Virus record (IMG/VR): IMGVR_UViG_3300045988_162894 | From: a virus | Lineage: Duplodnaviria > Heunggongvirae > Uroviricota > Caudoviricetes | DNA length: 27,920 nt | Direction: 5' to 3' (one strand) | In this document: in pieces, positions 1-27,920 of the stretch | Layout of the letters: the number at the start of each line of letters is the position of its first letter | Numbering within the stretch: position 1 is the stretch's first letter | Made by a program: the position numbers and the translations under genes | Notes under the pieces: generated by a model | Databases searched by the model: none | What the model was told of the DNA's origin: nothing | Seen by the model: only the letters and a program-made list of their open reading frames with translations

Positions 1-170
1 AAGAGTGGTCTGGAAAAATGTAGTGATATTCGACGCAGATATTTAGGCTGAGCACGAGGATTTTACTTTCTATATGAGTGACTATTATAAAAACTGCTCT
101 CAGAATTTGATAGTATTTGATATGATACGCTCTTCTTTACTTATGCGTTTTTTAATAGGGTTAATATATA

Positions 171-1385
171 ATGACTAAGCAAAAAAAACCTAGGAAAGTT
201 CGGATAACAAAAGCTGAAAAAGAACGACGTGCAGAGTTTGATAAAAAGGAAATGAATATACGTGAGTATTTTTCAAATTTAAATAAACATGTGAACGATA
301 TTCGTAGTAAAGAGCGAGATTTTCATGGCCTTATCAGAGAACTGAATTACTTTCAAAAAAATATTGAATTTGAATACGAGAAAACGAGGGACATATCCCA
401 TCCAAGAGACTTAGGCAATGCTCGCGAAAATATACTAAAAGATTTTTTGAAATTAAGCGGTTTATTCCCAAGGCGTTATGCTGTGTCTTCAAGAAGCGTA
501 AGAGTTGCTGCTGCTACAGGACATCTTAGCAACGAGATTGACATCGCATTATATGATGCAGATGATGGATATGTGCTAATGCAGCGTAACGAAATATATG
601 ATGTTTACCCTTCTGAAAATGTATATGGAGTTATTCAAGTAAAATCAAAACTTACTAGGAAAGAATTAAGCAGTGCCATAAAAAATATTGCATCATATAA
701 AAAACTACAAAGAAAAAAGAATGGCCATGGATTTTTTATAAATAACACATCATTCTCAGGGTTCGGAGTTGTTTTTGCATATGAAACAGAAATGCACTGG
801 GATGATATAGTATCTGCTCTTAAGGAAGAAATCCAGAGTAATGAAACAAAATTACTACCCAATGCAGTTTTCATATTAAATAAAGGCTATTTTTTATTTG
901 GTAACAACAATGAATATCTGAGTTATAATTCAGATAGGATGATTAATGCAACTGACATGATTGTACATGGCTTTCCTGATCGTGATGGTTGTTCCTTAGT
1001 TAACTTCCACAAGTTAATGATTACATTGTTGAATAATACTCAAAAAGGGAATGTAAATATAAGTGATTATTATAGATTACCTTTAACTGCTGGAGATTAT
1101 TCTTACGAATTTAATTTTGGTATGTTTAATGAGTTAATTAACTGTGAAGTACACGGTCCATATCATCGTTTATTCAAAGAGAAAGCTTTAAAAACATTAG
1201 TAAATTATTGTGTTAGCAATGAACAGATTAATATGGTTAAGTTAATCGACTTGGCTTTAGGTAAAACTCCAAATAATGAGGAAGCATACCAAAGACAACC
1301 ATCGATGGTGACATTATATAACCCAGAAAATTTGCCACTACCTGAATTAATGTTTAGGGCGGTTCCGATGGTAAAGAATATATGA
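171..1385 (+). CDS. Hypothetical 404-aa protein in AT-rich cargo DNA; possible PD-(D/E)xK-like nuclease core (candidate defence/abortive-infection gene)
   Basis: Uninterrupted 1215-nt ORF in visibly AT-rich DNA where random stops are frequent. Possible extended -10 (TGATATGAT, 118-126) upstream. By eye the motifs E(NARENILKDF)...D(EIDIALYD)...QxK(GVIQVKSK) follow the helix-strand-strand spacing of PD-(D/E)xK nucleases. No tyrosine-recombinase motifs seen. Function is inference only. Confidence 0.6.
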   Translation: MTKQKKPRKVRITKAEKERRAEFDKKEMNIREYFSNLNKHVNDIRSKERDFHGLIRELNYFQKNIEFEYEKTRDISHPRDLGNARENILKDFLKLSGLFPRRYAVSSRSVRVAAATGHLSNEIDIALYDADDGYVLMQRNEIYDVYPSENVYGVIQVKSKLTRKELSSAIKNIASYKKLQRKKNGHGFFINNTSFSGFGVVFAYETEMHWDDIVSALKEEIQSNETKLLPNAVFILNKGYFLFGNNNEYLSYNSDRMINATDMIVHGFPDRDGCSLVNFHKLMITLLNNTQKGNVNISDYYRLPLTAGDYSYEFNFGMFNELINCEVHGPYHRLFKEKALKTLVNYCVSNEQINMVKLIDLALGKTPNNEEAYQRQPSMVTLYNPENLPLPELMFRAVPMVKNI

Positions 1386-1525
1386 CATCAACTATCGCTT
1401 ATGAACATATAACTTGTCAGGGTTATAGTATAATAATTCCATATTATTACTTGATGAAAGAAGATATGTTGGTGACATGTCCAAAATGCAAGAAAAATTT
1501 GACTAGTGATACATAGCTCTCAGTT

Positions 1526-1552
1526 ATGGCTGATTGTATAATAATCAGCCAT
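1526..1552. repeat. Perfect inverted repeat (10-bp arms ATGGCTGATT / AATCAGCCAT, 7-nt spacer GTATAAT) followed by T-rich tract on + strand; possible terminator or protein-binding site
   Basis: Read directly from sequence. Lies about 140 bp downstream of the 171-1385 ORF stop. Confidence 0.5.
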
Positions 1553-1718
1553 AGTTAATTTTTATGTGTGGTTTACACTCTATTAGATTAGGCAGTAAAT
1601 TTACTCATCTGTATATTGCATTGAAAACCGGATTTGCCATACTTCATAATTAACAAAACATAAATAAATTAGTTAAATAACTTGCACTAAACTCCATAAA
1701 CATATTATAAACTTCCGC

Positions 1719-1775
1719 AGCTGGCACAGAGCAGACAGTCATATTTGTTTGGTCTGTGCCATAGATGTGCCAGCT
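1719..1775. repeat. Nested inverted repeats (AGCTGGCACA ... TGTGCCAGCT with inner CAGAC ... GTCTG) just downstream of the alpA-like gene; possible recombination or regulatory site
   Basis: 10-bp arms at 1719-1728 and 1766-1775 are exact reverse complements; inner 5-bp arms at 1733-1737 and 1753-1757. No T-run on either strand, so not a canonical terminator. Confidence 0.45.
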
Positions 1776-1795
1776 CAGATTTGAGCCAATGTTTG

Positions 1796-1990
1796 TTACT
1801 CAATTACTCCAGCAAACCTGTATATCTTACGTGATGCCCATTTATTTGGGCAGGATTTAATATCAGGATCTGGAAAATCTTGTCTGTATTTCTGGCCAGT
1901 CCTCCTATTTACGCTGTTCCAGCGAAGCACCGTTGATATTGAAACGCCACAGAATTCGGCGACTTGTTTTGTTGTCATTAAGTTGTTCAT
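1796..1990 (-). CDS. AlpA-family phage transcriptional regulator / excisionase-like small HTH protein
   Basis: 64-aa ORF; TTKQVAEFCGVSISTVLRW matches the AlpA/Vis-type HTH pattern. Strong RBS GGAGGGG 5 nt upstream of the ATG on the minus strand. Confidence 0.7.
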   Translation of the reverse strand: MNNLMTTKQVAEFCGVSISTVLRWNSVNRRTGQKYRQDFPDPDIKSCPNKWASRKIYRFAGVIE

Positions 1991-2024
1991 TGCTGCCCCT
2001 CCAGCGATTGTTCAGTTGAAAGAC

Positions 2025-2561
2025 TTATGCGCATGTGTGTAACTCCGATAACTCGTTAAAGCGCTCTATAAACATCCCGTAGGCATGGCCCGGTGCCAGT
2101 GGAATCACGTTGAACATCTCTGTTGCCGGGATGCCTTCCAGCACAGGCCAGAAAGAGCCATCATCAAGCCCGAGATCGCGGCGTTCGGTTGCCAGCATGA
2201 TGAGATCGGCATATTTCACGGGCGTACTCATAACTGGGGGTAACCCGTATTTCTCACGGATTACGGCGTCTATTTTTTCTTCCATCCGTTTATAGTCAGG
2301 AAGAAGGCGTTTCAGTGGTGCGGGGATGTCCTGGCAATATGCTTCTGTTGCATCATGCATTAACGCTTCAAAAACAAATTCCTGCGGTACCAGCTGGCTG
2401 CAAAGCACCGCATGTTGGGCGACGCTGTAGAAGTGTGAAAGATGCCCTGCAAAGCGACAGATATTTGAAAGGGAAACCGCGATATCGTTAATCACGATAT
2501 CGTCTTTATTTATCTTGTCATAATAAAAATGCTTCCCGGAAAAAGTTTTAATAAATGACAT
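2025..2561 (-). CDS. HD-domain phosphohydrolase (YfdR-like, 5'-deoxynucleotidase-type fold)
   Basis: Motifs RFAGH...SVAQHA...LMHDATEAY typical of HD-domain metal-dependent phosphohydrolases. Start placed at internal ATG 2561 (GGAG RBS 7 nt upstream) rather than the GTG at 2591. Confidence 0.65.
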   Translation of the reverse strand: MSFIKTFSGKHFYYDKINKDDIVINDIAVSLSNICRFAGHLSHFYSVAQHAVLCSQLVPQEFVFEALMHDATEAYCQDIPAPLKRLLPDYKRMEEKIDAVIREKYGLPPVMSTPVKYADLIMLATERRDLGLDDGSFWPVLEGIPATEMFNVIPLAPGHAYGMFIERFNELSELHTCA

Positions 2562-2688
2562 TTTGTTCTCCACGTATATGTGCTGCACCACGCTGAATTC
2601 TGGTAAAAGGAAGCCCTCACCATCCGGCGATTATTGAGTTAATTACGTTTCCATAAATGCCCCCGCAGGGGCATTTGCAGTAATGAAA

Positions 2689-3513
2689 TCAGGCGCTGAA
2701 AGTACCAATGAAGGTTTCTACTTTGCTGTCTTTGAATTTCTCAACAAGCAGATCACGAAATTCGTTAGCCATTTCTTCCTGCACCGCTTCCAGCTGAATA
2801 ATGCGCAGAACCAGTACAGGACGATCGCCAGTGATAATGCTGAGGCGTAATTTAAACGGACGTTCTTTCAGGCCTTCAAACGGAACGCATTTAAATTCAA
2901 ATGCCACTGGCATAATATCTTTGGTTTTCGCTTCGACAGACTCCATCAGGGAGCGTTTGCCGCTGAAGTCATTATCTTCAAAATCAGCGGTCTGGTTTGC
3001 TTCAATCGTGATTTTACGGACAGCCGCAGCCGCTTTTGTTGCCTGAATAGCGTCACCATTAGCATCAAAGCCCACAAGGTAGCCGGCCCAGTCTTCAATC
3101 CATTCTGCCAGTGACTTCTGGGAATGACGCTCGCCATTAACAGACAACAGAGCAGAGAACGGTGCTGTCTTTTTCAGTTTGAGAGTGGCGGTGTTATCTG
3201 CGTGACCTGGTTCATCAATAGTACCCAGGTTAAGCACACTGACGGCTCGCATATTATCGGCATCGATAAAGCAGCGGGTGCCTTCATCTGCAAGATCTTT
3301 AGAATAACGGGTAAAGTCATCGATGCTGGCAGTGGAAAGCGCACCACGGAAACGGAAGCGATTTAAATTAAATTTTTCCAGATCATGAATGCGGAAATTC
3401 TCAGGCAATGCCACAGCATCGGCACCAATCTTACTGATAATTTCATTAACACCCTGAGCAGAAATAAGGGCATGGATTTGATTAATTGCGGTTGCGTCTA
3501 AGTTCTGAGACAT
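2689..3513 (-). CDS. DUF2303-family protein (YfdQ-like)
   Basis: 274-aa ORF with AGGA RBS; length and sequence recalled as resembling CPS-53/KpLE1 YfdQ. Gene order yfdP-yfdQ-yfdR is conserved here. Confidence 0.6.
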
Positions 3514-3578
3514 AATAAGTCCTCACTATATAAAGATATTCAGTGATGAGATAAATAATCAGTTAATTAAAAACGATA

Positions 3579-3941
3579 TTAACGACCTGCTGCGCGGAGT
3601 TTTCCGTCAGGTTCACCGGCAAGAGTCAGTAACTGTCCCTGGTCTTCCTGCAGAATAGTCAGGCGACCACCGCGATTGACATACATCGGCGTTTCGGTGG
3701 TGTCTTCTTCGGAAATTTTCCCGCGGTTAGTCGGGCGAACATATGAGAGTTTGTGTTTGATTTTCACACGGTTCTCATCAAATGGTTCGATTTCCAGGTT
3801 GAGTGAGACCTTACCTTTGGTTTTCGTGTTCATCACACCGGAAGCGACTTCACTGAGAACTGCGCCGATTTTGGTTTCAAATACGCCGCCGTCCAGCTCC
3901 CCGATAAATGCCTGCACATCAGTACTGCGTTCGCTAGCCAT
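3579..3941 (-). CDS. YfdP-like hypothetical phage protein (120 aa)
   Basis: The track ORF 3579-4259 extends upstream with non-protein-like R/C-rich sequence. Start placed at ATG 3941, preceded by AGGAG with 8-nt spacing. Confidence 0.55.
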   Translation of the reverse strand: MASERSTDVQAFIGELDGGVFETKIGAVLSEVASGVMNTKTKGKVSLNLEIEPFDENRVKIKHKLSYVRPTNRGKISEEDTTETPMYVNRGGRLTILQEDQGQLLTLAGEPDGKLRAAGR

Positions 3942-3989
3942 TTTGCTGCTCCTCATCATATCGACCCTGCAAGGCCGATTAGTTTCTCC

Positions 3990-4078
3990 ACAAAACAGAG
4001 AAGAACACCTGCGGTGGCAGCCGCCCGGATGGATTGGGTTATGAGCCCGTCGTCCGGTGATGCTCTTCTCTGTTTTGT
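3990..4078. other. Long imperfect hairpin (18-bp arms ACAAAACAGAGAAGAACA / TGCTCTTCTCTGTTTTGT, one mismatch, 53-nt GC-rich loop) within a GC-rich stretch lacking a convincing ORF; candidate structured RNA or DNA site
   Basis: Arms read directly from sequence. The surrounding 3942-4378 has only junk-like overlapping ORFs in the track. Confidence 0.4.
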
Positions 4079-4378
4079 AAAAAGGACGGTACCAGCCGGA
4101 AGCAAGGGTACAAACTGGTACCGCCGGGACTACACACAGCATAAAGTTGTGGTGCCGGGTGCCTCCCGGTGCCTGGCGAAGGTTGCACACCAGACGGGTG
4201 GGTATCCACAGAAGGTCGACTGTCAGCCTCAACCTTAACCCGCGTGCGCTGAGCCGCATTCACCACAACGCTAAGGATTCTCTCTGGTTGAAAATACTTA
4301 GCTGTTATGTGCCTGTCTTTTCACCACTTCAGGCTCGGTGGGATCCTTTTAAGCCCGTATACATAAAAGGAAAATCAA

Positions 4379-4624
4379 ATGACTTTTGATGAAAAAGAAC
4401 TTGATAATGCAATTAATAAAATCATCGTAACGTCGCTCTTTTCCTGTCTCAGCGACACTCAGAAGAAACAGTTCTACGAATCGGTTTTCAACATGATCGA
4501 GCGTTGTTGTTTCTGCGATGCCGACGAGTTACCTGAAAAAATCAGGAAACAGTTGGCTGATGCTCTTCGAGTGCGACTTTCTGACCAATTTTCTGAAATG
4601 TGCTCTCCGAATTTGGACAAATAG
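4379..4624 (+). CDS. Hypothetical small acidic protein (81 aa), opposite orientation to the early-left operon
   Basis: Good RBS (AAGGAAAA, 5-nt spacer) and protein-like sequence. Overlaps convergently with the minus-strand ORF 4542-4817, so at most one of the two is likely real. Confidence 0.35.
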   Translation: MTFDEKELDNAINKIIVTSLFSCLSDTQKKQFYESVFNMIERCCFCDADELPEKIRKQLADALRVRLSDQFSEMCSPNLDK

Positions 4625-4817
4625 AAAAAGGCCATTTCCATTCAGGGTCTGATGGAAATACTTCAGCCTGTTCCAAAGCACGGCGTAAAGAGAACACAAC
4701 TCCAGCCATAATCTGATGTTTCCCATTGGTCCAGCTATCGCCGCTCTGATCTACAGGGGCGGCTATGTCGTATGACCAAACGACTTCACAGTTATTGTTT
4801 AAAATCTGGACTTTCAT
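4542..4817 (-). CDS. Hypothetical small protein (91 aa) in the first-gene position of the presumed early-left (PL) transcript
   Basis: ATG at 4817 with AGGTG RBS 6 nt upstream. No arginine-rich motif, so not an N-like antiterminator. A hairpin plus T-run on the minus strand (4625-4660) lies inside it, which weakens the call. Confidence 0.3.
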   Translation of the reverse strand: MKVQILNNNCEVVWSYDIAAPVDQSGDSWTNGKHQIMAGVVFSLRRALEQAEVFPSDPEWKWPFSICPNSESTFQKIGQKVALEEHQPTVS

Positions 4818-4941
4818 TTCATACACCTGCTTTAACATGAGTGCCTGGTGGCACAACATGACTCAACGAATCATCCTGGACTTCATATGCCCCAGGCGGC
4901 TACTTCGTGGGCGTCCTGCCTGTTCGTTATCTTTGATATAA

Positions 4942-5007
4942 AATCTAACTTAACTTAGTTATTATGGCAAGAGAAAACACCAAACTTTTCTTAGTTCGGT
5001 GCCTTAG
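4942..5007 (-). promoter_or_regulatory. Putative OL/PL region: operator-like CTAAC-TTAA-CTTAG (4945-4958) overlapping candidate leftward promoter (-35 TTGCCA at 4965-4970, -10 TAGATT at 4942-4947 on minus strand); further CTTAG copies at 4990-4994 and 5003-5007
   Basis: Same half-site and spacing as the palindromes in the cI-cro intergenic region. Promoter hexamers identified by eye with 17-bp spacer. Confidence 0.4.
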
Positions 5008-5023
5008 TTAGAGAAGAGAGGTC

Positions 5024-5650
5024 TTAGAGTTCGTATTGAACTCCTTTGACTACACCAATGATAAGGCAATTACCATTGATAGGGATGTTGGGATACCGAG
5101 GATTTAATGGCACTAAAAACTTTTGAGGGCCATCGATGACTAATTTTTTTACTGTAGCTTCGTTTGTTCCATCAAGTCGAGCGATGACTATTTTTCCATG
5201 ACGAGGTTCTGCATCTGGATCTACAATCACTGTTGCGCCTTCTGGTATTGTTGGGAGGCCATTAGGGTTAGTCATGGAGTCACCTTTAACCTCTAATGCA
5301 AATGAGTTATCACCAATCTTTAATGATGTATCTACCCACTTGTCCACTTCACTAAACACTTCTGCTGCCCTGCACTCAGTAAACTGCCCAGCCTGAACCC
5401 ACGATATTACAGGAACTCTGCGCATGTTTGTGACGAGTTTGCCTTCAAACTCAGCACCATAAAGAATGTAATCTATTGACGTATTGAAGAACTTCGCTAA
5501 TTTCGAAAGTGCCTCCCCACCAGGGGTATTGATGTCTTTCTCCCAGTACCCCACAGCAACGTCGCTTACTCCACAAAATTTACCCAATTCTTTCTGGGAC
5601 GTTCCGGTAACTCTTCTCAGAGCTTTTATACGCTGACCAACCGTTTCCAT
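5024..5650 (-). CDS. cI: CI-like prophage repressor (N-terminal HTH, C-terminal S24 LexA-like autopeptidase domain)
   Basis: 208 aa. N-terminal HTH (QKELGKFCGVSDVAVGYWEKD) and C-terminal S24 peptidase-like segment (GDSM...ATVIVDPD...GKIVIARL). Divergent from a Cro-like gene. No SD upstream, consistent with a leaderless transcript as for lambda cI. Confidence 0.85.
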   Translation of the reverse strand: METVGQRIKALRRVTGTSQKELGKFCGVSDVAVGYWEKDINTPGGEALSKLAKFFNTSIDYILYGAEFEGKLVTNMRRVPVISWVQAGQFTECRAAEVFSEVDKWVDTSLKIGDNSFALEVKGDSMTNPNGLPTIPEGATVIVDPDAEPRHGKIVIARLDGTNEATVKKLVIDGPQKFLVPLNPRYPNIPINGNCLIIGVVKGVQYEL

Positions 5651-5747
5651 AGGAGCACCATTTCTTGAATTGCTAAGTAATCTTAGTTTTTATTGACCAA
5701 AGATAGATTTGTAATTAGCATCTAATAAAACTTAGTTTGGAGGGCGT
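5651..5747. promoter_or_regulatory. Immunity-region operator/promoter interval between cI and cro: palindromes CTAAG-TAAT-CTTAG (5673-5686) and CTAAT-AAAA-CTTAG (5722-5735); candidate PR -35 TTGACC (5693-5698) and -10 TAGCAT (5716-5721)
   Basis: Read directly from sequence. Divergent gene arrangement is typical of lambdoid OR/PR/PRM. Confidence 0.6.
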
Positions 5748-5948
5748 ATGACAACTGACGATATCGAAAGCTACTTCGGCAGTATTGAGAAAGTTGCTGC
5801 TTTTTTCGGCATAACAACTGAAGCCGTTTATCAGTGGCGAAACCGTCCGGGCCAGTTAATTCCAAAAGGACGTGCAGCAGAAGCTGCATATAGAACTTGC
5901 GGACGGTTGCCATTTAAACCTGAGCTTTATGAAAAATCTAATGGATAA
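5748..5948 (+). CDS. cro: Cro-like (YdaS/P22 Cro-type) HTH regulator
   Basis: 66 aa, GGAGGG RBS. HTH with AVYQW motif. Position divergent from the repressor. Confidence 0.7.
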   Translation: MTTDDIESYFGSIEKVAAFFGITTEAVYQWRNRPGQLIPKGRAAEAAYRTCGRLPFKPELYEKSNG

Positions 5949-6537
5949 ATCGATTAACAGAAACCACAGAACGATGAGGCTAACCGTGGGTAAGCATCAC
6001 TGGAAAGTAGAAAAACAGCCTGAGTGGTACGTGAAAGCTGTCAGAAAAACTATCGCAGCGTTGCCGGGTGGTTACGCTGAAGCAGCTGACTGGCTGGATG
6101 TAACAGAAAACGCATTATTTAACCGCCTTCGTGCCGATGGCGATCAGATTTTCCCGCTGGGATGGGCAATGATTTTGCAACGTGCTGGTGGAACTCACTT
6201 CATTGCTGACGCTGTGGCGCAGTCTGCAAATGGCGTCTTTGTGTCTCTTCCTGACGTCGAGGATGTGGACAACGCCGATATTAACCAGCGCCTGCTGGAA
6301 GTCATTGAACAGATTGGCAGTTATTCCAGACAGATTCGTTCGGCAATCGAAGACGGTGTGGTGGAACCGCATGAGAAGACAGCAATTAACGACGAGCTGT
6401 ATCTCTCAATTTCGAAGCTGCAGGAGCATGCAGCACTGGTCTACAAAATCTTTTGCATTTCAGAAAGTAATGACGCCCGCGAGTGTGCAGCTCCGGGCGC
6501 CGTGGCGTGTCGTGACTGTGGAGAAACTAACGCATGA
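5929..6537 (+). CDS. CII-like / YdaT-like early regulatory protein (family assignment uncertain)
   Basis: Occupies the cII position downstream of cro. Start ambiguous (ATG 5929 or 5941, overlapping the cro stop). Family recalled, not verified. Confidence 0.45.
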
Positions 6538-6892
6538 ACAGTTTAACAACACACTACCGTCGCTCGCAACTGATTGCGCTTCCTGTACCGGGTGGAAAAG
6601 CGAAGGTGGAGTATTGCTATGCAGTTAATGTACCAGGTGACAGGGAAATTGTAACCCACAGCTTTGCTGAGTGGGCTGTGGGGGATTTCAACCGGCAGAA
6701 GGAGACAGTCCTTTGCGACAAGTTAACCGCTGGTTCAAAGATCACTACGGAGTGCCCGTCAGAGTCATTCGTTGGGAGCCGGAAACACAACGAGTTATCT
6801 ACCTCCGCGAAGGCTATGAGCATGAGTGCTTCAGCCCGCTCGAACAGTTTCGTCGTAAATTCAGGGAAATAGAGGTCGGTCATGAGCACTAA
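6534..6892 (+). CDS. Hypothetical protein with apparent -1 frame change at a G5 run (6678-6686): N-terminal part in frame of 6534, C-terminal part in frame of 6671
   Basis: The frame-A product becomes low-complexity after about residue 50, while frame B (open only from 6671, no RBS) is protein-like ([33 protein letters not shown]). The joint coincides with the homopolymer GTGGGGGATTT. Confidence 0.4.
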
Positions 6893-7823
6893 ATTAACCG
6901 GCTATGTATGGGATGGTTGCGCTGCATCAGGCATGAAATTATCCAGCGTGGCAATTATGGCCCGCCTGGCTGATTTCAGTAATGACGAAGGTGTGTGCTG
7001 GCCATCAATTGAAACCATTGCCCGTCAGATTGGCGCGGGAATGAGTACCGTCAGAACGGCTATCGCACGGCTGGAAGCAGAAGGCTGGTTAACGCGTAAG
7101 GCGCGTCGCCAGGGTAACCGCAATGCGTCGAATGTTTATCAGCTTAACGTTGCGAAGCTTCAGGCAGCGGCATTTTCTCAACTGTCAGATTCTGACCCGT
7201 CAAAATCTGACGCATCAAAATCTGACCCGTCAAAATTTGATGCGTCGAAATCTGGCAAAAAAGCGGGTTTTCACCCGTCAGAATCTGGCGGGGATCCGTC
7301 AGTAAAATCAAAACATGATCCGTCAGATAAAAAACCTTCTCGTCCGGACGCTTCGCAACCGGACACGCAGACGGATGAACAGGATTTTTTAACTCGCCAT
7401 CCTGATGCGGTTGTATTCAGCCCTAAAAAGCGCCAGTGGGGAACGCAGGATGATTTGACCTGCGCACAGTGGCTCTGGAAAAAAATCATCGCCCTGTACG
7501 AGCAAGCCGCCGAATGTGACGGCGAGGTGGTTCGTCCCAAAGAACCGAACTGGACAGCCTGGGCAAACGAAATTCGCCTGATGTGTGTGCAGGATGGTCG
7601 TACTCACAAACAAATCTGCGAGATGTACAGCCGCGTCAGCCGCGATCCGTTCTGGTGCCGTAACGTGCTCAGCCCGTCGAAGCTGCGGGAAAAATGGGAT
7701 GAGCTTTCCCTGCGCTTATCGCCGTCCGTCAGCACGTACACAGAAAAACGCGAAGACCCGTACTTCAAAGCCAGTTACGACAATGTGGACTACAGCCAGA
7801 TCCCGGCAGGATTCAGGGGGTGA
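6882..7823 (+). CDS. Lambda O-like replication initiation protein (N-terminal wHTH DNA-binding domain, iteron-containing linker, C-terminal domain)
   Basis: 313 aa, GAGGT RBS. N-terminal HTH region. Internal iterons encode the repeated linker SDPSKSDASKSDPSKFDASKSG, as in the lambda O/ori arrangement. Confidence 0.8.
   Translation: MSTKLTGYVWDGCAASGMKLSSVAIMARLADFSNDEGVCWPSIETIARQIGAGMSTVRTAIARLEAEGWLTRKARRQGNRNASNVYQLNVAKLQAAAFSQLSDSDPSKSDASKSDPSKFDASKSGKKAGFHPSESGGDPSVKSKHDPSDKKPSRPDASQPDTQTDEQDFLTRHPDAVVFSPKKRQWGTQDDLTCAQWLWKKIIALYEQAAECDGEVVRPKEPNWTAWANEIRLMCVQDGRTHKQICEMYSRVSRDPFWCRNVLSPSKLREKWDELSLRLSPSVSTYTEKREDPYFKASYDNVDYSQIPAGFRG
7185..7259. repeat. Origin iterons: five tandem 15-bp direct repeats (TCARAWTCTGAYSCR-like) inside the O-like gene, followed by further CCGTCAG motifs (7274-7326) and an A-rich tract
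   Basis: Repeat units read directly at 7185-7199, 7200-7214, 7215-7229, 7230-7244, 7245-7259. Confidence 0.75.
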
Positions 7824-7825
7824 GC

Positions 7826-8314
7826 ATGAGTCTTTTGAATGACGTTCAGAAATTCATTGAAGCCCATCCGGGCTGTACTTCCGGAGACATTGCGGATGCT
7901 TTTGCAGGTTACTCACGGCAGCGCGTTCTGCAGTCAGCAAGCAAGTTACGTCAGAGTGGGCGTGTGGCTCACCGTTGTGAAGGAGATACACGCAGACATT
8001 TCCCGCGCCTGACTGAGAGAGCGCAGGAACCGGAACCACAACCAGTTCGAGAAACCAGACCTGTGCGCAATTTCTATGTCGGCACTAACGATCCACGGGT
8101 GATTTTGTGCCTGACCCGCCAGGCTGAAGAACTGGAGTCCAGGGGCTTATACCGTCGTGCTGCAACCGTGTGGATGGCGGCATTCCGTGAAAGCCACTCC
8201 CAGCCAGAACGAAACAATTTTCTGGCGCGTCGTGAGCGGTGCTTACGGAAAAGCAGCAAGCGCGCTGCATCGGGTGAAGAGTGGTATCTGTCAGGGAATT
8301 ACGTGGGGGCTTAA
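7826..8314 (+). CDS. Hypothetical regulator, possibly PerC-family transcriptional activator-like
   Basis: The motif LESRGLYRRAATVWMAAF resembles the conserved core of PerC/Pch-type proteins as recalled. RBS GGGGG before ATG 7826. Family not verified. Confidence 0.4.
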   Translation: MSLLNDVQKFIEAHPGCTSGDIADAFAGYSRQRVLQSASKLRQSGRVAHRCEGDTRRHFPRLTERAQEPEPQPVRETRPVRNFYVGTNDPRVILCLTRQAEELESRGLYRRAATVWMAAFRESHSQPERNNFLARRERCLRKSSKRAASGEEWYLSGNYVGA

Positions 8315-8640
8315 TGACGACGTTAACTCAATGCCAGCAGCAGGTGCTGGATATGCTGATTTCTTATCAGAAAGAACGTGGCTTCCCGCCAACCAATCAG
8401 GAGGTGGCAACCATGCTGGGATACCGTTCGGTGAATGCAGCGGTGGAGCATCTTCGTGCGCTGGAGAAAAAAGGCGTCATCACGATAAAGCGTGGCGTGG
8501 CCCGGGGGATAACGCTTCATACCGCGGTGAAGGACGACGACAGCGAGGCGGTCGGGATTATCCGCGCACTGCTTGCCGGTGAGGAAAACGCAAAGCTGCG
8601 TGCAACCCACTGGTTACATGAGAGGGGCCTGAAAGTATGA
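8314..8640 (+). CDS. LexA N-terminal DNA-binding-domain-like protein lacking the S24 autopeptidase domain
   Basis: 108 aa. QCQQQVLDMLISYQKERGFPPTNQEVATMLGYRSVNAAVEHLRALEKKGVITIKRGVARGI parallels the LexA winged-HTH domain (ARQQEVFDLI...[36 protein letters not shown]). Start ATG overlaps the upstream stop (TAATG). Confidence 0.65.
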   Translation: MTTLTQCQQQVLDMLISYQKERGFPPTNQEVATMLGYRSVNAAVEHLRALEKKGVITIKRGVARGITLHTAVKDDDSEAVGIIRALLAGEENAKLRATHWLHERGLKV

Positions 8641-9026
8641 AGCTGATCCTGCCTTTTCCGCCCAGCGTGAACACGTACTGGCGACACCCCAACAAAGGGG
8701 CGTTTGCTGGTAAGAGCCTGATAAGCGCGGCGGGGCGAAAATTTCAGAGCGCGGCGTGTGCAGCAATAGTTGAGCAGTTACGTCGTCTGCCAAAACCAAC
8801 GTCGGCACCTGCTTCAGTGGAGATCGTGTTGTTTCCTCCGGATAACAGGATCCGCGATCTGGACAACTATAACAAGGCACTGTTTGACGCCCTGACACAC
8901 GCGGGTGTGTGGGAAGACGACAGCCAGGTGAAAAGAATGCTGGTGGAGTGGGGACCGGTTATCCCGAAAGGGAAGGTCGAGATCACTATCAGTAAGTATG
9001 AGAAACCGGCGGGTGCAGCCGCCTGA
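8637..9026 (+). CDS. rusA: RusA-family Holliday junction resolvase
   Basis: 129 aa. LPFPPSVNTYWRH...DLDNYNKALFDALTHAGVWEDDSQV matches the RusA catalytic core. Typical nin-region position. Confidence 0.85.
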   Translation: MKLILPFPPSVNTYWRHPNKGAFAGKSLISAAGRKFQSAACAAIVEQLRRLPKPTSAPASVEIVLFPPDNRIRDLDNYNKALFDALTHAGVWEDDSQVKRMLVEWGPVIPKGKVEITISKYEKPAGAAA

Positions 9027-9045
9027 TTAAGAGGAGAAACGAAGT

Positions 9046-9855
9046 ATGAATAATCTGATGGTCATTGATGGTATTGAAGTTCGTCGTGATGCTTATGGGC
9101 GTTACAGCCTGAACGATCTGCACAGGGCAGCCGGGGGAGAACAAAAAAACCGCCCGAAATACTGGCTCTCCAATAAGCAAACCTGTGAATTGATTGAACA
9201 ACTTTTCACCGAGGGTGGAATTACGCCTCTGGAACAAAATCAACCAGTTAGCGTCATTAATGGCGGAAATAACCAGGGGACGTATGTCTGCAAAGAACTG
9301 GTGTATGCCTATGCAATGTGGATCAGCCCGTCATTCCATCTGAAGGTGATCCGTACTTTCGATATGGTAACCAGCGCACCGGAAAAATTATCCGGGCAGG
9401 CTGCTGACAAGATGCAGGCTGGAGTGATTCTGCTGGACTTTATGCGCAGGGAGTTAAACCTGTCTAACTCTTCAGTGCTTGGTGCCTGTCAGAAACTCCA
9501 GGAGGCTGTTGGCTTACCGAATCTGGCACCGCGCTATGCCATTGATGCTCCTGCTGACGCGCCTGATGGCTCAAGTCGCCCTACGCTGTCGCTGAGTGCA
9601 CTGCTGAAACAGTATGGTATCCGCCTGACGGCTAATCAGGCATATCACCAGATGGTGAAACTGGGGATCGTCGAGCAGCGCGAACGATACAGTCGTACTG
9701 CGATTAACAACATCAAAAAATTCTGGTCGCTGACAGCGAAAGGTTGCATGTTCGGCAAGAACATCACCAGTCCCGCAAATCCGCGCGAGACGCAGCCGCA
9801 TTTCTTCGAATCCCGATTCCCTGAGCTGTTAAAGCTGCTCGATACCGTTCATTGA
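9046..9855 (+). CDS. KilA-N domain protein (antirepressor-like)
   Basis: The N-terminal 100 aa (GRYSLNDLH...KELVYAYAMWISPSFHLKV) fit the KilA-N domain. GAGGAG RBS. Confidence 0.65.
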   Translation: MNNLMVIDGIEVRRDAYGRYSLNDLHRAAGGEQKNRPKYWLSNKQTCELIEQLFTEGGITPLEQNQPVSVINGGNNQGTYVCKELVYAYAMWISPSFHLKVIRTFDMVTSAPEKLSGQAADKMQAGVILLDFMRRELNLSNSSVLGACQKLQEAVGLPNLAPRYAIDAPADAPDGSSRPTLSLSALLKQYGIRLTANQAYHQMVKLGIVEQRERYSRTAINNIKKFWSLTAKGCMFGKNITSPANPRETQPHFFESRFPELLKLLDTVH

Positions 9856-9856
9856 G

Positions 9857-10852
9857 GTGACCGTGAGAGCATTACTGACCCCTGAAATTGCCCCGCGTAT
9901 GGGGATCGTATTGTTCAGGCCAGGTTCAGAGCTGATGCCCCTGTTTATGCAGGGGCGTGTCCTGCTGGAGCCTGAGCCGGAACGTTATTCATCTTTCGCC
10001 AGTGGTGCCGTTCCGGCGGCATCACAACCGCTGGCGGATGATCCTGCCGTTCGGGCCGTGTTCCGCAATGAGGCAGTGATCCGTCGTGCTGGTGGCGTGG
10101 AATGTCTTGAAAGCTGGTTACTTCGTGAAAAAGGCTGCCAGTGGCCTCATTCCGATTGGCACAGCGAGAACATGACCACAATGCGACACGCGCCGGGCGC
10201 AATCCGTCTGTGCTGGCACTGCGATAACCAGCTGCGTGATCAGTTCACGGAACGGCTGGAATCAATGGCAACGGATAACTGTGCCCGCTGGGTGTTGTCT
10301 GTTGTGCGTCGGGATCTCGGTTTTGATGACAGTCACGTTGTGACAATGCCGGAACTGTGCTGGTGGCTGATTCGTAATGACCTGGCGGATGCCTTACCGG
10401 AAAGTGCAGCCCGTAAGGCACTGAGATTACCGAAGCCTGTTGTGCCGTCTGTCACCCGGGAAAGTGACCTTGTGCCTTCGGTTCCTGCCACCAGCATCAT
10501 CCAGGATAAGGCGAAAAATGTGCTGGCGCTGAAAGTGGATCCGGAGTCGCCGGAGTCTTTTATGTTACGCCCCAAACGTCGCCGCTGGGTTAATGAAAAG
10601 TACACGCGCTGGGTTAAGACGCAGCCGTGCGCATGTTGTGGAAAGCCAGCTGATGATCCCCACCACCTGATAGGCCACGGTCAGGGTGGAATGGGTACAA
10701 AAGCGCATGATCTCTTTGTGTTGCCTTTGTGCAGAAAGCATCACGACGAGCTGCATGCGGATACCGTGACATTTGAAGAGAAGTATGGCTCCCAACTGGA
10801 GCTGATATTTCGTTTTATCGATCGTGCGCTGGCAATTGGCGTACTGGCGTAA
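9857..10852 (+). CDS. DUF968-family phage protein (YdfU-like) with C-terminal HNH-like Cys/His motif
   Basis: 331 aa. C-terminal CACCGKPADDPHHL...HDLFVLPLCRKHHDELH. Sits immediately upstream of Q as in Qin. GTG start. Confidence 0.6.
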   Translation: MTVRALLTPEIAPRMGIVLFRPGSELMPLFMQGRVLLEPEPERYSSFASGAVPAASQPLADDPAVRAVFRNEAVIRRAGGVECLESWLLREKGCQWPHSDWHSENMTTMRHAPGAIRLCWHCDNQLRDQFTERLESMATDNCARWVLSVVRRDLGFDDSHVVTMPELCWWLIRNDLADALPESAARKALRLPKPVVPSVTRESDLVPSVPATSIIQDKAKNVLALKVDPESPESFMLRPKRRRWVNEKYTRWVKTQPCACCGKPADDPHHLIGHGQGGMGTKAHDLFVLPLCRKHHDELHADTVTFEEKYGSQLELIFRFIDRALAIGVLA

Positions 10853-10865
10853 GTGGAGAACGAGC

Positions 10866-11618
10866 ATGAACCTTGAAGCCTTACCAAAATATTACTCCCC
10901 AAAATCTCCAAAATTGAGTGATGCCGCACCGGCGACAGGCTCAGGTGGTTTAACGATTACGGATGTGATGGCTGCGCAGGGGATGGTGCAGTCGAAAGCA
11001 CCGCTTGGGTTTGCCTTATTCCTGGCAAAAGCTGGCGTTCAGGATCCTCAGTTTGCGATTGAAGGTCTGCTCAATTACGCGATGGCACTGGATAACCCGA
11101 CATTGAACAAATTGAGTGAAGAAATCCGGTTACAGATCATCCCTTACCTTGTGAGTTTTGCCTTTGCTGATTATTCCAGGTCTGCGGCAAGTAAGGCTCG
11201 CTGTGAGCCTTGTGCTGGTACTGGATTTCATAATGTATTGCGCGAAGTGGTGAAATACTCCAGAAGCGGGGAGTCTGTTATCAAGGAAGAGTGGGTGAAG
11301 GAACTATGTCAGCATTGTCATGGTAAGGGAGAAGTCAGCACAGCGTGCAGAGGGTGTAAGGGTAAAGGTATTGTCCTGGATGAAAAAAGGACCCGGCTTC
11401 ATGGCGCGCCTGTTTATAAGATTTGTGGGCGTTGCAATGGAAACCGGTTTAGTCGTTTACCAACGACACTGGCGCGGTGTCATGTCCAGAAGCTGGTACC
11501 AGACCTGACTGATTATCAGTGGTACAAAGGATATGCAGATGTCATTGATAAACTGGTTACAAAGTGCTGGCAGGAAGAAGCATATGCTGAGGTGCAATTA
11601 AGAAAAGTGACGAGATAA
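10866..11618 (+). CDS. Late-gene antitermination protein Q-like
   Basis: Zinc-binding Cys clusters (CEPCAGTG, CQHCHGKG, CRGCKGKG). Position directly upstream of a promoter-like element and terminator, then the lysis genes. Confidence 0.7.
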   Translation: MNLEALPKYYSPKSPKLSDAAPATGSGGLTITDVMAAQGMVQSKAPLGFALFLAKAGVQDPQFAIEGLLNYAMALDNPTLNKLSEEIRLQIIPYLVSFAFADYSRSAASKARCEPCAGTGFHNVLREVVKYSRSGESVIKEEWVKELCQHCHGKGEVSTACRGCKGKGIVLDEKRTRLHGAPVYKICGRCNGNRFSRLPTTLARCHVQKLVPDLTDYQWYKGYADVIDKLVTKCWQEEAYAEVQLRKVTR

Positions 11619-11649
11619 ATGATTTTCGCCGAAGATGGCGACGTAATGC

Positions 11650-11678
11650 TTGCATTTTTCAAAAAATATGGATAAAAT
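11650..11678 (+). promoter_or_regulatory. Candidate late promoter PR' (-35 TTGCAT 11650-11655, -10 TAAAAT 11673-11678)
   Basis: Hexamers with 17-bp spacing immediately downstream of Q and upstream of terminator 11724-11750, analogous to lambda PR'-6S-tR'. Confidence 0.4.
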
Positions 11679-11723
11679 TTTTTCAACGATGGGCTTTATA
11701 TACCCGACGTTAAGAAAAAGTAG

Positions 11724-11750
11724 AAAACCCGCTGATGAGCGGGTTTTTGT
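11724..11750 (+). terminator. Rho-independent terminator (tR'-like)
   Basis: AAAACCCGC-TGATGA-GCGGGTTTTT hairpin plus T-run. Confidence 0.7.
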
Positions 11751-12033
11751 GCTTTAAATAGGGTAATAGAGATGTTGAATCTCATTCCGGGATTCATGTT
11801 TGTTTACTTATTATTTATCGGGTGACTTTGCCTGATGTTTAAAATGTTTTCTTCCAGTACTATGTCCCTAGATACAATGAGTCTGCATATTACATTATTA
11901 GCAGAGCTATTACGGTCAAAGTACAGCATAAGCTTTTAAAGCCAATCAACCAGTCATCAAGACAGACGGGGTTATTCATGAAAACTCTCCATGTTTGATT
12001 CGATGGGGCCTGAAATTAAAGCTTTAATATAGC

Positions 12034-12246
12034 TCATGAAAGGTAAACATTGGCAGCTGAAGGGCCACGCAGACCATTTATCCGGCAAAATTCCACGCGT
12101 AATCCGGTGGTAATTTCTTCTGCATCGCGGAGATTGAGCGCTGAAACATGAAGCTGGACATCGATACGACCATCGGATGGGGTGATAAGACCCTTGCCGC
12201 TTTTGCCGTCAAAGGTTTTGACAATTCCTGTCATTTTACGGGACAA
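12034..12246 (-). CDS. cspF: Cold-shock-domain protein, CspF/CspH-like
   Basis: 70 aa [13 protein letters not shown]...[13 protein letters not shown]. Divergent partner of the cspB-like gene, as in Qin. CspF versus CspH not resolved from memory. Confidence 0.75.
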
Positions 12247-12546
12247 AAAAATTCCTTAATACTGATAACTGGGCGCACTATACACACGTTCCTGAAGAAA
12301 GCTATAGTTTTTTGATGGGGGTGAAGATGGCTGGATGTCTAAAATAAACATTGCTTCATATGTTCAACTATGCGTTAATGATTGCGTCGGTTTGAAGAAC
12401 AGACGATATACGAAGTAGTTTACTAAAGCAGTTCTCATTTCAGGTGTTATTCACTTATTCCTTCTTTGAGTCTCTCCAATTAAGTACGAAGTCGTTTCTG
12501 TTATACAAGCCATTTATGCCGAAAGGCTCAAGTTAAGGAATGTAGA

Positions 12547-12762
12547 ATGTCAAATAAAATGACTGGTTTAGTAAAATGGTTTAACGCTGATAAAGGTTTC
12601 GGCTTTATTTCTCCTGTTGATGGTAGTAAAGATGTGTTTGTGCATTTTTCTGCGATTCAGAATGATAATTTTCGAACCTTATTTGAAGGTCAAAAGGTTA
12701 CCTTCTCTGTAGAGAGTGGTGCTAAAGGTCCTGCAGCAGCAAATGTCATAATTACTGATTAA
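12547..12762 (+). CDS. cspB: Cold-shock protein CspB-like (CspA family)
   Basis: 71 aa [38 protein letters not shown]...; AAGGA RBS. Confidence 0.8.
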
Positions 12763-13043
12763 AATTCATAGTTTGTCTGTATACGATAACGAAGAAGGCT
12801 GATGCCTGAGTGGAGATACAGACAGAGTGGTGAATATTGGATCTCTTTAATAAATAGTAAGGAGGTCCAATACATGAAACAATGGCCAGCATATTTGGCA
12901 ATAACTTAATCAGGAAAAGTATGCTAACCATTGTGGTGAAGTGCAGGTTTGCTGCATGAATAGTTTTACAGCAGAAGCTAACTGCTGGCATAGCAAAACA
13001 AAGTGCGTAAGTGGATGACTCCCACAAAAAGTACCACAATATT

Positions 13044-13066
13044 AAACCCGCTCAGGCGGGTTTTTT
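13044..13066 (+). terminator. Rho-independent terminator
   Basis: CCCGC-TCAG-GCGGG hairpin followed by TTTTTT. Confidence 0.6.
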
Positions 13067-13125
13067 ATTATCTGCTTTAAATATGTTATTAAAATATAAA
13101 AAATACTTGTTACGAATAAAATCAA

Positions 13126-13296
13126 TCAAGCTACAGCTTTAAGATTTGTCTGGAATACTTTGTTGCAATGAGGGCAGATCAAAAGGGTACCTTTTTGTAC
13201 TCTTGAAAAACTGTGTTCTGACTCTTGGGTGCAGTTTGGGCAGGAACATTTAACGAGATAATTACGGCGTGATTTTGAGTCTTTACGTTCTGACAT
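13126..13296 (-). CDS. Small zinc-ribbon protein (two CxxC pairs), function unknown
   Basis: 56 aa from ATG 13296 with AGGAA RBS. Contains CSCPNC...CPHC. Confidence 0.45.
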   Translation of the reverse strand: MSERKDSKSRRNYLVKCSCPNCTQESEHSFSRVQKGTLLICPHCNKVFQTNLKAVA

Positions 13297-13514
13297 AGGC
13301 TTTTCCTGTATAAATGGCCGTATACAGTACACTAAATATGAAAACATATCTCGTATTATTATTTAATATATGATTTTCTTTTAAAATAATTACCCACATT
13401 TTTAATGTGTCTGTTTTTTAGCGCCGTTGAGAACAACGTTTGCTATAAAAACTAACCCATAGACTCCGATCTTTTCAAACATATTGCACCATCTGTGTAC
13501 ATCGGGGTGAGGAT

Positions 13515-13730
13515 ATGAAATCAATGGATAAGTTAACAACAGGTATCGCCTATGGCACATCGGCTGGTAATGCTGGTTTCTGGGCATTGCAGTTACTCGA
13601 TAAAGTAACTCCGTCACAGTGGGCTGCAATCGGTGTGCTGGGTAGTCTGGTTTTTGGCCTGCTGACGTATCTGACAAACCTTTATTTCAAGATTAAAGAA
13701 GACAGGCGTAAGGTTGCGAGAAGAGAGTAA
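13515..13730 (+). CDS. Class II pinholin, phage 21 S21-like, with dual-start motif (M-K-S-M)
   Basis: 71 aa closely matching recalled S21 ([17 protein letters not shown]...[13 protein letters not shown]...[15 protein letters not shown]). GGTGAGG RBS. Confidence 0.85.
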
Positions 13731-13734
13731 TCCA

Positions 13735-14286
13735 ATGACACAAGACTATGAACTGGTTGTGAAAGGAGTCCGCAATTTTGAGAATAAAGTGGCGGTAACT
13801 GTAGCCTTACGGGACAAAAAACGCTTTGACGGTGAAATTTTTGACCTGGACATCTCGCTGGACCGTGTTGAAGGTGCCGCGCTTGAGTTTTATGAGGCAG
13901 CAGCGAGAAGGAGCATCAGACAGGTCTTCCTGGATGTTGCTGCCGGGTTATGTGAAGGGGATGAGCTGTCGCCGGAAAAGCGCCCCGTAATTTTAGAGGC
14001 GCAGAATGTGTGGATAACCTACAAAGGAAAGCTACCGGGAAGAATTACTGGTTCTCTGAAGACGCCACCGACGGCATTGCGGTCAGAAAAAGATGATATT
14101 GAATCGCCCATTGAAAAACTGGAGGGCAGCGTCGCTGATCTGAATAAAAAATTGTCGGTGCTGATCCCTTCTGAAGATGAAAAAAAACGCCGCGATGAGC
14201 AGTTTGCGGCGTTTTACGATTATTGCATTGAAGTTACTCGCAGGAATTTTGTGAAGATTTTTGAGGAGGGTAAATCTCTTCAGTAA
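13735..14286 (+). CDS. Hypothetical protein between holin and endolysin (possibly YdfR/DUF1327-like)
   Basis: 183-aa ORF from ATG 13735 inside the lysis cassette. No family recognised by eye. Confidence 0.5.
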   Translation: MTQDYELVVKGVRNFENKVAVTVALRDKKRFDGEIFDLDISLDRVEGAALEFYEAAARRSIRQVFLDVAAGLCEGDELSPEKRPVILEAQNVWITYKGKLPGRITGSLKTPPTALRSEKDDIESPIEKLEGSVADLNKKLSVLIPSEDEKKRRDEQFAAFYDYCIEVTRRNFVKIFEEGKSLQ

Positions 14287-14494
14287 GCTTAATGGCGGAC
14301 GCTGCAATTAATTCAGGAAGGTCCGCAAGGTCATCTGTCAGTGGATATGATGAAAAATCGGCGGCAGTTCTGTTAAGAAGCGCTTTAACTAATTCCTTTT
14401 CCTTCTCCGGCAACAAGTTGATTAGAGCTACGACTGCTTGCCTGAGTGCGATTAAATCAGCAAAAGTTTGTTTTGGTAGATTTGTGTAATCCAT
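14234..14494 (-). CDS. Hypothetical antisense ORF overlapping the 3' end of 13735-14286
   Basis: 87 aa, helical-looking. AGAGG RBS 5 nt before ATG 14494. Opposite to late-operon direction; low confidence. Confidence 0.25.
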   Translation of the reverse strand: MDYTNLPKQTFADLIALRQAVVALINLLPEKEKELVKALLNRTAADFSSYPLTDDLADLPELIAASAIKLTEEIYPPQKSSQNSCE

Positions 14495-14607
14495 AGTCAC
14501 CTCTGTGTTTATCAGATTGACATCCTCCTCCCGCCAGTGCCCATCACTGGTGAGGTAAGATTTAACATATCCGGGGATTTGAAGCCGATAAATCCTGATA
14601 AATATCC

Positions 14608-15635
<1,028 letters not shown>

Positions 15636-15997
15636 ATTAATATTAAATCGGATTGTTTTTAGCGCTGAATGTGAAATTTAAATAAAAAGGACTCTTCCAT
15701 GAGTCAAAATCCTTGAAATCTTAAGGGTAAGATAAAAGGTCATTAGACAGAATGACACGTTTTATTAATAAATAAAGCTATTGTTTCATTCGTGTGTTTT
15801 TCTTTACAAAAGTAATCCTTGCTATGGTTGGTTAATCATGCGTTAATGGTGTTCTGGTTTGTTACAAAATTATCTGAAGCAGTCATTGTTATAATTTTAT
15901 TATTTGTACCTCTTGAGATTTCCTTGTTGGTTTTTCTCTCTGATATTTTTTTTCGGACCATTCGCCCAAGGGCTAACTTCTTCAAAAGGTAATAATG

Positions 15998-16210
15998 ATG
16001 TCTAACAAAATGACTGGTTTAGTGAAATGGTTTAACCCTGAAAAAGGTTTTGGTTTCATCACGCCGAAAGATGGTAGCAAAGATGTGTTTGTCCATTTCT
16101 CAGTTATTCAGAGCAACGATTTCAAAACGTTAACTGAGAATCAGGAAGTCGAATTTGGTATTGAGAACGGACCTAAAGGCCCCGCGGCTGTTCATGTAGT
16201 GGCACTTTGA
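15998..16210 (+). CDS. cspI: Cold-shock protein CspI-like (CspA family)
   Basis: [35 protein letters not shown]...; long AT-rich 5' leader typical of csp genes. Confidence 0.8.
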
Positions 16211-16413
16211 GGTAGAAAATATTACAAACCATATTCACTTTAGATGCCCGTGTTGCCATGGTTCTCAGTATAGAACATCATCTTTTGATGTTTCTGACAG
16301 GAATCCTTTCGGGGCAAAATGTATCTTTTGTAAATCAATGATGATTACATTTGATAATATTTCACAATACTTAAATGTTAGCCGTCTGTCGTTAGATTTA
16401 AGAAAGTGAAAAT

Positions 16414-16437
16414 GAAGGCTCCTTCGGGAGCTTTTTT
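16414..16437 (+). terminator. Rho-independent terminator with UUCG tetraloop
   Basis: GCTCC-TTCG-GGAGC plus TTTTTT. Confidence 0.65.
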
Positions 16438-16481
16438 GCTTAGTGTCTAGTCGATGGATACTCACATATTACGGTAACATT

Positions 16482-16712
16482 ATGAAAAAAATAATAGTTT
16501 TTTTTAACTCTGAACCAGCAATGGTAGTGCCAGTGATGACCGGAGTTAACACCATCATGCGTGAATATCCAAATGGCGAAACAACACACCTCACTGTAAT
16601 GGCTGCAGGGTTTCCATCTCTGACCGGAGATCATAAAGTCATTTATGTAGCAGCGGATCGACATGTAACTTCAGAAGAAATTCTGGAAGCAGCAATGAGA
16701 CTCTTGAATTGA
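16482..16712 (+). CDS. Hypothetical small protein (76 aa), possibly Qin-type cargo
   Basis: ORF with weak translation signals. Position matches the small genes between cspI and gnsB in Qin-like prophages. Confidence 0.3.
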   Translation: MKKIIVFFNSEPAMVVPVMTGVNTIMREYPNGETTHLTVMAAGFPSLTGDHKVIYVAADRHVTSEEILEAAMRLLN

Positions 16713-16881
16713 TTTGATTCTAATGCATTGATAATAAATGATAATCATCTTTATCTGTTTGTGTGAAATTTAGACCGTCGTATGTTGATTATTGCGATGT
16801 TTCATCTTATCTTTTATACGTTTGCTCCATATAATTGACACTACTGTGTACCAGGAAAGTCATAACAGACTAAAAGAGGAA

Positions 16882-17058
16882 ATGATGAACATTGAAGAGT
16901 TAAAAACAAAAACAGAAGCAGATATTTCTGAATATATAACAAAAAAAATCATTGAGCTTAAGAAAAAGACCGGGAAAGAAGTTACCAGTATCCAGTTTAC
17001 TGCACGGGAAAAAATGACTGGTCTTGAAAGCTATGATATCAAGATTGATTTAATCTAG
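16882..17058 (+). CDS. gnsB: GnsA/GnsB-family small protein
   Basis: MNIEELKTKTEADISEYITKKIIELKKKTGKEV...FTAREKMTGLESYD matches recalled GnsB. AGAGGA RBS. Confidence 0.7.
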   Translation: MMNIEELKTKTEADISEYITKKIIELKKKTGKEVTSIQFTAREKMTGLESYDIKIDLI

Positions 17059-17353
17059 TATGTTTATAGTATTAGCATCAATTTCTCATCAGATGCTATT
17101 CAACAATACAAATTACCCATAAACCTCGTTTTTACGGGGTTTTGTTATATTTAAACATTACCGAATAGATATAAATCTCGATTGTCGATGGTATTGGTTG
17201 TGTGACAATACCTAGTCTTTCCGGTATGCCTGAAGAGAATACAAACGACAGATTATGTAAGGGAAACGCGCTGAAACTTTCACTCTTTCATGCTGAGTGA
17301 TTTGACGTTATATTTTTAGCCGCAAGTGAAGAGCAAACGCATGGAGCGACAAA

Positions 17354-17560
17354 ATGCATAAAGATCAATACACTGATGCCCCCTCCCAGGAGCAGGTTCG
17401 TGTAAAAACTATGCTTAATAGCACCATTTCGATGGGTTACCCGGATGTTGTAATTGCATGTATAGAACATCAAGTATCTCTGGAAGCATTCAGGGCAATT
17501 GAGGCCGCGTTAGTAAAGCACGATAAGAATACGAAGGATTATTCCCTGGTGGTTGACTGA
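17354..17560 (+). CDS. Hypothetical small protein (68 aa)
   Basis: ORF with GGAG RBS at 8-nt spacing. No family recognised. Confidence 0.35.
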
Positions 17561-17899
17561 TCACCATAACTGCTAACCATTCTGACCATTTCACAAGTGA
17601 CAGAGTCAATATCGTATTCTGTCACTGTCAGGCTAATACAGTACTGCAATTCAACTACAGCAATGCCTCGTATTTAGGTGAATTTACAATATCGTCCAGT
17701 TCGGATGCCGGCTGCATTTCTGAAGATAAGGCATTTCGGTTCGCGTATTTTCCCCTCATGCTCGTCAGTCCTGCGCGTAGTAAGAAACAGGATACTCACA
17801 CTAATTTGTGTGGGCATGCTGTGATGTCCTTCTGAATTATCCCCACGCCATTATGTAAAGCTCTGTTTCAGATGCTCGTCACGGTTGTCAGGCTGTCGG

Positions 17900-17950
17900 G
17901 TCCTCCCTGTGGGGGGCCCTGCCACGGGGCGGGAGCGTCGCGGAAAAAGG
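17900..17950. other. Putative cos site (cosN-like core GGGCGGGAGCGT at 17927-17938) about 185 bp upstream of the Nu1-like terminase gene
   Basis: ACGGGGCGGGAGCGTCGCGG resembles the lambda ACG|GGGCGGCGACCTCGCGGG junction as recalled. Spacing to the small-terminase ATG is similar to lambda. Confidence 0.45.
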
Positions 17951-18122
17951 CTAGTTTTTGCATTTCCATGGCGGCGGCAGCATGTTTGGTAATTTATTGA
18001 TAATTAAAAGTTATTTCTCTTTTCACCTGTACAATATTTTTTTCTCCCTGTCATTAGACCAGTTTGCAATTAATTGAAATATATAAATAAACATGATTTT
18101 CACCTGCCAGATGGAGTTGCTT

Positions 18123-18650
18123 ATGTCAAATGTGAGCGGGATCGGTGATGCTTATTACTGGAGTGTTTTTAAAATCGCTGAGGCCTTTGGGCTTCACCGG
18201 GACACAGTAAAAAAACGGCTCCTCGCGGCCAACACTCCTGTGGCTGCGACTATCAGGGGGAACCCCGTTTACGCCCTGCAGCATGTCGGGCCAGCCCTGT
18301 TTAGTGTGAAGCATGAGGCAGCAGACTCTGTTCATGATCCATCCCGTATGGAGCCGAAAGAGAGAAAGGACTGGTACCAATCTGAAAATGAAAGGATCAA
18401 GCTGGAAAAGGAGCAGCGAAAACTCATCCCCGTTGATGAAGTAGTCATCGTCTATTCGTCCATGAGAAAGGCTGTCGTCCAGGTTCTGGAGACAATTCCG
18501 GATGTTCTTGAACGCGATTGCGCCCTGACTCCTCAGGCCGTCGGCGTTGTACAGCAGGCCATTGATGACCTGCGATACACTCTTCAGGAAAAATCCTACG
18601 AGGCTTGTGCTGCTGAATTAATTCCTGATGAGGAAGGAGAGAGTCTCTAG
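18123..18650 (+). CDS. Terminase small subunit (Nu1-like, N-terminal wHTH)
   Basis: GGAG RBS. N-terminal HTH (VFKIAEAFGLHRDTVKKRL). Immediately upstream of the large terminase. Confidence 0.7.
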   Translation: MSNVSGIGDAYYWSVFKIAEAFGLHRDTVKKRLLAANTPVAATIRGNPVYALQHVGPALFSVKHEAADSVHDPSRMEPKERKDWYQSENERIKLEKEQRKLIPVDEVVIVYSSMRKAVVQVLETIPDVLERDCALTPQAVGVVQQAIDDLRYTLQEKSYEACAAELIPDEEGESL

Positions 18651-18658
18651 GAGGAATA

Positions 18659-20758
18659 ATGGGTTTTTCATCAGCCCGAAATTTGGGAAGGGACATATCG
18701 GCAGGATTTTCCCCACCACGTCGCATGCCGATTTCGGAGGCTGTTAAAAAATTCATGCGTGTTCCCAAGGGGGCTGGTAACTCGGTGCCATGGGATCCTG
18801 AACTGACACCCTACATCATTGAGCCCATGAACTGCCTGGCATCGCGTGAATACGATGCGGTGATTTTTGTTGGTCCTGCGCGAACAGGGAAGACCATTGG
18901 TCTGATCGATGGATGGATTGTCTATACCATCGTTTGCGATCCTTCGGACATGCTCGTTGTGCAGATGACCGAAGATAAGGCCCGCGAGCATTCTAAAAAG
19001 CGCCTCGACAGAACGTTCAGAAGCAGTGCGGCGGTAAAGAAAAGAATGAGTCCACGTCGTAACGACAATAATGTCCATGATAAGACGTTCAGGGATGGCT
19101 CGTTCCTTAAAATTGGTTGGCCCTCGGTCAACATTATGTCGTCGTCGGATTACCGGTTTGTCGCCTTAACCGATTACGACCGTTTTCCGGAGAATATCGA
19201 CAGCGAGGGTGATGGTTTCTCCCTGGCCTCAAAACGTACCACCACATTTATGTCCGCCGGGATGACTCTGGTGGAGAGCTCGCCGGGACGTGACATCTGC
19301 GACAGCAAATGGCGACGTAAGTCGCCTCATGAAGCGCCACCGACGACTGGTATTCTTTCCCTTTACAATCGTGGTGACCGCCGCCGCTGGTACTGGCCAT
19401 GTCCGCACTGCGGTGAATATTTTCAGCCAGCCATGGATGCCATGACCGGCTACCGTAATGAACCGGATCCCTTTAAAGCCAGTGAGGCGGCGTATCTACT
19501 TTGCCCGCACTGCAGCGGCATTATCACTGCGGAGAAAAAGCGTGAGCTCAATAGTGCAGGAGTCTGGTTGCGTGAAGGGCAGGTCATTGATCGTAACGGC
19601 AACGTTTCCGGTGAACCGCGCCGCTCCCGTATCGCCAGTTTCTGGATGGAAGGGCCAGCTGCTGCGTATCAGACCTGGGCGCAACTGGTTTACAAATTAC
19701 TGACTGCAGAACAGGAGTATGAAGCGACAGGAAGCGAAGAAACACTCAGGGCGGTTATCAACACCGACTGGGGATTGCCTTATCTTCCTCGTGCCAGCAT
19801 GGAGCAACGAAAAAGTGAATTGCTTGAGCAGCGGGCAGAGCCAGTTCCTTCCCGCAGTGTGCCGGATGGCGTTAATTTCCTTGTGGCGACAGTGGATGTG
19901 CAGGCGGGACGTCATCGCCGTTTTGTGGTTCAGGTAACGGGCTATGGCAGCCGTGGCGAACGCTGGATTATTGATCGTTACAACATCACGCAGTCATTGC
20001 GCGGTGACAGCGACGGGGAGAGCCAGCGAATTGATCCAGCCAGCTATCCGGAAGACTGGGATGTCCTGCTGACGGATGTTTTTCATAAAAGCTGGCCGCT
20101 GGCCTCCGACCCTTCTCAACAAATGCGACTGATGGCAATGGCGGTGGACTCCGGCGGTGAAGACGGGGTCACTGATAATGCCTATAAATTCTGGCGTCGT
20201 TGCCGTCGTGATGGCCTTGGTAAACGTATTTACCTGTTTAAGGGCGACAGCATCCGGCGCGCAAAACTGATCACCCGTACATTCCCTGATAACACCGGAC
20301 GAACGGGCCGACGGGCGCAGGCCGCAGGTGATGTGCCGCTCTGGCTTCTTCAGACGGATGCCCTGAAAGACCGGGTGAATAACGCGTTATGGCGTGACTC
20401 GCCAGGTCCCGGCTATGTGCATTTCCCTGACTGGCTGGGGAGCTGGTTTTACGACGAACTGACGTATGAAGAGCGGAGCAGTGACGGGAAATGGAGTAAG
20501 CCGGGTCGCGGTGCCAACGAAGCTTTTGACCTGATGGTGTATGCCGAGGCTCTGGTCATTCTGCATGGATACGAAAAGATCCGCTGGCCGGATGCACCGG
20601 AGTGGGCGAGCCGGGAAGCCTGGCTGGAGTGTGTCCCGGACAGTACCGAACCGTCACCCTCACCGGAACCGGTATCCACGCCTGTTAAAAAACAAAAACG
20701 GAAGAAAACAGTAACTGACGATGTTAACCCCTGGCTGACTTCCGGAGGATGGTTATGA
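18659..20758 (+). CDS. Terminase large subunit (lambda gpA family)
   Basis: 699 aa. Walker A-like GPARTGKT. GGAGG RBS. Size and position as for lambda A. Confidence 0.9.
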   Translation: MGFSSARNLGRDISAGFSPPRRMPISEAVKKFMRVPKGAGNSVPWDPELTPYIIEPMNCLASREYDAVIFVGPARTGKTIGLIDGWIVYTIVCDPSDMLVVQMTEDKAREHSKKRLDRTFRSSAAVKKRMSPRRNDNNVHDKTFRDGSFLKIGWPSVNIMSSSDYRFVALTDYDRFPENIDSEGDGFSLASKRTTTFMSAGMTLVESSPGRDICDSKWRRKSPHEAPPTTGILSLYNRGDRRRWYWPCPHCGEYFQPAMDAMTGYRNEPDPFKASEAAYLLCPHCSGIITAEKKRELNSAGVWLREGQVIDRNGNVSGEPRRSRIASFWMEGPAAAYQTWAQLVYKLLTAEQEYEATGSEETLRAVINTDWGLPYLPRASMEQRKSELLEQRAEPVPSRSVPDGVNFLVATVDVQAGRHRRFVVQVTGYGSRGERWIIDRYNITQSLRGDSDGESQRIDPASYPEDWDVLLTDVFHKSWPLASDPSQQMRLMAMAVDSGGEDGVTDNAYKFWRRCRRDGLGKRIYLFKGDSIRRAKLITRTFPDNTGRTGRRAQAAGDVPLWLLQTDALKDRVNNALWRDSPGPGYVHFPDWLGSWFYDELTYEERSSDGKWSKPGRGANEAFDLMVYAEALVILHGYEKIRWPDAPEWASREAWLECVPDSTEPSPSPEPVSTPVKKQKRKKTVTDDVNPWLTSGGWL

Positions 20759-20967
20759 ATCAGAATGATATTGAAGCCATGATTCAGCGTTATACGGAAG
20801 CTGAAATGGCGGTGCTGGACGGAAAATCCGTCACTTTTAATGGTCAGCAGATGACCATGGAAAACTTATCTGAGATCCGGCAGGGGCGGCAGGAGTGGGA
20901 GCGCCGCCTTGCGGCTCTGATTACACGACGACGTGGGCATCCCGGGTACCGGCTGGCGAGGTTCTGA
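20755..20967 (+). CDS. W: gpW-like head-tail joining protein
   Basis: 70 aa ending RRRGHPGY, resembling the lambda W C-terminus. ATGA overlap with the terminase stop. GGAGG RBS. Confidence 0.65.
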   Translation: MNQNDIEAMIQRYTEAEMAVLDGKSVTFNGQQMTMENLSEIRQGRQEWERRLAALITRRRGHPGYRLARF

Positions 20968-22442
20968 TGGCAATTCTTGATGATGTGATTGGCGTTTTTT
21001 CACCAGGATGGAAAGCGGCAAGGCTGCGTTCCCGTGCGGTGATCCAGGCTTATGAGGCCGTAAAAACGACGCGGACACACAAAGCCCGACGGGAGAACCG
21101 AACTGCCGACCAGTTAAGCCAGTACGGGGCCGTGTCGTTACGTGAGCAGGCCCGTTACCTTGATAACAACCACGATCTGGTTATTGGTGTATTTGACAAG
21201 CTGGAAGAACGGGTGGTGGGGAAAAACGGGATTATTGTCGAGCCACATCCGGTATTACGCAATGGGGCCATTGCCCGTGATCTGGCAGCGGAGATACGTA
21301 CCCGATGGAGTGAATGGTCTGTCAGTCCGGAGGTCACCGGGCAGTTTACCCGTCCGATGCTGGAACGTCTGATGCTGCGTACCTGGCTGCGCGATGGTGA
21401 GGTGTTTGCCCAGATGGTTTCCGGGCGCATAAACAGCCTGACGCCTTCTGCCGGTGTTCATTTCTGGCTGGAGGCGCTCGAGCCGGACTTTATTCCCATG
21501 ACCAGTGATGAGAGCAACAGGCTGAATCAGGGCGTGTTTGTTGATGACTGGGGGCGTCCCGAAAAATATCTGGTGTATAAAAGTCGTCCTGTATCCGGAC
21601 GGCAGATGGAAACCAAAGAAGTGGATGCAGAGCGAATGCTGCATCTTAAATTTGTTCGCCGTCTGCACCAGATGCGCGGGACGTCTTTATTGTCCGGTGT
21701 GCTGATCCGCCTCAGCGCCCTGAAAGAGTATGAAGATTCTGAGCTGACTGCAGCAAGGGTCGCCGCTGCTCTGGGGATGTACATCCGCAAAGGCGACGGA
21801 CAGAGCTATGAAACGGATGGTAATTACAGCAAGGAGAATGAACGCGAGCTTACCATTCAGCCAGGCATTATTTACGACGATCTGAAACCCGGCGAAGAAA
21901 TCGGAATGGTGAAGTCGGATCGCCCAAATCCTAACCTTGAAACTTTTCGTAATGCTCAGTTGCGTGCCGTGGCGGCGGGCAGTCGTCTGAGTTTTTCCAG
22001 TACAGCGCGCAACTATAACGGCACTTACAGCGCCCAGCGTCAGGAGCTGGTTGAATCCACTGATGGCTACCTGATCCTGCAGGACTGGTTTATTGGTGCC
22101 GTCACCCGCCCGATGTATCGTGCCTGGCTGAAACAGGCTGTGGCATCCGGTGTTATCAGGCTACCCCGCGATCTTGACCGTTCTTCACTGTATACCGCGG
22201 TGTATTCCGGACCGGTGATGCCGTGGATTGATCCTGTTAAGGAGGCTGAGGCCTGGAAAATCCAGATTCGTGGTGGAGCGGCGACAGAATCAGACTGGGT
22301 ACGTGCAGGTGGTCGTAATCCGGATGATGTCAAACGTCGGCGCAAGGCCGAAATTGATGAAAACCGCAAGCTGGACCTGGTATTTGATACCGATCCGGCC
22401 AGTGATAAAGGAGGCAGCAGTGCCGCAACGAAACGACAGTAG
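20967..22442 (+). CDS. Portal protein (lambda gpB family)
   Basis: 491 aa, start overlapping the W stop (TGATG). Position and size. Confidence 0.8.
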   Translation: MAILDDVIGVFSPGWKAARLRSRAVIQAYEAVKTTRTHKARRENRTADQLSQYGAVSLREQARYLDNNHDLVIGVFDKLEERVVGKNGIIVEPHPVLRNGAIARDLAAEIRTRWSEWSVSPEVTGQFTRPMLERLMLRTWLRDGEVFAQMVSGRINSLTPSAGVHFWLEALEPDFIPMTSDESNRLNQGVFVDDWGRPEKYLVYKSRPVSGRQMETKEVDAERMLHLKFVRRLHQMRGTSLLSGVLIRLSALKEYEDSELTAARVAAALGMYIRKGDGQSYETDGNYSKENERELTIQPGIIYDDLKPGEEIGMVKSDRPNPNLETFRNAQLRAVAAGSRLSFSSTARNYNGTYSAQRQELVESTDGYLILQDWFIGAVTRPMYRAWLKQAVASGVIRLPRDLDRSSLYTAVYSGPVMPWIDPVKEAEAWKIQIRGGAATESDWVRAGGRNPDDVKRRRKAEIDENRKLDLVFDTDPASDKGGSSAATKRQ

Positions 22443-24447
22443 CCGCAGTACACCGACGACCAGTCCGAAGAATAATTCCTGGTTCAGGATGCAGGCTGGT
22501 CACCAGAGTGACGCGGATATTTATATTTATGACGAGATTGGTTTCTGGGGTGTTACAGCGAAGCAGTTTATCAGTGATCTGAATGCACTGGGCGATATCA
22601 CCCACATTAATCTCCATATCAATTCACCGGGTGGCGATGTCTTCGAAGGCATCGCCATTTTTAATGCGCTGAAAACACATGGTGCGTCCATTACCGTTTA
22701 TGTCGACGGTGTGGCGGCATCAATGGCGTCGGTCATTGCGATGGTGGGAAACCCGGTCATTATGCCGGAAAACACCTTCATGATGATTCATAAACCATTT
22801 GGCTTTACGGGCGGTGATGCGGAGGACATGCGCACCTATGCCGACCTGCTCGATAAAGTTGAGGCGGTTCTGTTACCCGCTTATGCACAGAAAACCGGGA
22901 AAACCACCGATGAAATTGCTGCCATGCTGGCGGATGAGACCTGGATGTCCGGTGCCGAATGTCTGGCACATGGATTTGCTGATCAGGTGACGCCAGCCGT
23001 TAAGGCAATGGCATGTATTCAGTCAAAACGTACAGAGGAATTTAAAAAGATGCCGGAATCCATTCGAAACATGATTACTCCGCCACGCAACAGTGCTCCA
23101 CGCGTACAGGATAATGAACCTGCAGCTTCCCGGACGCCAGTGCAGGCAGCAGCACCCGTGGTGGATGAAAACAGTATCCGTGCGCAGGTACTGGCAGAGC
23201 AAAAAGCGCGTGTAAACGGTATTAATGATCTGTTTGCCATGTTTGGCGGGCGTTATCAGACGCTGCAGGCTCAGTGTCTTGCCGATCCTGAATGTTCGCT
23301 GGAGCAGGCCCGCGAAAAGCTGTTGAACGAGATGGGGCGCGAGTCCACGCCATCCAATAAAAATACCCCGGCTCATATTTATGCCGGTAACGGTAATTTT
23401 GTGGGGGACGGGATCCGCCAGGCGCTGATGGCGCGTGCCGGATTTGAAAAAACCGAACGTGATAATGTCTACAACGGGATGACCCTGCGTGAATATGCCC
23501 GTATGTCACTGACTGAACGGGGTATTGGGGTTTCCAGTTATAACCCGATGCAGATGGTCGGTGCGGCGTTCACACACAGTACGTCTGACTTCGGTAATAT
23601 TCTGCTGGATGTTGCGAACAAAGCCATTCTGCAGGGCTGGGAAGATGCCCCTGAAACCTATGAACAGTGGACGCGGAAAGGTCAGTTGTCTGATTTTAAA
23701 ATTGCCCATCGTGTGGGTATGGGGGGCTTCAGTGCTCTGCGTCAGGTGCGTGAAGGGGCGGAATATAAATACGTCACCACCGGAGATAAACAGGCCACTA
23801 TTGCACTGGCGACCTATGGCGAGCTGTTCAGTATCACCCGTCAGGCCATTATCAATGATGATCTGAATATGCTGACCGATGTCCCGATGAAACTGGGCCG
23901 TGCGGCGAAATCCACTATTGCCGATCTGGTTTATGCCATTCTGACGTCTAACCCGAAAATCTCCACAGATAATGTAAGTCTGTTCGATAAAGCGAAACAT
24001 GCAAACGTACTGGAGAGCGCTGCAATGGACGTGGCATCGCTGGATAAAGCCCGCCAGTTGATGCGCGTTCAGAAAGAGGGGGAGCGTCATCTGAATATTC
24101 GTCCTGCGTTCGTACTGGTACCGACGGCGATGGAGTCTGTTGCTAACCAGGTCATTCGCTCCTCAAGTGTCAAGGGGGCTGACATTAACGCCGGTATTAT
24201 TAACCCGGTGAAAGATTTTGCGACCGTTATTGCAGAGCCTCGTCTTGATGATAACAGCCAGACCACCTTCTACCTGGCTGCGTCAAAAGGCTCCGATACG
24301 ATTGAAGTGGCTTATCTCAACGGTGTGGATACGCCATATATTGATCAGATGGAGGGCTTCAGTGTGGATGGCGTGACAACGAAAGTGCGTATTGACGCCG
24401 GTGTCGCGCCAGTTGATCACCGCGGTCTGGTGAAATGTACGGCGTAA
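22420..24447 (+). CDS. Fusion ORF: ClpP/S49-type prohead protease domain + linker + major capsid protein domain
   Basis: GTG 22420 with GGAGG RBS (alternative ATG 22489). N-terminal protease-like region (INSPGGDVFEGIAIFNALK...ASMASVIAM). The C-terminal 350 aa are capsid-like. One uninterrupted frame. Confidence 0.75.
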   Translation: MPQRNDSSRSTPTTSPKNNSWFRMQAGHQSDADIYIYDEIGFWGVTAKQFISDLNALGDITHINLHINSPGGDVFEGIAIFNALKTHGASITVYVDGVAASMASVIAMVGNPVIMPENTFMMIHKPFGFTGGDAEDMRTYADLLDKVEAVLLPAYAQKTGKTTDEIAAMLADETWMSGAECLAHGFADQVTPAVKAMACIQSKRTEEFKKMPESIRNMITPPRNSAPRVQDNEPAASRTPVQAAAPVVDENSIRAQVLAEQKARVNGINDLFAMFGGRYQTLQAQCLADPECSLEQAREKLLNEMGRESTPSNKNTPAHIYAGNGNFVGDGIRQALMARAGFEKTERDNVYNGMTLREYARMSLTERGIGVSSYNPMQMVGAAFTHSTSDFGNILLDVANKAILQGWEDAPETYEQWTRKGQLSDFKIAHRVGMGGFSALRQVREGAEYKYVTTGDKQATIALATYGELFSITRQAIINDDLNMLTDVPMKLGRAAKSTIADLVYAILTSNPKISTDNVSLFDKAKHANVLESAAMDVASLDKARQLMRVQKEGERHLNIRPAFVLVPTAMESVANQVIRSSSVKGADINAGIINPVKDFATVIAEPRLDDNSQTTFYLAASKGSDTIEVAYLNGVDTPYIDQMEGFSVDGVTTKVRIDAGVAPVDHRGLVKCTA

Positions 24448-24471
24448 ACGTCGCAGACAACAACTCTGATG

Positions 24472-24490
24472 GCCCGTAAGGGCTTTTTTT
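24472..24490 (+). terminator. Short hairpin plus T7 run after the capsid gene (weak terminator or attenuator)
   Basis: GCCC-GTAA-GGGC followed by TTTTTTT. Confidence 0.45.
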
Positions 24491-24533
24491 GTACCTGAAA
24501 TCAGCCCCTGAACGGGGCTGTGCGGAGACAGTT

Positions 24534-24857
24534 ATGGCAAAGAATTTTGTAGAAGAAGGAAAAACGGTGGCGATTGTTGCCAGTGCAGCCATCAGCAGCG
24601 GAGATCTGGTGCAGGTGGGTGATGTTTTTGCGGTAGCGCTGACCGATATTCCACAGGGTGAAACAGGCGACGGCATGACCGAAGGTGTGTTTATCCTGCC
24701 TAAGCTGAAAACGGATGACATGAAAACGGGTAAGAAGGTTTATCTGAAGTCCGGAAAAGTTCAGCTGACTAACAGCGGCTCTGATCCGCTGGTCGGGGTT
24801 GTCTGGGCAGATGCCGGAACCAGTGCAGAAGAAGTGCCGGTAAAACTCAATGTCTGA
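24534..24857 (+). CDS. Small head protein, possibly DUF2190-type decoration/cement protein
   Basis: 107 aa with GGAG RBS directly after the capsid gene. Family recalled, not verified. Confidence 0.45.
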   Translation: MAKNFVEEGKTVAIVASAAISSGDLVQVGDVFAVALTDIPQGETGDGMTEGVFILPKLKTDDMKTGKKVYLKSGKVQLTNSGSDPLVGVVWADAGTSAEEVPVKLNV

Positions 24858-25125
24858 TCCCTTTTCCCGGCTGGCAGCGCGTATGGATGCGATCACGGTC
24901 AGAAAGATGGGAAAGACAGCCTCGATTAATGATGTCGATATGACTGTGATCCCGGGAGAAACACTGGCAGAGCTGAATGCTCTGTCCGGACCTGCGGTCT
25001 CTCTGGTGGTGTTTTCTTCGGGATACCGCCCACGGCGCGGGGATCGCGTTGTTTATGACGGACAACAATGGACGGTCACACGGCATGAACGCTTTAACGG
25101 TAAGCCAATGATCTTTATTGAGTAA
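24850..25125 (+). CDS. Head completion / head-tail adaptor-like small protein
   Basis: 91-aa ORF between the head and tail modules (FII-like position). Confidence 0.4.
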   Translation: MSDPFSRLAARMDAITVRKMGKTASINDVDMTVIPGETLAELNALSGPAVSLVVFSSGYRPRRGDRVVYDGQQWTVTRHERFNGKPMIFIE

Positions 25126-25136
25126 AGAGGTGTGGG

Positions 25137-25727
25137 ATGAAGGGGCTTGAGAATGCTATCCGCAATCTGAACAGCCTTGATACCCGTATGGTGCCACAGG
25201 CCAGCGCATGGGCGATAAACCGTGTGGCACAGAAAGCGGTCTCGGTTGCCACCCGGCAGGTTGCCGGGAATACCGTTGCGGGAGATAACCAGGTGAAAGG
25301 GATCCCCCTGAAACTGGTACGTCAGCGTGTCCGGGTGTTTAAAGCCAGTCCGTCAGGAAAAATGACGGCCAGGATCCGCGTTAACCGGGGCAATCTGCCC
25401 GCCATCAAACTGAACACAACACGGCGGCGTGCTGGTGAAGGATTGAGAGTGGGAAAATACTTTTTCCGGGGGGCATTTATTCAGCAACTGGCGAATGGCC
25501 GCTGGCATGTTCTGAGGCGTCTTCCTGAAGCGCGTTTTGCAACAGGGCATGACCATCAGGGCAGGCCAAGAAAAAATCGTCTTCCTGTGGAGGTAGTGAA
25601 AATCCCGCTGTCCGGACCGCTGACACAGGCATTTGAAGATGCCCGCGACCGCATCATTGCTGCGGAAATGCCGAAACAGCTGGGGTATGCACTGAAACAA
25701 CAACTGAGGTTATGGCTGACCCGATGA
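25137..25727 (+). CDS. Minor tail protein Z-like (tail completion)
   Basis: 196 aa with AAGAGGTG RBS, immediately upstream of the U homolog. Confidence 0.6.
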   Translation: MKGLENAIRNLNSLDTRMVPQASAWAINRVAQKAVSVATRQVAGNTVAGDNQVKGIPLKLVRQRVRVFKASPSGKMTARIRVNRGNLPAIKLNTTRRRAGEGLRVGKYFFRGAFIQQLANGRWHVLRRLPEARFATGHDHQGRPRKNRLPVEVVKIPLSGPLTQAFEDARDRIIAAEMPKQLGYALKQQLRLWLTR

Positions 25728-26125
25728 ACCGACATACACAAATCCGCCAGGTCGTACTGGCACGCCTTCGGGAACAGTGTGGAGACAGCGCCACGTTTTT
25801 TGACGGGCTTCCGGCATTTGTTGATGCGCAGGAACTGCCTGCCGTGGCGGTGTGGCTGAGTGATGCTCAGTACACCGGAAAAATGACGGATGAAGATGAC
25901 TGGCAGGCTGTTCTGCATATTGCTGTCTTCATCCGGGCACAGGCACCGGATTCAGAGCTGGATATGTGGATGGAGAGCACCATTTTCCCGGCCCTGAATG
26001 ATGTACCAGCACTTTCCGGACTCATCGACACCCTGATCCCACTCGGTTTTAACTATCAACGTGATAATGAGATGGCCACCTGGGCGATGGCGGAAATCAC
26101 GTACCAGATCACGTACACGAATTAA
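25712..26125 (+). CDS. U: Tail terminator protein gpU
   Basis: ATFFDG.PA..D....PAVAV.L..A.YTG......D.WQA.LHI.VF..AQ.PDSELD.WMES matches recalled lambda U. Confidence 0.8.
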   Translation: MADPMNRHTQIRQVVLARLREQCGDSATFFDGLPAFVDAQELPAVAVWLSDAQYTGKMTDEDDWQAVLHIAVFIRAQAPDSELDMWMESTIFPALNDVPALSGLIDTLIPLGFNYQRDNEMATWAMAEITYQITYTN

Positions 26126-26135
26126 GGAGGTGGTA

Positions 26136-26879
26136 ATGACCACACCAAATCCACTGGCAAAAACGAAAGGTGCGGGAACGACGTTCTGGATGTATACCGG
26201 CAAGGGCGATGCGTTTGCGAACCCTTTATCGGACACTGACTGGCTGCGTCTTGCGATGGTGAAGGATCTGCAACCTGGCGAAATGACCGCTGATGCAGAA
26301 GATGACACTTATCTCGATGATGAAGATGCAGACTGGAAAACGACAACCCAGGGGCAGAAATCAGTCGGTGATACTTCGGCGACGCTGGCCTGGCGTCCGG
26401 GGGACAGCGGGCAGAAAAAACTGGTTCAGTTGTTCGACTCCGGTGAAGTCTGCGCTTTTCGTATCAAATATCCCAACGGTACTGTTGATGTTTTCCGTGG
26501 CTGGCTGAGTTCACTGGGTAAAACCATTGCCTCAAAAGACGTGATGACCCGCACAGTGAAAATCAGCGGTGTGGGGCGTCCGTATCTGGCAGAGGAAGGC
26601 ACTGAAATCGTGGGCGTTACCGGGCTGACGGTGGCACCGGCATCTGCCAGTGTAAAAGTGGGAGCAACCACCACGCTGACCTTTACAGTAAAACCTGACG
26701 GAGCCAGTGACAAAGCGATCAGTGTGCATTCGACAGATCCACAGACTGCCACGGTGACCCTGAACGGGCTTGTGGCCACGGTGAAAGGCGTGAAGCAGGG
26801 CAGTGTCAGCATTGTGGGCATGACTTCTGACGGCGATTTTGTGGCAGTGGCTACGGTGGCTGTCAGCGCCGCAGGTTAA
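26136..26879 (+). CDS. V: Major tail protein gpV with C-terminal Ig-like (Big_2) domain
   Basis: KGAGTT.W.Y.G.GD..ANPLSD.DW.RLA.VKDL.PGE.TA...DD.YLDDEDADW...GQKS.GDTS.TLAW.PG matches recalled lambda V. AGGAGG RBS. Confidence 0.85.
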   Translation: MTTPNPLAKTKGAGTTFWMYTGKGDAFANPLSDTDWLRLAMVKDLQPGEMTADAEDDTYLDDEDADWKTTTQGQKSVGDTSATLAWRPGDSGQKKLVQLFDSGEVCAFRIKYPNGTVDVFRGWLSSLGKTIASKDVMTRTVKISGVGRPYLAEEGTEIVGVTGLTVAPASASVKVGATTTLTFTVKPDGASDKAISVHSTDPQTATVTLNGLVATVKGVKQGSVSIVGMTSDGDFVAVATVAVSAAG

Positions 26880-26900
26880 CAGGACGATACTCATCATTTG

Positions 26901-26924
26901 CCCCGGTTATCCGGGGCTTTTTTG
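26901..26924 (+). terminator. Hairpin plus T-run between V and G (candidate partial terminator/attenuator)
   Basis: CCCCGG-TTAT-CCGGGG followed by CTTTTTT. Confidence 0.5.
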
Positions 26925-26936
26925 CAGGTGGAGAAC

Positions 26937-27326
26937 ATGATGTTTCTGAAACAGGGCACGTTTAATTATGAAAAGCAGTCCGTGGTGCTCAGTGAGCTGT
27001 CCGGGCTGCAGAGAATTGAATATCTGGCGTTTGTTCAGCAGCGAACGGCAAAGTTTGATGCCGAAGAGGGAGAACTGCCGGAGGCTGAACGACAGATTGC
27101 TTTTCTACGGATGGGGATGGATATCAATGCCTGGCTGGTTTCCCGCTCACTGTGGAATGCGGAACAGTCTCAGGATGTTGAGACGCTTTGCGCATCCGTT
27201 ATTACAACATGGTCGTATGATGCCCTGGGAGCGGGGGCGGAGATGGTTCTGTCGCTGAGCGGTATGGGAGCCATTGAGAATGCCGGGGATTTGGAGCATG
27301 AGGTGCTGACGCCGGAAAAGTCCTGA
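26937..27326 (+). CDS. G: Tail assembly chaperone gpG
   Basis: MFLK...SELSGLQRIEYLAF resembles the lambda G N-terminus. -1-frame T ORF overlaps the 3' end. Confidence 0.75.
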   Translation: MMFLKQGTFNYEKQSVVLSELSGLQRIEYLAFVQQRTAKFDAEEGELPEAERQIAFLRMGMDINAWLVSRSLWNAEQSQDVETLCASVITTWSYDALGAGAEMVLSLSGMGAIENAGDLEHEVLTPEKS

Positions 27327-27664
27327 CGCGGGAAATGCAGTTTGTCATGCGGCTTGCCCGGGAGTTCAGGCGGGCAGACTGGCGGCGGATGCTGTCGGAA
27401 ATGTCGGCCACTGAGCTTGGTGAGTGGGGCGATTATTTCCGGATGCAGAGCTTCAGTGATGTGTGGATGGATGCGCAGTTTGCCTCGCTGAAGGCATTGA
27501 TCGTGAGAATGGTGTCCGGCAGCAGTGATGCTGCGGTGGCTGATTTCAGCCTTTTACCGGAAGAGAACGGGATACCGGAGCGAACGGACGAAGAACTGAT
27601 GCATCTTGGGGAAGGTATTTCCGGAGGTGTGCGTTATGGACCAGATAGCCAACCTGGTCATTGA
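27302..27664 (+). CDS. T: T region of tail assembly chaperone gpGT, reached by -1 programmed frameshift from G
   Basis: The -1 frame is open only from 27302 (stop at 27299-27301) and G stops at 27324-27326, which confines the shift site to 27302-27323. Only candidate heptamer is G GAA AAG (27314-27320). Confidence 0.55.
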   Translation, partial: GADAGKVLTREMQFVMRLAREFRRADWRRMLSEMSATELGEWGDYFRMQSFSDVWMDAQFASLKALIVRMVSGSSDAAVADFSLLPEENGIPERTDEELMHLGEGISGGVRYGPDSQPGH

Positions 27665-27854
27665 TTTGGGGATTGATGCGGCAGAGTTTAAAAATGAAAT
27701 TCCCCGTATCAAAAACCTTCTGAATGGTGCAGCCAGCGATGCAGAACGGTCTTCTGCCCGTATGCAGCGTTTTATGGAGCGTCAGACTCAGGCCGCCCGG
27801 CAGACAACGCAGGCGGCTTCTTCGGGCTGCACATCGCTACCTGCGGCGACTTAA
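27636..27854 (+). CDS. Tape measure protein, N-terminal part (partial at window end; frame continuity uncertain near 27815-27855)
   Basis: MDQIANLVIDLGIDAAEF resembles the lambda H N-terminus (DLVVDLSLDAARF). GGAGGTG RBS. The frame stops at 27854 while the -1 frame stays open to the window end. Confidence 0.5.
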   Translation: MDQIANLVIDLGIDAAEFKNEIPRIKNLLNGAASDAERSSARMQRFMERQTQAARQTTQAASSGCTSLPAAT

Positions 27855-27920
27855 ACGGCGAGAGTTTCATCACGCAGAGCGAAAACAGCTACAAGCGCCT
27901 CGTCGTGCGGGACAATCGGC

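What the first reader, a model, noticed from the sequence alone, without database searches (positions are those of the whole stretch)
171..1385. AT-rich orphan 404-aa gene at the prophage left end: candidate single-gene nuclease-type defence or abortive-infection factor
This is the longest ORF in the window that matches no phage function I recognise. It lies in visibly AT-rich DNA flanked by palindromes, next to the alpA-like gene, which is a typical cargo position. By eye it carries an E...D...QxK pattern (NARENILKDF / EIDIALYD / GVIQVKSK) spaced like the PD-(D/E)xK nuclease core, followed by about 230 aa of unassigned sequence. There is no partner methyltransferase or helicase in the window, so if it is a nuclease it would have to be self-contained.
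Basis: partly seen in the sequence, partly recalled or inferred. Interest (0 to 1): 0.72.

Follow-up and report, generated by a model that had tools for sequence, protein, structure and literature searches.

The report
Frameshifted stand-alone NucC-like prophage nuclease
The AT-rich gene between the prophage integrase and excisionase is a broken copy (10-bp slippage frameshift) of a rare 451-aa protein that joins a complete NucC-type DNA-cutting fold to a zinc-binding tail of unknown fold, and it most likely served as a single-gene anti-phage cargo module.

Summary

Two corrections:
1. It is not an orphan. It belongs to a rare, fixed two-domain family of about 420-470 aa, found in 31 of 185,579 species genomes.
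2. The window copy is truncated. Losing one copy of a TCCGATGG 10-bp tandem repeat shifts the frame. The old C-terminus (IPYYY...CPKC) is stranded as the 44-aa ORF at 1382..1516, taking two of four invariant Cys/His ligands with it.

The 160-aa C-terminal domain has no solved structural relative and occurs only in this architecture. NucC's cA3-pocket residues and gate loop are not conserved, and there is no conserved partner gene.

The gene travels as a 1.8-kb module between a lambdoid int-xis slot and a P2 tail-gene slot. Elsewhere it sits among known defence genes. Other prophages fill the same int-xis slot with AIPR, REase or HNH genes.

Verdict: probably a single-gene defence nuclease, here inactivated. 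Anti-phage function is untested.

The parts
1..170 (+). Upstream non-coding leader that travels with the gene (presumed promoter and RBS region)
   Evidence: The DNA shared at about 94% between the lambdoid (L001 7968-9773) and P2 (L003 7799-9609) contexts starts about 200 bp upstream of the ATG and excludes the neighbouring genes. No strong sigma-70 consensus was found here.
171..1385 (+). Frameshift-truncated ORF (404 aa): residues 1-400 of the native 451-aa protein plus 4 out-of-frame residues (VKNI) and a stop
   Evidence: The exact product is recorded on only 2 contigs, against 144 contigs for the intact allele.
171..320 (+). N-terminal Lys/Arg/Glu-rich long helix (about aa 1-50), an addition ahead of the NucC-like fold
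   Evidence: The AF2 model has helix 14-46. This region is variable or absent in some family members.
321..1043 (+). NucC-like PD-(D/E)xK endonuclease domain (about aa 51-291). Catalytic codons: E86 426-428, D124 540-542, E149 615-617, Q156 636-638, K158 642-644
1044..1370 (+). Retained part of the family-specific C-terminal domain (aa 292-400), including the C325-x2-H328 knuckle (codons 1143-1145 and 1152-1154)
1364..1373 (+). Slippage site: a single TCCGATGG(TA) copy where intact alleles have two copies 10 bp apart. The -10 bp loss shifts the frame
   Evidence: P2-borne alleles carry both (imperfect) copies in frame, so the deletion is derived.
1382..1516 (+). Stranded C-terminal tail (44-aa ORF, equal to native residues 408-451) with IPYYY and C440-x2-C443 (codons 1478-1480 and 1487-1489). 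Its ATG overlaps the upstream TGA (ATGA)
   Evidence: P427, Y430, C440 and C443 are invariant across the wide family.
1522..1566 (+). Intrinsic-terminator-like hairpin plus T-run, placed just after the stop of the native 451-aa frame
   Evidence: I9.
1719..1777 (.). Palindromic block at the right edge of the 1.8-kb mobile module. Similarity to the P2-borne copy ends at about 1777
   Evidence: (I2, I12).
1796..1990 (-). Excisionase gene (context): the right border of the int-xis cargo slot
   Evidence: phrog_1553 excisionase, E = 2.5e-35.

Best explanation
The locus is a 1.8-kb single-gene cargo module in the integrase-excisionase slot of a lambdoid E. coli prophage integrated next to yjjG.

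Its native product is 451 aa. It is a stand-alone DNA endonuclease built on the complete NucC fold, with active site E86 / D124 / E149 / Q156-x-K158. This is fused to a family-specific C-terminal domain of about 160 aa. That domain appears to be stapled by a Cys3His zinc site formed by C325-x2-H328 and C440-x2-C443.

Inferred: the intact protein is a self-contained anti-phage nuclease. The C-terminal domain, rather than a cyclic-oligonucleotide pocket, would control activity (trigger sensing and/or oligomerisation). Activated enzyme would degrade DNA, giving phage exclusion or abortive infection.

Shown: in this window a 10-bp replication-slippage deletion between two TCCGATGG repeats has shifted the frame. 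It removes four beta-strands, the terminal helix and two of the four invariant Cys/His residues (the putative zinc ligands). This copy is therefore most likely inactive.
For: Fold and active site:
- Searches give sequence matches to DUF6602, PD_DExK and NucC.
- Searches show the catalytic residues are invariant. Position 156 is Q, or E in deep branches.
- The nuclease core is under purifying selection (dN/dS 0.10).

C-terminal domain:
- The models are confident.
- C325, H328, C440 and C443 are invariant in every member.
- The domain is found in only 99 representative clusters. The full-length hits have it at about residues 260-450, and all 10 divergent members checked carry DUF6602 upstream.
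- It has no PDB relative.

Signal independence:
- The equivalent of NucC Y81 is always D, N or E.
- The gate-loop segment is hypervariable (2-17 aa) and has low pLDDT.
- No cyclase or Cas10 is present in the window or in most loci.

Autonomy and mobility:
- The 1.8-kb module is shared between lambdoid and P2 slots.
- No partner recurs among neighbours.

Defence context:
- Sister prophages fill the same slot with AIPR, REase or HNH genes.
- The P2 copy sits beside the SIR2 candidate PDC-S25.
- Neighbours elsewhere include Wadjet, Thoeris, Dpd, Zorya, Avs, EcoRII and CBASS genes.
- Damona, a single-gene DUF6602 system, protects against phage (bioRxiv 10.1101/2024.07.02.601686).

Frameshift.
Against: - There is no experimental evidence of nuclease or anti-phage activity for this family.
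- The canonical metal-binding Glu is Gln in this clade, so catalytic competence is assumed, not shown.
- Zinc binding, oligomeric state and the sensor role of the C-terminal domain are inferred from conservation and a monomer model only.
- Two of 31 loci place the gene directly after a complete cyclase + 2TM CBASS. A cyclic-nucleotide link in some members is therefore not excluded.
- NucC pocket residues T226 and V227 could not be checked.
- No sequenced phage in INPHARED carries a relative.
- The two assemblies with the frameshift are 100% identical and may come from the same reads, so an assembly artefact is not fully excluded.
Confidence: 0.55

Rival explanations
1. Orphan second-messenger effector: the protein is still a cyclic-oligonucleotide-activated NucC that responds in trans, or as a second effector, to a CBASS or type III CRISPR cyclase. 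The C-terminal domain would be only an accessory.
For: - The whole NucC fold, including the non-core embellishments, is retained.
- The position equivalent to NucC R53 is basic in 34 of 39 members.
- In L036 (Pseudomonas nitroreducens) and L039 (Lucifera butyrica) the gene directly follows a cyclase + 2TM effector pair on the same strand.
Against: - The Y81 equivalent is never aromatic, and the gate loop with its H136/Y141 latch is not conserved, being nearly deleted in some members.
- 29 of 31 species loci, all E. coli contexts and the window have no adjacent cyclase.
- Both adjacent CBASS loci already have their own effector.
- The gene moves alone as a 1.8-kb module.
Confidence: 0.1
2. Solitary restriction-type nuclease: the protein cuts incoming DNA directly (sequence-, structure- or modification-dependent, type IV-like). 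The C-terminal domain would act as a DNA-recognition module, with no abortive infection or triggered activation.
For: - There is no methyltransferase partner.
- A Cys/His zinc module could bind DNA.
- The same slot holds a 'restriction endonuclease' in a sister prophage.
Against: - The C-terminal domain matches no known DNA- or modification-reading fold.
Confidence: 0.15
3. The window copy is still functional as a split gene. The 404-aa product and the 44-aa tail, whose ATG overlaps the upstream TGA as ATGA, are both made and reassemble. Only native residues 401-407 would be lost.
For: - The overlap ATGA at 1382-1385 allows termination-reinitiation.
- The break falls in a hairpin between two predicted strands (395-402 and 405-412).
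- The allele is seen in two assemblies.
Against: - No obvious Shine-Dalgarno sequence precedes the tail ORF.
- The allele is rare: 2 contigs against 144 for the intact identical allele.
- Other E. coli members are plainly truncated or split (256, 209 and 133+321 aa), which fits ordinary decay.
Confidence: 0.1
4. Not a defence gene: a nuclease used by the prophage for itself (host or competitor DNA degradation during induction, recombination, or an addiction or stabilisation module).
For: - It is carried by prophages and islands.
- A nuclease with no visible immunity partner could serve lytic growth.
Against: - It sits in non-essential variable slots that otherwise hold Abi, REase or SIR2 genes.
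- It also occurs outside prophages, among Wadjet, Thoeris, Zorya and Dpd genes and on plasmids.
- It is absent from all 50,697 deposited phage genomes.
Confidence: 0.1

Closest known systems
NucC (CBASS and type III CRISPR effector endonuclease; PDB 6p7p, 6p7o, 6q1h, 7zgv, 6uxf)
   Different: - Identity is about 18%.
- It has an extra N-terminal helix of about 50 aa and an extra C-terminal Cys/His domain of about 160 aa.
- The metal-ligand Glu is Gln in this clade.
- The cA3-stacking Tyr81 and the gate-loop latch are not conserved.
- It is not encoded with a cyclase or Cas10 in the window or in 29 of 31 species loci.
Damona (single-gene DUF6602 anti-phage cassette of the Vibrio cholerae chromosomal integron; Darracq et al., bioRxiv 10.1101/2024.07.02.601686)
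   Same: It is a single gene with a DUF6602 domain and the same secondary hits (Cas PD_DExK and the CBASS small endonuclease). Homologues are often in prophages.
   Different: The paper's blastp homologues are mainly in Acinetobacter. This family has no Acinetobacter or V. cholerae member among the hits. It is therefore probably a different DUF6602 subfamily, but that is an inference.
Type IIP restriction endonucleases of the NgoMIV / Cfr10I / Bse634I / Kpn2I / SgrAI group
   Different: There is no cognate methyltransferase and no recognisable specificity elements. The similarity is far weaker than to NucC.
Variable cargo genes of temperate-phage hotspots (P2 and P4 hotspots, Rousset et al. 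2022 PMC9122126; PMC13586616)
   Same: It is a small, AT-rich, self-contained module exchanged between mobile elements and sitting in variable slots beside other defence candidates.
   Different: The P2 slot here lies between the tail-fibre assembly gene and the sheath gene, not in the old/tin hotspot analysed by Rousset et al.. This gene is not named in either paper.

Membership tests
Pfam DUF6602 (PF20247) | Score above the curated gathering threshold (27 bits) | tested here: met
   78.5 bits, E = 4.1e-22, aa 72-179. All 10 divergent family members tested also pass.
NucC effector endonucleases | NucC monomer fold, including the family-specific embellishments around the restriction-endonuclease core | tested here: met
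NucC effector endonucleases | Active-site motif I-D-x30-E-A/V-K, with Asp73 and Glu104 binding Mg2+ | tested here: inconclusive
   I123-D124 and K158 are invariant. Position 156 is Gln in all 39 close members, Glu in 5 deep-branching members and Ser in one. An invariant E149 lies nearby. Activity was not tested.
NucC effector endonucleases | cA3 allosteric pocket (Arg53, Tyr81, Thr226/Val227) and gate loop latch (His136, Tyr141) | tested here: not met
   - Arg53 equivalent: R23 / K11 / S4 / I1.
- Tyr81 equivalent: D25 / N10 / E4, never aromatic.
- Gate-loop segment: 2-17 aa, unconserved, with low pLDDT.
- Thr226 and Val227 could not be mapped because no coordinates were available.
NucC effector endonucleases | Encoded in an operon with a CD-NTase (CBASS) or Cas10 (type III CRISPR) | tested here: not met
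   None in the window, in the E. coli lambdoid, P2 or island contexts, or in 29 of 31 species loci. Two loci lie next to complete cyclase + 2TM CBASS systems.
NucC effector endonucleases | Homotrimer that hexamerises on activation | not testable with these tools
Damona (DUF6602 single-gene defence) | Single gene with DUF6602 that also matches Cas PD_DExK and the CBASS small endonuclease | tested here: met
   against the description.
Damona (DUF6602 single-gene defence) | Sequence-level homology to the V. cholerae Damona protein, and demonstrated phage protection | not testable with these tools
   The sequence is in neither the text nor the held supplement. No V. cholerae locus was recovered with family motifs.
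Type II restriction-modification | Cognate methyltransferase adjacent to the endonuclease | tested here: not met
   No methyltransferase lies next to the gene in any context. The window even lacks the phage Dam gene that the JNU prophage has.
Prophage or MGE defence-hotspot cargo | Occupies a slot between conserved genes whose content varies among related elements and includes known defence genes | tested here: met
   The int-xis slot at yjjG holds this gene (L001, L054, window), AIPR (L021), REase plus a hypothetical gene (L020) or an HNH endonuclease (L022). In the P2 slot it sits beside SIR2 PDC-S25.

The most novel reading that the evidence does not exclude
The intact family is an undescribed single-protein immune nuclease. 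In it the NucC scaffold has been uncoupled from cyclic-oligonucleotide signalling. Control would instead come from a zinc-stapled C-terminal domain of a fold with no solved relative, which senses a phage cue or gates oligomerisation directly. The whole system moves as a 1.8-kb cassette between prophage cargo slots and defence islands across at least five phyla. A more speculative rider: the perfect 8-bp repeat at 10-bp spacing in the lambdoid-borne allele makes it a slippage-prone off switch for a costly nuclease.
Probability: 0.35. Interest if true: 0.62.

Novelty: new variant of a known kind. Interest (0 to 1): 0.45.

Why it matters
NucC is the textbook example of a restriction-like nuclease controlled by a cyclic trinucleotide. 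This is a natural lineage that keeps the entire NucC fold but has lost the pocket signature and gained a private Cys/His domain. It would show how a signal-dependent effector can become an autonomous sensor-effector. It would also add a compact (1.35-kb) candidate to the list of single-gene defences carried by prophages.

The int-xis slot at the yjjG site also emerges as a small defence hotspot in E. coli lambdoid prophages. For this particular window the practical message is more modest. The copy is frameshifted, so any experiment should use the intact allele.

Tried and rejected
- **AFDB50 fold search:** the library was not available.
- **Model coordinates:** I could not superpose the model on NucC to check T226/V227, or see whether the C-terminal domain covers the former cA3 pocket.
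- **Full-length NucC sequences:** a search with an Ec NucC fragment returned only fragments under 190 aa, so no profile-profile alignment over the NucC C-terminus was possible.
- **Damona sequence:** not found in the main text, supplement or citing papers.
- **Deposited phages:** megablast and tblastn against INPHARED found nothing.
- **Deleted-junction 33-mer:** not found in viral contigs or metagenome contigs.
- **Promoter:** the sigma-70 scan gave no convincing promoter upstream of the ATG, so the promoter remains unassigned.
- **SIR2 partnership rejected:** the module shared between contexts excludes SIR2, and SIR2 matches a single-gene candidate (PDC-S25) on its own.
- **'The Gln is decay' rejected:** Q156 is invariant in the clade and alternates only with Glu in deep branches.
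- **'Both indels are deletions in the window' rejected:** the 11-bp difference at about 1752 is a duplication in strain JNU, and the window has the ancestral single copy.

Full report
**1. What is in the sequence**

- The ORF at 171..1385 (+, ATG, 404 aa) exists as described.
- The first 1.5 kb has 30-33% GC, against about 50% for most of the window.
- A strong hairpin with a T-run lies at 1522-1556, and a palindromic block at 1719-1775.
- The gene at 1796..1990 (-) is an excisionase (phrog_1553, E = 2.5e-35).
- Two records extend to the left of the window: E. coli JNU (L001) and an ENA metagenome scaffold that is 100% identical to window 1-4385 (L054). In both, a tyrosine integrase ends about 200 bp upstream, and the prophage is inserted next to yjjG.
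- The gene therefore occupies the int-xis slot at the left end of a lambdoid prophage. The rest of the window carries a repressor, CII-like, PerC, RusA, KilA-N, DUF968 and Q antiterminator genes, then lysis and morphogenesis genes.

**2. The ORF is a truncated copy**

RefSeq annotates the same gene as a 451-aa 'DUF6602 domain-containing protein'. Over window 1-2000 the DNA is identical to strain JNU except for two indels.

- *First indel.* The window has one copy of TCCGATGG(TA) at 1364-1373, where JNU has TCCGATGGAA-TCCGATGGTA.
  - P2-borne alleles at 94% identity carry both copies in imperfect form and in frame.
  - The window therefore has a derived 10-bp deletion of the replication-slippage type.
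  - It shifts the frame after residue 400 and adds VKNI and a stop. The native residues 408-451 are left as the separate 44-aa ORF at 1382..1516, whose ATG overlaps the new TGA.
  - The terminator-like hairpin follows the stop of the native frame, not the stop of the 404-aa ORF.
- *Second indel (11 bp near 1752).* This is a duplication in JNU, and the window has the ancestral state.
- *Frequency.* The exact 404-aa product is recorded on 2 contigs (the 27,920-nt one is this window). The intact, otherwise identical protein is on 144 contigs. A few other E. coli members are also truncated or split (256, 209 and 133+321 aa).

**3. What the protein is**

- *Sequence matches.* The N-terminal two thirds match Pfam DUF6602 (E = 4e-22), PADLOC 'PD_DExK, Cas-associated' (2e-24) and NucC models (1e-17 over aa 58-253). 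They also match solved NucC chains by sequence. CBASS NucC itself carries PF20247.
  - E86, D124, E149 and K158 are invariant, and position 156 is Q, in a 40-sequence alignment.
  - In a wider alignment, position 156 is E in five deep-branching members and S in one.
  - These positions align to NucC's I-D73-x30-E104-A-K106.
  - The Gln is therefore a fixed clade trait at the metal-ligand position, not decay.
  - From my own memory, and untested here, Mrr-type enzymes have an active D...QxK site, and several NgoMIV/Cfr10I-type enzymes supply the second acidic residue from elsewhere.

**4. What is different from NucC**

- *Pocket and gate loop.* NucC binds cA3 through Arg53, Tyr81 and Thr226/Val227, and closes a gate loop latched by His136 and Tyr141.
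  - In this family the Tyr81 equivalent is D, N or E in all members.
  - The Arg53 equivalent is R or K in 34 of 39.
  - The gate-loop segment (aa 181-197) varies from 2 to 17 residues with no conserved His or Tyr, and is the lowest-confidence part of the model.
  - Thr226 and Val227 could not be mapped.
- *Additions.* There is a charged N-terminal helix of about 50 aa and a C-terminal domain of about 160 aa (residues 292-451).
  - The C-terminal domain folds confidently on its own (pLDDT 88).
  - A profile of it finds only 99 clusters among 1.84 billion representatives. Every full-length hit is 400-523 aa with the domain at the C-terminus. The ten most divergent all carry DUF6602 upstream.
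- *Likely zinc site.* C325, H328, C440 and C443 are invariant across the whole family.
  - C325-x2-H328 sits at a beta-hairpin turn.
  - C440-x2-C443 sits at the start of the last helix.
  - This is the geometry of a treble-clef-like zinc site, which would staple the tail onto the start of the domain. This is an inference.
- *What the window copy loses.* It loses strands 405-427, the IPYYY motif, both C-terminal cysteines and the last helix.

**5. Autonomy, mobility and context**

- *Shared module.* The DNA shared between the lambdoid copy and the P2-borne copy is 1.8 kb. It comprises the gene, about 200 bp upstream and about 250 bp downstream, and excludes the neighbours.
- *P2 context.* In P2-like prophages the module sits between the tail-fibre assembly gene and the sheath gene. 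A 504-aa SIR2 protein lies beside it and matches the PADLOC single-gene candidate PDC-S25 on its own.
- *The int-xis slot.* Sister lambdoid prophages at the same yjjG site fill the slot with an AIPR protein, a restriction endonuclease plus a hypothetical gene, or an 868-aa HNH endonuclease.
- *More distant members.* They lie at prophage ends or in integrase/AlpA islands.
- *Distribution.* Across GTDB species representatives the family occurs in 31 of 185,579 genomes. These are scattered over Proteobacteria, Myxococcota, Acidobacteriota, Negativicutes and Gastranaerophilales, and two are on plasmids.
- *No partner.* Among 114 nearest neighbours no Pfam family recurs in more than three loci. No two neighbours from different loci are even BLASTP-similar.
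- *Defence neighbours.* Many neighbours are known defence genes: JetA/B, ThsA/B, DpdE, ZorD, Avs3, EcoRII, mads genes and CBASS.
- *Selection.* Between the two E. coli lineages dN/dS is 0.35 overall, 0.10 in the nuclease core and about 0.5 in the C-terminal domain (small counts).

**6. Caveat**

In two very distant loci the gene directly follows a complete cyclase + 2TM-effector CBASS on the same strand. These are Pseudomonas nitroreducens (L036) and Lucifera butyrica (L039). This may be defence-island clustering, but it keeps alive the idea that some members still respond to a nucleotide signal.

**7. Interpretation**

- *Shown.* The gene is a frameshifted allele of a conserved, mobile, partner-less, two-domain NucC-fold protein that is encoded in cargo slots and defence islands.
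- *Inferred.* The intact protein is a single-gene anti-phage nuclease. Its activity would be gated by the private zinc-stapled domain and not by cA3. The window copy would be inactive, or at best a split gene.
- *Closest experimental precedents.* These are NucC (10.1101/694703) and Damona, a single-gene DUF6602 cassette that protects against phages (10.1101/2024.07.02.601686). Damona's sequence could not be obtained, so membership is untested. Taxonomic distributions suggest a different subfamily.
- *Literature.* I found no paper that describes this architecture. 'DUF6602' occurs in a single paper in the library.

**8. Verdict**

This is a new variant of a known kind and is moderately interesting. 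For this window its value is lowered because the copy is broken.

Noticed in passing
L036 4271-7311 (Pseudomonas nitroreducens) and L039 4300-7296 (Lucifera butyrica): In two phylogenetically very distant genomes the family gene lies directly downstream, on the same strand, of a complete type I CBASS (cyclase + 2TM effector). L039 also has a capH-like regulator at 8894-9355 (-). This could be island clustering or a real functional link.
   Followed up: partly
L003-L011 6012-7526 (E. coli P2-like prophages): A 504-aa SIR2_2 protein matching the PADLOC single-gene candidate PDC-S25 (E = 2e-144, with weaker ThsA similarity) sits beside the P2-borne copy. Both lie in the slot between the tail-fibre assembly gene and the sheath gene, which therefore holds two stacked candidate defence genes.
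   Followed up: partly
L020 2460-4325, L021 2563-4263, L022 1761-4367 (E. coli prophages at the yjjG site): The int-xis slot of this lambdoid prophage group is a small hotspot. Its alternative contents are a restriction endonuclease plus a hypothetical protein, an AIPR family protein, or an 868-aa HNH endonuclease.
   Followed up: partly
window 1742-1763, against L001 9753-9774: Strain JNU carries an 11-bp tandem duplication (TCTGTGCCATA x2) inside the palindromic block at the right edge of the module. The window and the P2-borne copies have one copy. So two slippage-type indels separate otherwise identical 2-kb sequences.
   Followed up: yes
window 12034-12246 (-), 12547-12762 (+), 15995-16210 (+): The two other AT-rich islands of the window (GC 0.33-0.42) carry three CspA-type cold-shock protein genes that flank the lysis cassette (holin-like 13515-13730, lysozyme 14608-15141, Rz-like 15138-15635). 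This looks like typical lambdoid cargo. The gene identities are judged by eye from the translations and were not searched.
   Followed up: no
window 8314-8317, against L001 16557-17210: The JNU prophage has a phage N6-adenine methyltransferase between the PerC-like and LexA-like genes. The window joins these two genes directly and lacks the methyltransferase.
   Followed up: partly
L017 9568-10587 (Pseudomonas asiatica): About 2 kb from the family gene lies a DUF4365 + Crr6 protein, the domain pair described for the 'Divona' defence cassette in the same integron paper. This is another hint of a defence island.
   Followed up: no
Cluster of P0001: P0129, P0131, P0132 + P0133: Several other E. 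coli genomes carry shortened or split versions of the gene (256 aa, 209 aa, and 133 + 321 aa on one contig). This suggests recurrent inactivation of the nuclease gene in the species.
   Followed up: no
window 105-127: A short direct repeat TTTGATAGTATTTGATATGAT lies about 45 bp upstream of the ATG in the leader that travels with the gene. It could be an operator or promoter element. No consensus sigma-70 promoter was found there.
   Followed up: no

Follow-up and report, generated by a model that had tools for sequence, protein, structure and literature searches.

A conserved structured RNA related to STnc100 at the head of the early-left operon of a lambdoid prophage

Organization of the early-left gap

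The window (the whole stretch of 27,920 nucleotides analysed here) is a lambdoid prophage of the SfV/e14 type. Its early-left region includes a 436-bp gap (positions 3943-4378), which is 99.3% identical in phage SfV and of which the sequence is carried by about 2,800 of the 5,426 complete E. coli genomes. The annotation of SfV holds a single "putative rho-independent terminator" overlapping the upstream edge of the gap, and nothing else. Neighbouring genes encode a LexA-type repressor (5650-5024, minus strand), Cro and a CII-like protein, and the Q antiterminator follows further to the right. An N-like antiterminator, noted as missing in the preliminary description, was again not recognised, Pfam giving no match for the small neighbouring ORFs and PHROGs giving function-unknown families only. 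Since yfdP, yfdQ and yfdR are all encoded on the minus strand, the sense strand of the gap is the minus strand. The features of this region, in the order of the predicted transcription, are as follows.

4942-4996, minus strand: probable pL, with a promoter-like TTGCCA, 17-nt spacer and TAGATT (4970 to 4942; promoter scan)
4943-4960 and 4979-4996: operator-like repeats bracketing this promoter-like site
4542-4817, minus strand: ymfJ-like ORF of 91 amino acids, the first of the early-left transcript (phrog_3195, E 3.8e-65; annotated in relatives)
4379-4624, plus strand: ORF matching phrog_3311, convergent with the ymfJ-like ORF and overlapping it
4324-4341, minus strand: small hairpin CCACCGAGCCUGAAGUGG, marking the upstream border of the conserved module
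4270-4302, minus strand: hairpin P0 (GCUAAGUAUUUUC / GAGAAUCCUUAGC), an inverted repeat directly 5' of the core
4146-4269, minus strand: STnc100-like core of about 124 nt, a five-way junction (RF02076, covariance model R1, covariation)
4127-4145, minus strand: single-stranded linker UUUAUGCUGUGUGUAGUCC with the conserved motif GUGUG(U/G)AG
4079-4126, minus strand: intrinsic terminator with a 13-bp stem, CGGCGGUACCAG... / ...CUGGUACCGUC, followed by UCCUUUUU (-20.8 kcal/mol)
3990-4078, minus strand: hairpin 2, Y-shaped, with a 21-bp basal stem and two inner hairpins (inverted repeat, fold)
3939-3989, minus strand: yfdP leader with the conserved GGAGAAAC, a hairpin (3977-3962), the Shine-Dalgarno sequence GAGGAG and the ATG at 3942
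3579-3942, minus strand: yfdP-like gene, the first past the gap (ORF list, annotation of relatives, phrog_204)

The operator-like repeats match two repeats in the gap between cI and cro (5673-5689 and 5720-5738), and the promoter-like site between them is probably pL, under the control of the repressor. The early-left transcript would then run from pL through the 91-amino-acid ymfJ-like ORF (4817-4542) and the gap into yfdP. Directly upstream of the STnc100-like element, the promoter scan of the minus strand found no promoter of its own, the hexamers there being poor also by eye. The ORF that forms the right border of the gap (4379-4624) lies on the plus strand, and is therefore not simply the "next gene" of the operon.

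The gap is a structured non-coding RNA of the minus strand, composed of three parts, the STnc100-like RNA, the terminator and hairpin 2, and the earlier proposal of a structured non-coding RNA in the early-left operon is thus borne out. The stretch, already reported as GC-rich, has a GC content of 0.56-0.59 across 4000-4299, and its flanks have 0.39-0.50. The minus strand of 3930-4310 folded with -159.6 kcal/mol (z = -7.2), and none of 100 shuffled sequences folded as well, while the plus strand of the same segment gave -141.9 kcal/mol (z = -2.5). An RNA on the plus strand was rejected on account of this weak fold and of the G-U pairs, which exist, also in hairpin 2, on the minus strand only. 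On the upstream side, matches to homologues often begin near position 4341 of the window, and the small hairpin CCACCGAGCCUGAAGUGG at this edge is also present in Lelliottia, Buttiauxella and further relatives (alignment A1).

The arms of the terminator contain a perfect inverted repeat, CGGTACCAG / CTGGTACCG (4087-4095 / 4115-4123, 100%). The two GGTACC-containing sequences described previously, GGTACCAGCCGG (4088-4099) and GGTACCGCCGGG (4117-4128), are indeed present, but as GGTACC is palindromic, what had been read as direct repeats are the two arms of an inverted repeat, that is, of the terminator stem. The U tail consists of 5 U only. In ST64B, phiES15, HK639, Fels-1 and Sakai, a terminator is located at the equivalent place with a different sequence.

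Hairpin 2 starts in every case immediately past the U tract of the terminator, and is followed on its 3' side by GGAGAAAC, the small hairpin and the yfdP ribosome-binding site. Its arms, already recognised at 3990-4007 and 4061-4078, extend to 25 nt (3990-4014 / 4054-4078; 84% complementary and 39 nt apart), and the hairpin is kept, with compensatory changes, in e14, Salmonella ST64B/sal3 and Klebsiella Kp4866-6, so that its conservation, on which the preliminary reading had been made to depend, is observed. RNase III sites are known in phage early operons (T7, and the N leader of lambda), and hairpin 2 shares with them a duplex just upstream of a gene. Substrates of RNase III are nearly perfect double-stranded RNA of about 20 bp or more, and the basal stem of hairpin 2 contains 21 bp with two G-U pairs. 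The location of such a long duplex just upstream of yfdP suggests a possible RNase III site, at which the transcript may be cleaved. In Buttiauxella, a yfdP-type leader is joined straight to the core, without terminator and without hairpin 2, indicating that core, terminator and hairpin 2 are separable parts.

Structure and family of the core

The elements of the core, all on the minus strand, are given below in the 5' to 3' direction.

4269-4261 with 4154-4146: helix P1 (GUUGUGGUG / CACCACAAC), which closes the five-way junction
4257-4242: hairpin P2 of 5 bp, with a bulged A, preceded by AAU of the junction
About 4241-4196: P3 domain, variable
4236-4230 with 4185-4179: pseudoknot AAGGUUG / CAACCUU, between a segment 2-4 nt after P2 and the loop of P4
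4195-4188 with 4178-4171: P4, followed by one A and then P5
4169-4155: P5, CCGGG-AGGCA-CCCGG, stacked directly on helix P1

The Rfam scan yielded a sole clear match, RF02076 (STnc100), to the minus strand of 4299-4076, with 41.6 bits (E 2.6e-7 in a permissive scan of 1.3 kb; E 5.6e-6 and a single copy across the whole window). All model positions 1-206 were aligned, that is, the full length, and the 3' intrinsic terminator of the model corresponds to the terminator of the window copy (4126-4079). This score is lower than the gathering score of RF02076 (47 bits), and the window copy is not listed at the gathering threshold. Among the canonical members in the scan of related loci, VT2-Sakai scored 208 bits, the three copies of Fels-1 138, 83 and 59 bits, and HK639 53 bits; the copies at the position of the window RNA scored 41 (phiES15), 40 (SfV), 38 (sal3), 35 (ST64B), 33 (P1) and 30 bits (Pantoea AH07). 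The STnc100 RNA of VT2-Sakai is located downstream of stx2B, the distance in Stx2 phages being 75 nt (PMC12370729), and the Fels-1 copies lie between Q and the holin gene.

The opposite search was performed with R1, a covariance model made from 32 non-redundant cores of the present subfamily. R1 gave 99 bits on the window and detected the canonical STnc100 RNAs of VT2-Sakai (57 bits), Fels-1 (55, 47 and 28 bits) and HK639 (45 bits), and in addition a Klebsiella variant (44 bits) and the very divergent core of Stx2k/Stx2c phages (32 bits). Since each model finds the other group, the relatedness to STnc100 is reciprocal, although the window copy stays below the curated threshold. The same blocks align with Sakai, Fels-1 and HK639, namely the closing helix, the GGUGAAU junction and the invariant block CACCGGGAGGCACCCGGCACC; the P2 with bulged A and the 3' intrinsic terminator are also shared, and both groups are phage-borne and oriented with the surrounding operon. 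The window RNA differs in the extra hairpin P0, in the conserved GUGUG(U/G)AG linker, in three compensatory pairs of P2 (GCGGC.. instead of CCCCC..), in the lack of a terminator in many of its relatives, and in its location, which is in the early-left leader past the repressor gene and not in the interval from Q or stx to the lysis genes. On this evidence we regard 4302-4146, with high confidence, as a divergent structured RNA of the STnc100 family. Among the options of the preliminary description, that of an sRNA is favoured by the apparent membership, through RF02076 and R1, in the STnc100/PasD family.

Covariation, proposed beforehand as a check together with folding and an Rfam scan, was detected for P0, P1, P2, P4, P5 and the pseudoknot. 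In the model-fitted alignment A3 (54 sequences; P1, P2 and P5), 99.1% of the cells are paired, compared with 30-50% after sliding of the partners, and both sides change in 12 of the 18 pairs, a level reached by none of 500 shuffles. Covariation of the stems extends over Escherichia, Salmonella, Klebsiella, Pantoea, Buttiauxella and phage P1. The loop regions of P2 and P5 are almost fixed; in the Klebsiella copy, for instance, the P5 stem is GGUGG/CCACC and the loop AGGCA is unchanged. Conservation of pairing despite sequence change is plain.

P4 and the pseudoknot, each represented by 22 distinct sequences among 43 representatives, were analysed by swapping of partners, in which P4 formed 7.2 bp with its own and 5.0 bp with swapped partners (p = 6e-10), the pseudoknot 7.9 and 5.5 bp (p = 1.7e-11) and the arms of P0 7.8 and 6.2 bp (p = 1e-5), these p-values overstating independence because the compared sequences are kin. 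The arms of P0 change jointly, being GAUAAG/CUUAUC in ST64B and AAGAGCAUUC/GAAUGCUCUU in phage P1. The pseudoknot is absent from the Rfam structure line of the RF02076 match, and was assigned by position-anchored detection and partner swapping, the registers in the MAFFT alignment A2 being shifted by 1-4 columns between clades. The control with shuffled loops discriminated weakly, as 33% of the shuffles reach 6 bp or more.

A kissing contact between the loops of P5 and P4 was also considered, based on two coincident changes (phage P1 against L116 and L044 against L012). As the change in L044 sits within the pseudoknot helix, one case is left and the contact is now taken as tentative.

Distribution of the module and the reading frame ymfH

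The subfamily was searched for by an exact pattern of its two invariant blocks, GGTGAATGCGGC and CCGGGARGCACCCGGCACC, separated by 65-95 nt. Matches were obtained in more than 120 IMG/VR contigs and in 18 species-representative genomes, the latter belonging to Escherichia, Shigella, Lelliottia, Pseudescherichia, Klebsiella, Buttiauxella, Pantoea and Mixta. At least seven genera and three operon contexts share the two invariant blocks, of 12 and 19 nt, together with the pseudoknot and covarying stems. A cI-like repressor gene is located upstream on the same strand within 3 kb at 109 of the 146 subfamily loci, and a yfdP-like gene within 400 nt downstream at 54 of them. In phage P1 and about 590 records of P1-like plasmids, the core is part of the ban operon and precedes the start codon of tciA by about 30 nt.

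The part downstream of the core is more variable. For roughly 40% of the 117 distinct subfamily loci scanned, no terminator was found after the core, and many of these loci instead carry a Shine-Dalgarno sequence and a start codon 32-37 or 53-66 nt on, in front of unrelated genes, as for tciA of phage P1 and yfdP of Buttiauxella. In Stx2c and Stx2k phages, only terminator, hairpin 2 and leader are shared (96% identity), attached to a far more divergent core, and in e14, with its damaged core, both the terminator and hairpin 2 are retained. The motif GUGUG(U/G)AG of the linker is retained in relatives from Salmonella, Cronobacter and Pantoea despite different flanks. Just 5' of helix P1, a boxA-like UGCUCU[UC] is present in 16 of 43 relatives, in place of which the window has AAUCCUUAGCG.

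Altogether, the RNA module is genuine and conserved, and represents a variant of a known phage RNA family in a shifted genomic context. Besides the late region of Stx-type phages, the STnc100/PasD family occupies a second constant location where the early-left operon begins, just past the repressor gene. It is also found on P1-like phage-plasmids (590 plasmid records) and in at least seven genera.

Within the gap, ORFs do exist, one of 226 amino acids in frame with yfdP and others of 49-80 amino acids (ORF list), and to this extent the former statement that there is no convincing ORF needs correction, but none of them is conserved as a reading frame, and no match was found for them in Pfam or NCBIfam. 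In the e14 prophage of K-12, ymfH, an intact ORF of 103 amino acids, is annotated at this place, and PGAP calls the window-type copy a "frameshifted hypothetical protein". A decayed or frameshifted protein gene of ymfH type, as implied by this call, would also agree with the match of the C-terminal part of YmfH to a small PHROG family of unknown function. In the alignment, however, YmfH combines stretches from three reading frames of the common sequence, which two 1-nt deletions have joined into one ORF that exists in e14 only. One of these deletions removes the A of the otherwise conserved GGGAGGCACCC inside the P5 loop, next to a G>A change. The e14 copy scores 83 bits with R1, compared with 99 bits for the window, and was absent from the Rfam results of a 56-kb multi-locus scan at E <= 0.01. 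The K-12-type allele (at least 99% identity) is in the minority, with 282 records against 1809 of the window type. In addition, 1-nt indels distinguish the cores of the window and ST64B, the substitutions in the hairpin 2 ORF are even over the three codon positions (16-23 nonsynonymous against 3-4 synonymous), and the Klebsiella copy of hairpin 2 contains in-frame stops. We therefore consider a protein gene at this locus hardly credible.

Judging from the sequence comparison, the ymfH ORF is most likely an artefact, a decayed copy of the RNA element. The gene remnant proposed earlier as the second hypothesis is thus reversed, the intact ORF arising by two deletions from a decaying RNA copy. 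K-12 ymfH is formally the intact gene in a homologue that had been named as contrary evidence, but on the above grounds it is judged to be the artefact. The ymfH annotation most likely marks an RNA element, not a protein gene, and so do the "frameshifted" calls on the window-type copy, which about 1,800 records of complete E. coli genomes contain. The trigger activity for retron-Sen2 that is ascribed to "ymfH" might be an effect of the RNA. No mention of an RNA was found in the literature on ymfH.

Possible roles of the RNA

Canonical STnc100 members overlap the Hfq-binding sRNA EcOnc27/sRNA103, identified experimentally in the Stx2 phages of EHEC (PMC12711010). PasD1 and PasD2 of EPEC E2348/69 were found by Hfq RIL-seq and northern blotting, and are described by Zhu, Shabalina and Storz as structurally related to STnc100 (bioRxiv 10.64898/2026.05.13.724894). 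As compared by description only, PasD and the window RNA are both prophage-encoded and end in a terminator, PasD being an Hfq-associated sRNA, but PasD is tied to Q and lpxR in the late region and its seed is reported to be unlike that of STnc100.

By analogy with these RNAs, most transcripts from pL would, after derepression of the prophage, stop at the terminator (about 4079), and trimming of the 5' end would leave a stable RNA of about 220 nt. This RNA would bind Hfq through the terminator and U tail, and its conserved single-stranded linker would mediate action in trans, of the kind reported for EcOnc27/sRNA103 and PasD. The linker (GCUGUGUGUAG / UUUAUGCUGUGUGUAGUCC) is a candidate for the seed or, alternatively, for a partner of the 3' strand of P2. 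The same terminator would limit transcription into yfdP-yfdQ-yfdR (xis-int in e14), and transcripts that read through would carry hairpin 2 as a probable site of processing or stabilization of yfdP mRNA by a double-strand-specific RNase.

Small RNAs derived from the 3' ends of mRNAs are well known, and the window RNA is similar to them in using the terminator of the upstream ORF transcript and in that no promoter of its own was found. This reading as an sRNA is favoured by the homology to Hfq-binding canonical members, by the good terminator together with the lack of a detectable promoter, and by the terminators of differing sequence at the same place in many relatives. It is weakened by the loci in which a start codon soon follows the core without a terminator (about 40% have no terminator), which fit better to a leader element, by the short U tail and the sub-threshold RF02076 score, and by the expression of yfdPQR or xis-int, which demands read-through of the terminator and is left unexplained by this model. 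A pseudoknotted junction with invariant loops is moreover unusual for a plain base-pairing sRNA. The five-way junction, pseudoknot and invariant loops rather suggest a conserved recognition partner, and the view of a simple seed-pairing sRNA is thereby questioned. On balance, we give even chances to the composite of an STnc100-type RNA, terminator and hairpin 2 from which an Hfq-type sRNA is released, and hold only tentatively, though as the likeliest of the roles considered, that the main job of the RNA is action in trans.

Comparison was made with the RNA elements by which lambdoid phages pass early terminators. The put sites of HK022 are RNAs of about 70 nt with two stem-loops and are present in two copies, putL just after pL and putR about 270 nt after the start of pR (PMC9378689). 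The window RNA shares with them its nature as a structured RNA in the early-operon leader of an N-less lambdoid phage, with terminators downstream, but consists of a five-way junction of about 124 nt with a pseudoknot, is located about 630 nt from the probable pL, and exists in one copy; no second STnc100-like copy analogous to putR was detected by the whole-window RF02076 scan, either elsewhere in the window or in the rightward operon. R1, searched one way against the complete HK022 genome, gave no match at E <= 1. Homology to put, as raised in the preliminary description, was rejected on the basis of this search and of the differences in size, architecture and copy number. The likeness thus concerns position and possibly logic, and a put-like function in cis is possible by analogy, read-through at put being dependent on the zinc-binding domain of the beta' subunit of RNA polymerase. 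HK639 shares a 22-nt motif and was examined as a put-like site, but its copy, between Q and the lysis genes, is a late-region STnc100. A nut site of lambda type was likewise rejected. The element occupies the same place on the phage map as nutL-N-tL1 of lambda, and P5, with its 5-bp stem and 5-nt loop, resembles boxB, but the loop AGGCA is not GNRA-like, and a boxA-like motif, where present, lies about 110 nt from P5. A lambda-type site has boxA (CGCUCUUA / UGCUCUUU) a few nt 5' of the boxB hairpin and goes with an N-like protein; the window has AAUCCUUAGCG where relatives carry the boxA-like motif, and no N-like protein was recognised.

A role in cis may nevertheless be envisaged, in which the core is a leader RNA that is recognised by conserved host machinery, either RNA polymerase (with or without Nus factors) or the ribosome, and that allows expression of the early-left genes past the terminator(s) or tunes the translation or stability of the next gene. 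Such a leader would resemble HK022 put, the Bacillus EAR element or a riboswitch in its action, but would not belong to these families. The constant position at the head of the early-left genes after the cI-like repressor (109 of 146 loci), where lambda has nutL-N-tL1 and HK022 has putL, agrees with this proposal, as do the terminator of -20.8 kcal/mol directly after the core in the absence of a recognised N-like protein, the alternation of the 3' part between a terminator and the start codons of unrelated genes 32-37 or 53-66 nt on, the boxA-like motif of 16 of the 43 relatives, the lack of a detectable own promoter, and the invariant loops and junctions, which together with covarying stems and pseudoknot point to a conserved recognition partner. 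On the other hand, the window contains a single copy and none in the rightward operon, the boxA-like motif is missing from the window copy, homology to put was not found, and the canonical members, which carry terminators at their ends and overlap with Hfq-binding sRNAs, belong to late operons already served by Q. As to an alternative pairing of terminator and antiterminator, only imperfect candidates were found, and none is claimed. We consider a cis-acting leader doubtful, though a strong competitor of the sRNA reading. Its more extended form, that the core is not chiefly a base-pairing sRNA but licenses early-left transcription or translation past the terminator in N-less lambdoid phages (SfV, e14, ST64B, phiES15) and in the ban operon of P1, the late-region STnc100/PasD sRNAs being derived copies, appears unlikely. 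If true, it would represent a new class of RNA-based antitermination or riboswitch-like control. The module offers a handle on how N-less lambdoid phages pass early terminators to express their excision genes.

The gap might, more simply, serve as a signal of transcription stop and processing, in which terminator and hairpin 2 insulate the immunity region from yfdPQR/xis-int and the structure upstream is a passenger. The strong terminator and the long stem are consistent with it, as are the Stx2c/Stx2k phages, in which terminator, hairpin 2 and leader are shared and the core is much more divergent, and e14, in which the first two are retained despite the damaged core. A passenger, however, would not keep blocks of 12 and 19 nt, a pseudoknot and covarying stems across at least seven genera, nor would many relatives carry the core without any terminator, and we regard this interpretation as improbable. 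A feature at the level of DNA, with the inverted repeats bound by a protein, used in recombination or belonging to a small mobile insertion, would account for the 25-nt inverted repeat of hairpin 2 and for Buttiauxella, where the segment of terminator and hairpin 2 is missing and similar short flanks (GUGUGUAG ... GUGGAG) give the appearance of an insertion. It is judged very improbable, as the G-U pairs of the stems are A-C mismatches on the opposite strand, the minus strand folds better than the plus strand by 18 kcal/mol, and covariation preserves the pairing and not the sequence.

A boxA-like motif beside the closing helix

Directly 5' of helix P1, which closes the STnc100-like core of the minus-strand RNA module, a boxA-like motif, UGCUCU[UC], was found in 16 of the 43 non-redundant relatives of alignment A1, among them the related loci L009 (phage P1), L016, L020, and L088, against an expectation of about 0.003 per site. 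At the counterpart of this site in the window (4270-4285), AAUCCUUAGCG stands in place of UGCUCU[UC].

STnc100-type copies and neighboring RNAs in relatives

STnc100-type cores (Rfam RF02076) are present in multiple copies in some phages: three in Fels-1 (L010, 1996-3751), all located between Q and the holin gene, and three on a single IMG/VR contig (L035, 261-689 and 10172-10297). In VT2-Sakai (L011, 2378-2637), the anti-sRNA AsxR abuts the terminator of the canonical STnc100 on the opposite strand. C4 antisense RNA and isrK matches were identified within the orf37 'immunity region' of SfV (L002, 763-951), but unlike SfV, the window contains no match to either. L007 (1440-1780), from a Klebsiella phage, and L152 (2100-2340), from an Stx2k phage, have another conserved stretch rich in GC upstream of their cores, and it includes the hairpin CC(U/C)GGGAAGAG(A/U)CC(A/G)GG.

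The ymfH locus and the early-left region

The ORF lying over the RNA module in the K-12 e14 prophage is as follows.

L003, 2582-2893: ymfH locus

Over-expression of 'ymfH' is one listed trigger of the retron-Sen2 toxin RcaT (2020 preprint, 10.1101/2020.06.22.160242); the triggering could be an RNA effect should ymfH prove to be the remnant of an RNA.

In the window, four related copies of an operator-like repeat of 17-18 nt, CTAA...CTTAGTT (4943-4996 and 5673-5738), flank the repressor gene, two on each side, and the promoter-like site between the left pair (4970->4942, minus strand) is probably pL. Two candidate ORFs, convergent and overlapping, are located between 4379 and 4817.

Within 4379-4817, minus strand: ymfJ-like candidate ORF (phrog_3195, family of unknown function)
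Within 4379-4817, plus strand: ymfI-like candidate ORF (phrog_3311, family of unknown function)

Other features of the window

12386-12825, plus strand: cspA thermoregulator 5' UTR (RF01766), full-length match, 158 bits
15841-16256, plus strand: cspA thermoregulator 5' UTR (RF01766), full-length match, 114 bits
171-1385, plus strand: DUF6602 protein, 404 aa, left of the yfdR-like gene and on the opposite strand

The gene for the DUF6602 protein is possibly cargo carried at the end of the prophage. The two RF01766 matches represent cold-shock genes carried by the phage, downstream of the Q antiterminator gene (10824-11618).

Follow-up and report, generated by a model that had tools for sequence, protein, structure and literature searches.

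Comparative evidence for a conserved 439-bp cassette of two convergent, overlapping small genes beside the repressor of an SfV/e14-type prophage

Introduction

Which of two small open reading frames that converge and overlap next to a lambdoid repressor gene encodes a protein? The question arises in the window, i.e., the whole stretch of 27,920 nucleotides analysed here, in which a minus-strand frame (gene A) and a plus-strand frame (gene B) run towards each other and share 83 bp (4542-4624). An earlier, sequence-only reading had described a minus-strand frame of 91 codons, an acidic plus-strand frame of 81 codons preceded by a good ribosome-binding site, and their overlap, all of which stand as given (Table 1), and it had asked which of the two is real. 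Comparison of diverged homologs answers that both are: judged by their patterns of codon substitution, A and B are shown to be genuine small protein genes, which together make up one conserved convergent cassette of 439 bp. The either/or framing is thus abandoned, and part of the overlap is dual-coding.

Table 1. Features of the A/B locus and its surroundings (positions in the window)
Feature	Position	Strand	Details
STnc100-like RNA ending in a strong intrinsic terminator (~4078-4125), transcribed from PL after the pair	4076-4299	-	
Candidate H-type pseudoknot in the PL-direction RNA	4311-4341	-	S1 CCAC/GUGG, S2 GCCUG/CAGGC, A-rich loop UGAAAAGA
Candidate B promoter	4318-4347	+	TTTTCA (4318-4323), 18-nt spacer, TGG + GATCCT (4339-4347); sequence only
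Shine-Dalgarno sequence AAGGAA, 6 nt ahead of the B start codon	4367-4372	+	read directly
Gene B, 81 aa, net acidic, predicted three-helix bundle, phrog_3311	4379-4624	+	stop TAG 4622-4624
Gene A, 91 aa, first ORF of the early-left (PL) operon, phrog_3195 / SfV orf33	4542-4817	-	ORF list, homologs
C-terminal tail of A, residues 86-91 and stop, unconstrained	4542-4562	-	
Dual-coding core, A codons 73-85 opposite B codons 62-74	4563-4601	both	phase A1:B1, A2:B3, A3:B2
Hairpin and U-run inside A codons 50-66	4620-4668	-	stem 4630-4668, U-run 4620-4629
Conserved structured RNA in the PL leader, 62 nt, between PL and A	4866-4927	-	
Predicted PL promoter TTGCCA-17-TAGATT	4942-4970	-	promoter scan
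Operator CTAACTTAACTTAG overlapping predicted PL	4945-4958		
S24/LexA-type repressor gene	5024-5650	-	
cro	5748-5948	+	
CII-like gene	5935-6537		

Genomic Setting

The window comprises the early region of an SfV/e14-type lambdoid prophage, and its top match is Shigella phage SfV (99% identity). The repressor, cro and CII-like genes lie to the right of the A/B pair, and early-left genes like yfdP, yfdQ (DUF2303) and yfdR lie to its left. The palindrome CTAAG-N4-CTTAG occurs three times in the 27.9-kb window (at 4945, 5673 and 5722; 0.41 copies expected); all three copies flank the repressor gene (cI), and the one at 4945 overlaps the predicted PL. The minus-strand promoter at 4970-4942 is taken as the repressor-controlled PL that drives the early-left operon. 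Gene A starts approximately 118 nt past the predicted PL start and is, with strong support, the first gene of this operon and the first ORF after the predicted PL/OL, in agreement with the N position that the sequence-only reading had assigned to it. The distance from the repressor gene to A is 190-310 nt in seven homolog loci, and in the locus L092 an HSDR_N gene sits between the two.

The locus is present in about 404 of 5426 complete E. coli genomes (~7%). Database searches with A retrieved homologs of 49-68% identity, eight other prophage contexts harbour homologs with 49-65% amino acid identity, and a scan of viral contigs with A returned identical copies only. Nine diverged loci, namely the window, the contigs of the A homologs and the locus L100, formed the basis of the comparisons described below; their pairwise nucleotide identity is 57-95% (the eight diverged copies share 57-78% with the window or each other), and they are not independent, since three of them are 92-95% identical to one another. 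The L094-type copies L106 and L108 were left out of the nine-locus analyses. The backgrounds of the nine loci include Rac-like YdaS/YdaT phages, S24-repressor phages and a Salmonella prophage.

Selection on the Two Reading Frames

Both frames are open in all nine loci, with lengths of 91-122 aa for A and 74-81 aa for B, and the distance from the ATG of A to the ATG of B is exactly 439 nt in each of them, without a single indel even where pairwise nucleotide identity drops to 57-70%. The sequence-only reading had proposed to follow codon substitutions in each frame across related prophages, and this comparison reveals constraint in the frame of A as well as in that of B. The part of each gene that lies outside the other is under purifying selection in its own frame only, with pN/pS ratios around 0.3. 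When the five alternative frames of each segment were compared between the window and the homologous locus L004, all contained stops, and their pN/pS ratios ranged from 0.24 to 7.4, with pN equal to or above pS in three. Neither of the two outcomes that the earlier reading had named as evidence against the genes, a lack of synonymous-site signal or interrupted frames in homologs, was found for A or B in these loci.

The frame of A is open from 4859 and contains in-frame ATGs at 4859, 4838 and 4817, with the stop at 4542-4544. Comparison supports the ATG at 4817, and thus the 91-aa form, as the start, because at this site all diverged homologs begin with MKVQI, preceded at a distance of 6-7 nt by a Shine-Dalgarno sequence. 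What lies above 4817 is part of a leader that is conserved but non-coding. Codons 1-64 of A lie wholly outside B, and in the 36 pairs of the nine loci they yield a pS of 0.627, a pN of 0.202 and a pN/pS of 0.32, with differences distributed 611/345/1029 over the three codon positions. The comparison of the window with L004 gives the same picture (pS 0.85, pN 0.18; codon-position differences 17/7/37). Residues W14, W29, W60, W62 and F64 are invariant among the homologs.

Toward its C-terminus A becomes less well defined. The position of the stop varies (91, 93, 107 or 122 aa), with most homologs reaching 107-122 aa, and codons 92-122 have a pN/pS of 1.75, such that the frame evolves freely past approximately codon 86. 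The seeming conservation in this tail, e.g., NSTDQSC, is the antisense of MIDRCCY in B. These patterns suggest that the functional part of A comprises about residues 1-85.

The proposal that B alone is real, and that the minus-strand ORF is an artefact of reading through the PL leader, could draw on this unconserved stop and unconstrained tail, and on the record of phage vB_EcoM-720R4, which lists B alone. It is nevertheless scarcely tenable in view of the strong constraint on codons 1-64, the invariant aromatic residues and the conserved start and Shine-Dalgarno sequence of A. Moreover, A is intact in all 83 near-identical copies of the window type, whose polymorphisms in the exclusive part of A comprise seven synonymous and two non-synonymous changes.

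B is likewise intact in all nine diverged pairs, where AAGGAAA precedes its ATG by 6-7 nt. Its start, the Shine-Dalgarno sequence and an RCC[YF]C motif are conserved. In the nine-locus set codons 1-23 show a pS of 0.615 and a pN of 0.207, and codons 24-54 a pS of 0.774 and a pN of 0.212; over all 36 locus pairs the pN/pS of codons 1-54 amounts to 0.27-0.34. In the window these 54 codons lie outside A, and the comparison with L004 yields a pS of 0.83 and a pN of 0.20 (codon-position differences 15/5/30). Opposite this segment the frame of A is either closed (window, L092) or evolves at the pN/pS of 1.75 mentioned above.

These numbers bear on the converse proposal that only the minus-strand gene is real and B an antisense ORF that arose by chance and stays open through constraint on A. 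Existing annotation points in this direction: PGAP annotates the 91-aa A alone, the authors of the SfV record list A alone (orf33, in a 98-aa version), and in a large protein database the underlying gene callers mostly predict A but pass over B. Yet, B has a pN well below its pS and changes that are dominated by third positions precisely where the frame of A is closed or free, the length and the start signals of B are conserved, and B homologs without A are called as genes in the loci L099 and L102. We consider the proposal barely credible. Since annotation pipelines give one gene of the pair, the RefSeq records of E. coli and Shigella that were inspected lack the conserved B.

Overlap and Dual Coding

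The overlap measures 83 bp in the window and 74-176 bp in the homologs. Its phase, in which second positions of A face third positions of B and vice versa, is the most mutually constraining one. In the shared zone the pN of A (0.244) and of B (0.209) is as low as in the exclusive parts, and codons 73-85 of A follow the consensus xF[QR][KQ][IV][GA][QR]xVALE. The third-position entropy of B is 0.49 bits in 4563-4601 (n=13) versus 1.07 bits in the rest of B (n=61; Mann-Whitney p=0.0009). Because both proteins diverge little in this segment and the third positions of B are less variable there, approximately 13 codons are genuinely dual-coding. Among the close copies, two sites vary within the overlap, 4602 and 4608; the variants leave the A protein unchanged and in B affect just the unconserved last residues. 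The pair offers a clean test case of true dual-coding in a convergent overlap.

The sequence-only reading had further placed a hairpin followed by a T-run (4625-4660) on the minus strand at the junction of the two ORFs. Such a structure is present on this strand; as a junction terminator it fails, since it lies within the coding region of A and is not conserved. The hairpin at 4630-4668 has a folding energy of -14.2 kcal/mol (z = -2.2), is followed by U5 and is just modestly better than chance, as 7 of 200 shuffled sequences fold as well. The T-run coincides with the conserved W-P-F-S codons of A (TGG CCT TTT TC), none of the eight diverged homolog loci has the stem, and a terminator scan missed the element, which contains too few G-C pairs. 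Its location inside the conserved coding region of A and its unconserved stem indicate that the hairpin is probably incidental, or at most a lineage-specific attenuator.

The A and B Proteins

Neither protein can be assigned to a characterized family. Searches with A and B retrieved no credible Pfam or NCBIfam family, PDB sequence profiles were empty, no PADLOC family was matched, and the matching PHROG families (phrog_3195 for A, phrog_3311 for B) are of unknown function. Pfam, NCBIfam and PHROG furthermore contained no antiterminator match for A or B. The view that neither ORF resembles N is borne out by the lack of an N-family profile match, by the acidic character of both proteins and by the lack of an arginine-rich motif in A. 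As read from the sequence, A and B are also devoid of signal peptides and membrane segments.

The AlphaFold prediction for A, a β-hairpin and two helices, is of low confidence (pLDDT 51), and the model was therefore left out of the fold search. For B, the AlphaFold (AF2) model is a three-helix bundle (pLDDT 79), for which the fold search returned no specific neighbour. An exhaustive HMMER search extended the B family to relatives with approximately 38% identity, and a scan of GTDB representative genomes with B yielded no relative. A role for the RCC[YF]C motif in binding an iron-sulfur or zinc cluster was considered and rejected: distant relatives keep at most one of these cysteines, and the loss of the motif in distant members makes a metal site in B unlikely.

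Candidate Expression Signals of Gene B

A block upstream of B resembles a promoter, and from its sequence we infer a candidate of the extended -10 type. The block precedes B in conserved form in all pairs, and e14, SfII and ESBL15 carry it ahead of plus-strand genes that are unrelated. All other copies read TGG+TATCCT, and the window alone carries a T>G exchange at 4342, the first base of the -10 element; a consensus promoter scan of the window missed the candidate. Downstream of B no recognisable intrinsic terminator was found on the plus strand. The "terminator" annotated in SfV, which corresponds to positions 4359-4391 of the window, is merely the antisense of the B start and ribosome-binding site, with an A/U-rich stem of 6 bp.

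Comparison with Known Convergent Loci

In phage lambda, sieB (34482-35036, plus strand) and N (35037-35438, minus strand) converge end to end just left of PL. The sequence-only reading had drawn an analogy to sieB, which holds for position alone: B occupies the sieB slot in the same orientation. In both cases the first gene of the PL operon converges with a plus-strand gene that is antisense to PL. The proteins, however, differ. A is acidic and has neither the arginine-rich motif of N nor a Pfam match, and B is a predicted soluble three-helix protein of 81 aa without Pfam match above noise, in contrast to the approximately 190 aa of SieB. Moreover, A and B truly overlap, share a dual-coded segment and are inherited together as a unit with a fixed length of 439 bp. 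According to what Ranade and Poteete are said to have found in 1993, sieB is expressed from the prophage and excludes other phages, and P22 reportedly escapes by means of Esc and an antisense RNA. P22, with gene 24, sieB-esc and the antisense RNA sas, belongs next to lambda in this comparison. The sas RNA is cited in a study that also deals with ST64B (PMC7067206) and reports, for the latter, co-induction of two genes downstream of CI with the lytic genes.

The e14 prophage of E. coli K-12 provides another parallel, with identical slot and flanks. Its genes ymfJ (minus strand) and ymfI (plus strand) form a convergent pair with an overlap of 63 bp, accompanied by a LexA-like repressor, the same PL-leader RNA as described below and, downstream, the same conserved hairpin/pseudoknot element and the STnc100-like region. 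Yet, A shows no detectable sequence relation to YmfJ, nor B to YmfI, and homology was rejected at an hhalign probability of 0.2%. The arrangement varies the known layout of N/sieB (e14 ymfJ/ymfI) with two protein families that are uncharacterised. The ymfJ RNA and protein are SOS-induced, late in the response (PMC11002266), and ymfI-ymfJ is listed as an excludon by ExcludonFinder from RNA-seq data (PMC12288877). Other gene pairs occupy the A/B slot in SfII, 689R6, SfIV and a Salmonella phage. Homology to the SfII plus-strand gene was rejected, and a weak possible link connects the C-terminal half of A with a 68-aa ORF of SfII (hhalign probability 43%, tblastn E 7e-3).

Like excludons, the A/B locus is convergent, overlaps at the 3' ends and has one partner under a strong, switchable promoter, the predicted PL; in contrast to excludons, the overlap lies in coding sequence and is dual-coding rather than confined to UTRs. 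In its orientation B also resembles prophage "morons" that are antisense to lytic operons, such as lambda bor or ST64B STMMW_20121 (PMC7067206), from which it differs by being tied to a specific sense-strand partner in most occurrences.

The pair is found in more than one position. In eight loci B is antisense to PL, and in L100 the whole pair lies upstream of holin/lysis genes. In the loci L099 and L102 distant B relatives are flanked by the Q antiterminator gene and the holin gene, and they too are antisense to the lytic operon. Across these placements B is consistently antisense to a strong lytic operon, and A, when present, runs with that operon. A and B move together, as one unit, from phage to phage and from one genome position to another, and from the occurrence of B without any A in L099 and L102 it follows that the A-B partnership is not obligatory.

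Proposed Function and Alternatives

We lean, with modest confidence, towards a joint reading, in which A and B are a real convergent pair with mutually exclusive expression, A being an early-lytic gene driven by PL and B an accessory gene of the prophage, and in which both act on the same process. The latter is probable since the genes travel together between phages and positions. By analogy, A would be made from PL upon prophage induction or infection. B would be expressed as an accessory ("moron") gene from the repressed prophage through its own putative promoter. Once PL fires, polymerase would traverse the whole of B, including its promoter, in the antisense direction, and this transcription may shut B off through transcriptional interference and RNA duplex formation. 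Conversely, a B transcript without recognisable terminator would continue antisense into A and might damp leaky expression of A, such that the pair would behave as a mutually exclusive "excludon". With low confidence, and by analogy with SieB/Esc, one may speculate that B serves the lysogen in exclusion or in modulation of the host, and that A is a partner or antagonist of B in early lytic growth. In the slot that lambda uses for sieB, A and B represent a defined candidate, open to testing, for an accessory module coupled to lysogeny and lysis.

A more specific form of this idea, which we consider rather doubtful, envisages a hitherto unrecognised, mobile two-protein switch of temperate phages. 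B would be a small prophage-expressed factor for exclusion, abortive infection or host modulation, A would be its dedicated antagonist in early lytic growth, and the conserved dual-coded overlap and fixed 439-nt geometry would be needed for reciprocal antisense control or for an interaction of the C-terminal helices. If true, the module would constitute a compact protein-level analogue of P22 SieB/Esc/sas.

It is unlikely that the locus represents a toxin-antitoxin or addiction module with one harmful and one neutralising product, whose convergent overlap would provide antisense control. Two small genes that are tightly co-inherited and move together between phages and positions would suit such a module, and toxin-antitoxin loci are neighbours in L100 (Phd/Fic) and L102 (HicAB and Sib). 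Protein toxin-antitoxin pairs are normally co-transcribed and not convergent, however, and A and B do not form a co-directional operon. They show no similarity to toxin-antitoxin families in Pfam, NCBIfam or PADLOC, and B occurs alone in L099 and L102. In addition, B carries a frameshift due to a 1-nt deletion in three of the 83 window-type copies, all with A intact, which argues against A as an unneutralised toxin.

The possibility that A is a novel protein antiterminator that replaces N, with B as a mere passenger, seems very improbable. SfII, SfIV and SfV have been reported to lack N (PMC3851460), A is found in the N position, and a strong terminator lies downstream (~4078-4125). Nevertheless, A is net acidic and has no arginine-rich motif, and in sister phages that share the flanks the slot is filled by unrelated genes (e14 ymfJ and the genes of SfII, 689R6 and SfIV). 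What these phages have in common is the structured RNA of the PL leader, which is more likely the antitermination element than A.

Flanking RNA Elements

Phage records with the PL-leader RNA number 49 and cover Escherichia, Salmonella, Yersinia, Pectobacterium, Klebsiella and others. The element starts exactly where the immunity-specific sequence ends. RNAalifold predicts 15 pairs, six of which show compensatory changes. A covariance model scores 95 bits in the window and 74 bits in L004; the closing stem of the L004 copy shows full compensation. The element resembles the put RNA of HK022, which is likewise a structured RNA of ~60-70 nt directly downstream of PL in N-less phages, and the end motifs of HK022 putL, ACGAAC...CAGGAUGA, are similar to its own. 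In contrast to put of HK022, the element is present in a single copy in the window. The covariance model R1 matched neither HK022 putL nor putR at E values up to 10, and blastn with the PL-leader RNA gave no match to HK022. The element is thus a candidate functional analogue of put, rather than a demonstrated member of the put family. Together with the elements on the other side of the pair, it bears on the passage of early terminators in N-less lambdoid phages (SfV, SfII, SfIV, e14 and ST64B).

Between B and the downstream terminator, the RNA transcribed from PL may form an H-type pseudoknot. In ten variants 100% of the cells pair, and 4 of 500 shuffled sequences reach the observed score. Compensatory pairs comprise two from L096 and the L094/L106 variant GCCGG/CCGGC, which has a longer S1. 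The bases involved are those of the candidate B promoter, and we regard the pseudoknot as a putative element with thin support.

Further along the PL transcript, positions 4076-4299 align over the full length, including the terminator, with the STnc100 sRNA family RF02076 at 41.6 bits (E 2.3e-7), i.e., below the gathering threshold of 47. The terminator hairpin has a folding energy of -28.6 kcal/mol (z -3.8). A protein-coding nature of the GC-rich region 3960-4300 (YmfH-like ORFs) was considered and rejected in view of single-base indels between homologs, a frameshift mark by PGAP and an RNA-like structure. A true STnc100 is found in L102 downstream of Q. A further structure in the window is a 98-nt hairpin of -49.7 kcal/mol, which precedes yfdP.

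Predicted structured RNAs of the early region

A conserved structured RNA in the PL leader, found in 49 phage records from several enterobacterial genera, is a candidate RNA antiterminator of phages that lack a lambda-N-type gene. Compensatory changes occur in six of its 15 predicted pairs. Its likeness to putL, the antiterminator RNA of HK022, is one of position and size, and a covariance model made from the leader RNA did not detect HK022 put.

On the same strand, the 3' end of an STnc100-like RNA is formed by a strong intrinsic terminator, whose hairpin has a free energy of -28.6 kcal/mol (z -3.8). PGAP, and likewise the annotation of the E. coli K-12 prophage e14, places “YmfH” ORFs over this region that are spurious or frameshifted. 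In the comparison locus L102, a genuine STnc100 is found downstream of Q. Between the terminator of the STnc100-like RNA and yfdP is placed a long hairpin, which is kept in mEp460 and Stx2c phages.

The invariant block directly upstream of the plus-strand 81-aa ORF (B) can be read in two ways. On the minus strand, it can form an H-type pseudoknot with CCAC/GUGG and GCCUG/CAGGC stems and an A-rich loop, for which the few compensatory changes stem from diverged copies of the locus (L096 and L094/L106). On the plus strand, the same bases may equally constitute an extended -10 promoter of B. Both e14 and phage SfII carry the block as well, there ahead of unrelated genes on the plus strand, and a T>G change at 4342 is private to the window.

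Features in the window and in a Salmonella prophage (L092)
Feature	Position	Strand	Details
404-aa ORF	171-1385	plus	matches PADLOC models of PD-DExK and NucC nucleases (E 2e-24 to 1e-16)
Long hairpin	3985-4082	minus	very stable; stem ~24 bp, -49.7 kcal/mol, z -7.6
STnc100-like RNA	4076-4299	minus	41.6 bits (gathering score 47)
Invariant block	4311-4341	minus	same bases on plus strand, 4318-4347
PL-leader RNA	4866-4927	minus	~62 nt
cspA-type thermoregulator leader	12386-12825	plus	RF01766, 158 bits
cspA-type thermoregulator leader	15841-16256	plus	RF01766, 114 bits
HSDR_N-domain gene (L092)	2552-3706		384 aa

Apparent cassette exchange and other genes

In two comparison loci, L106 and L108, the convergent pair formed by B and the minus-strand 91-aa ORF (A) is directly adjoined by a second, unrelated pair of convergent overlapping small ORFs (1882-2115, plus, 77 aa; 2090-2326, minus, 78 aa), which suggests that the slot can accommodate stacked pairs of this kind. 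In phage SfII (L091, 1501-1545), codons 1-14 of A (MKVQILNNNCEVVW) are retained, after which the sequence passes into a different cassette; this junction looks like a recombination scar, with cassettes exchanged inside the A gene.

The 404-aa ORF, which matches nuclease models and lies close to the window's left end, may encode a defence effector. In the Salmonella prophage, the HSDR_N-domain gene is flanked by the repressor gene on one side and PL on the other, where lambda carries rexAB, and is possibly a prophage-expressed defence gene. Finally, the two cspA-type leaders indicate two cold-shock protein genes in the prophage.

Follow-up and report, generated by a model that had tools for sequence, protein, structure and literature searches.

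A phage-borne LexA-type DNA-binding domain with a predicted two-helix tail in the nin region of a lambdoid prophage

The window, the whole 27,920-nucleotide stretch of viral DNA analysed here, is a lambdoid prophage by gene content. Its cI gene (5024-5650, minus strand) encodes HTH_3 and Peptidase_S24 domains, and the product is presumably a conventional, RecA-cleavable repressor of the S24 type. Domain searches placed cro at 5748-5948 (plus strand), an HTH_36-type replication gene at 6882-7823, a CII-like gene between these two, a KilA-N protein gene at 9046-9855 and a DUF968/HNH gene at 9857-10852. Between the replication and KilA-N genes lie a PerC/YfdN-like gene (7820..8314, plus strand; Pfam PerC, E=7.9e-9), the gene considered here (8314..8640, plus strand) and rusA, which encodes a Holliday-junction resolvase (8637..9026, plus strand; Pfam RusA, E=6.6e-15). 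The next ORF, at 10824-11618, matches the position of the Q antiterminator of relatives, and these phages are predicted to need Q for late transcription.

The ORF list, together with Pfam, PHROG and PDB matches, assigns to 8314..8640 a 108-residue protein that consists of a LexA DNA-binding domain (LexA-DBD) and a predicted two-helix tail, without an S24 peptidase. The reading frame of 108 codons (MTTLTQCQQQ...HERGLKV) opens with the ATG at 8314 and closes with the TGA at 8638-8640. A 119-residue form with a GTG start is regarded as incorrect, because homologues begin at the same methionine as the 108-residue form. The ATG overlaps the stop codon of the upstream PerC-like ORF (TAATG), and the ATG of rusA in turn overlaps the stop codon of the LexA-DBD gene (ATGA); its position directly upstream of rusA, given in a preliminary description of this DNA, is therefore correct. 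Among E. coli phages, codon differences in the LexA-DBD gene are mostly synonymous, with a ratio of 16 synonymous to 3 non-synonymous differing codons in the comparison with phage cdtI. This bias, together with the invariant residues described below, argues that the gene is functional. Membership of a defence system was considered and rejected, as a PADLOC scan returned only an insignificant wHTH match.

Residues 1-69 (8314..8520, plus strand) are modelled as a winged helix-turn-helix, with helices at residues 6-22, 28-35 and 40-52 and a beta wing at residues 56-68 (AF2 and Foldseek). The LexA N-terminal winged helix-turn-helix had been recognised by eye in the preliminary description, and profile and structure searches confirmed this reading. 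Pfam PF01726 (LexA_DNA_bind) matched over its whole model (1-65/65) with E=3e-19 and 69 bits, against a gathering cutoff of 23.7, and the best matches in a PDB sequence search were E. coli LexA and its N-terminal domain (E=6e-16 to 3e-15, residues 2-70 or 2-90; E=6e-16 for the N-terminal domain 1lea). Two AF2 models of the protein gave pLDDT values of 79 and 84, with 81-91 for the head. With the first of these models, Foldseek returned 1lea and 3jso as the best matches (rmsd 1.4-1.6 Å over 67-70 residues, about 50% identical), followed by weaker matches to the wHTH regulators MntR, ArsR and MecI. The match to LexA is far beyond chance. The protein thus shares its winged-helix fold and about half of its residues with the E. 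coli LexA N-terminal domain (residues 1-84) and is much nearer to it than to the LexA of T. maritima. This suggests that an enterobacterial lexA was captured.

The protein is nonetheless not LexA proper, to judge from its domain content, its profile score and residue 44. Domain profiles detected no Peptidase_S24 in the 108-residue protein, which ends before the positions of the Ser119/Lys156 dyad of LexA; lacking both, it cannot autocleave. The LexA equivalog profile TIGR00498 was matched only over positions 1-91 of 203, and the score of 70.7 bits fails the cutoff of 110.95. Unlike E. coli LexA, the protein has neither an S24 domain, nor the catalytic serine and lysine, nor a conserved Ala-Gly pair, and it carries valine in place of Glu44. 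The preliminary description had the protein stop where the linker and S24 domain of LexA would begin. The absence of S24 holds, but 39 further residues follow the LexA-type head and are predicted to form a conserved two-helix tail. The cleavage products of LexA are targeted to ClpXP and Lon (PMC6590174), whereas the window protein is expected to be a stable gene product.

A full scan over 1.84 billion representative proteins and a subsequent profile search yielded a family of proteins of 105-135 residues with the same layout of DNA-binding domain plus tail and 39-66% identity. Identity between genera is 40-50%, and the prophage hosts comprise E. coli, Salmonella, Citrobacter, Cronobacter, Klebsiella, Kosakonia, Atlantibacter, Enterobacter and Raoultella; one Klebsiella cluster alone has 1017 members. 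The family is defined by a length of 105-135 residues, a LexA DNA-binding domain, a non-acidic position 44, a conserved amphipathic tail and location in the nin region, and the window protein has every one of these features. The gene is present in 2233 of 5426 complete E. coli genomes, or about two in five. Proteins 95-98% identical to it are encoded by SfV, SfII, SfIV, cdtI, mEp460, Stx2c and some Stx2a phages.

The sequence feature is therefore already catalogued and common rather than new. PHROG 362 ("transcriptional repressor") matches residues 1-108 on profile positions 1-106/106 with E=5.2e-59, and RefSeq names the proteins "LexA family protein" or "LexA family transcriptional regulator". 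Elsewhere the label is "LexA DNA binding domain protein" (mEp460_046 and SfII), "repressor, lexA family" (Stx2a_1447) or "unknown" (SfV orf42). PHROG 362, the RefSeq LexA family regulator, mEp460_046 and SfV orf42 are the same family as the window protein, with no sequence difference that would set it apart. No experiment was found behind the label 'repressor', and the annotations rest on homology. In biological terms, the protein is one of the truncated LexA homologues borne by phages, with a tail specific to its family and a changed recognition helix.

Databases also hold many truncated, frameshifted or fused variants, and a literature search, beyond whose reach most subscription-journal papers lay, found no functional study of the enterobacterial family. 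Both observations would fit a captured lexA that persists in the nin region as a relic with no function. Against such a relic, however, the full-length form is 95-99% conserved in 2208 E. coli records, the family holds together at 40-50% identity across genera, its DNA-contact and core residues are invariant, and synonymous changes outnumber non-synonymous ones. The relic explanation accordingly carries hardly any weight.

The tail is predicted by AF2 as two amphipathic helices within residues 75-103 (75-88 and 93-103; 8536..8622, plus strand), which follow a flexible linker at residues 70-74. The pLDDT values are 86-88 for the tail helices and 62 for the linker block, and the pTM of 0.58 together with the low-confidence linker fits two modules. 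The hydrophobic pattern of the tail is kept across 22 family clusters. A Foldseek search of the PDB gave no specific structural match for the tail, and no similarity to the LexA C-terminal domain was detectable. The dimer interface of LexA lies in that C-terminal domain, and MntR, ArsR and MecI have helical dimerisation regions after their wHTH. Since the dimerising domain of LexA is missing here, and by analogy with MntR, ArsR and MecI, the two-helix tail is probably a dimerisation module, located where LexA has its C-terminal dimerisation and cleavage domain.

HMMER pairs the tail segment IIRALLAGE with the LexA linker and cleavage-site stretch LVGRVAAGE, so that A88-G89 (LLAGEE) is aligned to the Ala84-Gly85 site of LexA (VAAGEP). 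Conservation of this pair does not extend through the family, and both models make the segment helical. The aligned segment may be a remnant of LexA ancestry and, from the alignment and the models, does not appear to be a cleavage site. The related idea that the tail is a cleavage loop cuttable by LexA in trans was rejected on the same two grounds, the variable pair and the predicted helix.

The absence of the LexA C-terminal domain also bears on the proposal, made in the preliminary description, that the protein could heterodimerise with LexA. In a broader form of this proposal, the protein would associate with host LexA, forming a heterodimer or sitting beside it on the same SOS box, and would alter repression or cleavage. 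In the LexA-DNA complex, the two DNA-binding domains meet through their wings, and a pair of such domains can therefore touch on DNA; the LexA-DNA structures 3jso and 3jsp are among the best fold matches of the window protein. Heterodimerisation is nonetheless unlikely, because the interface through which LexA dimerises lies in the domain that is missing here; the tail shows no detectable similarity to the LexA C-terminal domain and is predicted to be helical, and neither co-variation nor any other evidence supports an interaction. A LexA partner or poison is thus very improbable, even with the precedent of the small protein gp7 of the Bacillus tectivirus GIL01, which shows that phages modulate LexA directly (PMC6182141).

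The recognition helix, defined by alignment to E. coli LexA, spans residues 40-52 (VNAAVEHLRALEK; 8431..8469, plus strand). LexA contacts DNA through S39, N41, A42, E44 and E45 (PMC3091678). Four of these five contacts (S39, N41, A42 and E45) are kept in the E. coli clade of the family, as are the wing residues R64-G65, and the alignment of contact residues called for in the preliminary description thus agrees with LexA except at E44, which is valine. The helix of this clade, which reads RSVNAAVEHL in the window protein, departs from LexA at only two positions (P40V and E44V).

Across the family, the divergence is wider. Glu44 occurs in none of 120 tail-bearing members, in which position 44 is V, A, T, N, L or F; it is kept in nine of the ten S24-bearing LexA proteins of the same hit set. 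Glu45 is also absent from members in Klebsiella (NAVLLH), Citrobacter (P0086, NTIAGH) and Salmonella Choleraesuis (P0217, NTVFIH). The recognition helix is diverse over 22 clusters (80% identity) and varies among members from E. coli, Salmonella, Cronobacter, Klebsiella, Kosakonia and Atlantibacter, with lineage variants at positions 42-46 that include NAAVEH, NAATDM, NTIAGH, NGAFEH, NAVLLH, NAAAEH, NTVFIH and NAANDH. By contrast, S39, N41, R64, G65 and several other residues are invariant in the family, which argues that DNA binding as such is under selection. These enterobacterial hosts share one SOS box, and because the helix varies all the same, a conserved occupancy of SOS boxes is unlikely. 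From the sequences, the helix diversity looks like adaptation to lineage-specific operators.

The genomic setting of the gene is conserved. A cassette with the order PerC-[MTase]-LexA-DBD-RusA-[KilA-N or Rha/ANT]-DUF968-Q is shared by SfV, mEp460, cdtI and prophages of Salmonella, Cronobacter, Atlantibacter and Kosakonia. The junction between the PerC and LexA-DBD genes is occupied by a DNA methyltransferase gene in most relatives. This upstream slot is filled by three unrelated methyltransferase families in relatives and is empty in the window, where the junction GGGGGCTTAATGA is identical to the SfV orf40/dam junction.

Such a neighbourhood invites the explanation that the protein is an architectural or recombination accessory, a small dimeric DNA binder that works with RusA, the DUF968 nuclease or a methyltransferase. 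The overlap of its stop codon with the rusA start, its location directly ahead of rusA in SfV, mEp460, cdtI and the Salmonella, Atlantibacter and Kosakonia prophages, and the methyltransferase families in the slot just upstream are consistent with this role. A precedent is lambda NinH, a homodimeric nin-region mimic of Fis (PMC7166090), which is likewise a small protein that resembles a host DNA-binding protein in truncated form. The analogy with NinH is one of genome position and logic only, as the folds and the proteins mimicked (Fis and LexA) are unrelated. However, Klebsiella homologues keep the gene without rusA, an opposite-strand gene separates it from rusA in Cronobacter, and the window has no methyltransferase. 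Furthermore, a recognition helix that varies while S39 and N41 stay invariant would be expected of a sequence-specific regulator rather than of an architectural protein that binds DNA non-specifically. An accessory role is therefore rather improbable.

Expression of the gene appears to be tied to the early-right operon. A scan found a PR-like promoter match between cI and cro (5693..5721, plus strand; TTGACC-17-TAGCAT), which is a consensus match only, and no promoter-like plus-strand site between 5693-5721 and the LexA-DBD gene. The PR-like site is thus the likely source of the transcript that carries the gene, which from its overlapping start and stop codons is predicted to be translationally coupled on both sides within this operon. 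Because it has no promoter-like site of its own and is coupled on both sides, the gene should be delayed-early and not expressed in the lysogen. The preliminary description had envisaged a dampening of host SOS or prophage induction; for the same reason, a constitutive effect of this kind in the lysogen is not expected. An own promoter for the LexA-DBD gene was rejected: the scan gave no match, the predicted SfV dam promoter is weak, and the window differs from it by one base within its annotated -35.

The preliminary description also proposed that the protein occupies SOS boxes as a non-cleavable repressor. In its fuller form, this explanation holds that the protein mimics LexA at host operators and keeps SOS genes, or the LexA-controlled genes of rival elements, repressed after LexA has been cleaved. 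The part concerning cleavage stands, given the missing S24 domain and Ser119/Lys156 dyad; a conserved task at SOS boxes is made unlikely by the loss of Glu44 in every family member and by the variable helix. For the E. coli clade, the explanation is kept alive by a helix that differs from that of LexA at only two positions, by the retained S39, N41, A42, E45 and R64-G65, and by the identity of about 50% to the E. coli LexA N-terminal domain. Residual or even good binding of SOS boxes by this clade is possible on these sequence grounds.

Complete genomes of phages that carry the gene are enriched for SOS boxes. Exact cores number five in mEp460, four in cdtI and two in SfV, against 0.53 expected, and the excess occurs at the N8 spacing only; mEp460 and cdtI also carry dinI. 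Similarly, Klebsiella prophage remnants contain the string dinI-orf-LexA-DBD-orf-DUF968 behind a near-perfect SOS box (TACTGTTTATTTATACAGTA). Because this box overlaps the -10, the Klebsiella homologue is probably SOS-induced; its helix (SSSNAVLLHL) lacks both glutamates. The SOS boxes of the relatives lie upstream of dinI, inside one cI type, inside rha and at the start of a late-region DNA methyltransferase, and none of these modules was seen in the window. Host LexA alone explains these boxes. The association with SOS is suggestive as a theme but falls short of showing that SOS boxes are bound by the family.

The window itself yields no candidate SOS box. The search for SOS-box-like sites in the prophage that the preliminary description had suggested gave no exact CTGT-N8-ACAG, and the 13 one-mismatch sites are at chance level (9.1±3.2 expected). 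The best 20-mers have seven mismatches to the consensus TACTGTATATATATACAGTA. CTG-N10-CAG occurs 12 times against 5.8±2.2 in dinucleotide shuffles, which would not retain a codon preference for CTG and CAG, and all 12 copies are within genes. All SOS-like sites in the window were rejected as targets; one of them, at 1884, lies inside an excisionase-like ORF. Further evidence against a mimic of LexA at SOS boxes comes from the Klebsiella, Citrobacter and Salmonella Choleraesuis members that have also lost Glu45, although the SOS box of their hosts is the same, and from the predicted expression of the gene from a lytic early operon rather than in the lysogen. An SOS-box mimic is thus unlikely, though it keeps an appreciable share of the probability.

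The explanation that best accommodates these observations, and to which about even chances are given, is a RecA-insensitive, LexA-derived regulator with altered operator specificity that is encoded in the delayed-early (nin-region) rightward operon. It is proposed that dimerisation, a task of the C-terminal domain in LexA, is taken over by the tail, and a protein that dimerises in this way would be expected to bind a palindromic operator. This palindrome would be related to, yet distinct from, the SOS box CTGT-N8-ACAG, as Glu44 is replaced by a hydrophobic residue and the helix varies, and it would probably be tuned in each phage lineage. The protein would appear only once the early-right operon is being transcribed, following induction or infection. 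It would then most likely repress, or like GIL01 gp6 activate, one or a few phage or host promoters, and RecA* could not switch it off.

The closest characterised analogue, and the only characterised truncated LexA of phage origin that was found, is GIL01 gp6, a truncated LexA homologue that activates the late promoter P3 by way of a palindrome different from the LexA boxes of the same promoter (PMC6182141). Like the window protein, gp6 is an early phage product that has a LexA DNA-binding domain but lacks the cleavage domain, and its example demonstrates that such a protein can acquire a new DNA site as well as a new role (PMC6182141). Activators of the gp6 type bind a site overlapping the -35 of a late promoter, and palindrome searches in the window and related loci gave no candidate for such a site. 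It differs in that it has 66 residues, ends right after the wing without a tail, derives from Bacillus LexA and has the helix VSHKTAHRYL. The virus types also differ, GIL01 being a tectivirus and the carriers of this family lambdoid siphoviruses or myoviruses. BLASTP produced no alignment between gp6 and the window protein, and the two are independent truncations.

The SOS response governs prophage induction, Shiga-toxin release, mutagenesis and persistence, and a phage-encoded LexA head that RecA* cannot remove would be a simple route for a phage to rewrite it. About two in five complete E. coli genomes contain a member of the family, and so do Stx2c, Stx2a, cdt and serotype-converting phages. 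If SOS-like operators are bound, co-resident prophages and SOS genes would be affected after DNA damage. If the sites are phage-specific, the family would be another captured LexA head with a new use beside GIL01 gp6, with its own dimerisation tail.

In a more far-reaching version, the family would be a widespread phage class of 'uncleavable LexA', switched on once LexA is destroyed, dimerised by its tail and re-locking a subset of SOS-box-like operators with a half-site changed to suit the replacement of Glu44; its targets would lie in the host or in rival elements, such as LexA-controlled antirepressors, colicins and toxins. This version is speculative and on balance unlikely. Were it correct, the phage would shut down rival SOS-triggered programmes during its lytic growth, and a common, unrecognised layer of SOS control would exist in some 40% of complete E. 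coli genomes, including those with Stx2-converting phages.

A search for palindromes with 5-bp arms and spacers of 2-14 in the window and 11 related loci gave no recurrent palindrome that tracks the gene, and no intergenic inverted repeat tracked the LexA-DBD gene. In Klebsiella, four copies of TCCGCT-N10-AGCGGA were observed, which could be REP-like repeats.

In the Klebsiella prophage remnants (L002–L004), the homologue of the truncated LexA gene (6001–6393) belongs to a string of genes headed by dinI (5425–5658). A near-perfect SOS box, TACTGTTTATTTATACAGTA, lies 5′ of dinI at 5385–5404 and overlaps the −10 element of the promoter TTGAAC-17-TATACT, downstream of which the order is dinI, a small ORF, the LexA DNA-binding domain homologue, a second small ORF and DUF968. 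Because the SOS box overlaps the −10 element of the promoter preceding this string, the truncated LexA gene is probably itself SOS-inducible in these remnants. Remnant L002 also carries four intergenic copies of a palindrome with variable centres, TCCGCT-N10-AGCGGA (at 2010, 3271, 3313 and 5190), which may be REP-like elements.

SOS boxes were also found in related phages. Exact CTGT-N8-ACAG cores number five in mEp460, four in cdtI and two in SfV, against about 0.5 expected. One box, TACTGTAAAAATAAACAGTG, is kept in all three phages (SfV, 34170–34189; mEp460, 41021–41040; cdtI, 44083–44102), where it starts 8 nt past the ATG of a DNA methyltransferase gene between Q and the holin gene. Further, near-consensus boxes lie inside the coding sequences of S24-type cI repressors, about 165–230 nt from the start codon: TACTGTTTTTACATACAGTA in mEp460 (31970–31989), with three mismatches to the consensus, and TACTGTTTTTATATACAGTA in the Cronobacter loci L005–L007 (about 2190–2209), with two.

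The slot directly 5′ of the gene for the LexA DNA-binding domain protein is filled across phages (L005–L012 and L013–L015) by three unrelated methyltransferase families, namely Dam (PF05869), MethyltransfD12 (PF02086) and C5 (PF00145). In the window, this slot is empty (8311–8316), and the junction between the PerC-like gene and the ATG, GGGGGCTTAATGA, is identical to the orf40/dam junction of SfV. The varied occupants of the slot, its emptiness in the window and the shared junction sequence together suggest cassette exchange at this point.

Among database proteins with LexA-type DNA-binding domains, P0131, P0148, P0161 and P0187 contain two such domains in tandem on a single chain. A recognition helix is present in each domain (for example, SPNGVMCHL occurs twice), and each of these proteins may behave like a 'dimer' of LexA heads joined in one chain.

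Elsewhere in the window, a perfect 7-bp inverted repeat, CTGTATA-N8-TATACAG, occupies 13306–13327. Its half-sites are SOS-like, but their spacing is N14. A small ORF on the minus strand runs from about 13297 to about 13128; the repeat is directly 5′ of its start, overlaps the ORF's ribosome-binding region and could form an RNA hairpin or serve as an operator. A cold-shock-protein-like ORF, read by eye on the plus strand (about 12548–12760), falls in an AT-rich stretch that separates the Q-position ORF from the lysis genes, as in Qin-type prophages. The prophage's left edge carries a plus-strand gene (171–1385) whose 404-aa product contains a DUF6602 domain (E = 4e-22) and also matches PD-DExK and NucC nuclease models (PADLOC, E = 2e-24 to 1e-17); this gene could be a defence-type moron.

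Follow-up and report, generated by a model that had tools for sequence, protein, structure and literature searches.

Introduction

In the late region of lambdoid phages, a moron is an autonomous unit of promoter, gene, and terminator, lambda bor being an example under the Hendrix/Juhala definition. The operons of pore-forming colicins also carry a gene on the opposite strand, the immunity gene, which lies between the colicin and lysis genes, and the immunity proteins of pore-forming colicins are integral membrane proteins. A known prophage cassette comparable to the one described here is that of Qin in Escherichia coli K-12, in which the gene order is essQ-ydfR-rrrQ-rzpQ/rzoQ. The only functional data found for the YdfR family come from a 2026 paper on the K-12 protein: two-hybrid and pull-down experiments showed binding of its residues 1-72 to the N-terminal, catalytic half of RNase E, and YdfR co-purifies with RNA (PMC13232886).

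The window analyzed here is the whole of a 27,920-nucleotide stretch of viral DNA (Caudoviricetes; IMG/VR record IMGVR_UViG_3300045988_162894), and the region of concern is the interval at 13735-14607, between a holin gene and an endolysin gene. A preliminary description of this interval reported an inserted, unassigned gene of 183 codons on the plus strand and an 87-residue ORF on the opposite strand, and suggested a lysis regulator or another moron.

The lysis cassette and the ydfR slot

Upstream of the interval lies a class II holin of the phage 21 type (13515-13730, plus strand; PF04971, E 7e-34; phrog_9876 and phrog_20), which resembles EssQ and carries the essQ annotation in near-identical genomes. 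The gene immediately downstream encodes an RrrQ-like lysozyme (14608-15141, plus strand; PF00959, E 3e-24; phrog_7 endolysin) with a SAR-like N-terminus, the hydrophobic N-terminal segment of which suggests SAR behavior. It is followed by a spanin resembling Rz and RzpQ (DUF2514, 15138-15635, plus strand; PF10721, E 2e-38; phrog_312), and the ORF list places an Rz1-like lipoprotein ORF within that gene (15289-15585), comparable to the rzpQ/rzoQ arrangement of K-12. The PF04971 holin, the lysozyme with a SAR-like segment, and the Rz/Rz1 pair identify a lysis cassette of the phage 21 type.

Both ORFs between the holin and the SAR-type endolysin exist as previously described, according to the ORF listing and the sequence itself. 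The expectation that holin and endolysin are normally close in such cassettes holds in part, while a gene between them is the rule for this cassette type because the K-12 Qin order places ydfR there and 101 phage records, which all belong to E. coli lambdoid or Stx phages, contain the DUF1327 N-domain; the 870-bp spacing is a long variant of that arrangement. Since ydfR is the usual occupant of the slot, the plus ORF, which matches DUF1327 with 144.9 bits, is no foreign insertion, and its description as inserted and unassigned has to be abandoned. Of 5426 complete E. coli genomes, 5153 contain part of the holin-endolysin region. The interval can be identified as the usual place of ydfR in the lysis cassette of a Qin/Stx-type lambdoid prophage of E. 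coli.

A long mosaic ydfR allele

The plus ORF (13735-14286) starts with the ATG at 13735, 4 nt past the holin stop, and ends with the stop codon at 14284-14286. Its 183 residues match phrog_2091 over their entire length (1-183, E 5e-111), while residues 1-112 (13735-14070) match Pfam DUF1327 (PF07041) with E 9e-43 and a score far above the gathering cut-off of 25. As far as position 14070, the DNA of this N-domain shares 88% identity with the short ydfR allele of phage 689R5. The helical C-domain, residues 117-183 (14083-14286), is homologous to free-standing late genes of 67-73 codons found elsewhere, and in Pfam it has sub-threshold matches of the coiled-coil type only, including SlyX at E 0.12. 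Homology to phages with short ydfR alleles ends at 14070 for 689R5, 13940 for Tritos, and 14093 for Stx2 phage 86, and restarts at 14581, 14598, and 14532, respectively. Given these breaks in ydfR homology and the occurrence of the helical domain elsewhere as a gene of its own, the plus ORF is therefore regarded as an in-frame fusion.

That the plus ORF might prove to be a YdfR-like gene had been named in the preliminary description as an outcome that would count against its reading, and the profile match to YdfR/DUF1327 is as foreseen there; however, the allele is not the standard 103-residue form and the ORF antisense to it is conserved. Compared with YdfR of K-12 Qin, the allele occupies the same slot, from an essQ-type holin to an rrrQ-type lysozyme, and its residues 1-74 are 85% identical. 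K-12 YdfR, however, has 103 residues and a stop codon that overlaps the rrrQ start, whereas the allele described here diverges from residue ~75 onward, ends in a helical domain of ~67 residues that derives from a separate gene, and is followed by a 321-nt gap containing an antisense gene. The single-domain YdfR of approximately 100-116 residues, as in K-12, Tritos, 689R5, and BP-4795, is likewise a poor description of a protein with 183 residues and an extra helical domain. The conserved residues 1-74 take in the segment that is reported to bind RNase E in K-12 YdfR.

The identical 183-residue protein is present on 499 public contigs as 'YdfR family protein', phage 2H10 included, and the ORF is unbroken in 62 of 81 IMG/VR and genome loci. 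PGAP nevertheless often labels long ydfR a pseudogene, 'incomplete, missing C-terminus', in CFT073 and other genomes. At least three forms of in-frame fusion between DUF1327 and the helical domain were found, with 183, 169, and 243 residues. Relative to PhiR12_1, the dN/dS of the C-domain is 0.49, a value that is uninformative because it rests on few changes and several other frames give similar ratios (0.47-0.61).

The antisense gene

On the minus strand, an ORF of 86 codons extends from the ATG at 14494 to the stop at 14234-14236, or has 88 codons if the GTG at 14500 is used. The 87 residues reported for it were thus slightly off, while the ORF itself and its own ribosome-binding site stand: a Shine-Dalgarno sequence, AGAGG (14500-14504, minus strand), can be read 5 nt upstream of the ATG. 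The protein matches PHROG 2572 over its full length (1-86 of 86, E 1e-53), and at least 1000 public contigs encode exactly the same sequence, labeled 'hypothetical protein'. The profile is also matched by the distant relatives P0020 and P0023. Word-indexed searches with the protein returned near-identical E. coli copies only, while an exhaustive HMMER scan, which covered 1.8 billion representatives, together with a profile search recovered relatives of 89-93 residues with 41-57% identity from E. coli, Salmonella, and metagenomes. Three clades can be distinguished, across which the start position, the length (86-93 residues), the Shine-Dalgarno sequence, and 20 invariant residues are kept.

Between the three clades, the pS of the gene is 0.57-0.70, near saturation, while dN/dS is 0.21-0.29 and stop codons are absent. 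In a test of all six frames, the antisense frame has the lowest dN/dS in each deep comparison and is the only frame free of stops; the opposite frame that shares its wobble positions has a dN/dS of 0.35-0.51 and one or two stops. A count by codon position, in which 11 of 18 variable sites of the ORF fall at position 3 (p = 0.014), does not discriminate and was dropped in favor of the six-frame dN/dS because the minus ORF and a shadow ORF on the plus strand have their wobble positions in common. Being conserved and under purifying selection, the minus ORF is, by the evidence of codon substitution, a genuine protein-coding gene. A chance shadow ORF is very hard to reconcile with this evidence. 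The narrow range of the family (Escherichia and Salmonella), the lack of a known domain, and an opposite wobble-sharing frame that is largely open with a lowish dN/dS might all be expected of a shadow, but no plus-strand gene covers 14287-14607, the start, length, and Shine-Dalgarno sequence are kept at 41-57% identity in three clades, and no other frame is both stop-free and lowest in dN/dS.

The product is acidic (pI 4.6) and has no lipoprotein signal. AlphaFold2 (AF2) places three helices at residues 8-26/27, 30-48, and 56-74, with a pLDDT of 71-72 in two models. The most hydrophobic window of 19 residues is borderline (Kyte-Doolittle 1.62) and holds the invariant residues D13, R18, and Q19; the product is predicted to be a cytoplasmic three-helix protein. 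In Pfam, only ABATE and DUF1823 were matched, both below threshold; profile searches of NCBIfam and the PDB gave no significant match, and the two AF2 models had no match at E <= 0.001 when compared with the PDB and BFVD by Foldseek. Neither the 86-residue protein nor the 183-residue protein matched any defense or toxin-antitoxin model of PADLOC-DB at E <= 1. The label DUF1823, which is carried by PhiR phage records, corresponds to 13.2 bits against a cut-off of 25, with a best E of 0.024 over 12 family members, and was rejected, as was the 975-residue TPR/CHAT protein P0019 as a relative, a match judged to be a spurious one between repeat helices. Literature searches by accession, PHROG identifier, and peptide string found no paper mentioning either protein in the library searched; both are already public and in PHROGs, as uncharacterized entries.

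Convergent overlap and the two-gene module

The two coding sequences overlap at their 3' ends by 53 nt (14234-14286), as can be seen from the ORF list and the sequence, although the preliminary description made no mention of it. The overlap is likewise 53 nt in loci L002 and L030, and is 59 nt in L011, L014, L017, and L020-23. The segment that varies among phages (~14071-14580) takes in the 3' end of the plus ORF (~70 codons) and the antisense gene, and both move together. In PhiR12_1, for example, the DUF1327 N-domain is much more divergent, while the C-domain is ~85% and the antisense protein 91% identical. Stx-like E. coli prophages have a slot without DUF1327, in which a free-standing gene of 67 codons (P0038, 393 contigs) begins 4 nt past the holin stop and converges on the 86-codon gene with the same 53-nt overlap; the DNA described here is 91% identical to that locus from 14134 to 14700. 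The lambdoid prophages of Salmonella and related metagenomic contigs have a homologue of 73 codons directly after Rz and before the small terminase; it converges on a gene of 93 codons with a 59-nt overlap; the C-domain aligns to this 73-codon gene after Rz in L011 and L015. Other loci have the same C-terminal segment fused to a DUF1327 protein of 243 residues, or to a protein of 144 residues encoded downstream of Q.

The module thus occurs between holin and R as a fusion, between holin and R as a 67-codon gene, between Rz and terminase as a 73-codon gene, and downstream of Q. Wherever a gene of the 86-residue family occurs, it converges on a gene for the helical domain and shares 53-59 nt with it; this holds for three clades and a minimum of three slots. 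Within clades, the C-terminal region of the partner has a dN/dS of 0.16-0.32 in its own frame, which indicates purifying selection, and between clades its similarity is mostly confined to the last ~45 residues. The helical domain is also found without a gene of the 86-residue family, in Stx1_499 (263 residues), L010 (213 residues), and P0047, and in strain 07_3337 an IS3 element disrupts the small gene while the C-terminal region of the partner is kept with 98% DNA identity. Among 5426 complete E. coli genomes, ~294 (~5%) have the module, including the pathogens CFT073, APEC O1, and S88. Phage 2H10, the PhiR phages, and CFT073 carry it, whereas many cassettes that are alike in other respects, such as those of Tritos, 689R5, BP-4795, and K-12, lack it.

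A terminator-like hairpin inside ydfR codons

Approximately 20 nt past the antisense stop, the minus strand can form a hairpin resembling an intrinsic terminator (14180-14215), with a 10-bp stem, AAAACGCCGC-N12-GCGGCGUUUUUUUU, followed by U8 (-14.6 kcal/mol). This would provide the antisense gene with a terminator of its own just downstream, as is found in a moron. On the plus strand, the same bases are ydfR codons 151-160, which encode KRRDEQFAAF, the best-conserved motif of the helical domain. An 8-bp core of the hairpin is kept in three clades, with one double change from G-C to A-U in clade C and one G-U wobble pair in L030; the covariation amounts to one compensatory event and is not significant, since 71 of 500 shuffles reach its score. 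A strong U-run follows only in the E. coli-type clade; in the other two it is weak. A match of the minus strand at 14179-14356 to the Rfam family GcvB scored 18 bits against a gathering value of 42 and was judged to be due to chance, probably driven by the terminator.

The antisense leader and other antisense ORFs

Alignments, a pattern search, and a read-out of each locus delimit a conserved antisense leader of ~80 nt on the minus strand (14530-14609). The leader begins with a 25-nt block, ATGGATATTTATCAGGATTTATCGG (14585-14609), which is almost invariant, with no more than three substitutions among eight loci that represent all the clades and include some without an adjacent endolysin. It contains a -35-like TTTATC (14587-14592), a spacer of 17 nt, and a -10-like TATGTT (14564-14569) at fixed spacing from the block, which is TATTGT in the Salmonella-type clade; a short 5' hairpin, CCAGTG-N5-CACTGG (14534-14550), comes next. 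The block, the 17-nt spacing, and TATGTT or TATTGT are kept across clades whose coding DNA nears saturation, which is consistent with a promoter. As a promoter the arrangement would be a weak one, and a consensus scan reports no sigma-70 site upstream of the antisense gene, TTTATC matching three of six positions, and promoter activity of the leader is therefore best called putative. The 25-nt block is also found directly upstream of the endolysin ATG in loci without any antisense ORF: phage 689R5 keeps the block only, and BP-4795 the block and TATGTT. Because the block is present there as well, part of its conservation may serve translation of the endolysin.

The same ~80-nt leader precedes three other antisense ORFs: orf6 of Stx2 phage 86, an ORF of 98 codons in phage Evi, and an ORF of 95 codons in L010, which belong to PHROGs 1853, 25324, and 10490, respectively. 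These ORFs resemble the 86-codon gene in slot, orientation, and leader, and each has its own Shine-Dalgarno sequence and a downstream hairpin, but they have no detectable sequence relation to the 86-residue family and do not overlap the upstream gene. Shared homology stops just past the leader hairpin, and a Shine-Dalgarno sequence and ORF specific to each cargo follow ~45 nt on. The Evi and L010 ORFs end in clear terminators with hairpin and U-run, while orf6 of Stx2 phage 86 has a strong hairpin without a U-run. In profile comparisons with the 86-residue family, in which all four other antisense ORFs downstream of ydfR were included, three of the four were unlinked to it. Phage phiSTEC1575-Stx2k has a further unrelated antisense ORF, of 90 codons (PHROG 2411), right after ydfR, in a locus with neither an adjacent SAR lysozyme nor the leader block. 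With one leader standing before three unrelated antisense ORFs, it seems that antisense cargo genes are exchanged at the ydfR-R junction.

Interpretation of the locus

The reading preferred here, with a probability of roughly 0.55, is that the ydfR slot holds a mosaic ydfR belonging to the late operon and an autonomous antisense moron unit. The long ydfR allele would have arisen when the DUF1327 N-domain became fused in frame with a helical late protein of ~67 residues, and would be read from the late operon together with holin and endolysin. The 86-codon gene would be an autonomous antisense unit, with its leader by the endolysin start, its own Shine-Dalgarno sequence, and its terminator within ydfR. 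Q-driven late transcription would pass through this gene in the opposite sense and so oppose its expression, and the product would most likely be made while the late operon is off, either in the lysogen or soon after induction; this timing, and any phenotype that follows from it, we infer from the arrangement of the genes. The earlier suggestion of another moron fits the antisense gene, given its Shine-Dalgarno sequence, its hairpin with U8, its presence in some and absence from other otherwise homologous phage genomes, and a leader common to unrelated antisense ORFs.

Like lambda bor and other morons, the 86-codon gene is a small accessory gene, in or by the lysis cassette, that is oriented against late transcription; it also has a Shine-Dalgarno sequence and a putative terminator of its own and a patchy distribution among similar phages. 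Bor itself, however, has no sequence or fold relation to the 86-residue protein, which lacks a lipoprotein signal and is predicted to be a cytoplasmic three-helix protein, and the 3' end and terminator of the 86-codon gene lie inside the coding sequence of the late operon, in which it differs from lambdoid morons. The colicin immunity genes offer a second parallel: a small gene on the opposite strand separates an induced effector gene from a lysis gene, and its terminator is placed at, or within, the 3' end of the gene upstream. Those immunity proteins are integral membrane proteins, however, whereas the most hydrophobic window of the 86-residue protein is only borderline (1.62, with invariant D, R, and Q), and the partner is a helical domain of ~67 residues and not a pore-forming domain. 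No homology was found; the resemblance to colicin immunity is an analogy of layout only.

A pure moron model does not explain the constant overlap and co-travel of the small gene with the gene for the helical domain. Because the moron model fails to account for this strict pairing, a second reading is kept, although it is a doubtful one: the two genes would form a cognate effector/antagonist pair, in which the 86-residue protein binds and neutralizes the late helical protein until convergent transcription shuts the antagonist off. The constant pairing, with its overlap of 53-59 nt, across three clades and no fewer than three slots argues for such a pair, as do the placement of the partner for translational coupling, 4 nt past the holin stop or overlapping the Rz stop, and the purifying selection on the partner within clades. 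Co-travel could, however, stem merely from the physical overlap and from the position of the terminator in partner codons; moreover, the helical domain stands without the small gene in Stx1_499, L010, and P0047, the partner C-terminal region of 07_3337 is retained next to a small gene broken by IS3, and matches to PADLOC or toxin-antitoxin families are zero. That the pair would be an undescribed prophage switch at Q-dependent late onset, acting on lysis timing or host RNA decay, is more doubtful still.

The long ydfR could also be a non-functional accident, in which case ydfR would have been recombined onto the module and its C-terminal extension tolerated as read-through, without a function as a fusion. 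The pseudogene label given by PGAP in CFT073 and other genomes is in keeping with this, as are the existence of the C-domain as a separate gene elsewhere and its uninformative dN/dS relative to PhiR12_1, but an accident seems quite unlikely for an ORF that is intact in 62 of 81 loci, encodes an identical protein on 499 contigs, has a full-length PHROG profile, and is one of at least three in-frame fusion forms. A role for the minus transcript as a cis-antisense RNA against the S-ydfR-R mRNA, for example through RNase III cleavage of the duplex, which would tune the holin:endolysin ratio or lysis timing and leave the protein a secondary part, is improbable. Such a transcript would be fully complementary to ~370 nt of the late mRNA in the stretch from ydfR to R, conservation at the nucleotide level extends to the 3'-3' overlap and the hairpin, and the G-C to A-U change of clade C preserves the hairpin even though partner residues change (RR..AA to HH..VA). 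The RNA-level role is nevertheless made less likely by constraint at the protein level, with purifying selection, a conserved start and length, and a Shine-Dalgarno sequence; in addition, the Salmonella-type module lies after Rz, where cutting of the mRNA would not part holin from endolysin.

Conclusions

The ydfR-endolysin junction of Qin/Stx-type prophages carries different small antisense genes behind one conserved leader, and for one of them a convergent overlap with the gene for a late helical protein is conserved. Annotation of the region is corrected in two respects, since long ydfR has repeatedly been called a pseudogene and the small gene is mislabeled DUF1823 in some phage records. 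If the two genes of the pair are functionally coupled, they would bring a new level of control to a lysis cassette that has been studied in depth, one linked to the recently reported binding of RNase E by YdfR.

Small antisense genes in and around the lysis cassette

Small antisense ORFs lie just 3' of ydfR in four other phages or prophages: Stx2 phage 86 (104 aa, PHROG 1853), E. coli 2015C-3121 (95 aa, PHROG 10490), phiSTEC1575-Stx2k (90 aa, PHROG 2411), and phage Evi (98 aa, PHROG 25324). All four encode proteins without assigned function, and three are housed in the slot between holin and endolysin; the exception is phiSTEC1575-Stx2k, where no SAR lysozyme follows. Another small antisense gene of the window's late region lies immediately 5' of the holin gene (13126-13347, minus strand); it encodes 73 aa, among them two CxxC pairs, and its counterpart in CFT073 is annotated as ynfU, a putative zinc-binding protein.

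Resident prophages can lose the 86-aa antisense gene (14234-14494, minus strand), since an IS3-family element lies within it in E. coli 07_3337 (at the equivalent of window position ~14302), its ATG is changed to ATT in the compared locus L008, and most of it has been deleted in Salmonella P0018. The label "DUF1823 containing" given to this gene in PhiR phage records is without support from the Pfam score. A sub-threshold Rfam match to GcvB (14179-14356, minus strand) spans the 3' end of the gene and its terminator; it scores 18.1 bits, where the gathering score is 42 (E = 0.84), and was judged to be due to chance.

The endolysin start and the flanking genes

The endolysin ATG (14608) has no recognisable Shine-Dalgarno sequence and is directly preceded by an A/T-rich invariant block, GATAAATCCTGATAAATATCC (14585-14607). 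Many phages keep this block 5' of the endolysin gene R; the exceptions are those in which the end of ydfR overlaps the beginning of R, as in K-12 and Tritos. It may be a translation initiation element of non-Shine-Dalgarno type, an antisense promoter, or both. Further downstream, an Rz1/rzoQ-like lipoprotein ORF (15289-15585, plus strand; …LTSCVPKQQ…, proline-rich) lies out of frame within the DUF2514 Rz-like gene. As in Qin of K-12, the lysis cassette is flanked on both sides by cold-shock genes, a cspB-like gene (12547-12762) and a cspI-like gene (15995-16210), both on the plus strand and each downstream of a full-length cspA-type thermoregulator 5' UTR (Rfam RF01766; 12386-12825, 158 bits, and 15841-16256, 114 bits, respectively, also plus strand).

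Proteins of the ydfR slot

PGAP annotates the long ydfR alleles in RefSeq (loci L001 and L006-L009) as pseudogenes, "incomplete; missing C-terminus," despite an intact 183-aa ORF. The helical domain that forms the C-terminal part of this protein is N-terminal in a 213-aa protein of E. coli 2015C-3121 (1750-2391 of that locus), the C-terminus of which matches orf5 of Stx2 phage 86, and it occupies a central position in the 263-aa DUF1327 protein of Stx1_499 (1801-2592 of that locus). The helical domain is reshuffled among architectures, and the proteins in the ydfR slot are strongly mosaic.

Follow-up and report, generated by a model that had tools for sequence, protein, structure and literature searches.

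How is T translated in this phage, when it opens in the −1 frame inside the end of gene G and the short overlap between the two holds no canonical slippery heptamer? The window, the whole stretch of 27,920 nucleotides that was analysed, was originally predicted to join G and T by a programmed −1 frameshift at the non-canonical site G GAA AAG. We find that the junction at 27302-27326 is an ordinary lambda-like G/GT tail-chaperone frameshift site of a very common E. coli phage. Below we describe the overlap, compare it with its relatives and weigh the ways in which T could be made.

The G and T reading frames and their overlap

The G/T pair lies between the major tail tube gene (V) and the tape measure gene (H), which is the lambda order V-G-T-H (Table 1). 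The G product, starting at ATG 26937 or 26940, matches Pfam PF06894 (Phage_TAC_2, lambda gpG; 1.8e-39, 134.9 bits against a cut-off of 27) and PHROG 42 (1e-51). The T segment matches Pfam PF06223 (Phage_tail_T; 5.1e-15, 56.1 bits against a cut-off of 25.9) and PHROG 39 (8e-43). The tail tube gene is labelled major tail subunit in the phi458, Ayreon and mEp460 records, and H in phi458 carries TMP_2 and Tape_meas_lam_C domains. Pfam, PHROG and the V-G-T-H synteny bear out the G and T homologs and speak for the −1 frameshift that had been read from the letters alone. H had also been taken to be intact, which could not be confirmed. After about 27825 the window departs from phi458 into foreign sequence, and the H frame then stops at 27852-27854, leaving H truncated. 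The last 95 nt of the window matched nothing in searches of phages, E. coli genomes and plasmids. Between V and G, a terminator is annotated at the same place in Ayreon, mEp460 and N15.

Table 1. Coordinates of the genes and sequence elements around the G/T junction (positions in the window)
Feature	Position	Strand	Basis and remarks
Major tail tube gene, lambda V-like, C-terminal Ig-like domain	26136..26879	+	Pfam Phage_TTP_12 1.5e-66, Big_2 1.7e-11; upstream synteny marker
Terminator-like GC hairpin and T-run between V and G	26900..26926	+	Seven G-C pairs, 4-nt loop, TTTTTT; context only
Gene G, tail assembly chaperone, zero frame, 129 aa	26937..27326	+	Translation, Pfam, PHROG; TGA stop 27324-27326
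TGA in −1 frame, upstream limit of the shift window	27299..27301	+	Direct reading, translation
GAGGTG, perfect 6-nt complement of the 16S rRNA 3' end	27300..27305	+	8 nt before heptamer; candidate lineage-specific stimulator
Shift site G GAA AAG	27314..27320	+	Only slip-capable in-phase site in overlap; conserved; annotated in N15
T segment, −1 frame after slip	27320..27664	+	First new codon GTC 27320-22; TGA stop 27662-64
GGGAAAT, chance match rather than shift site	27330..27336	+	Past G stop; phase fits neither frame
ATG taken as stand-alone T start by RefSeq/PGAP and the mEp460 record	27335..27337	+	Probably not a genuine start
Tape measure gene H, start	27636..27854	+	Strong Shine-Dalgarno pairing, −13.2 kcal/mol; 29-nt overlap with T end

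At the junction, direct reading and translation give the G frame as ...GAG GTG CTG ACG CCG GAA AAG TCC TGA. The −1 frame is open from 27302 up to its stop at 27662-27664 and overlaps G by 22 nt. These are the limits that the original prediction had set for the shift (an open frame from 27302, the G stop at 27324-27326 and confinement to about 22 nt), and both the direct reading and the translation confirm them. The zero-frame codons within the overlap are GTG CTG ACG CCG GAA AAG TCC. Just one of the seven in-phase codon pairs keeps its pairing after a −1 step, namely AAG (27318-20) moving to AAA (27317-19), and no X XXY YYZ heptamer lies inside the 22-nt overlap. G GAA AAG is the sole candidate site because only this AAG to AAA step keeps pairing. 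The codon-pair check agrees with the earlier claim that G GAA AAG is the only heptamer available and is not of the lambda type.

In the zero frame the P site would hold GAA (27315-17) and the A site AAG (27318-20); moving back one base would place GGA (27314-16) and AAA (27317-19) there instead. With GGA at positions 1-3 and AAA at positions 4-6, the heptamer departs from the canonical X XXY YYZ pattern. It belongs with the Z_ZZN tetramers (A_AAG) described in PMC4066793, its P-site codon being near-cognate. Across the whole window GGAAAAG is found 12 times where 5.2 copies are expected, and the chance of an in-phase copy in a 22-nt overlap is about 2 in 1000. Taken alone, a copy here says little; the comparison with relatives is what counts.

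Both sides of the heptamer were searched for stimulators. Upstream, the best anti-Shine-Dalgarno duplex, UGAGGUGC, has an energy of −9.3 kcal/mol and ends 7 nt before the heptamer. In relatives whose G proteins are 92-94% identical the element is reduced to GAGGCG, a weaker match, and N15 and mEp213 lack it. A family-wide upstream stimulator is therefore rejected, for all the strength of the element in the window. GAGGTG may act as a local, lineage-specific enhancer of the shift. Downstream, the fold of 27321-27400 has a minimum free energy no better than that of shuffled sequences (z = −0.25), folding seven diverse junctions as an alignment gave a positive covariation term and no covariation support, and an Rfam search of the junction at a permissive threshold returned no match. 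A downstream stimulatory RNA is rejected on these results, and the junction has no detectable downstream stem-loop or pseudoknot of the dnaX type. The only hairpin shared by some relatives begins about 30 nt downstream of the heptamer and is broken in the window.

The junction in close relatives and across the family

Over this region the window matches Escherichia phage phi458 at 100% identity, and Ayreon, cdtI, mEp460 and others at 97.6-99.4%. The phi458, Ayreon and mEp460 records annotate G and T as two separate genes. The 83 close relatives (80 IMG/VR loci and three phage records) show no variation at 27302-27360 and differ only upstream of 27305. The string ACG CCG GAA AAG TCC TGA is also found in seven more loci of species-representative genomes, whose G proteins are 92-99% identical. 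A 351-nt stretch across the junction (27150-27500) is present at 95% identity or above in 1836 of 5426 complete E. coli genomes, and the identical junction is carried by isolated phages, deposited complete, with named E. coli hosts. That 27302-27360 is the same in 83 of 83 relatives excludes a base error, and the 1836 E. coli genomes likewise rule out a sequencing error at the junction. The original prediction had allowed that resequencing might restore GGGAAAG; with 83 relatives sharing the junction, that objection falls.

Junctions from the wider family were taken from phage records through a GT fusion query, from a one-genome-per-species scan with G-protein alignment, and from three viral scans seeded by Xenorhabdus-, Providencia- and Gifsy-2-type G proteins. 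Starting at the heptamer, the alignment of 197 loci is free of gaps and yields 43 unique 42-nt contexts. The homologous position holds GGAAAAG in 32 of the 43, the lambda-type GGGAAAG in six, AAAAAAG (Stx phages) in two, GGCAAAA in two and GGGAAAA in one, proportions that are only indicative because the sample is skewed toward relatives of the window. Phages with GGAAAAG at this position are Gifsy-2, N15, HK225, mEp213 and Eeyore. It is also found in prophages of at least 12 genera, with hosts that include Enterobacter, Atlantibacter, Phytobacter, Pluralibacter, Pseudocitrobacter, Superficieibacter, Trabulsiella, Symbiopectobacterium, Xenorhabdus and Providencia.

In a neighbour-joining tree of fused GT, which is rough and midpoint-rooted, both deep branches carry GGAAAAG, and the GGGAAAG-type sites are spread over three or more separate clades. 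On this tree the lambda GGGAAAG looks derived, the opposite of what drift from a lambda site predicts. The site had been thought to have drifted, and a comparison with homologous G/GT junctions had been suggested as a check. That comparison runs contrary to drift: GGAAAAG is the commonest heptamer of the family, is kept at synonymous positions and is annotated as a slippery sequence in N15.

A second suggestion, that the G stop had changed position, holds in part. The stop follows the heptamer by 3 nt in the window and by 15 nt in lambda and N15; for prophages of the Providencia type the distance is 0 nt. Its position also changes within clades. The stop did move, then, and this movement is recurrent and apparently harmless. 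The early stop of the window arises because a T-frame Leu is encoded there by CTG, against CTC in Atlantibacter and HK225. In the Providencia type the overlap is only 13 nt, A TCA CTG GAA AAG and then TAG. Because the overlap shrinks this far, the homologous shift site is pinned to the heptamer.

The nucleotides of the heptamer are themselves conserved. Positions 4-6 are invariant across the compared junctions, and positions 1-2 are GG, or AA in the AAAAAAG phages, in 43 of 43 contexts. The codon before GAA in the 32 GGAAAAG contexts is CCG, GCG, CTG, TTG, ACG or GTG. These six codons encode five amino acids and all end in G, against a 41% background of G in third position for such codons in the remainder of these genes. 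Lys in the zero frame is encoded by AAG in 40 of 43 contexts, compared with 38% AAG elsewhere in G and T. The T frame becomes conserved at the amino-acid level precisely from the slip-site Lys, ahead of any ATG, with K6, E11, F14 and L18-E21 invariant. Judged from these alignments, the heptamer is conserved at synonymous positions too, as a widespread variant rather than a degenerate lambda site.

Proposed mechanism and alternatives

We propose, with a probability of about 0.8, that a programmed −1 frameshift makes the tail chaperone fusion gpGT in this lambda-like siphophage of the phi458/cdtI/mEp460 group. Most ribosomes would read G to the TGA at 27324, giving the 129-aa gpG. A small fraction would slip back one base on the heptamer. 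The Lys-tRNA in the A site would move from AAG to the fully cognate AAA, and the peptidyl-tRNA-Glu in the P site from GAA to GGA. tRNA-Glu has the anticodon UUC, so its pairing on GGA would be G:C, a G-U pair in the middle, and A:U. Reading would resume at GTC 27320 and end at TGA 27662, producing a gpGT of 128 + 114 = 242 aa with the predicted junction ...LTPEK-VLTREMQF... (LTPEK, then VLTREMQFVMRLAREF). By analogy with lambda, the G part would bind the tape measure protein and the T part would recruit the tail tube protein (PMC5009743).

The sequence shows the layout, homology and synteny of the pair, a single usable site in the overlap and its conservation, also at synonymous positions; slippage itself, its rate and the choice between a one- and a two-tRNA shift we infer. 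The rate is probably no higher than the few percent of lambda: in vitro the heptamer by itself slips poorly, and the searches on both sides turned up no conserved stimulator. When G GAA AAG served in a reconstituted E. coli system as the control in which only one tRNA can slip, translation stayed mainly in the zero frame (PMC6924986). A_AAG is the most shift-prone tetramer in E. coli, reaching 5.6% with a strong pseudoknot and staying near background, about 0.15%, without a stimulator (PMC4066793). The lambda G:GT ratio is roughly 30:1, and function needs both parts in one chain (PMC5009743). In the papers covered by a full-text search, this heptamer came up in connection with frameshifting only as the control mRNA of Peng 2019, and neither a phage paper nor an experiment on it in a phage setting came up; a match in the Podospora literature is a primer, and a dnaX variant study holds no G GAA AAG data. 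PRFect counts "twofour"-type motifs among non-canonical chaperone sites.

The same protein would result if tRNA-Lys alone slipped on A AAG (27317-27320), whether it occupied the A site or sat in the P site while the A site was empty. A_AAG by itself supports a −1 shift in E. coli when stimulated (PMC4066793), and the Ewingella-type junction, G GCA AAA, cannot re-pair the P-site tRNA at all. We nonetheless consider a slip of this kind doubtful. A pure tetramer model leaves unexplained that positions 1-2 are kept as GG or AA in every context, and that position 1 stays G though it is the synonymous third base of six codons. This conserved G favours a two-tRNA slip without proving it. The general bias toward G-ending codons in these genes weakens the position-1 argument without removing it. 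A slip by RNA polymerase on the A run, inserting or dropping a base in part of the transcripts so that they yield the −1 product, is scarcely credible. The site does hold the homopolymer AAAA, but the run is only four A here and only three in lambda-type relatives, and productive bacterial transcriptional slippage needs runs of about 7-9 or more identical bases.

T might instead be a separate 109-aa protein, made from ATG 27335 by termination-reinitiation, with the fusion unneeded in the phi458-type group. This ATG is the T start chosen by PGAP and in the mEp460 record, at least 1000 database contigs list the 109-aa protein, and the early G stop leaves the in-frame ATG only 9 nt downstream. 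Some reinitiation may occur at so short a distance, but nothing calls for it. Independent translation from ATG 27335 was also what the original prediction named as able to overturn it. We judge it improbable, as the Shine-Dalgarno energies and the unconserved ATGs both argue against it. Anti-Shine-Dalgarno pairing before ATG 27335 is at best −4.3 kcal/mol at zero spacing and is no better before later ATGs, whereas the neighbouring genes have −14.0 (V), −13.2 (H) and −7.2 (G) kcal/mol. The codon at 27335 is CTT in Gifsy-2, which shares the early stop, and CTG in N15 and lambda; the next T-frame ATG (27347) is CTG in lambda. Three near-identical records choose three different T starts. T is thus a −1 frame that overlaps the end of G and has neither a ribosome-binding site of its own nor a conserved start. 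The conservation of the T frame upstream of the ATG as far as the slip-site Lys, the heptamer kept at synonymous sites and the need of lambda for G and T in one chain (PMC5009743) also speak for the fusion.

The heptamer could also be a decayed lambda-type G GGA AAG, with GT poorly made or absent and the locus on its way to a defective prophage remnant. GGAAAAG is one transition away from GGGAAAG, is less slippery in vitro (PMC6924986) and has a GGGAAAT nearby. This account is highly improbable and, on the sequences compared, already largely refuted by the relatives: the junction is invariant among them, including isolated phages deposited complete, and the majority heptamer occupies both deep branches while GGGAAAG is scattered over separate clades. 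The original prediction rightly noted the GGGAAAT after the G stop. Its reading as a relic slip site does not hold up, for the motif lies beyond the stop and out of phase (CGC GGG AAA TGC in the G frame and CGG GAA ATG in the T frame, neither of them X XXY YYZ), and it is unconserved, Gifsy-2 having AATAATG in its place. We regard it as a chance match because the window holds 11 copies of GGGAAAK against 9.3 expected.

Within the programmed frameshift, a further and doubtful reading is that G GAA AAG, the poorly slippery control of kinetic work, is the predominant, possibly ancestral G/GT site of enterobacterial lambda-like phages. In that case either P-site re-pairing through the G-U middle pair would suffice in vivo to fix the chaperone ratio, or an unrecognised stimulator would act. 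Candidates for such a stimulator are the nascent peptide, the nearby stop codon and the conserved T-coding RNA.

Annotation and comparison with known systems

The G/GT frameshift here is already known biology, with GGAAAAG annotated in N15 for over two decades. Its biological importance is small, G/GT frameshifting being a textbook case. The annotation is where the gap lies. In RefSeq and most phage records T stands as an independent protein of 109 aa, and the exact fused 242-aa product is absent from a collection of 15 billion proteins, so the fusion is unannotated for the phi458-type group. What is probably a real gene product is therefore systematically missing from databases, and about one third of complete E. 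coli genomes carry the junction. The family also forms a natural heptamer series (GGAAAAG, GGGAAAG, AAAAAAG, GGGAAAA and GGCAAAA) at a fixed position, with the stop 0, 3 or 15 nt downstream. This series could calibrate frameshift predictors that are restricted to X XXY YYZ.

The lambda −1 frameshift at G/GT was reportedly described by Levin, Hendrix and Casjens in 1993 and by Xu, Hendrix and Duda in 2004, 2013 and 2014. Lambda has the same Pfam families (Phage_TAC_2 and Phage_tail_T) in the same gene order, and its T is likewise in the −1 frame without a start of its own. The junctions align without gaps, with the lambda GCG GGA AAG opposite CCG GAA AAG of the window, a homologous codon pair. 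[quoted passage not shown] The lambda stop is also the later of the two, T contributes 144 residues after the slip rather than 114, and protein identity is about 36%. The lambda chaperone frameshift is reviewed in PMC5009743.

Among the other carriers of this heptamer, N15 and Gifsy-2 are the closest known systems. N15 gene 14/gene 15 (AF064539) has an identical GGAAAAG at the homologous position, and its record labels this the "slippery sequence for -1 translational frameshift" and gene 15 the "downstream half of translational frameshift product". N15 differs from the window in its protein identity of about 36%, a preceding codon of GCG rather than CCG, a G stop at the lambda distance, and the lack of a Shine-Dalgarno-like element upstream. 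The Gifsy-2 prophage (STM1039/STM1041.1n; NC_010393) is the closest relative outside the phi458 group, with 54% identity, and shares both the ACG CCG GAA AAG TCC TGA junction and the early stop. Its record describes T as "part of G+G' frameshift hybrid protein". Unlike the window, Gifsy-2 has no T-frame ATG near the junction, and it has GAGGAC upstream where the window has GAGGTG.

Outside the tail chaperones, the dnaX site A AAA AAG and the A_AAG sites of the IS3 family share with the window the shift-prone tRNA-Lys step from AAG to AAA. The genes are unrelated. In dnaX a Shine-Dalgarno-like element lies about 10 nt before the site, and GAGGTG of the window stands at a comparable distance. 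dnaX and the IS elements shift at high rates with a strong downstream hairpin or pseudoknot, a structure that was not detectable at this junction.

Proposed shift sites at related G/T junctions

The proposed -1 shift site of the window, G GAA AAG, has several variants among homologous G/T loci. One variant is found in IMG/VR loci L189-L197 (see table). At the homologous site of these loci, re-pairing is impossible for the P-site tRNA. A second G GAA AAG is located 9 nt upstream of it, in phase and within the 28-nt stretch where the G frame and the open -1 frame coincide. The shift site in these loci may therefore be displaced by three codons.

Providencia-type and related loci (L109, L112, L150-L165, L172-L173) have G GAA AAG, followed immediately by TAG on its 3' side. 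The overlap shrinks to 13 nt in the shortest of them. A stop codon entering the A site directly after the slip site might itself favour slippage in this group. Loci L127-L139 were recovered from genome contigs and carry the exact lambda G/T sequence. These contigs are of low coverage and belong to unrelated organisms, Kitasatospora, Shewanella, Paenibacillus and Leeuwenhoekiella among others. Those assemblies appear to be contaminated with lambda DNA.

Database records of T and agreement with phi458

The frameshift is modelled in none of four records, OP434518 (phi458), MF807953, NC_019716 and NZ_CP029180. Across these near-identical genomes, the T coding sequence (window 27335-27664) is given three different ATG starts. 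A collection of 15 billion proteins holds no entry for the exact fused GT protein; the 109-aa T is found there on at least 1000 contigs.

Numbering in the window runs at +11 relative to OP434518.1, such that window 27314 is record 27303. Therefore, the window is not simply this record from base 1. Identity with phi458 runs to about 27825, and the final 95 nt (27826-27920) differ. Searched against collections of phages, complete E. coli genomes and plasmids, this tail gave no match. Its +2 frame is open and reads LHIATCGDLNGESFITQSENSYKRLVVRDNR. Because of the divergent tail, the tape measure frame from 27636 halts at a stop at 27852-27854. The tail may stem from chimeric assembly at the contig end or from a rearrangement.

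Features upstream of the G/T junction

Features of the window and of related loci
Feature	Coordinates	Context	Details
Long ORF	22228-24447	"putative protease" in phi458 annotation	739 aa as listed
Terminator-like hairpin and T-run	26900-26926	Between tail tube gene and G	Strong, 7 G-C pairs
Junction in L189-L197 (IMG/VR)	Near locus position 960-995		Homologous site G GCA AAA TAG

Judged by its sequence, the long ORF seems to join a protease region of ClpP-like type with a C-terminal part that is capsid-like, a reading taken from just the ORF list and the phi458 annotation. Downstream, the hairpin preceding G probably reduces expression of G, T and the tape measure gene H relative to the tube protein. 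A terminator is annotated at the equivalent spot in the records of Ayreon, mEp460 and N15.
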